Translations under genes and position numbers: made by a program
NCBI GenBank assembly: GCA_043804895.1
Contig: JAZDIN010000041.1
Span: 1 to 13,829 of the forward strand
From: Candidatus Altiarchaeota archaeon
GTDB lineage: Archaea > Altiarchaeota > Altiarchaeia > IMC4 > SCGC-AAA252-I15
Reading direction: 5' to 3'
DNA length: 13,829 bases
Part shown: positions 1-13,829 of the stretch, piece after piece
How the letters are laid out: each line of letters opens with the position of its first letter
Numbering within the stretch: the stretch's first letter is position 1
Notes under the pieces: model-generated
Seen by the model: the letters and a program-made list of their open reading frames with translations, nothing else
What the model was told of the DNA's origin: nothing
The model's database searches: none

Positions 1-1
1 T

Positions 2-517
2 ATACAAATGTCAAAGGAATGGCCTAACCTGCCCGAGTTCGCCTTGACTGTGGCGATGCTTCTCGGTGGCTGCGCGTGCTCCACAGCCGGGGGATTCAAG
101 GCACTAAGGGTCGCTATCACTGCTAAACTCTTCTCCAGGGAGGTGAAGAAGACAATATACCCGAGGAGGGCGATAATCGTTGAAAAATACCATCACCTGA
201 CTGACACAGTGCTCAGGGACGATTACGCACGAGGCGCCCTCCTGGTCATAGTCGGCTACATAATACTCTTCACATTCGGCACTATTGTTGGCATGTTCTA
301 CGACTACAACGCAATCGACTCCATGTTCGAGAGCTCTTCAGCGGTCGCGAATGCAGGGCTTTCCGCTGGAATCACATCCCCCACGATGCCTGCGATGCTT
401 AAAATAACGTACATATTCATCATGTGGGCTGGTAGGCTGGAGATACTGTCTGTGTTCACCCTGTTTGGAATGATGTACATAGGGTTAAGGAAACTACAAC
501 ACAGATACCAGACGTAA
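2..517 (+). CDS. trkH: Trk-type K+ uptake membrane subunit, C-terminal part (5' truncated by window edge)
   Basis: GGCACSTAGGFK and SAVANAGLSAG pore-loop motifs, MWAGRLEI motif, hydrophobic helices; frame is open to the window start. Confidence 0.92.
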   Translation: MQMSKEWPNLPEFALTVAMLLGGCACSTAGGFKALRVAITAKLFSREVKKTIYPRRAIIVEKYHHLTDTVLRDDYARGALLVIVGYIILFTFGTIVGMFYDYNAIDSMFESSSAVANAGLSAGITSPTMPAMLKITYIFIMWAGRLEILSVFTLFGMMYIGLRKLQHRYQT

Positions 518-529
518 GAGCAACCCTCG

Positions 530-892
530 ATGAAAAAGATAGCCAGAATCAGCAAAGAGGACTATTCCATAGCAAACTCCAAGAAGGCAATACCAAGATC
601 ATTTGCGAATATCGATGATGGACTCGAGAACACTGTCATAACCTCAGACACTAAGGTAAGGTCCTGTAAAGGCATCATAACAGCGGAGGGAGGCTATAGG
701 TTAATCACCTTCGACATGGTACTCCCCTTAGACTTCGTTGGCTTCATCGCCAAAATATCCACAGCCCTCGCAGAAGAGAAAATCCCAGTATTCGTCATAT
801 CCGCATACTCAAGAGATCACATTCTAGTAAAAAAGAAACACCTACTCTCAGCAAAGAAAAAACTCAAGCAACTAGGATTCGAAGTAAAGTAA
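530..892 (+). CDS. ACT-domain protein (ACT_7/CASTOR-like)
   Basis: C-terminal LDFVGFIAKISTALAEEKIPVFVISAYSRDHILVK matches the ACT_7 pattern. Confidence 0.8.
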   Translation: MKKIARISKEDYSIANSKKAIPRSFANIDDGLENTVITSDTKVRSCKGIITAEGGYRLITFDMVLPLDFVGFIAKISTALAEEKIPVFVISAYSRDHILVKKKHLLSAKKKLKQLGFEVK

Positions 893-1027
893 GTAATGGT
901 GTGTCATTGGCATGTGCGCTGTATAAGTATCTGGCGTTCGGTCTTGTCTAGTGAGGTTATTGCGAAGTGTGGCCAGAAATGCTTTCGAATATCGACAATC
1001 ATCGATTAACAATCGTTATGTATTAAT

Positions 1028-1339
1028 ATGCCCTTGCGAGATATTAACTTTATGGTTGAGGAAGTAAAGCTTCGGTTAAACAACTGCTGCCTCGGGCACC
1101 ACAGGGCCATGATAGACGGCGTCTACCGTTGCATGCTGACCAACATCGTAGCCTGCGGCAACAAGACGAAGCAAGACGATATCGGACTGAACATCTGTAA
1201 GCTACAAATCGACTGCCACAACTGCAGAAGATACCACGGATGGCTCGCAACAGGCATACCAGCCGAAGAGTGGATGGAACTGGAATGGATTGGCGGCCCC
1301 AAAAAGAAACCCAAAGTCAAACATGCGAAAAAACACTAG
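1028..1339 (+). CDS. Hypothetical Cys/His-rich protein, possibly metal-binding
   Basis: 103-aa ORF filling the gap before the convergent MATE gene; CCLGHH and CHNC motifs, basic tail; start codon uncertain. Confidence 0.55.
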   Translation: MPLRDINFMVEEVKLRLNNCCLGHHRAMIDGVYRCMLTNIVACGNKTKQDDIGLNICKLQIDCHNCRRYHGWLATGIPAEEWMELEWIGGPKKKPKVKHAKKH

Positions 1340-1340
1340 A

Positions 1341-2660
1341 CTACTCCCCCCTATCCCATCCGCCGTATCTGAAGAGTGCCATGCTGATTATCAGGTACAG
1401 TACTAGGTTGAATGTGATACCAGCCCATATTCCAGGTACGCCGTAGATTGTCGACAGCCAGTAGCATATGGGTAATGGCAGGAATGTTCGCAGAACCTTC
1501 AACATTAGGAGCTGTTTTCCTTTCCCGGCCGCGACGAGGACTGAGCCGAAGCATAGGGCGAATCCTAATGCAACCTGGCCTGGGGCGGTTATCCTCAGGA
1601 ATGATATGCTGTATTCTATCACAGGCGCCGATGAAGTGAAGAATTGGACAATATCTGCGGCGAAGACATAGAAGATAAGCCCGATTCCGCCCATTATGGT
1701 TGCGGCCAGGAATCCTCCTCTAACTACTGTTTCCTTCGCACGGTCGTATTTTCCAGCCCCGATGCATTGGCCTGCTATGCTCACGACTGCAGTCGATATT
1801 GCTGCTCCTGGCAGGCTCCCTAGGCTGTACATCCTCATGCCGATTGTTGATGCTGCTAGCGCTCCAGTCCCGAATAAGCCGACGATTGAGGTTTGGATGA
1901 CATAAGCGATGCTCATACTCAAGTTCGACAGGGACATAGGCAGAGCTAACGAGTAGATGTCCCTAATGTGCCTGAAGTCGTATGTGAAGCAGTTGAAGTC
2001 AGGCCTAACCCAGGAGTTTCCGGAAAACAAATAGCTGGCGAGGTAGAGTAGGCTATAGAGCTGGGATATTACTGTCGCAATCGCCGCTCCTCTAATGCCC
2101 AACCCAAAAGTGAAGATGAATAACGGATCAAGAATAACATTCAGTATGTTGGAGTAAACGCCAGCTTTCATGACGACTTTCATCTCCCCCTCGGCCGAGA
2201 CAATCCCTGTCAATACAAGTCCCATGAACTGGAACGCTGAGAAAAACAACAGCACGTTCAGATATGCCAGTGAATCGTCCATCAGGCTAGCTTTGGCACC
2301 CATGAAATCCAAAATTGCCGGCGCAGTAAGAAGCAGTATAACCGATAATATTATGCTGACGACAACCGCTGATAGGATGCCGTGTTCTGAGGCTATTTTA
2401 GCCTTACCGTACTCCTTAGCTCCGATAAGCCGCGACACCACGGAGGTTACACCTGCACTGACGCCGGAACCCAACATCATCACAAAAAACACAACTTGGA
2501 ATCCAAGCCCTACGGCAGCTAGGGCCTGTGAGTTAATCTTCCCCACGAAGAAGGCGTCAACAAGGTTTAACATACTGCCCATCGCCAGGGTAATAACCAT
2601 CGGCAGGGAAGTCCGATAGACTGTCTTCAGTATGTCACCTTCAGTCAAATCAACGCCCAT
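1341..2660 (-). CDS. MATE family efflux transporter
   Basis: 439 aa, about 12 TM segments; DLTEG, NLVDAFFVG, NVILDPLFIF, GIRGAAIAT motifs. Confidence 0.95.
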   Translation of the reverse strand: MGVDLTEGDILKTVYRTSLPMVITLAMGSMLNLVDAFFVGKINSQALAAVGLGFQVVFFVMMLGSGVSAGVTSVVSRLIGAKEYGKAKIASEHGILSAVVVSIILSVILLLTAPAILDFMGAKASLMDDSLAYLNVLLFFSAFQFMGLVLTGIVSAEGEMKVVMKAGVYSNILNVILDPLFIFTFGLGIRGAAIATVISQLYSLLYLASYLFSGNSWVRPDFNCFTYDFRHIRDIYSLALPMSLSNLSMSIAYVIQTSIVGLFGTGALAASTIGMRMYSLGSLPGAAISTAVVSIAGQCIGAGKYDRAKETVVRGGFLAATIMGGIGLIFYVFAADIVQFFTSSAPVIEYSISFLRITAPGQVALGFALCFGSVLVAAGKGKQLLMLKVLRTFLPLPICYWLSTIYGVPGIWAGITFNLVLYLIISMALFRYGGWDRGE

Positions 2661-2663
2661 AGG

Positions 2664-3089
2664 TTAACCTCTTACAGTTTTTTCTACTGTCTTGGCTAGC
2701 TTGTCTATTACGCCCTTAATGTCTGCCTCTCTTCTTTTTAGGAATCCGCTCGCTAGTGGTTCTCCGCGGTATTGTATGTCGTTCCTTATCTCCCTCATCT
2801 GGTTTATGAGTTCTAACTCGTCTTTTCCAAACTCTGGGTGGAATTCCTGCAGGAAGCTTATCAGGCATTCGTGGCTGTAGCTTTTGTAGCCTCTGCTGAA
2901 GAGTAATGCTGTGGTTAGCTCCTTTATGGACTCATAGTAGTCCTCGACTATGAATTCTGGATCCTCAGTTTGCCTCCTCCTAGCGATTGAGTTAAGGCGT
3001 TTGACTGCCAGTTCTGTCATGGCTTTAGCCCTCTCGTTGTCTGGTCTGATGGCTTTAACTTTCTCTTTCATGCAGTCCGTCCACTTCAT
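2664..3089 (-). CDS. HEPN-domain protein (putative toxin partner of MNT)
   Basis: 141 aa helical protein, YYESIKE, SHEC and RNDIQY motifs; start overlaps the MNT stop (ATGA). Confidence 0.8.
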   Translation of the reverse strand: MKWTDCMKEKVKAIRPDNERAKAMTELAVKRLNSIARRRQTEDPEFIVEDYYESIKELTTALLFSRGYKSYSHECLISFLQEFHPEFGKDELELINQMREIRNDIQYRGEPLASGFLKRREADIKGVIDKLAKTVEKTVRG

Positions 3090-3610
3090 TGTTTCACCTT
3101 CAGGAACCCTTTGAGGACTATTCCATTAGCGAGATTGTTTATGAATTCCGGGGTTAGTTTTCTCATGTCTGATTCGAAGAGTAGGTTGACCTTTCTGTTG
3201 AACTCCTTTTCATACCTTCCTATTTCTATTTTGACTTTTTCAGATTGTACAAAAATGTCGATGTCACCTCTTTCATCGTCTCTTCCTTCCACAGCGGAGC
3301 CGTACAATACTATGCAGGTTGGCCTGCATTTTTCTTCAAGTTTTTGTATGAAACCCGTATCCTCTATCTGGGCCAGCAGATCGTTTCTTTTGTAAATTCT
3401 TGTTTTTTCGGAGTCAATTAGCTTATATCCAGGGTATACTCCGTGCTTGACTTTCTCGAGGAAACCCTTCTTCTCTAATGATCTGACGTGGTTTCTGGTT
3501 GAAGGAAGTGACACTCTAGTGTATCTTACCAATTCTCGAAGTTGGAATACTCTTGATGGTGAACGGAAGAATACCCTTAGGATTTTATACCTGTTAAAGT
3601 CTTGATACAT
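3086..3610 (-). CDS. wHTH-fused minimal nucleotidyltransferase (MNT antitoxin-like)
   Basis: N-terminal HTH (LRELVRYTRVSLPSTRNHVRSLEKKG) and GS-x10-DID motif (YGSAVEGRDDERGDID). Confidence 0.88.
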   Translation of the reverse strand: MYQDFNRYKILRVFFRSPSRVFQLRELVRYTRVSLPSTRNHVRSLEKKGFLEKVKHGVYPGYKLIDSEKTRIYKRNDLLAQIEDTGFIQKLEEKCRPTCIVLYGSAVEGRDDERGDIDIFVQSEKVKIEIGRYEKEFNRKVNLLFESDMRKLTPEFINNLANGIVLKGFLKVKQ

Positions 3611-3612
3611 TT

Positions 3613-3640
3613 TTATATCACTTGATATAATATTATATCA
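3613..3640. promoter_or_regulatory. Putative autoregulatory operator of the MNT-HEPN operon
   Basis: Three TTATATCA units in alternating orientation (TTATATCA-ct-TGATATAA-ta-TTATATCA) between the start codon and a TATA-like TTAAATA (3645-3651, minus strand). Confidence 0.6.
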
Positions 3641-3745
3641 TAAGTATTTAAGCTCTTGCCAAAAGACCAATGGAAAACACCCCTCGAATTGTTTTCCGTT
3701 ACTCTCGCCTTGCTTGTTTTTACTGGGCTTCTGAAGTTCCCTTTA

Positions 3746-4900
3746 ATGTTGAAGGGTAAAGGCTACTACCTGAAGAAGCTGACCTCACAGATGCGGCTGA
3801 AATCCGTTGACGTAGGCCGTAAGATGGAGGGTACTACTCCTCCCTCAGTGTTTGTGGGAAGCTGGAACTATCCTAAGGTTTATGCAGGTCCCATGTTCAC
3901 GCCATACCACGGCGACACCTCACTCTTTGACACGCCTGAGAGGTGGATTCCAGAGCAGGTTACGACTGAAGGCATAATCGACTTCCGGCTTAACATGGTC
4001 AGGGGCAAGGAGCCGGTCAAGGTCACAGACGTCGAAAGCCGCTTCGTCGAGAAACTCAGAGAAGTCTCCATGGCATCAGGCTCAGTGGAAGGCGAAGCCC
4101 AATTCACAAAACCCCCAGTGGGCCGCAGCTTCAGCGACGAACATCTCCCATACGGTCCCAGCGCCATGTTGGATGAGTTTGAGGTGGACGGCTGCAGGTG
4201 GGAGCGTAACCTTGAGAAGGCACACTATGACAGTGATTTGAACGCTTCTGACGCTGTGGTTGAATTGCATTCCAAAGGTGTTGAATTCTCCAGGATACAA
4301 AAAGCCTTGTCTGTGGGCGCCTTGGGCGTTCGTCGGAGGAGGCGTCTTGTCCCGACACGCTGGTCCATCACAGCATGCGATTCAACTCTTGGTGGAAGAC
4401 TTCTTGACGAGGTAAGACACTACGGTCTCTTAGACACCTATCATGTCTACGAGTTCTCTAGTCTCAGCAACTACTACGCAGTCATACTCATGCCCACAGC
4501 ATGGCAGTACGAGTGGATGGAAGCATACCTACACGTCCTCGGCCCAGAGGAGTTGATTTTCAGCGATTGGGAGTCTAACATCGGAAAAAGAGGATACTCA
4601 CGAGTCGGCGGATACTACTACAGCTGCAAATTCGCAGTACTCGAAGCACTCGCAAGGATGAGAAAACAAGCCGGTGCGATAATCCTAAGGGAGGCCTACC
4701 CCGGTTACATACCCCTTGGCGTATTCAACGTTCGCGAGAACGTGAGGTCCGCGCTTGCGCAGCATTGTCTGGAGTTTCCGACTCTACGTGATGCGCTAGC
4801 CCACGTCTCAACCAAAATGAAGCTTCCAATCTCCCGATTCATCCGCGAAAGCAACCTACTCAAAGACCTGCTCACGGGAAGACAGACGACGCTAACATGA
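3746..4900 (+). CDS. nreA: Nre family archaeal DNA repair protein
   Basis: [33 protein letters not shown] and [10 protein letters not shown] motifs, C-terminal QTTL PIP-like motif; ATG 3746 preferred over TTG 3656. Confidence 0.88.
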
Positions 4901-4903
4901 GGA

Positions 4904-4933
4904 TTTATAAGTAAGTATATCTTATAATAAGAT
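4904..4933 (+). promoter_or_regulatory. TATA box and palindromic operator upstream of the AbrB-like gene
   Basis: TTTATAA at 4904-4910; ATCTTAT-A-ATAAGAT at 4919-4933; GGTGG SD-like sequence before ATG 4945. Confidence 0.6.
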
Positions 4934-4944
4934 TGGTGGTAGAA

Positions 4945-5202
4945 ATGTATGTTGAACTGACAAAGATATCCTCCCGGGGGCAGGTCGTCATACCCCAACG
5001 CATCAGGGAAAAACTCGGGTTGGCGGAAGGCATGCCCTTAGCGGTAGCCGAACAAGGAAACGTCATACTGTTACAGAAGATGGAGTTCCCCAAATTCAAC
5101 CTGAAATCAATGCTTTCTGAAAGCCACAAATTCGCTAAGGAGAAGGGGATTCAGTCATCAGGCCTAGAAGAGACAATCAACAAAGTTCGAAACAGAAAAT
5201 AA
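4945..5202 (+). CDS. AbrB/MazE/SpoVT family DNA-binding antitoxin
   Basis: TKISSRGQVVIPQRIREKLGLAEG swapped-hairpin motif; upstream of a PIN gene. Confidence 0.9.
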   Translation: MYVELTKISSRGQVVIPQRIREKLGLAEGMPLAVAEQGNVILLQKMEFPKFNLKSMLSESHKFAKEKGIQSSGLEETINKVRNRK

Positions 5203-5311
5203 ACGACCGCAGCCTTTAGGCTGCGCTATTACAAATACGCTCAAAATGCCAAACAGCCAAACAAGCACAGGAGGTGCTAGCGAGTAGCTGAATCCTCGCG
5301 TATTTGTAATG
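5203..5311 (+). repeat. Structured intergenic repeat, copy 1
   Basis: Hairpin CGCAGCC-TTTA-GGCTGCG (5208-5225); perfect 13-bp inverted repeat ATTACAAATACGC (5228-5240) / GCGTATTTGTAAT (5298-5310); 24-nt and 19-nt blocks identical to 12440-12537. Confidence 0.9.
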
Positions 5312-5701
5312 AAGGTCGTCCTGGACACAAACATCTTCATCTCCGCCATATTCTGGGGTGGAATTCCAGAGAAGATACTAGAATACCTCAGCGGGGGTAG
5401 GTTCACATTAGTCTCATCAGATGAGATACTCGATGAGTTAACCGACGTCCTGACGGAATATGACATGCCCGTCGCAGATGTGCTGGTTTGGCGGCGCTAC
5501 CTCCTAGCGAATTCCATGCTCGTGAAGCCAACAGCAAAGATTGAAGTCTGCACTGACAAGAAAGACGACAAATTCATTGAAGCTGCAAATGCCGCCAACG
5601 CAGACTACATAGTCTCCGGGGATAAGCACCTCCTAAGACTCAAAGAACATCAACAGACAAAAATACTCACAGCAAGGGAATTCCTAAAACTCCTAGATTA
5701 A
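5309..5701 (+). CDS. vapC: PIN-domain (VapC-like) toxin
   Basis: MKVVLDTNIFISA, DDKFIEAA and IVSGDKHLL acidic PIN motifs. Confidence 0.92.
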   Translation: MKVVLDTNIFISAIFWGGIPEKILEYLSGGRFTLVSSDEILDELTDVLTEYDMPVADVLVWRRYLLANSMLVKPTAKIEVCTDKKDDKFIEAANAANADYIVSGDKHLLRLKEHQQTKILTAREFLKLLD

Positions 5702-6537
5702 CGCGTCGTCCTGTATACTCCGTAGATTATCAGTGCTGCTCCGATGAGTGTGAGTGGGGGTGGCATTTCCCCGAGCACGAGGAGTGCGGCCGCGGTTCCG
5801 ATGAGCGGCTCCAGTGCGGTTATTATGAATATCTTTTGCGCTTTCACCTTACCTGCGCCCTCCATGAACAGGATGAACGCTATGCCGGTGCATAGGATTC
5901 CCATAGCAAGAAGCTGCCACCAGTTGCCCAACGCCGCTGATGCTGACTCAGCCCTGAAAAAGAAAAGGAACATGACTGCCATCACAGCCTGCTGCCAGAA
6001 TGCAGTGTAGTATCCAGGGGCCTTCTTCATCAGCGGCTTCGCTGTCAAGGCCATCGCAGCGTATAGGAATCCTGAGATGAGCCCCAGGATGTTGCCAACG
6101 GTCTCTTTGGAGTCGAAGGAAAAGCTAGCTGGGTTCAGTATCAGGACTATTCCTGTGAGGGTGAGGACAATCCCGGTTACGGTCTCCCTCTCGATTCTCT
6201 CCTTGAAGAATATCCTCGCTAGAATCGCAGAGAAGATGGGGGCGGTGTAAAGCAGGAATATCGCGTTAGAGATTGACGTCCTCATCACAGCTGAAAAGTA
6301 GGTGAGTATCCCGAAACCCTGGACCACTCCCACAAGGAGCGTCTTGCCTGGATGAACCAAAGACAGCTCCCTAACCCGGTCTCTTAGTACGACGACCGCT
6401 AGGATGAACAGCATCCCAATCAACGCCCTGTAGAAGATGATGGAATAAACGTCCAAACCATGCACAAGCCTCACGAACACGCCCACCGTCCCAACAAACA
6501 GTGAATATAAAATCAACTCCAAGTACCCCTTATCCAT
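5698..6537 (-). CDS. EamA/DMT family transporter
   Basis: About 10 TM segments, LLYTAPIF...FFKERI and LEP...LGE motifs; start set at ATG 6537 (MDKGY), which overlaps the methyltransferase stop (TGATG). Confidence 0.92.
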   Translation of the reverse strand: MDKGYLELILYSLFVGTVGVFVRLVHGLDVYSIIFYRALIGMLFILAVVVLRDRVRELSLVHPGKTLLVGVVQGFGILTYFSAVMRTSISNAIFLLYTAPIFSAILARIFFKERIERETVTGIVLTLTGIVLILNPASFSFDSKETVGNILGLISGFLYAAMALTAKPLMKKAPGYYTAFWQQAVMAVMFLFFFRAESASAALGNWWQLLAMGILCTGIAFILFMEGAGKVKAQKIFIITALEPLIGTAAALLVLGEMPPPLTLIGAALIIYGVYRTTR

Positions 6538-7775
6538 CACACCCTCCTGAGGACGACTGCGCTTTCTCTTGCTGGCCGTTCTTTTTTTATGTCGTGTACG
6601 TCGGCCCAGCGTACGTTGCCTACCCATATGTCTTCTACTTGGAGGCCTATTTTCTCTCCTAGTTCGGCGAGCATGAGGTCGACGTCGACTGTGATTCCTG
6701 GCAGGCTGACGTTTCCGACAACGTATACTGCGCACCCTCCGGGTTTGAGGACTCTTTTCGTCTCCTGCAGAGCCATGTACAAGTCTCTCATGTACCCTTC
6801 GACAATCACTGGAGTCTTCGCATCACCAGTCACTCTGCCAAGCACATCCGTGGGGGTGACATCTCCCTTCCTCTCATATTCAGCGCCTATATGGCTTCTC
6901 ATGGTTCTTCTCCTAAAATTCTCCAACTCCTTTGTTGATGAAAGAAGCAGGCTCAACTCCAGCGCGTAGACTTTTGTATAGTCTACGAAGTTTAGGTAAG
7001 GCGGCGACGTTATCATAGCATCGACTGAGGCGTCATCGAGCTGGAGATTCCGCGCGTCACCGACATCCACACTCCAATCCACTCCACTCTCCATCTTCCT
7101 TCCCTCGACATCCTTCACCATCCTCTTCAGCTTGTTCTTGAGAAGATGCCTCACTGGTGGCATATGGTTTTTCCTCACCAACCTCAGGACTCCACCATCT
7201 TTCATCACGTTCGATGCCTGACCGACGATGCTTATGAGTCCTAGCATGAGGAAGTTCCTAACCTTCTCGTCTTCGACTGCCATGATGTTCTCCCTGAAGA
7301 ACGCTATGTCGTTTCTCGCGTACGGTGTGAACACCTTACGCATGTCAAGGAACCGTATGTCAACGAGTTTAGACTCAGGCTGCCTGTACCTCATAGTACA
7401 CAGCCTACTGACTGCCTCTCTAAGTTCACTGACGTCGTAGTCTTCAAGCTTTACCTTCGAGACGAAGACTCCGAGTGGAAGGATGTCGAATCCTACGGAA
7501 CCGTAGCCAGCCTCCTTGGCTGCCAGGAGCGTCGTCCCGGTTCCGCAGAACGGGTCAAGTATCTGCGACCCGGTTGGGACATCAAGTTCCTTCAAAGCAC
7601 CTAAAACGAAGTCTCTGGAGTATCCCTCCTTGTAGTAGAACCAGTTGTAGACTGGCGTGACCTTGTTCTGGGCGAAGGTGTAGAGGTCAGCGTACTCGAA
7701 GCGTGGCGTGAGCTTCTTCTCAAACTGGTTGACGCCGGTCAGGGACTCTTGGAACAACCTGTTGAAATCAGCCAT
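6537..7775 (-). CDS. Site-specific DNA methyltransferase, probably N4-cytosine
   Basis: WFYYKEGYS, SAM-binding DPFCGTGTT, and later catalytic TSPPY (motif I before motif IV). Confidence 0.85.
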   Translation of the reverse strand: MADFNRLFQESLTGVNQFEKKLTPRFEYADLYTFAQNKVTPVYNWFYYKEGYSRDFVLGALKELDVPTGSQILDPFCGTGTTLLAAKEAGYGSVGFDILPLGVFVSKVKLEDYDVSELREAVSRLCTMRYRQPESKLVDIRFLDMRKVFTPYARNDIAFFRENIMAVEDEKVRNFLMLGLISIVGQASNVMKDGGVLRLVRKNHMPPVRHLLKNKLKRMVKDVEGRKMESGVDWSVDVGDARNLQLDDASVDAMITSPPYLNFVDYTKVYALELSLLLSSTKELENFRRRTMRSHIGAEYERKGDVTPTDVLGRVTGDAKTPVIVEGYMRDLYMALQETKRVLKPGGCAVYVVGNVSLPGITVDVDLMLAELGEKIGLQVEDIWVGNVRWADVHDIKKERPARESAVVLRRV

Positions 7776-7809
7776 AAGCCTTAACTATTGTCTTTCTGAA
7801 GAAATACTC

Positions 7810-8790
7810 TCACTCGCCCAGGACTCCATACTTATGCGTGAGGTTTTCCTTGGTCTTCTGCAGTATGTCCCTCCCCACTGGGCTGTTCAGATGGGTTGCG
7901 TACTCGTATGTGTGCATGAAGGTTCTTAGCGCGTTAGCCGCTGTCCTGTGGCTCCTTATCCTTATGCCCCCCTGTATGTCGTTATGCTCATCCCGCATGA
8001 ATATTATGAACTCCACCGGCTCCTTCTGCTGGACGATAGCCACACCAAGCCCGTGGGGGCTGTCAATGTAGCGTATGTCCAGGTTCTTGTGCGTTTCCAT
8101 CTGGGTCCTCAGTTTATCTATCGTAGTCAGGCTCTCCTGGTATGCTATCTTCGGGTCGCCGTATGTCCTGAACGCGTGGTTGAACAGCGTGTCCATGTTA
8201 AGTTCTGTCAGGATGTTCATCTGCGTTTTTTTGTTTTTGAGCGTCTGCCACAGCTTCTCAGCGTACGGCTCCCTCCCAAGGGTGTGAGTCATCTCCCTGC
8301 TGTATGCTATGGTCGGGAAGTCGGTCACAACATAAAATGCATCCGACTTCTCAAGAGAGTCCGCTAAAGCAAGGTAAAGTTGCTCGCCCTCCAGGTAATG
8401 TATGTCAGGCTGCTCCTTACGATACGTCAGCTCCTTGAAGAACTGCTCAATCTCATTCTGCGTCCTCTCACAGTCCTCCACATCCTTCCTCAAACCCTGC
8501 TTCGATTCCTCGATCGCACCCCTGATTCCCTCCTGGTCCAGCGCATACTCGGCCAGTGCTGCCCTCACTATGACCTTCTTGTTCTGCAATGTCTTCAGTA
8601 TGTTGAAGAGGTTCGGCTTTATGATTATCTTATTGTGCTCAGTCCTGTACTCCCTCTGGATGTTCTTAGGGGTCGGCTTCACTCCACGATTCCTAAGCCT
8701 GTAGATGACCTTAACAATATCATACTGCTGCTGGGTTAGGCTGGTCCATCTCCTAAAGTTGATCTCATCCACGCTCAACATTCTGCACAC
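7810..8790 (-). CDS. Putative TrmB-like transcriptional regulator (N-terminal wHTH, coiled coil, C-terminal alpha/beta domain)
   Basis: LTQQQYDIVKVIY...PNLFNILKTLQNKKVI resembles a wHTH, followed by a charged helix and IHYLEGEQLY; start is GTG 8790 or ATG 8781; function inferred. Confidence 0.55.
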   Translation of the reverse strand: MCRMLSVDEINFRRWTSLTQQQYDIVKVIYRLRNRGVKPTPKNIQREYRTEHNKIIIKPNLFNILKTLQNKKVIVRAALAEYALDQEGIRGAIEESKQGLRKDVEDCERTQNEIEQFFKELTYRKEQPDIHYLEGEQLYLALADSLEKSDAFYVVTDFPTIAYSREMTHTLGREPYAEKLWQTLKNKKTQMNILTELNMDTLFNHAFRTYGDPKIAYQESLTTIDKLRTQMETHKNLDIRYIDSPHGLGVAIVQQKEPVEFIIFMRDEHNDIQGGIRIRSHRTAANALRTFMHTYEYATHLNSPVGRDILQKTKENLTHKYGVLGE

Positions 8791-8805
8791 AAATATATGA
8801 ATTGA

Positions 8806-8826
8806 TACTATAATCTATAGTACTAT
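8806..8826. promoter_or_regulatory. Overlapping palindromes upstream of the TrmB-like gene
   Basis: TACTATA-ATC-TATAGTA (8806-8822) and ATAGTACTAT (8817-8826). Confidence 0.45.
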
Positions 8827-8875
8827 CCTTTAATATAATACCTAATTCTGGGTTTGCACATTAACTCTAAGATTC

Positions 8876-8961
8876 ACTTAACATATCGGCTTATGCGAAG
8901 TCCACGAAGTGGATTTGGGAAACAGAAGTGCAACGAGGTTTCTGCATAAGCCGTGTTAAGT
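8876..8961 (-). other. attC-like recombination site
   Basis: Minus strand reads ACTTAAC (RYYYAAC) acggc TTATGC-A-GAA ... TTC-GCATAA gccgatat GTTAAGT (GTTRRRY); 86 bp, one extrahelical base, internal TCCAC-GAA-GTGGA hairpin; lies downstream of the deaminase stop. Confidence 0.7.
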
Positions 8962-9029
8962 GAGCCGAAGGCGAGAGTGCAACGTGCCGACGAACAGCAA
9001 AGCTGTGAGGAGCGTAAATTTTGGCGGCT

Positions 9030-9494
9030 TTACTGCGACAAGTCAAACAACTTTAGACATTCATTTCTAAGAAATCCTTCAACCAATTCGAGTTTTGGAG
9101 TGCCTTTTTTAAGAACATCTTTGCAGGGTATACCAATCTGTCTCCATGAGAAATTCTTTCTTTGTCTTTGCTTTGCATCTTCGATAAAAGCTCCAAAAAC
9201 AATTCCCTTCATTTTTGCCCAAATTGCAGCAGACGCACACATTGGACAAGGTTCATGTGTAGAATAAAGAATACATCCTTCTAAGTATTTTGAATTTAAG
9301 TTTTTGCAAGCATTTCTTATAGAAACAATTTCAGCATGAACTGTTGGATCATTTTCATGCTTTAAATGTGTTGTTCCTGTAGCAATAATCTCATCATCTT
9401 TAACAATTACTGCACCTAAAGCGTAATCTCCATTTTTTGCAGATTCCTTAGCAAGTTCTATTGCTTTTTGCATGAATTCCTTTTTTGCTTGCAT
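9030..9494 (-). CDS. Zinc-dependent nucleoside/nucleobase deaminase (TadA/GuaD-like CDA superfamily)
   Basis: HAE and PCPMC motifs; GC visibly lower than neighbours (20/60 in line 9061-9120). Confidence 0.93.
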   Translation of the reverse strand: MQAKKEFMQKAIELAKESAKNGDYALGAVIVKDDEIIATGTTHLKHENDPTVHAEIVSIRNACKNLNSKYLEGCILYSTHEPCPMCASAAIWAKMKGIVFGAFIEDAKQRQRKNFSWRQIGIPCKDVLKKGTPKLELVEGFLRNECLKLFDLSQ

Positions 9495-9516
9495 AAATCT
9501 AATAGAATAATTAGAG

Positions 9517-9524
9517 ATATAAAA
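9517..9524 (-). promoter_or_regulatory. TATA box of the deaminase gene (leaderless spacing)
   Basis: TTTTATAT ending about 23 nt before the ATG at 9494. Confidence 0.55.
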
Positions 9525-9547
9525 GTCTTGTGGCCGCCAAAATTTAT

Positions 9548-9587
9548 TTCACTTAACAACAATTAAGCGACAAAAAGTCCGCTTAAT
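9548..9587 (-). other. Second core site with hairpin (truncated attC or attI-like)
   Basis: TTCACTTAACA (9548-9558) repeats 8873-8883 exactly; adjacent hairpin on minus strand ATTAAGC-G-GAC-TTTTT-GTC-GCTTAAT; no RYYYAAC partner on the far side. Confidence 0.55.
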
Positions 9588-9642
9588 CCTCTAATCTAGT
9601 CATTATCCAGTACTTCTTATAAATGTGCAAACCCGCCTAATT

Positions 9643-9864
9643 CTACAACTTATTACCTAGTTCTTCCCTCGTCATCCCAACATGTTCCAGAATATTCAGT
9701 AGCGTGCCCTTCTTGAGAGTATCGTGTAAGGGTATCGTAACTCTGTTGAATGGATGCGTTATCCTCTTTAAAGTGACATGGCTTCCCTTTCGCGAATGTA
9801 TGACATACCCCTCATGCAGAAGCAGTTTTATAATCTCCTCACCAGAAACAACGGGGAGTTTCAT
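9643..9864 (-). CDS. hicA: HicA family toxin
   Basis: LPVVSGEEIIKLL...RKGSHVTL...VTIPLH...KKGTLLNIL. Confidence 0.93.
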   Translation of the reverse strand: MKLPVVSGEEIIKLLLHEGYVIHSRKGSHVTLKRITHPFNRVTIPLHDTLKKGTLLNILEHVGMTREELGNKL

Positions 9865-10085
9865 GACAGGGAAACGACATCAATATATGCTTTCGGAAGT
9901 TTGTCAGGCTTTACACCATCCTGTCTAAGACTGTCAAGGTGGCATTCAATCGCTTCACGAGCATTACGCAGGGCCTCCTCTTTTGTGTTCCCTTGTGTGA
10001 AGCATCCTGGCAAACCCAGCACTATCACAGTGTATCCGCCTTCCTCAGCAGGCTGTAATACAACTTTATACTTGTGTGAGTTCAT
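9861..10085 (-). CDS. hicB: HicB family antitoxin (short form without an obvious DNA-binding domain)
   Basis: EEGGYTV...LPGCFTQGNTKEEALRNAREAI; stop overlaps the hicA start (ATGA). Confidence 0.93.
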   Translation of the reverse strand: MNSHKYKVVLQPAEEGGYTVIVLGLPGCFTQGNTKEEALRNAREAIECHLDSLRQDGVKPDKLPKAYIDVVSLS

Positions 10086-10102
10086 CAGTTAATATCTCTC
10101 CT

Positions 10103-10126
10103 TAGGACCTTAAAAACAAAGTCCTA
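10103..10126 (-). promoter_or_regulatory. hicBA promoter: TATA-like box enclosed by an inverted repeat
   Basis: TAGGAC-N12-GTCCTA surrounding TTTTTAA (minus strand, 10110-10116), about 25 nt from ATG 10085. Confidence 0.45.
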
Positions 10127-10226
10127 GTACTGGAAAACTTCTCAGAAATATTTCCCTAATGGCGGTATTACTACCCTTTACTATACTCCTTTTTATACCC
10201 CTCATGCGGTAAGCTAACTGGTGGAA

Positions 10227-10313
10227 ATGGCTGAAACATCGGTACTAGCAACCTGCGTGGCACTGCTCGGCCTTGACCTTGCCATACACTTCAAGATTTG
10301 GATGAACTCGTGA
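10227..10313 (+). CDS. Putative 28-aa hydrophobic small protein
   Basis: MAETSVLATCVALLGLDLAIHFKIWMNS; preceded by GGTGG and by TTTTATA at 10191-10197; stops 8 nt before the next ATG. Confidence 0.4.
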   Translation: MAETSVLATCVALLGLDLAIHFKIWMNS

Positions 10314-10321
10314 GGGAATGT

Positions 10322-12439
10322 ATGACACAAGGCAGAGCGAAAGGACAAGCATCAGTGGAACTCATATCATACCTCGGGCTTTTCATGCTAGCCTTGGCTG
10401 CGGCGTTAATCTACTTCTATCCAGACTGGGAGACTAAGAACAGGTTCAGCACAGCGGAAGTCACAGTATCTGACATCAGACAGACAACAGACAACGTCTA
10501 CACATCAGGACCCGGCCGGAGGGAGACGATAACAATTCGGGTTCCTTCAGGAGTGAGCGGAACGCAGGCGTCAGACAATCGTATTCTCATGCGACTTCAG
10601 CTTCCAGGTGGCGGGACGTCAGACGCATTGGAGGTTACGAAGGCGCCTCTTAAAGGGTACATTCCAACGCAGGAGGGAACACACCAGCTCACCATAGAGT
10701 ACATGAACTCTGGGTTCGTGGTTCTTGGCAGTGGCCTAAGTATCGAACCATCCTTCACTGAGTTGAAGACCACTCCGGATAATCGGACGAACTTCACAGT
10801 AACGGTGTCAAACTCAGCTGACAGGACAATCTCTGCGATTAACGTGTCAGTCAGCGGACAGGAAAGCTGGTTCACCCTAAATGAAACAGGATTCAGTCTA
10901 AACAAAGGCGAGGATAAGGCATTACTCATACAAGTAACGACTCCCGGGATGATACTCCCAATAACATACACGAATTACCTCAAGGCTGAATCTGCTGACG
11001 CATACGCCGAAGCCACAGTTAACGTCATAGTCGAGGGTGTCGTGTGCGGCGATACAGTAAAAGAACTCCTAGAGTCATGCGAGACCAGGACACCATTCAC
11101 GTTCCCGGACAACAACAATCCGTACTGCCCCAACCCCGGGGGTGGCGGAGGAAGCGTGCAGTGTGACGCAACCAACACAAGATACAAGGCATACGACCAA
11201 CACGGCCAGTGCCTTTCCGACTGCACCTGCACTCAGGACACGCCAGAATGGGTGACCTGTGGTAGCGGATGCGTTGACCCCCAATACTGCAACAACTGCC
11301 CGCACTGCTTCGACGGAGCGCAAAACTGCGGTGAAACAATAATTGACGGCGGAGGAGCATGTCCGATTTGCGACGGCACTGATGACATACTGGAAGGATT
11401 CCAATGCTCTCTAGGGCAGACGCGCCAGTGCGGAGGCCCAGAATGTTCAGGGACACAAACATGTGAAAGGATTGGAACAGCAGGTTGTGGATGGGGAGTC
11501 TGCTCAACATCCGGGCAACACTGCCAGAACGGGGTTAAATGCTGCACATGCGCTGGAGACCCAACAAACCCGGTAAAGACCTTCAACGCTACATGGGCTC
11601 CAACAGATTGCGCAGGAAACGTGACGACATGCGGCTTCCCAACAACCTGCCAGGCCGGAACATACACTCAGATTTGCACTGGCTTAGACGCATGCTCCGC
11701 GAACCTCTCAGACATTAGGGCATCCAACATCTCAGGCTGCGTCGGCCAGACGTGCGGGGAGGCTCAAAACCAGTGTTACGACAACGTGTATCCCTGCCAC
11801 GGCAGTCAGACGACCTTCACATGCTCTATGGAGGGGTCCTGTCAGAGCACGACTCAGGAGAACCTGTTAGCCTGCGGCTCGGAGTCGAGTTGTCTGCCGC
11901 CCCAGGCACTCATCTTGCACAAGCTCGACATCAACGACCCGAGTGATTATGTTGATGCGCCAAAAAGCTACGCAAGTGTGCCCGGCTTCTACTTCAACTG
12001 GCCTGCCATCTGCACCGACGCCAACTTTAAAATCACAACCTACACGCAGATGTATCATACTGACCCCGGAGCCTATGCGCCGTATATGAACGGTACGCTA
12101 TACCTCTACGGTAAGGGCTACCACATATACAATCAGTTCTACCATGATGACTGCCACTGGACTCAATGTCAGCATAATAGTGATGGGATTAAGCGGAGTT
12201 ACATCAGAATCGGCACAAATGCCAGCAACTACCTCGAGTATACCTCTCCTGTCTGGAAACCGGAATGGCAGAGGGGGTCCATAAACCTGGAAAATCCTGC
12301 CCGGAAGAGAGGTACAGTCAACTGGAGTGACATAAGATACCTACAATTCGGTTATGTTGTGAATAGGGAGTGCCAGTCGACAGACAGCGGATGCGGGTAC
12401 TGCCACATGTGGCTCGACTCAGTCACCTTAGAAAGATGA
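10322..12439 (+). CDS. Large class III signal peptide protein; putative minor pilin/adhesin with Ig-like, Cys-rich and C-terminal beta-sandwich regions
   Basis: MTQGRAKGQ-ASVE plus hydrophobic helix; beta-rich Ig-like segment; Cys-rich segment; C-terminal W..GSINL / VNWSDIRYLQF / MWLDSVTL pattern. Confidence 0.8.
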   Translation: MTQGRAKGQASVELISYLGLFMLALAAALIYFYPDWETKNRFSTAEVTVSDIRQTTDNVYTSGPGRRETITIRVPSGVSGTQASDNRILMRLQLPGGGTSDALEVTKAPLKGYIPTQEGTHQLTIEYMNSGFVVLGSGLSIEPSFTELKTTPDNRTNFTVTVSNSADRTISAINVSVSGQESWFTLNETGFSLNKGEDKALLIQVTTPGMILPITYTNYLKAESADAYAEATVNVIVEGVVCGDTVKELLESCETRTPFTFPDNNNPYCPNPGGGGGSVQCDATNTRYKAYDQHGQCLSDCTCTQDTPEWVTCGSGCVDPQYCNNCPHCFDGAQNCGETIIDGGGACPICDGTDDILEGFQCSLGQTRQCGGPECSGTQTCERIGTAGCGWGVCSTSGQHCQNGVKCCTCAGDPTNPVKTFNATWAPTDCAGNVTTCGFPTTCQAGTYTQICTGLDACSANLSDIRASNISGCVGQTCGEAQNQCYDNVYPCHGSQTTFTCSMEGSCQSTTQENLLACGSESSCLPPQALILHKLDINDPSDYVDAPKSYASVPGFYFNWPAICTDANFKITTYTQMYHTDPGAYAPYMNGTLYLYGKGYHIYNQFYHDDCHWTQCQHNSDGIKRSYIRIGTNASNYLEYTSPVWKPEWQRGSINLENPARKRGTVNWSDIRYLQFGYVVNRECQSTDSGCGYCHMWLDSVTLER

Positions 12440-12535
12440 AGTCTGCAGCCTAAAGGCTGCAGTATTCCAAATACGCTCAAAATGCCAAACAAAGATGGAA
12501 GGTGCAAGCGAGTACGGACTCGCGTATTTGTAATG
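12440..12535 (+). repeat. Structured intergenic repeat, copy 2
   Basis: Hairpin CTGCAGCC-TAAA-GGCTGCAG (12443-12462); 12/13 inverted repeat ATTCCAAATACGC (12464-12476) / GCGTATTTGTAAT (12522-12534); inner GCGAGT-ACGG-ACTCGC hairpin. Confidence 0.9.
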
Positions 12536-12904
12536 AAAAAAGCCCAGTTAAGCATGGAGGCCGTTGGTGCGGTATCTCTTATCATGCTTCTTTTCACAGC
12601 TGCGTTGGGTTTGAAGCTCAACCTACAGGATGAGATGGCTGACCGAACTATGCTGCTCGTGGAAGACGTGGATTGCAGCGACCTCTCAGCTGCCCTCAAC
12701 GCAGTCTACTCCAACGGACCTGGGGCTGAGACGGTGTTAGTGGTTGGAGGGAATTTCACCGTACGCCCGGGTCTTGTAGAGTTAGGCACTACAGACGGTA
12801 CATACTACTGCAACATCGACAACAACGCAATCGACGGTGTGACGACGCTCACCGCACGCACATATACGATAAAAAATGTCAAAGGCAAGGTCGAGTTCAC
12901 ATAA
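12533..12904 (+). CDS. Class III signal peptide (pilin-like) protein
   Basis: MKKAQ-LSME plus hydrophobic helix; ATG 12533 is the plausible start, not 12482. Confidence 0.8.
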   Translation: MKKAQLSMEAVGAVSLIMLLFTAALGLKLNLQDEMADRTMLLVEDVDCSDLSAALNAVYSNGPGAETVLVVGGNFTVRPGLVELGTTDGTYYCNIDNNAIDGVTTLTARTYTIKNVKGKVEFT

Positions 12905-13382
12905 GGGGCAGCTATTCGGCGCAGACCTGATAACTGCAGTCACGCTGTTCCTCATAGCGTCAGGCCTGCTGCTTTTGTCCTGGAACTTCATCAAAACCAG
13001 ATTGGATGAGTCAACCCAAATGAGAGATTTGGAGTACAAGACGCACACGGCAGCCGACATACTCGTTAAAACACAAGGTGAACCGGTCAACTGGCAGGAC
13101 AACCCCCTATCAGAGAACATAACAAGCATCGGGCTCGCAGCTTCAGACCGGGTGATACTGGAAGAAAAACTCGAAGCATTAACTGGCATAGACGAGATGA
13201 AGCTAAGACAACTGCTAAGAACGGACGGCAACAAAATACACGTCCTATTAAAGACGATAGACGGCGTCAATGTGGCGATGGCCGGCCAGCCCCCCGTCGG
13301 CAAACAGGCAGTGAAGGCGACACGCATTATAACCTACAAAGGGCAGCCAGCATTCCTTGAGGTGACTTTATGGACTCAATGA
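12876..13382 (+). CDS. Class III signal peptide (pilin-like) protein
   Basis: KGQ-LFGAD plus hydrophobic helix; ADILVKTQGEPVNW and IGLA motifs seen in archaeal pilin-cluster proteins. Confidence 0.8.
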   Translation: MSKARSSSHKGQLFGADLITAVTLFLIASGLLLLSWNFIKTRLDESTQMRDLEYKTHTAADILVKTQGEPVNWQDNPLSENITSIGLAASDRVILEEKLEALTGIDEMKLRQLLRTDGNKIHVLLKTIDGVNVAMAGQPPVGKQAVKATRIITYKGQPAFLEVTLWTQ

Positions 13383-13786
13383 GACGAGGCCTCGTCTTCA
13401 CCGCGGACGGCATACTCGCAGTCTCAGCTGCCCTAGTACTTGCAGTCGGCAGTTTCCTCTACATACAGGATGTAAACCGGAGCCAATGGAATGACGTTAA
13501 CATGATGCGAACAGCCTACGACTTAGGGCTGGCATTGGATAGGGATGGGATCCTGCCATCGAACAACAGAACCCTAATAGAAGACATGCTAAAGAAGACC
13601 ATGCCGGACAACATGAACGTGTCCCTCCAGATACAAAGATACTACTTTGTGGAAGGCAACCTAAGCCTCATAGACTCCAGAAGATACGGCCAGGATGTCG
13701 GCGGAAACCATATGACTCAGCGTGTGGTTTCGACAGACCCGAAGGGAGGCTATTACATAACGGACGTGAGGGTTGGTTTGAGATGA
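13370..13786 (+). CDS. Class III signal peptide (pilin-like) protein
   Basis: MRRG-LVFTAD plus hydrophobic helix; GAGGTGA before ATG 13370; alternative start 13379. Confidence 0.78.
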   Translation: MDSMRRGLVFTADGILAVSAALVLAVGSFLYIQDVNRSQWNDVNMMRTAYDLGLALDRDGILPSNNRTLIEDMLKKTMPDNMNVSLQIQRYYFVEGNLSLIDSRRYGQDVGGNHMTQRVVSTDPKGGYYITDVRVGLR

Positions 13787-13829
13787 AAAACAGCGGAATA
13801 CTCTTCACACTGGGTGTCGTGGCGCTCGG
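13783..13829 (+). CDS. Pilin-like protein, N-terminus only (truncated by window edge)
   Basis: ATGA overlap with the previous stop; MKNSG-ILFTLGVVAL. Confidence 0.6.
   Translation, partial: MKNSGILFTLGVVAL

Follow-up and report, generated by a model that had tools for sequence, protein, structure and literature searches.

A non-autonomous inverted-repeat element carrying a docking site and a single integron-like gene cassette in an Altiarchaeota genome

What kind of element encloses a lone, AT-rich deaminase gene in nested layers of repeats next to hicA in this genome of the Candidatus Altiarchaeota, and could its cargo have been exchanged? Within the window (the whole stretch of DNA that was analysed, 13,829 nucleotides; source contig of 13.8 kb), we delimited a non-autonomous element of 787 bp (8849-9635) bounded by terminal inverted repeats (TIRs). 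All repeats listed in the initial annotation were recovered where it had placed them, including the direct repeat CCTAATTCT (copies at 8841-8849 and 9636-9644) and the perfect 13-nt inverted repeat GGGTTTGCACATT (8850-8862 and 9622-9634), which matches at 13 of 14 positions when the tip base is included. The features are, with the strand where one was assigned:

8841-8848, target-site duplication, left copy CCTAATTC, from repeat comparison (9 bp with base 8849)
8849-8862, plus strand, left TIR TGGGTTTGCACATT, 13/13 complementary, with the same end at C11 and C35
8863-8872, left backbone spacer, common to the C11 copy (left block 8849-8881 aligned with C11)
8873-8883, first core copy TTCACTTAACA, serving as the hairpin's outer arm and as the distal boundary of the cassette, from repeat comparison
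8874-8963, plus strand, attC-like imperfect hairpin composed of an R stem, a TAT bulge (8884-8886), an L stem and a pair of inner hairpins
8964-9014, plus strand, GC-rich site tail between hairpin and trailer, also occurring in relatives (88% identity to G031:C49)
9015-9028, trailer of the cassette, forming one half of the inner 14-nt inverted repeat, from repeat comparison
9030-9494, minus strand, CDA-fold nucleoside deaminase of 154 aa with HAE and PCxxC motifs, AT-rich, foreign by sequence similarity
9515-9524, minus strand, putative TATA-like box that precedes the deaminase ATG by about 21-30 nt (judged by eye alone)
9533-9546, leader of the cassette, forming the other half of this inner repeat, from repeat comparison
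9548-9558, second core copy TTCACTTAACA, inside the docking site and forming the proximal boundary of the cassette, where similarity to C11 resumes
9549-9587, attI/dif-like docking site made up of arm TCACTTAA, a spacer of 6 nt, arm TTAAGCGA and then the inverted box CGCTTAA
9588-9621, right backbone, common to the C11 copy by alignment
9622-9635, minus strand, right TIR, with C as tip base where the left end has T
9636-9643, target-site duplication, right copy, overlapping the hicA stop codon
9643-10085, minus strand, flanking hicA (9643-9864) and hicB (9861-10085), outside the element, from ORF and profile searches

Both ends of the element carry GGGTTTGCACAT, the full 14-bp form being TGGGTTTGCACAT(T/A). 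The GC content is 0.37 for the element and 0.34 for the deaminase ORF, versus 0.45-0.48 in the flanks. The deaminase is the sole credible ORF inside, and no transposase gene is present. The neighbouring hicA was identified by a profile match (2e-14), and its stop codon (9643-9645) is overlapped by the right direct repeat. A search of the whole window against Rfam returned no family at gathering score, and only chance-level matches for 8780-9700. Nre_N/Nre_C domains confirm an archaeal host.

A second full copy of 1133 bp with matching ends was found in the same metagenome-assembled genome (MAG, G000) at C11:36042-37174. It shows another perfect flanking duplication, another hairpin and an unrelated cargo ORF, and it is on account of this copy, with the same ends and a different duplication, hairpin and cargo, that we judge the element to be real. 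Its TIRs match that of the window at 11 of 13 and 12 of 13 positions, and its flanking duplication reads (A)CAGTTAGG, versus CCTAATTC(T) in the window. A solo end lies at C35:40691, directly preceded by CCTAACTCT. The initial annotation would have been refuted by the absence of other GGGTTTGCACATT-ended elements, a test it withstood with this second copy and solo end. The targets of all three insertions have CCTAAYT[CG]T in common, and two of the three directly follow a 12-mer over-represented in the phylum as a whole. On the opposite strand, the flanking duplication reads RTTAGG, similar to the core sites of cassettes in relatives. The copies from the window and from C11 can be aligned only over 8849-8881 (33 nt, 91% identity) and 9546-9634 (92 nt, 81.5% identity), the similarity breaking off at the TTCACTTAA core. 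Between these blocks, each copy has its own hairpin, with a 3-nt bulge on the same arm, and its own unrelated ORF. The pair satisfies the integron criterion that separate copies hold different cassettes at one and the same site. The criteria for a miniature inverted-repeat element (MITE) or mobile insertion cassette are fulfilled as well, with TIRs, copy-specific duplications and no internal transposase gene; the further MITE criterion of a cognate autonomous element or many copies is not met, as we found two full copies and one solo end, all in G000.

The inner layer of the element resembles an integron cassette. Its hairpin pairs 8874-8883 with 8954-8963 and 8887-8896 with 8944-8953, and folds at -24.5 kcal/mol (z = -6.5), a stability reached by none of 200 shuffles. 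The outer ends fit the attC criterion RYYYAAC / GTTRRRY (ACTTAAC at 8876-8882, GTTAAGT at 8955-8961), from which the C11 hairpin deviates by a T instead of G before TTAAGT. With covariance model R1, the window hairpin scores 83.6 bits; compensatory changes were seen at 9 of 18 consensus pairs across seven sites, and the 3-nt bulge is conserved. The GC-rich tail taken alone folds no better than its shuffles (z = -0.07). As for the 14-bp inner inverted repeat, which had been read as a layer of its own, the repeat itself is present, yet comparable pairs in cassettes of G020, G014 and G037 identify it as the leader and trailer common to this cassette family. Removal of the 675-bp cassette would leave a platform of about 112 bp, in line with the size first estimated.

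Matches to R1 occur in 35 of 61 genomes of the phylum, with up to 29 sites per genome. They form co-oriented arrays (G051:C2, G026:C1, G011:C8, G020:C32), and some adjoin a recombinase gene, which the arrays abut (G039:C12, G037:C28); in G000 there are just two, both within the TIR elements. The region 9548-9587 is in turn homologous to docking sites of related genomes that immediately precede genes for XerA-like tyrosine recombinases, and the docking-site pattern has an exact match in G014. The layout of core plus boxes was recognized by eye upstream of genes for 267-285-aa tyrosine recombinases at 14 of 16 loci (3 partial). Only 3 of 30 recombinase loci were caught when the box pair was searched with a strict regular expression, and this was replaced by the inspection by eye, which is softer evidence. 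In the element, the box pair folds, and the third box of full platforms is absent; the docking site stands alone, shortened and without a recombinase gene, whereas relatives have the site beside the gene. The relatives' recombinases score 191.2 and 168.2 bits against TIGR02249 (cut-off 265), each in two separate stretches, and 209.6 and 172.5 bits against XerA_Arch NF040815 (cut-off 220). XerA-like recombinases of relatives are encoded, for example, at G003:C17 and G023:C5. Because the TIGR02249 match stays below the cut-off and is split in two, the insert that is the hallmark of IntI is missing, and we therefore call the system integron-like rather than an integron.

Judged by sequence similarity, both cargo genes are foreign and of different origin. 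The deaminase ORF (9030-9494, minus strand; Pfam dCMP_cyt_deam_1, 1.5e-28) shares 92% identity with a protein from Woesearchaeota, versus about 40% with homologues from its own phylum; deaminase genes with 84-92% identity are present on contigs of Woesearchaeota and Nanoarchaeota. The closest relatives of both cargoes lie in other archaeal groups, those of the deaminase in DPANN archaea and those of the C11 cargo in archaea of the ANME/Methanosarcinales type. Cassettes of relatives carry restriction-modification and GmrSD genes. Neither a relative of the deaminase nor the leader pattern was found in viral contigs.

Neither of the enzymes that such an element would need could be located. DDE transposases of the families PF12762, PF01610, PF00872, PF01609 and PF13610 are not detected in G000, and no tyrosine recombinase was found in this assembly, which is 88.7% complete. 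The proposed link to the IS1595, IS6 and IS1 families has no backing, with PF12762 (IS1595) and PF13610 (IS6) absent from G000 and IS1 outside the search. No further copies of the element ends were detected in the other 60 genomes of the phylum, and among 49 genomes of the order the right-end pattern matched one, G000 itself. The TIR 12-mer gave single matches in 4 of 60 other genomes, equal to the reversed control and all in unrelated contexts, and CCTAAYTSTGGGTT has four matches in G000 and one chance match elsewhere. The left-end pattern was found neither in metagenome contigs nor in genome contigs (0 matches each), and a target-plus-TIR pattern gave 4 and 1 matches in two scans, all of which we read as chance within coding DNA; the four scans with these two patterns comprised two of metagenomes and two of genome collections. 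When the 99-bp right end was used in BLAST, recurrence was limited to the docking-site part; a 19-nt match to the right end in G031 proved to be a promoter-like stretch without an element end and was discarded. The flanks of the window match different contigs in same-genus genomes, those of the C11 copy show no synteny in 20 family genomes, and neither comparison yielded an empty target. In the genomes scanned, we thus found none of the three items that the initial annotation had proposed to look for, an autonomous element, an empty form of about 110 bp and an empty target.

Taken together, we lean towards regarding the element as similar to a mobile insertion cassette whose only contents are a shortened docking site and one hairpin-bounded cassette, mobile on two tiers. 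This two-tier reading, put forward at the outset, gains support from the second copy, the cassette-like boundaries and the site families, and is weakened by the failure to find in the genome a tyrosine recombinase or, among the five DDE families searched, a transposase; its tyrosine recombinase tier is backed by the homologous docking sites beside such genes in relatives, with the reservation that these are XerA-like and without the integron-integrase insert. In the outer tier, an unidentified transposase acting in trans would recognize the 14-bp ends TGGGTTTGCACAT(T/A), and the element would have inserted at CCTAAYTS sites with duplication of 8-9 bp. In the inner tier, inferred from homology and anatomy, a XerA-like tyrosine recombinase would bind the arm-spacer-arm at 9549-9570 together with the folded hairpin at the cassette end, and strand exchange may take place at the common TCACTTAA|C core, by analogy with attI x attC recombination in integrons or with the CTX-phage type of hairpin x dif recombination. 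Recombination at this common core would let cassettes enter and leave the element, as we propose. The putative recombinase would be the one encoded beside the same kind of site in related genomes, absent from the G000 assembly. As two copies hold different cassettes in the same docking-site element, two systems of gene mobility appear to be nested in one another. These comparisons establish the anatomy, the second copy with another cassette, the foreign cargo and the relatedness of both sites to a cassette system spread through the phylum, while the action of either enzyme and any empty intermediate have not been demonstrated.

Could the repeats be fortuitous or the product of misassembly, so that there is no element at all? 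The short 13.8-kb contig comes from a MAG and no read data are available, but the window contains one perfect inverted repeat of at least 13 nt with an adjoining direct repeat of at least 8 nt and none of 200 shuffles has any (bare inverted pairs numbered 120 over all shuffles), the independent second copy lies on a 59-kb contig amid ordinary chromosomal genes, and homologues of the hairpin and docking site exist in many genomes, which makes this explanation hardly credible. A more serious objection, still unlikely in our view, is that the outer layer is not a transposon but results from site-specific integration, its ends being recombinase-binding arms and the flanking repeats attL/attR cores around an 8-9-bp overlap. 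The near-identical CCTAAYT[CG]T at all three insertions and the position of two of them directly behind the over-represented 12-mer would fit, and so would the C11 flank beyond the right duplication (GGGTTGCGC...), which is TIR-like and gives a 14-nt direct repeat with the element end. The joined ends would moreover form 13-nt inverted arms around a 9-10-nt spacer, and none of the five DDE transposase families was found in G000. Yet the repeats are perfect in each copy and differ between copies at 2 of 9 positions, as expected from duplication on insertion and left unexplained by a fixed overlap region. The reconstructed target of the window has no arm similarity to the ends, both orientations of the element relative to the target occur, and the ends are unlike the boxes, TTAAG(C/T)G, that characterize the local recombinase system. 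We also tried the outer repeat as a cassette core for that same recombinase, an idea which, for lack of these boxes in the ends, survives only as a part of the site-specific explanation.

The inner tier can be doubted as well, since the cargo might differ without any cassette exchange, through homologous recombination or two independent captures, with the docking site a dead relic. There are only two copies, the docking site misses the third box of full platforms, the genome has no recombinase, and the backbones are only 81-91% identical, so that the events must be old. Against this, both copies have their breakpoints, at either end of the cassette, on one and the same core of 9-11 nt, and each cargo comes with its own complete hairpin of the family that bounds arrayed cassettes elsewhere; exchange of the attI x attC type predicts both observations, which would otherwise be an unlikely coincidence. 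We therefore find a dead relic improbable, and retain the transposon with an exchangeable cassette as our preferred reading.

A bolder extension is possible, and we offer it only tentatively: a miniature transposon may have copied the docking site of a Xer-based, integron-like cassette system and become an enzyme-less, portable landing pad that homes to the 12-mer GTAGTGCCTAAC and seeds capture sites around the genome, possibly between genomes. On its opposite strand, this 12-mer reads like the cassette core GTTAGGC; if it is itself a recombinase or uptake signal, both tiers and the host motif would constitute one linked system for gene acquisition from other phyla. To our knowledge, integron-type platforms are regarded as immobile except where a larger transposon or plasmid carries them together with the integrase. 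The present element appears to be the smallest conceivable platform, its two 14-bp ends enclosing only a docking site and a single cassette. If it is active, cassette-capture sites can spread independently of the recombinase, which would help to explain why fragmented genomes of archaea contain cassettes in isolation and arrays without an integrase. With about 112 bp plus the hairpin, it would also provide a compact substrate for testing integron-like hairpin recombination by XerA-like recombinases from Altiarchaeota and from DPANN-type archaea.

Several known systems share parts of this architecture. IMEX such as CTX phage exploit Xer recombinases at dif, and the present system would, by analogy, have in common with them a Xer-family recombinase, a docking site of two arms and a 6-nt spacer, and a folded single-strand hairpin as the incoming partner; here, however, the incoming units are small, array-forming cassettes, and a copy of the docking site has come to lie on a mobile element. 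Likewise, class 1 integrons borne by defective transposons of the Tn402 type are cassette platforms bounded by inverted repeats and mobilized in trans, but they keep intI1, measure several kb and make 5-bp duplications, unlike the element described here, with no recombinase and duplications of 8-9 bp. Mobile insertion cassettes (MICs) and other non-autonomous TIR elements with a passenger gene resemble it in short TIRs, target duplication, the passenger itself and the absence of a transposase gene. In the MICs known to us the cargo is fixed, whereas the cargo bay of the present element is a recombination site that holds different cassettes in the two copies.

The likeness to integrons extends to one-gene cassettes that end in an imperfect hairpin with outer arms fitting RYYYAAC / GTTRRRY, to co-oriented arrays, to exchange at a short common core and, in relatives, to a double-stranded docking site adjoining a divergently transcribed tyrosine recombinase gene. 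It ends at the relatives' recombinases (267-285 aa, XerA-like, without the IntI insert), at the complementary leader and trailer around the ORF and the GC-rich tail of the present cassettes, and at the present docking site, which has no recombinase and lies inside a TIR element. Integrons proper, with IntI, attI and attC cassettes, have been reported in archaeal MAGs, and recombination of archaeal attC sites was assayed there in a laboratory strain of E. coli (Ghaly et al., 2022; PMC9668308). Bacteria offer further parallels in the MITE-integron-MITE arrangement and in the integron mobilization unit (IMU) of 288 bp, composites in which two separate copies of a MITE enclose a class 1 integron, complete or defective, together with its integrase gene (PMC3575428). 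There too, an integron-type structure is moved by a non-autonomous element with inverted repeats, the transposase being supplied in trans, and target-site duplications flank the whole (PMC3575428). The present case differs in being a single small element in an archaeal host, carrying only a docking site and one cassette.

Reading of positions 8400-10100 together with a repeat finder recovered all the features that the initial annotation had named around a deaminase gene, and in our interpretation the locus consists of two nested systems: an outer tier, a 787-bp element bounded by terminal inverted repeats (TIRs; 8849-9635), and an inner cassette system.

Features of the window, and the second copy of the element on contig C11 of the source MAG
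2664-3610 (-): accessory-gene stretch
5309-5701 (+): accessory-gene stretch
6537-7775 (-): accessory-gene stretch
8841-8849 / 9636-9644: direct repeat, 9 nt (repeat finder)
8850-8862 / 9622-9634: perfect inverted repeat, 13 nt (repeat finder)
8873-8883 / 9548-9558: direct repeat TTCACTTAACA, 11 nt (repeat finder)
8874-8963: hairpin of 90 nt, from two stems, with a TAT bulge
9015-9028 / 9533-9546: perfect inner inverted repeat, 14 nt, hugging the ORF 9030-9494 (-)
9030-9494 (-): deaminase ORF (Pfam PF00383, 1.5e-28)
C11:36042-37174: second element copy, 1133 bp (read and aligned)

The genes hicA and hicB lie on the right side of the element, and since the stop codon of hicA shares bases with the right direct repeat, the insertion is placed immediately behind this gene. 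The combination of an inverted repeat of at least 13 nt with an adjoining direct repeat of at least 8 nt is present a single time in the window and absent from all 200 shuffles, the hairpin is far more stable than shuffled sequences (z = -6.5), and GC content is 0.37 in the element versus 0.45-0.48 in the flanks. The source MAG, G000, comprises 1.58 Mb in 71 contigs (88.7% complete), and the window is its entire contig C41; based on the Nre_N/Nre_C protein encoded in the window, the host is an archaeon.

The initial annotation had foreseen that a search with the ends might reveal copies with different cargo, and BLAST of the element against G000 indeed found one on C11 (right end, 92 nt at 81.5% identity; left end, 33 nt at 91%). 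This copy is flanked by a perfect repeat of its own, ACAGTTAGG (14 nt when the GGGTT beyond is counted), and contains its own hairpin (z = -3.5), with a 3-nt bulge on the same arm as in the window, and a 263-aa ORF unrelated to the cargo of the window. The two copies are alike only over 8849-8881 and 9546-9634, and on either side of the cargo it is at the TTCACTTAA core that the similarity breaks off or restarts. The third occurrence is an isolated end, GGGTTTGCACATAAATT, at C35:40691, immediately following CCTAACTCT. At this locus (C35:40682-40720; L033:4683-4720) ~25 nt of the element's end give way to unrelated, GC-normal sequence, with the contig end 1.9 kb away; the copy may be truncated, or a larger element may end here while its opposite end is unassembled. 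Because the tip is T in four of five ends under an 8-bp duplication, we read the end as TGGGTTTGCACAT with a duplication of that length, 9 bp being also possible.

All three targets share CCTAAYT[CG]T, with the element inserted in either orientation relative to it, and two of the three insertions lie directly after the 12-mer GTAGTGCCTAAC. This 12-mer occurs 33 times in G000 (e.g. 12778-12793 (-) in the window, and G000:C17:13092-13230) and in 39 of the 61 phylum genomes, with up to 71 copies (reversed control, 0-1); its copies have unrelated flanks and are at times clustered 25-75 nt apart. Such a strong target preference, a flanking repeat that reads RTTAGG, and the TIR-like flank beyond the repeat at C11 keep alive the possibility that the outer layer arose by site-specific integration instead of transposition. 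Our preferred reading, an inference, is that the outer tier is a non-autonomous TIR element mobilized in trans by a transposase not yet identified, its insertion making an 8-9-bp duplication with a preference for CCTAAYTS. Neither a transposase (five DDE families) nor a PF00589 tyrosine recombinase was found in G000, an 88.7% complete MAG. Searches of the other phylum genomes and of metagenome and genome collections did not detect the element outside G000; it is known from one MAG only. Nor did they return an empty site, an empty platform or the autonomous element with the same TIR that the initial annotation had suggested looking for, and there is no read evidence.

The inner tier belongs to a widespread family. 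Seven hairpins from five genomes fold into one structure (a TAAC/GTTA stem, a 3-nt bulge and an 11-bp stem), with compensatory changes in 9 of the 18 pairs of their alignment. The covariance model built from them (E <= 0.01) matches 35/61 genomes, at as many as 29 sites in a single genome, and its hits form co-oriented arrays of ~0.7-2 kb spacing (e.g. four in G051:C2, and four in G026:C1 at 277-281 kb). In two related genomes (G039:C12 and G037:C28) hairpins lie directly upstream of a recombinase gene, and their relative orientation matches that in the window. Exactly two matches occur in G000, which are the two TIR elements, and a profile search for the tail region with nhmmer agrees. Complementary leader (after the core) and trailer (before the hairpin tail) sequences, variable from cassette to cassette, surround the ORF in the window and in three relatives (G020, G014, G037); the 14-nt inner inverted repeat, initially listed as a component of the element, is present and perfect, but is a trait of the cassette family. 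In a genome of the same genus, G002:C133 (L134 1501-2900, reverse orientation) carries a single hairpin-bounded chromosomal cassette with GTTAACC-type cores, at which no TIRs or docking-site boxes were seen.

The docking site is an attI/dif-like sequence: in relatives, the stretch 9548-9587 has matches a short distance upstream of genes for small tyrosine recombinases. Judged by eye at 16 loci with 267-297-aa recombinases, a shared layout (a YTAAC-type core, a box, an inverted box copy and a third direct copy) precedes the gene at 14, three of them partial. A strict regular expression for the boxes matched only 3 of 30 recombinase loci; the box sequence differs among recombinase lineages (TTAAGCGAG, TTAAACGCAC, TTTACGCAG). 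The window site has an 8-6-8 form, with core arm TCACTTAA, a 6-nt spacer and arm TTAAGCGA, followed by the inverted box, without a third box or a recombinase gene. An exact pattern match located the same site in G014, beside a carbamoyltransferase gene. There (C11 of G014; L027 9300-12300) it has all three boxes, also without a recombinase gene, and heads a 3.1-kb AT-rich island (GC ~0.29 versus 0.52-0.58) in which a GmrSD-type restriction gene is accompanied by two small ORFs.

The relatives' recombinases score just below the XerA_Arch cut-off and far below that for integron integrase, the latter match being split in two stretches, and we therefore consider them XerA-like, without the IntI insert. 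PF00589 is found in 37/61 phylum genomes, many of the best matches at the very start of contigs. The phylum's XerA-like genes very often lie within ~0.1-0.7 kb of the point where a contig starts, the docking site falling at the break itself (L057, L061-L063, L070, L071, L073, L074 and others). Contigs apparently tend to be interrupted in the variable arrays next to these genes, a possible explanation for the apparent absence of the gene from G000. We infer that the cassette recombinase may be the host's own xerA, which could be unassembled here since in relatives this gene tends to contig ends beside arrays. A XerA-like recombinase would bring hairpin-ended cassettes into the docking site, with strand exchange presumed within the shared TCACTTAA|C core; the crossover position is resolvable only to the 9-11-nt identity.

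The cargo of the window is a CDA-fold deaminase with HAE and PCxxC motifs, 92% identical to a "nucleoside deaminase [Candidatus Woesearchaeota archaeon]" and with dozens of close relatives named Nanoarchaeota or Pacearchaeota; the best in-phylum match reaches 44% identity, and the paralogue in G000 itself (C7) 41%. Those relatives of the C11 cargo that carry a name belong to Methanophagales, ANME-2 and Methanosarcinales (the best of them, 61%), and the contents of cassettes in related genomes include a methylase-endonuclease fusion together with Vsr, as well as GmrSD. Given these relatives outside the phylum and the accessory genes in relatives' cassettes, the system appears to move foreign accessory genes. 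One 2618-bp contig (G020:C4, L031) consists of a complete cassette between two hairpin sites, with a fused C5 DNA methylase/R.HinP1I-like endonuclease and a Vsr endonuclease, which suggests that this system transports defence genes as cassettes. The window is itself rich in accessory genes: its ORFs include one of nucleotidyltransferase type and its partner, one with a PIN domain, and one resembling DNA methyltransferases that overlaps an EamA transporter ORF call.

In the literature searched, we came across neither a report of a single TIR element with only a docking site and one cassette nor one of a XerA-based cassette system in this phylum. Altiarchaeota are reported to be rich in insertion sequences (PMC13343696), and archaeal integrons with a true IntI and canonical attC sites have been published, in a survey that left out singleton attC sites (PMC9668308). 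Passenger-carrying mobile insertion cassettes are known. Bacterial class 1 integrons between two MITE copies and the integron mobilization unit have also been described (PMC3575428).

Follow-up and report, generated by a model that had tools for sequence, protein, structure and literature searches.

At positions 8873–9558 of the stretch of DNA analysed here (13,829 nucleotides in full, hereafter the window) lies a 675-bp unit that raises a question of mechanism, namely how a gene cassette with the looks of an integron cassette would move in an archaeon with no recombinase gene beside it. The unit comprises an 11-bp direct repeat at each end, a 90-nt branched hairpin, a deaminase gene of 33% GC content and a TATA-like box. 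The earlier note had described an integron-like order of site, promoter, deaminase and site, and this layout holds, since structured sites of the same kind close off single-gene units arrayed on one strand in other archaea. The absence of an integrase from the window is likewise borne out: a search for the tyrosine recombinase domain PF00589 gave no match in the window, nor in the whole of the genome's own assembly, which is 88.7% complete.

The 11 identical base pairs that had been reported at both cassette ends are TTCACTTAACA, found as direct copies at 8873–8883 and 9548–9558, 675 bp apart from start to start. The first of these, core repeat a1 (plus strand), is the cassette end with the presumed crossover and provides the 5′ arm of the R-box; TAAC is kept there in the family alignment. 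From this end extends a putative folded recombination site, P1 (8874–8963, plus strand), recognised by inverted repeats, folding and covariation and made up on that strand of an R-box (8874–8883/8954–8963), a bulge (8884–8886) and an L-box (8887–8897/8943–8953). The inverted pairs 8874–8883/8954–8963 and 8887–8896/8944–8953 are 10 nt each and 100% complementary, so that only the one-sided 3-nt bulge TAT is left between them, and the loop of the hairpin branches into two small hairpins, P2 (8898–8916) and P3 (8918–8943; both plus strand). Perfect pairing, bulge and branched loop had all been described before, along with an extrahelical base after TTATGC. The last of these is probably paired, as G·T in the window, and as G-C in eight and G·U in two of ten aligned family members. 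The core sites ACTTAAC (8876–8882) and GTTAAGT (8955–8961) agree with RYYYAAC/GTTRRRY in inverted orientation, and the fold z-score is −4.9 as RNA and −4.8 as DNA.

Next to P1 on the plus strand, a conserved 3′ domain (8964–9014) contains the mini-hairpin P4 (8964–8972), the hairpin P5 (8994–9006), which covaries, and three sequence boxes on the same strand, AGTGCAACG (8976–8984, repeated at 8927–8935), CGACGA (8988–8993) and GAGGAG (9007–9012). Tandem G·A motifs can be read beside P4 and P5 in the family alignment. Together, the hairpin and the 60 nt that follow it form a conserved element of about 150 nt with strong compensatory changes; the 3′ domain is 88% identical to that of a genome from another family, and the segments predicted to be unpaired are near-identical in sequence across phyla. 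An exact pattern built on the 3′ domain matches 13 records from diverse archaea (Methanolliviera, Methanosarcinales, Methanophagales, Hadesarchaea, Woesearchaeota and several uncultured archaea) and one bacterial metagenome-assembled genome among them, and is absent from a viral contig collection. A covariance model of the element, R1, finds matches at E ≤ 0.001 in 22 of the 41 genomes of a set of relatives, our own genome counted.

The cargo (9030–9494, minus strand) is a zinc deaminase of 154 amino acids with the cytidine/tRNA-adenosine deaminase fold (PF00383, E 1.5e-28). Its GC content of about 33% compares with 51% for the genome, and its closest homologue, at 92% identity, is a nucleoside deaminase named from a Woesearchaeota archaeon; judged by these two features, the cargo is foreign to this genome. 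A 52%-identical deaminase is flanked by two R1 elements in another array, and only 1 of 28 deaminase-homologue loci in metagenomes has R1 elements. The TATA-like box TTTTATAT (9517–9524, minus strand), read from the sequence, lies inside the cassette, 23 nt before the ATG of the cargo, and would be its promoter element because the spacing is that of archaeal promoters. A perfect 14-nt inverted repeat, overlooked in the earlier note, sits tight around the gene. Its arm b (TAAATTTTGGCGGC, 9015–9028, plus strand) is 100% complementary over 14 nt to arm b′ (GCCGCCAAAATTTA, 9533–9546, plus strand), which abuts the core repeat, and none of 200 shuffles gave a repeat of this length. Beyond the second core repeat, hairpin c (9563–9586, plus strand) is a third copy of the arm and faces the right arm of a putative docking site described below. 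It is the upstream hairpin that had been placed at 9562–9587, shows compensatory changes in genome G032 and is present also in a second copy of the unit.

This second copy, on contig C11 of the same genome, shares the ends at 82–91% identity but differs in the sequence of its hairpin stem and carries another cargo, of 263 amino acids; the genome thereby holds two single units and no array. The earlier reading implied similar hairpins beside unrelated genes, and these were sought and found, on C11 and in other archaea; the 9-mer TCACTTAAC alone occurs nine times in the genome, about as often as by chance, and is no signal or marker in itself. Elsewhere, the units form same-strand arrays (G049, G050, G053, L027, L031, L032, L035, L036 and L082), in which they lie 0.5–3.2 kb apart with one gene per unit, the cargo being mostly antisense. 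The hosts of the arrays are Methanosarcinales, ANME-1, Woesearchaeota and relatives of the present archaeon. A private inverted repeat, with one arm directly behind the site and the other abutting the next core box, reaches significance in 6 of the 11 cassettes tested and falls short of it in the other 5. Its position places the unit boundary within the 11-bp repeat, and a 675-bp circle would therefore be the expected excision product. An empty site was not found, the flanks of the window and C11 units being contiguous in no relative, and the flank loci in relatives carry no R1 element. In genome G001, the gene that adjoins the C11 copy has a different neighbour.

Which recombinase could act on these units is suggested by their neighbourhood in other genomes. 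The order of cassettes, dif-like site and xerA occurs in G050, G037, G008 and G039, and on contig C17 of G053 the distance between an element and a XerA-type gene is 2.5 kb. The array-adjacent recombinases tested score 214–240 bits on the XerA model NF040815 (cut-off 220). The integron-integrase model TIGR02249 is exceeded at its cut-off in none of the 41 genomes of the relatives set and in none of 5 array-bearing genomes, and the split matches to this model omit positions ~180–230, the IntI-specific segment. An IntI-like or XerA-like enzyme had been envisaged from the outset; the array-adjacent recombinases, together with dif-like sites, favour the XerA-like option and not IntI. Pairs of R1 and xerA within 10 kb on the same contig number about 7–8 versus about 3 expected, by a rough count over the 41 genomes. 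In the one-contig genome G026, nine R1 matches occupy seven places, only one of them ≤10 kb from a xerA, and across the set most R1 elements are not near any xerA. Among the four genomes of the same genus, whose assemblies are 70–92% complete, XerA is found in only one (G003). Across the assemblies analysed, xerA often lies at a contig end.

The sites themselves also resemble those of Xer recombinases. The 3′ half of the hairpin forms a dif-like 11-6-11 site (TTTCTGCATAA/GCCGTG/TTAAGTGAGCC, 8939–8966, plus strand) that holds the box GTTAAGTGA, and the 5′ half contains its inverted partner (8871–8901, minus strand), in which two 11-nt arms enclose a 9-nt spacer equal to 6 nt plus the 3-nt bulge. 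The two are predicted to pair as P1. The likeness to Xer/dif arms seen in the earlier note is upheld in this way, and the short-spacer geometry it had assigned to them is better replaced by the 11-6-11 site and its 9-nt-spacer partner. A third dif-like 11-6-11 site, ATTTCACTTAA/CAACAA/TTAAGCGACAA (9546–9573, plus strand), includes core repeat a2 (9548–9558) and is a putative docking site. Its arms equal those of a site 230 bp upstream of xerA in the Woesearchaeote G050 at 20 of 22 positions, and related dif-like sites lie upstream of xerA in G003, G008, G013, G023, G037 and G039. Because the generic pattern is not rare, 11-6-11 geometry by itself proves nothing: with TAA/TTA inner ends, it occurs 4 times in the genome against ~10 expected under uniform composition and does not discriminate. 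Neighbourhood and site likeness suggest that the cassette may use the host XerA. Here, the putative docking site is orphaned: no xerA adjoins it, and a small unit bounded by terminal inverted repeats (TIRs) encloses it.

Could the unit nevertheless be a classical integron cassette, its hairpin being the attC site of a true IntI encoded elsewhere or lost, that is, a single integrase-less attC? Integron recombination uses the bottom strand of attC, a site of about 57–141 nt. In the window, the 90-nt site conforms to RYYYAAC...GTTRRRY and shows a variable loop as well as R and L boxes; the order of open reading frame then site and the same-strand arrays are as in integrons, and it is the cargo-antisense strand that folds, matching the use of the bottom strand of attC. 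Furthermore, archaeal integrons and integrase-less arrays, including some in Hadarchaeota, are reported by Ghaly et al. 2022 (PMC9668308). However, IntI is missing above cut-off from all the genomes searched although R1 is present in 22 of the 41, and the segment skipped by the split integrase matches is the very one that is specific to IntI. Several family members also break RYYYAAC, with only TAAC/GTTA conserved family-wide at one end. The invariant domain of ~60 nt and the private clamps are foreign to attC, and the place of an attI beside intI is taken, at the upstream junction, by a dif-like 11-6-11 site. We therefore regard a classical integron cassette as improbable.

Selection on the structure, and the strand on which it acts, bear on a second alternative. 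In a covariation set of 34 sequences, aligned by fitting to the covariance model, 93.1% of cells pair versus 75.3% in shuffles, and both sides change in 18 of 25 pairs (10 of 11 in the L-box). The covariation score of 0.368, versus 0.146, was reached by none of 500 shuffles, with slid controls at ≤0.088, and an independent MAFFT/RNAalifold alignment gives both-side changes in 11 of 25 pairs. The hairpin structure is under selection. At the sequence level, GTTAAGTGA is invariant in 10 of 10 aligned family members, and its partner keeps only TAAC, with several members breaking the YYY rule. Counted on the strand antisense to the cargo, G·T cells number 51 versus 12 A·C cells, and C-GNA-G triloop hairpins number 31 on this strand and 2 on the other (shuffles, mean 1.07, maximum 5). 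C-GNA-G triloops are a hallmark of stable DNA mini-hairpins. Both the G·T pairs and the triloops favour folding of the cargo-antisense strand, and single-stranded RNA would account for this bias equally well as single-stranded DNA.

The ~150-nt element may accordingly be proposed as a plus-strand gene for a non-coding RNA, perhaps an antisense regulator of the cargo or an enzyme guide, with the repeats as by-products. The plus strand as RNA folds better than the minus strand (−63.1 vs −49.1 kcal/mol), both G·U pairing and covariation point to a single strand, and the tandem G·A motifs and the conserved unpaired segments would suit an RNA. Against this, Rfam 15 gave no match at the gathering score anywhere in the window, and at E ≤ 10 (8780–9700) only four weak matches, all of which fall within the deaminase cargo and leave the element unmatched. 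A tRNA/tmRNA scan returned zero genes. The element has no conserved promoter before it, and in arrays a clamp arm and the promoter region of the neighbouring cargo lie directly upstream. Its loops are mostly C-GNA-G triloops, not GNRA or UNCG tetraloops. Nor would an RNA gene account for the clamps and direct repeats, for the arraying of unrelated AT-rich genes or for the match to xerA-proximal sites, and we give this reading little credence.

A third alternative arises from the surroundings of the cassette. A perfect 13-nt inverted repeat (8850–8862/9622–9634) with direct repeats outside it, also overlooked in the earlier note, delimits a larger unit, 8849–9635. Its left TIR is TGGGTTTGCACATT (8849–8862, plus strand), of which 13 nt are 100% complementary to 9622–9634, and its partner is the right TIR (9622–9635, plus strand). 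The flanking copies of CCTAATTC at 8841–8848 and 9636–9643 are read as an 8-bp target-site duplication (TSD) of this outer unit. A repeat finder reports a 9-nt direct repeat, CCTAATTCT, at 8841 and 9636, and the register of an 8-bp TSD plus a 14-bp TIR is our reading of these ends. Identity to the C11 copy ends at the right direct repeat, and that copy is bounded by its own repeat, CAGTTAGG. Both the C11 copy and a solo end on contig C35 keep the left TIR, which brings the outer unit to two full copies and one solo end in the genome, and the three flanks are alike (CCTAATTC, CCTAACTC and the reverse complement of CAGTTAGG).

The whole of 8849–9635 could on these grounds be a TIR transposon, non-autonomous and bearing a passenger gene, that a DDE transposase moves, the inner hairpins being incidental. 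The perfect TIR between direct repeats, a second copy with the same ends and a different flanking repeat of its own, at which identity stops exactly, the solo end and the mutual likeness of the three flanks, as for a preferred target, are all in its favour. On the other hand, BLAST of the order's 49 genomes gave no further copy of the TIR ends, which are confined to this genome, whereas the inner element, unaccompanied by them, extends to 22 of 41 genomes and to distant phyla. Furthermore, the cassettes of the two copies differ while the inner boxes on either side are identical, a pattern that exchange at a docking site would produce. A transposon as the whole explanation is thus unlikely; the outer TIR layer is probably real, and additional to the cassette rather than an alternative to it. 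Known ribozymes, group II intron domains, box C/D or K-turn RNAs and IS200/IS605 ends were rejected: their motifs are a poor match, Rfam gave none on the element, and the neighbourhood has no TnpA, TnpB or reverse transcriptase gene.

We conclude with reasonable, though far from complete, confidence that window 8873–9558 is an integron/IMEX-like mobile cassette recombined by XerA via a folded single strand. Anatomy, family, covariation, strand bias, arrays and the likeness to xerA-proximal sites are observed, whereas XerA as the enzyme, a DNA single strand as the substrate and the position of the crossover are what we infer. On the plus strand, the cassette would read as the ~150-nt structured site, clamp arm b, an antisense cargo with its own promoter and clamp arm b′. 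In the cargo-antisense single strand, the two inverted dif-like sites would fold into the hairpin, followed by the two mini-hairpins, and the hairpin would mimic a duplex dif site, with the R-box as one arm, a central region containing the 3-nt bulge and the L-box as the other arm. XerA would then pair the folded site with the duplex docking site at 9546–9573 and exchange a single strand where arm meets spacer (TTAA|CA); once replication had fixed the product, each end would carry the 11-bp repeat. Run backwards, the reaction would set free a 675-nt circle, in which b′ and b could pair and close the whole site into a compact fold. The deaminase cargo would have come from a DPANN-like donor. 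This XerA-cassette model gives no part to the conserved ~60-nt domain, and the dispersed copies and the TIR/TSD unit around the docking site are likewise unexplained by it.

A broader and more tentative proposal, to which we give somewhat less than even chances, is that of an undescribed, archaea-wide "integron without IntI". In such a system, XerA and a dif-type site would stand in for integrase and attI, and each cassette would contribute a single-stranded DNA fold of ~200 nt, proposed to combine the dif-mimic hairpin and the GNA mini-hairpins with a private clamp and an invariant domain that binds protein. A small TIR element would have made the docking site mobile, so that cassettes can be seeded away from dif, and genes would be moved between DPANN and methanogen, ANME and sediment lineages. 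We found no published description of XerA-run cassette arrays, including in the parts consulted of PMC9668308, PMC2958812, PMC8371274 and PMC5357621; the archaeal dif sequences of PMC2958812, possibly relevant to the dif comparison, lie outside those parts. Integrons are the textbook engine of bacterial gene capture and are defined by a dedicated integrase. If the proposal is true, the movement of small AT-rich genes across archaeal phyla would be explained by XerA, the universal chromosome-resolution enzyme, and a concrete picture would emerge of how integrons could have originated from Xer/dif. It would also help to foresee which features of archaeal genomes escape integron-finding tools, and may explain the frequent position of xerA at contig ends.

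Among known systems, MITE-like TIR elements resemble the outer unit, 8849–9635, in its 13/14-bp TIRs and 8-bp flanking direct repeats; unlike them, the outer unit carries a putative recombinase docking site and an exchangeable gene cassette. The pdif modules of Acinetobacter plasmids share with the cassette a small size, boundaries at Xer-type 11-6-11 sites and the lack of a recombinase of their own. Their flanking sites are inverted and act as duplex DNA, whereas the cassette has direct repeats and a folded hairpin site.

The likeness to integron cassettes and attC sites goes further. In both, one gene per unit is followed by a structured, imperfect hairpin, whose outer boxes, in the window, agree with RYYYAAC/GTTRRRY; the structure persists as the sequence of the stem changes, the units stand in same-strand arrays and the cargo-antisense strand folds. 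The putative crossover in the outer box, which is hence common to neighbouring units, and a recombinase gene divergent from the array, as seen in relatives, are also shared. In contrast to integrons, the array-adjacent recombinase is of XerA type without the IntI-specific segment, and the docking site is 11-6-11 and dif-like. The site runs to about 150–200 nt, with its invariant 60-nt domain, GNA mini-hairpins and one private clamp per cassette, and its L-box shows no clear extrahelical base. The irregularity of the hairpin is the one-sided 3-nt bulge between the boxes.

Integrative elements of the CTX-phi type (IMEX), as described in the review PMC5357621, make use of Xer and enter their target in the form of a folded single strand. 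Like them, the present unit encodes no recombinase, its only gene being the deaminase, and two inverted dif-like sites ~40–90 nt apart fold into a dif mimic with an irregular centre. In both, integration beside a dif-like site leaves, or in our case would leave, a dif-like junction, such that successive insertions can build arrays. Unlike the IMEX in that account, the 675-bp unit is devoid of phage and replication genes, units being single cargo genes of 0.5–3 kb; the host enzyme would be a single archaeal XerA instead of XerC/XerD, many copies lie away from xerA, and the archaeal site adds a conserved domain and clamps to the fold.

The features listed in the earlier note are all present in the window. 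An 11-bp core repeat, TTCACTTAACA, occurs at 8873-8883 and again at 9548-9558, 675 nt apart, and two perfect 10-nt inverted pairs (8874-8883/8954-8963 and 8887-8896/8944-8953) form a 90-nt hairpin with a TAT bulge on one side and a loop that splits into two small hairpins. This fold is far better than those of shuffled sequences (z about -4.8 to -4.9). The minus strand encodes a zinc deaminase (9494 to 9030; 154 aa; PF00383, E = 1.5e-28). Two further features had gone unseen in that first reading: a perfect 14-nt inverted repeat, or clamp, around the deaminase gene (9015-9028/9533-9546), and a perfect 13-nt outer inverted repeat (8850-8862/9622-9634) adjoined by direct repeats. An invariant domain of ~60 nt in the element contains copies of the 9-mer AGTGCAACG, of which each element has two in unpaired contexts, at 8927-8935 (the loop of small hairpin P3) and 8976-8984 (the linker between small hairpins P4 and P5). 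Both copies are retained in most family members. The core of the 9-mer is similar to the inner portion of the outer terminal repeat (GTGCAAAC), and the 9-mer may serve as a protein-binding box.

A similar hairpin beside an unrelated gene elsewhere in the genome, a check proposed in the earlier note, was indeed recovered by BLAST of the unit against its own 1.58-Mb assembly. This second copy, on contig C11, shares the left end and the ~90-nt right end (82-91% identical) and differs in hairpin-stem sequence, and its cargo is a 263-aa membrane-anchored protein of no known family, unlike the deaminase. A genome from another taxonomic family contains a stretch 88% identical to window 8913-9015, with compensatory changes in two small hairpins. 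An exact pattern derived from this conserved stretch matched 13 records, namely Methanolliviera, two Methanosarcinales, Methanophagales (ANME-1), Hadesarchaea, Woesearchaeota, a pMC2A384-group single-cell genome, five MAGs of 'uncultured archaeon' and a MAG labelled Neomarinimicrobiota. MAFFT alignment of 10 of the matched sequences yielded a consensus with a 3' hairpin as well as a long stem; 11 of its 25 pairs hold through two-sided changes. From this alignment we built a covariance model of the element, R1. Across 34 R1 hits, 93.1% of cells are paired (75.3% in shuffles), 18 of the 25 pairs have two-sided changes, and the covariation score is 0.368 versus 0.146 (reached by none of 500 shuffles; slid controls <=0.088), pairing figures that are somewhat inflated because the alignment is fitted to the model. 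R1 found nothing in the own genome beyond the window and C11 copies, and elements are present in 22 of the 41 genomes of a relatives set. Neomarinimicrobiota are bacteria, and a MAG bearing that label has one strong match (115 bits; locus L025, 7193-7362) on an 8.2-kb, AT-rich contig; either the element has spread between domains or an archaeal contig was mis-binned.

In other genomes, R1 elements follow one another on the same strand at spacings of 0.5-3.2 kb: a metagenome contig has a series of four, an ANME-1 contig and a Woesearchaeota contig have three each, and several further contigs have pairs. The genes between elements are mutually unrelated and mostly antisense to the element. Among them are genes for a Fic protein, a MATE transporter and a peptidase, along with small ORFs that match no family. 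Directly after an element comes a sequence whose reverse complement stands directly before the next core box. These clamps measure 14 nt in the window and 17, 15, 13, 10 and 9 nt in loci L056, L036, L031, L027 and L035, respectively (each p <= 0.035 against 200 shuffles); no significant repeat emerged in five further cassettes, most of them delimited by weak R1 hits. Each clamp is private to its cassette and abuts the core box. Upon excision at the core boxes and closure, the clamp arms would pair and enclose the whole site, as expected for exchange at the 11-bp repeat, which supports the 675-bp excision circle proposed earlier. No empty site was found in relatives. The same-strand arrays, the private clamps and the second copy with other cargo support an integron-like cassette layout, and on these sequence grounds the unit is a probable mobile cassette.

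Within the 34 R1 sequences, G·T pairs number 51 versus 12 A·C cells (G·T if read on the opposite strand), and C-GNA-G triloop hairpins occur 31 times on the element's strand versus 2 on the opposite one (shuffles: mean 1.07, maximum 5). Both counts point to the window plus strand, antisense to the cargo, as the folding strand. C-GNA-G triloops are a signature of unusually stable DNA mini-hairpins, and comparable RNA hairpins more often use GNRA or UNCG loops. Because the loops are of the C-GNA-G type, single-stranded DNA is favoured over RNA as the probable folded form.

The hairpin comprises two inverted dif-like sites, one on the plus strand (8939-8966, 6-nt spacer) and one on the minus strand (8871-8901, 9-nt spacer, equal to 6 nt plus the 3-nt bulge). 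A further dif-like site of 11-6-11 layout, the docking site, spans the upstream junction of the cassette (9546-9573; ATTTCACTTAA / CAACAA / TTAAGCGACAA). The 11-6-11 geometry by itself is not significant. According to a review (PMC5357621), archaeal dif is 11-6-11 and some archaea carry a linked xerA/dif module. The Woesearchaeota genome G050 has a site placed between the first cassette and xerA, 230 bp upstream of the latter, and its arms equal those of the window's docking site at 20 of 22 positions. Related sites occur 50-200 nt upstream of xerA in G003 (same genus as the window), G008, G013, G023, G037 and G039, often with the same adjoining hairpin, and the order in G037 and G039 is element, antisense cargo, clamp arm, site and xerA. 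No such site was seen upstream of xerA in G026, and G018 and G024 were counted neither way. Also in G050 (locus L051) are three copies of a ~77-nt unit that has a dif-like half site at its end: one separates xerA from the first cassette (4413-4490), and a tandem pair follows the first element (5459-5535, 5536-5612); the docking region itself appears duplicated. A separate 2.9-kb island of ~28% GC in a ~52% GC genome (L019, G014:C11, reverse complement ~1300-4250) ends at the same docking site (ATTTCACTTAA / CAACTA / TTAAGCGAGAT), with an 11-nt clamp around its main gene and no xerA after the site.

In the mechanism we propose, XerA would bring the site folded from the plus strand together with a dif-like duplex and exchange one strand at the arm/spacer border, between TTAA and CA; replication would then resolve the product. 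In the family alignment, the cassette-side box GTTAAGTGA is invariant and the partner box varies beyond TAAC, which fits a partner half coming from the last site recombined with.

The own assembly, 88.7% complete, encodes no PF00589 protein. Tyrosine recombinase genes lie near elements in three of the five array-bearing genomes. In G050 the distance is 1.4 kb, to the first of three elements; in G053 it is 2.5 kb to an element on one contig and, on a second contig, 10 kb to two elements. The third, the ANME-1 MAG G049, has three truncated XerA-type fragments on contigs C199, C46 and C74 (L053, 3783-4558; L054, 3697-4276), which on C199 and C46 are <=0.3 kb from an R1 element, placed and oriented like a cargo gene, and on C74 are ~3 kb away. 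In G051 and G052, no tyrosine recombinase shares a contig with an element. Against the archaeal XerA model (cut-off 220), the full-length recombinases reach 214-240 bits; they match the integron-integrase model in two pieces, skipping the IntI-specific segment. Where the earlier note had suggested an IntI-like or XerA-like enzyme, the XerA-model scores and dif-like sites favour XerA as the probable recombinase, and the IntI-like option is unlikely, with no integron-integrase hit over the cut-off in the five array-bearing genomes or in the 41 relatives.

Proximity between R1 and xerA is limited. Most elements are not close to a xerA, and in the single-contig genome G026 only one of nine R1 hits is within 10 kb of one; across the 41 genomes, a rough sum gives about 7-8 same-contig pairs within 10 kb versus about 3 expected. 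Linkage is hidden where assemblies are fragmented. Many xerA hits are 200-1000 nt from a contig end (G003, G008, G013, G015, G018, G023, G024, G025, G037 and G039), and assemblies seem to break just upstream of xerA, which is consistent with breaks at variable or repeated cassette arrays without being proof.

In both own-genome copies, the docking site falls within an outer unit that has 13/14-bp terminal inverted repeats (TIRs) and is flanked by 8-bp direct repeats, different in each copy (CCTAATTC vs CAGTTAGG), and identity between the copies ends exactly at the unit ends. We read the outer unit as a putative small TIR element carrying the docking site, which would give cassettes a second, separate way to spread. 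A solo outer terminal repeat with ~15 nt of adjoining sequence, preceded by CCTAACTC (G000:C35:40682-40709), looks like a remnant or half-copy of the TIR unit, and no TIR ends were found in the order's other 48 genomes. Immediately to the right of the unit, a HicA toxin/HicB antitoxin pair (PF07927, PF15919) occupies 9643-10085 on the minus strand, the hicA stop codon touching the right flanking repeat. The neighbouring ORFs at 7810-8790 (minus, 326 aa) and 10298-12439 (plus, 713 aa) match no Pfam or NCBIfam family above threshold.

Against the TadA model, with its cut-off of 150, the deaminase reaches 83 bits. Its best homologue, 92% identical, is named a Woesearchaeota nucleoside deaminase, with many further homologues in Nanoarchaeota and Pacearchaeota. 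One of 28 metagenome loci with deaminase homologues places its gene (52% identical) between two R1 elements of a four-element array. The deaminase stretch has ~33% GC, versus 51% for the genome; this composition and the 92% identity fit a DPANN-type gene that would have become a cassette and entered the higher-GC archaeon in that form.

We found no account of XerA-run cassette arrays in the literature, including the available text of an archaeal integron paper, an archaeal Xer/dif paper and reviews; the term 'IMEX' is absent from a 2021 review of archaeal tyrosine recombinases. The unit would work similarly to a CTX-type IMEX, but without an IMEX replicon, and similarly to an integron cassette, but outside that class by its defining test, an IntI integrase. 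In CTX-phi, as the same review (PMC5357621) describes, two inverted sites pair within the single-stranded genome and mimic dif, the same inverted-site layout as in the cassette hairpin.
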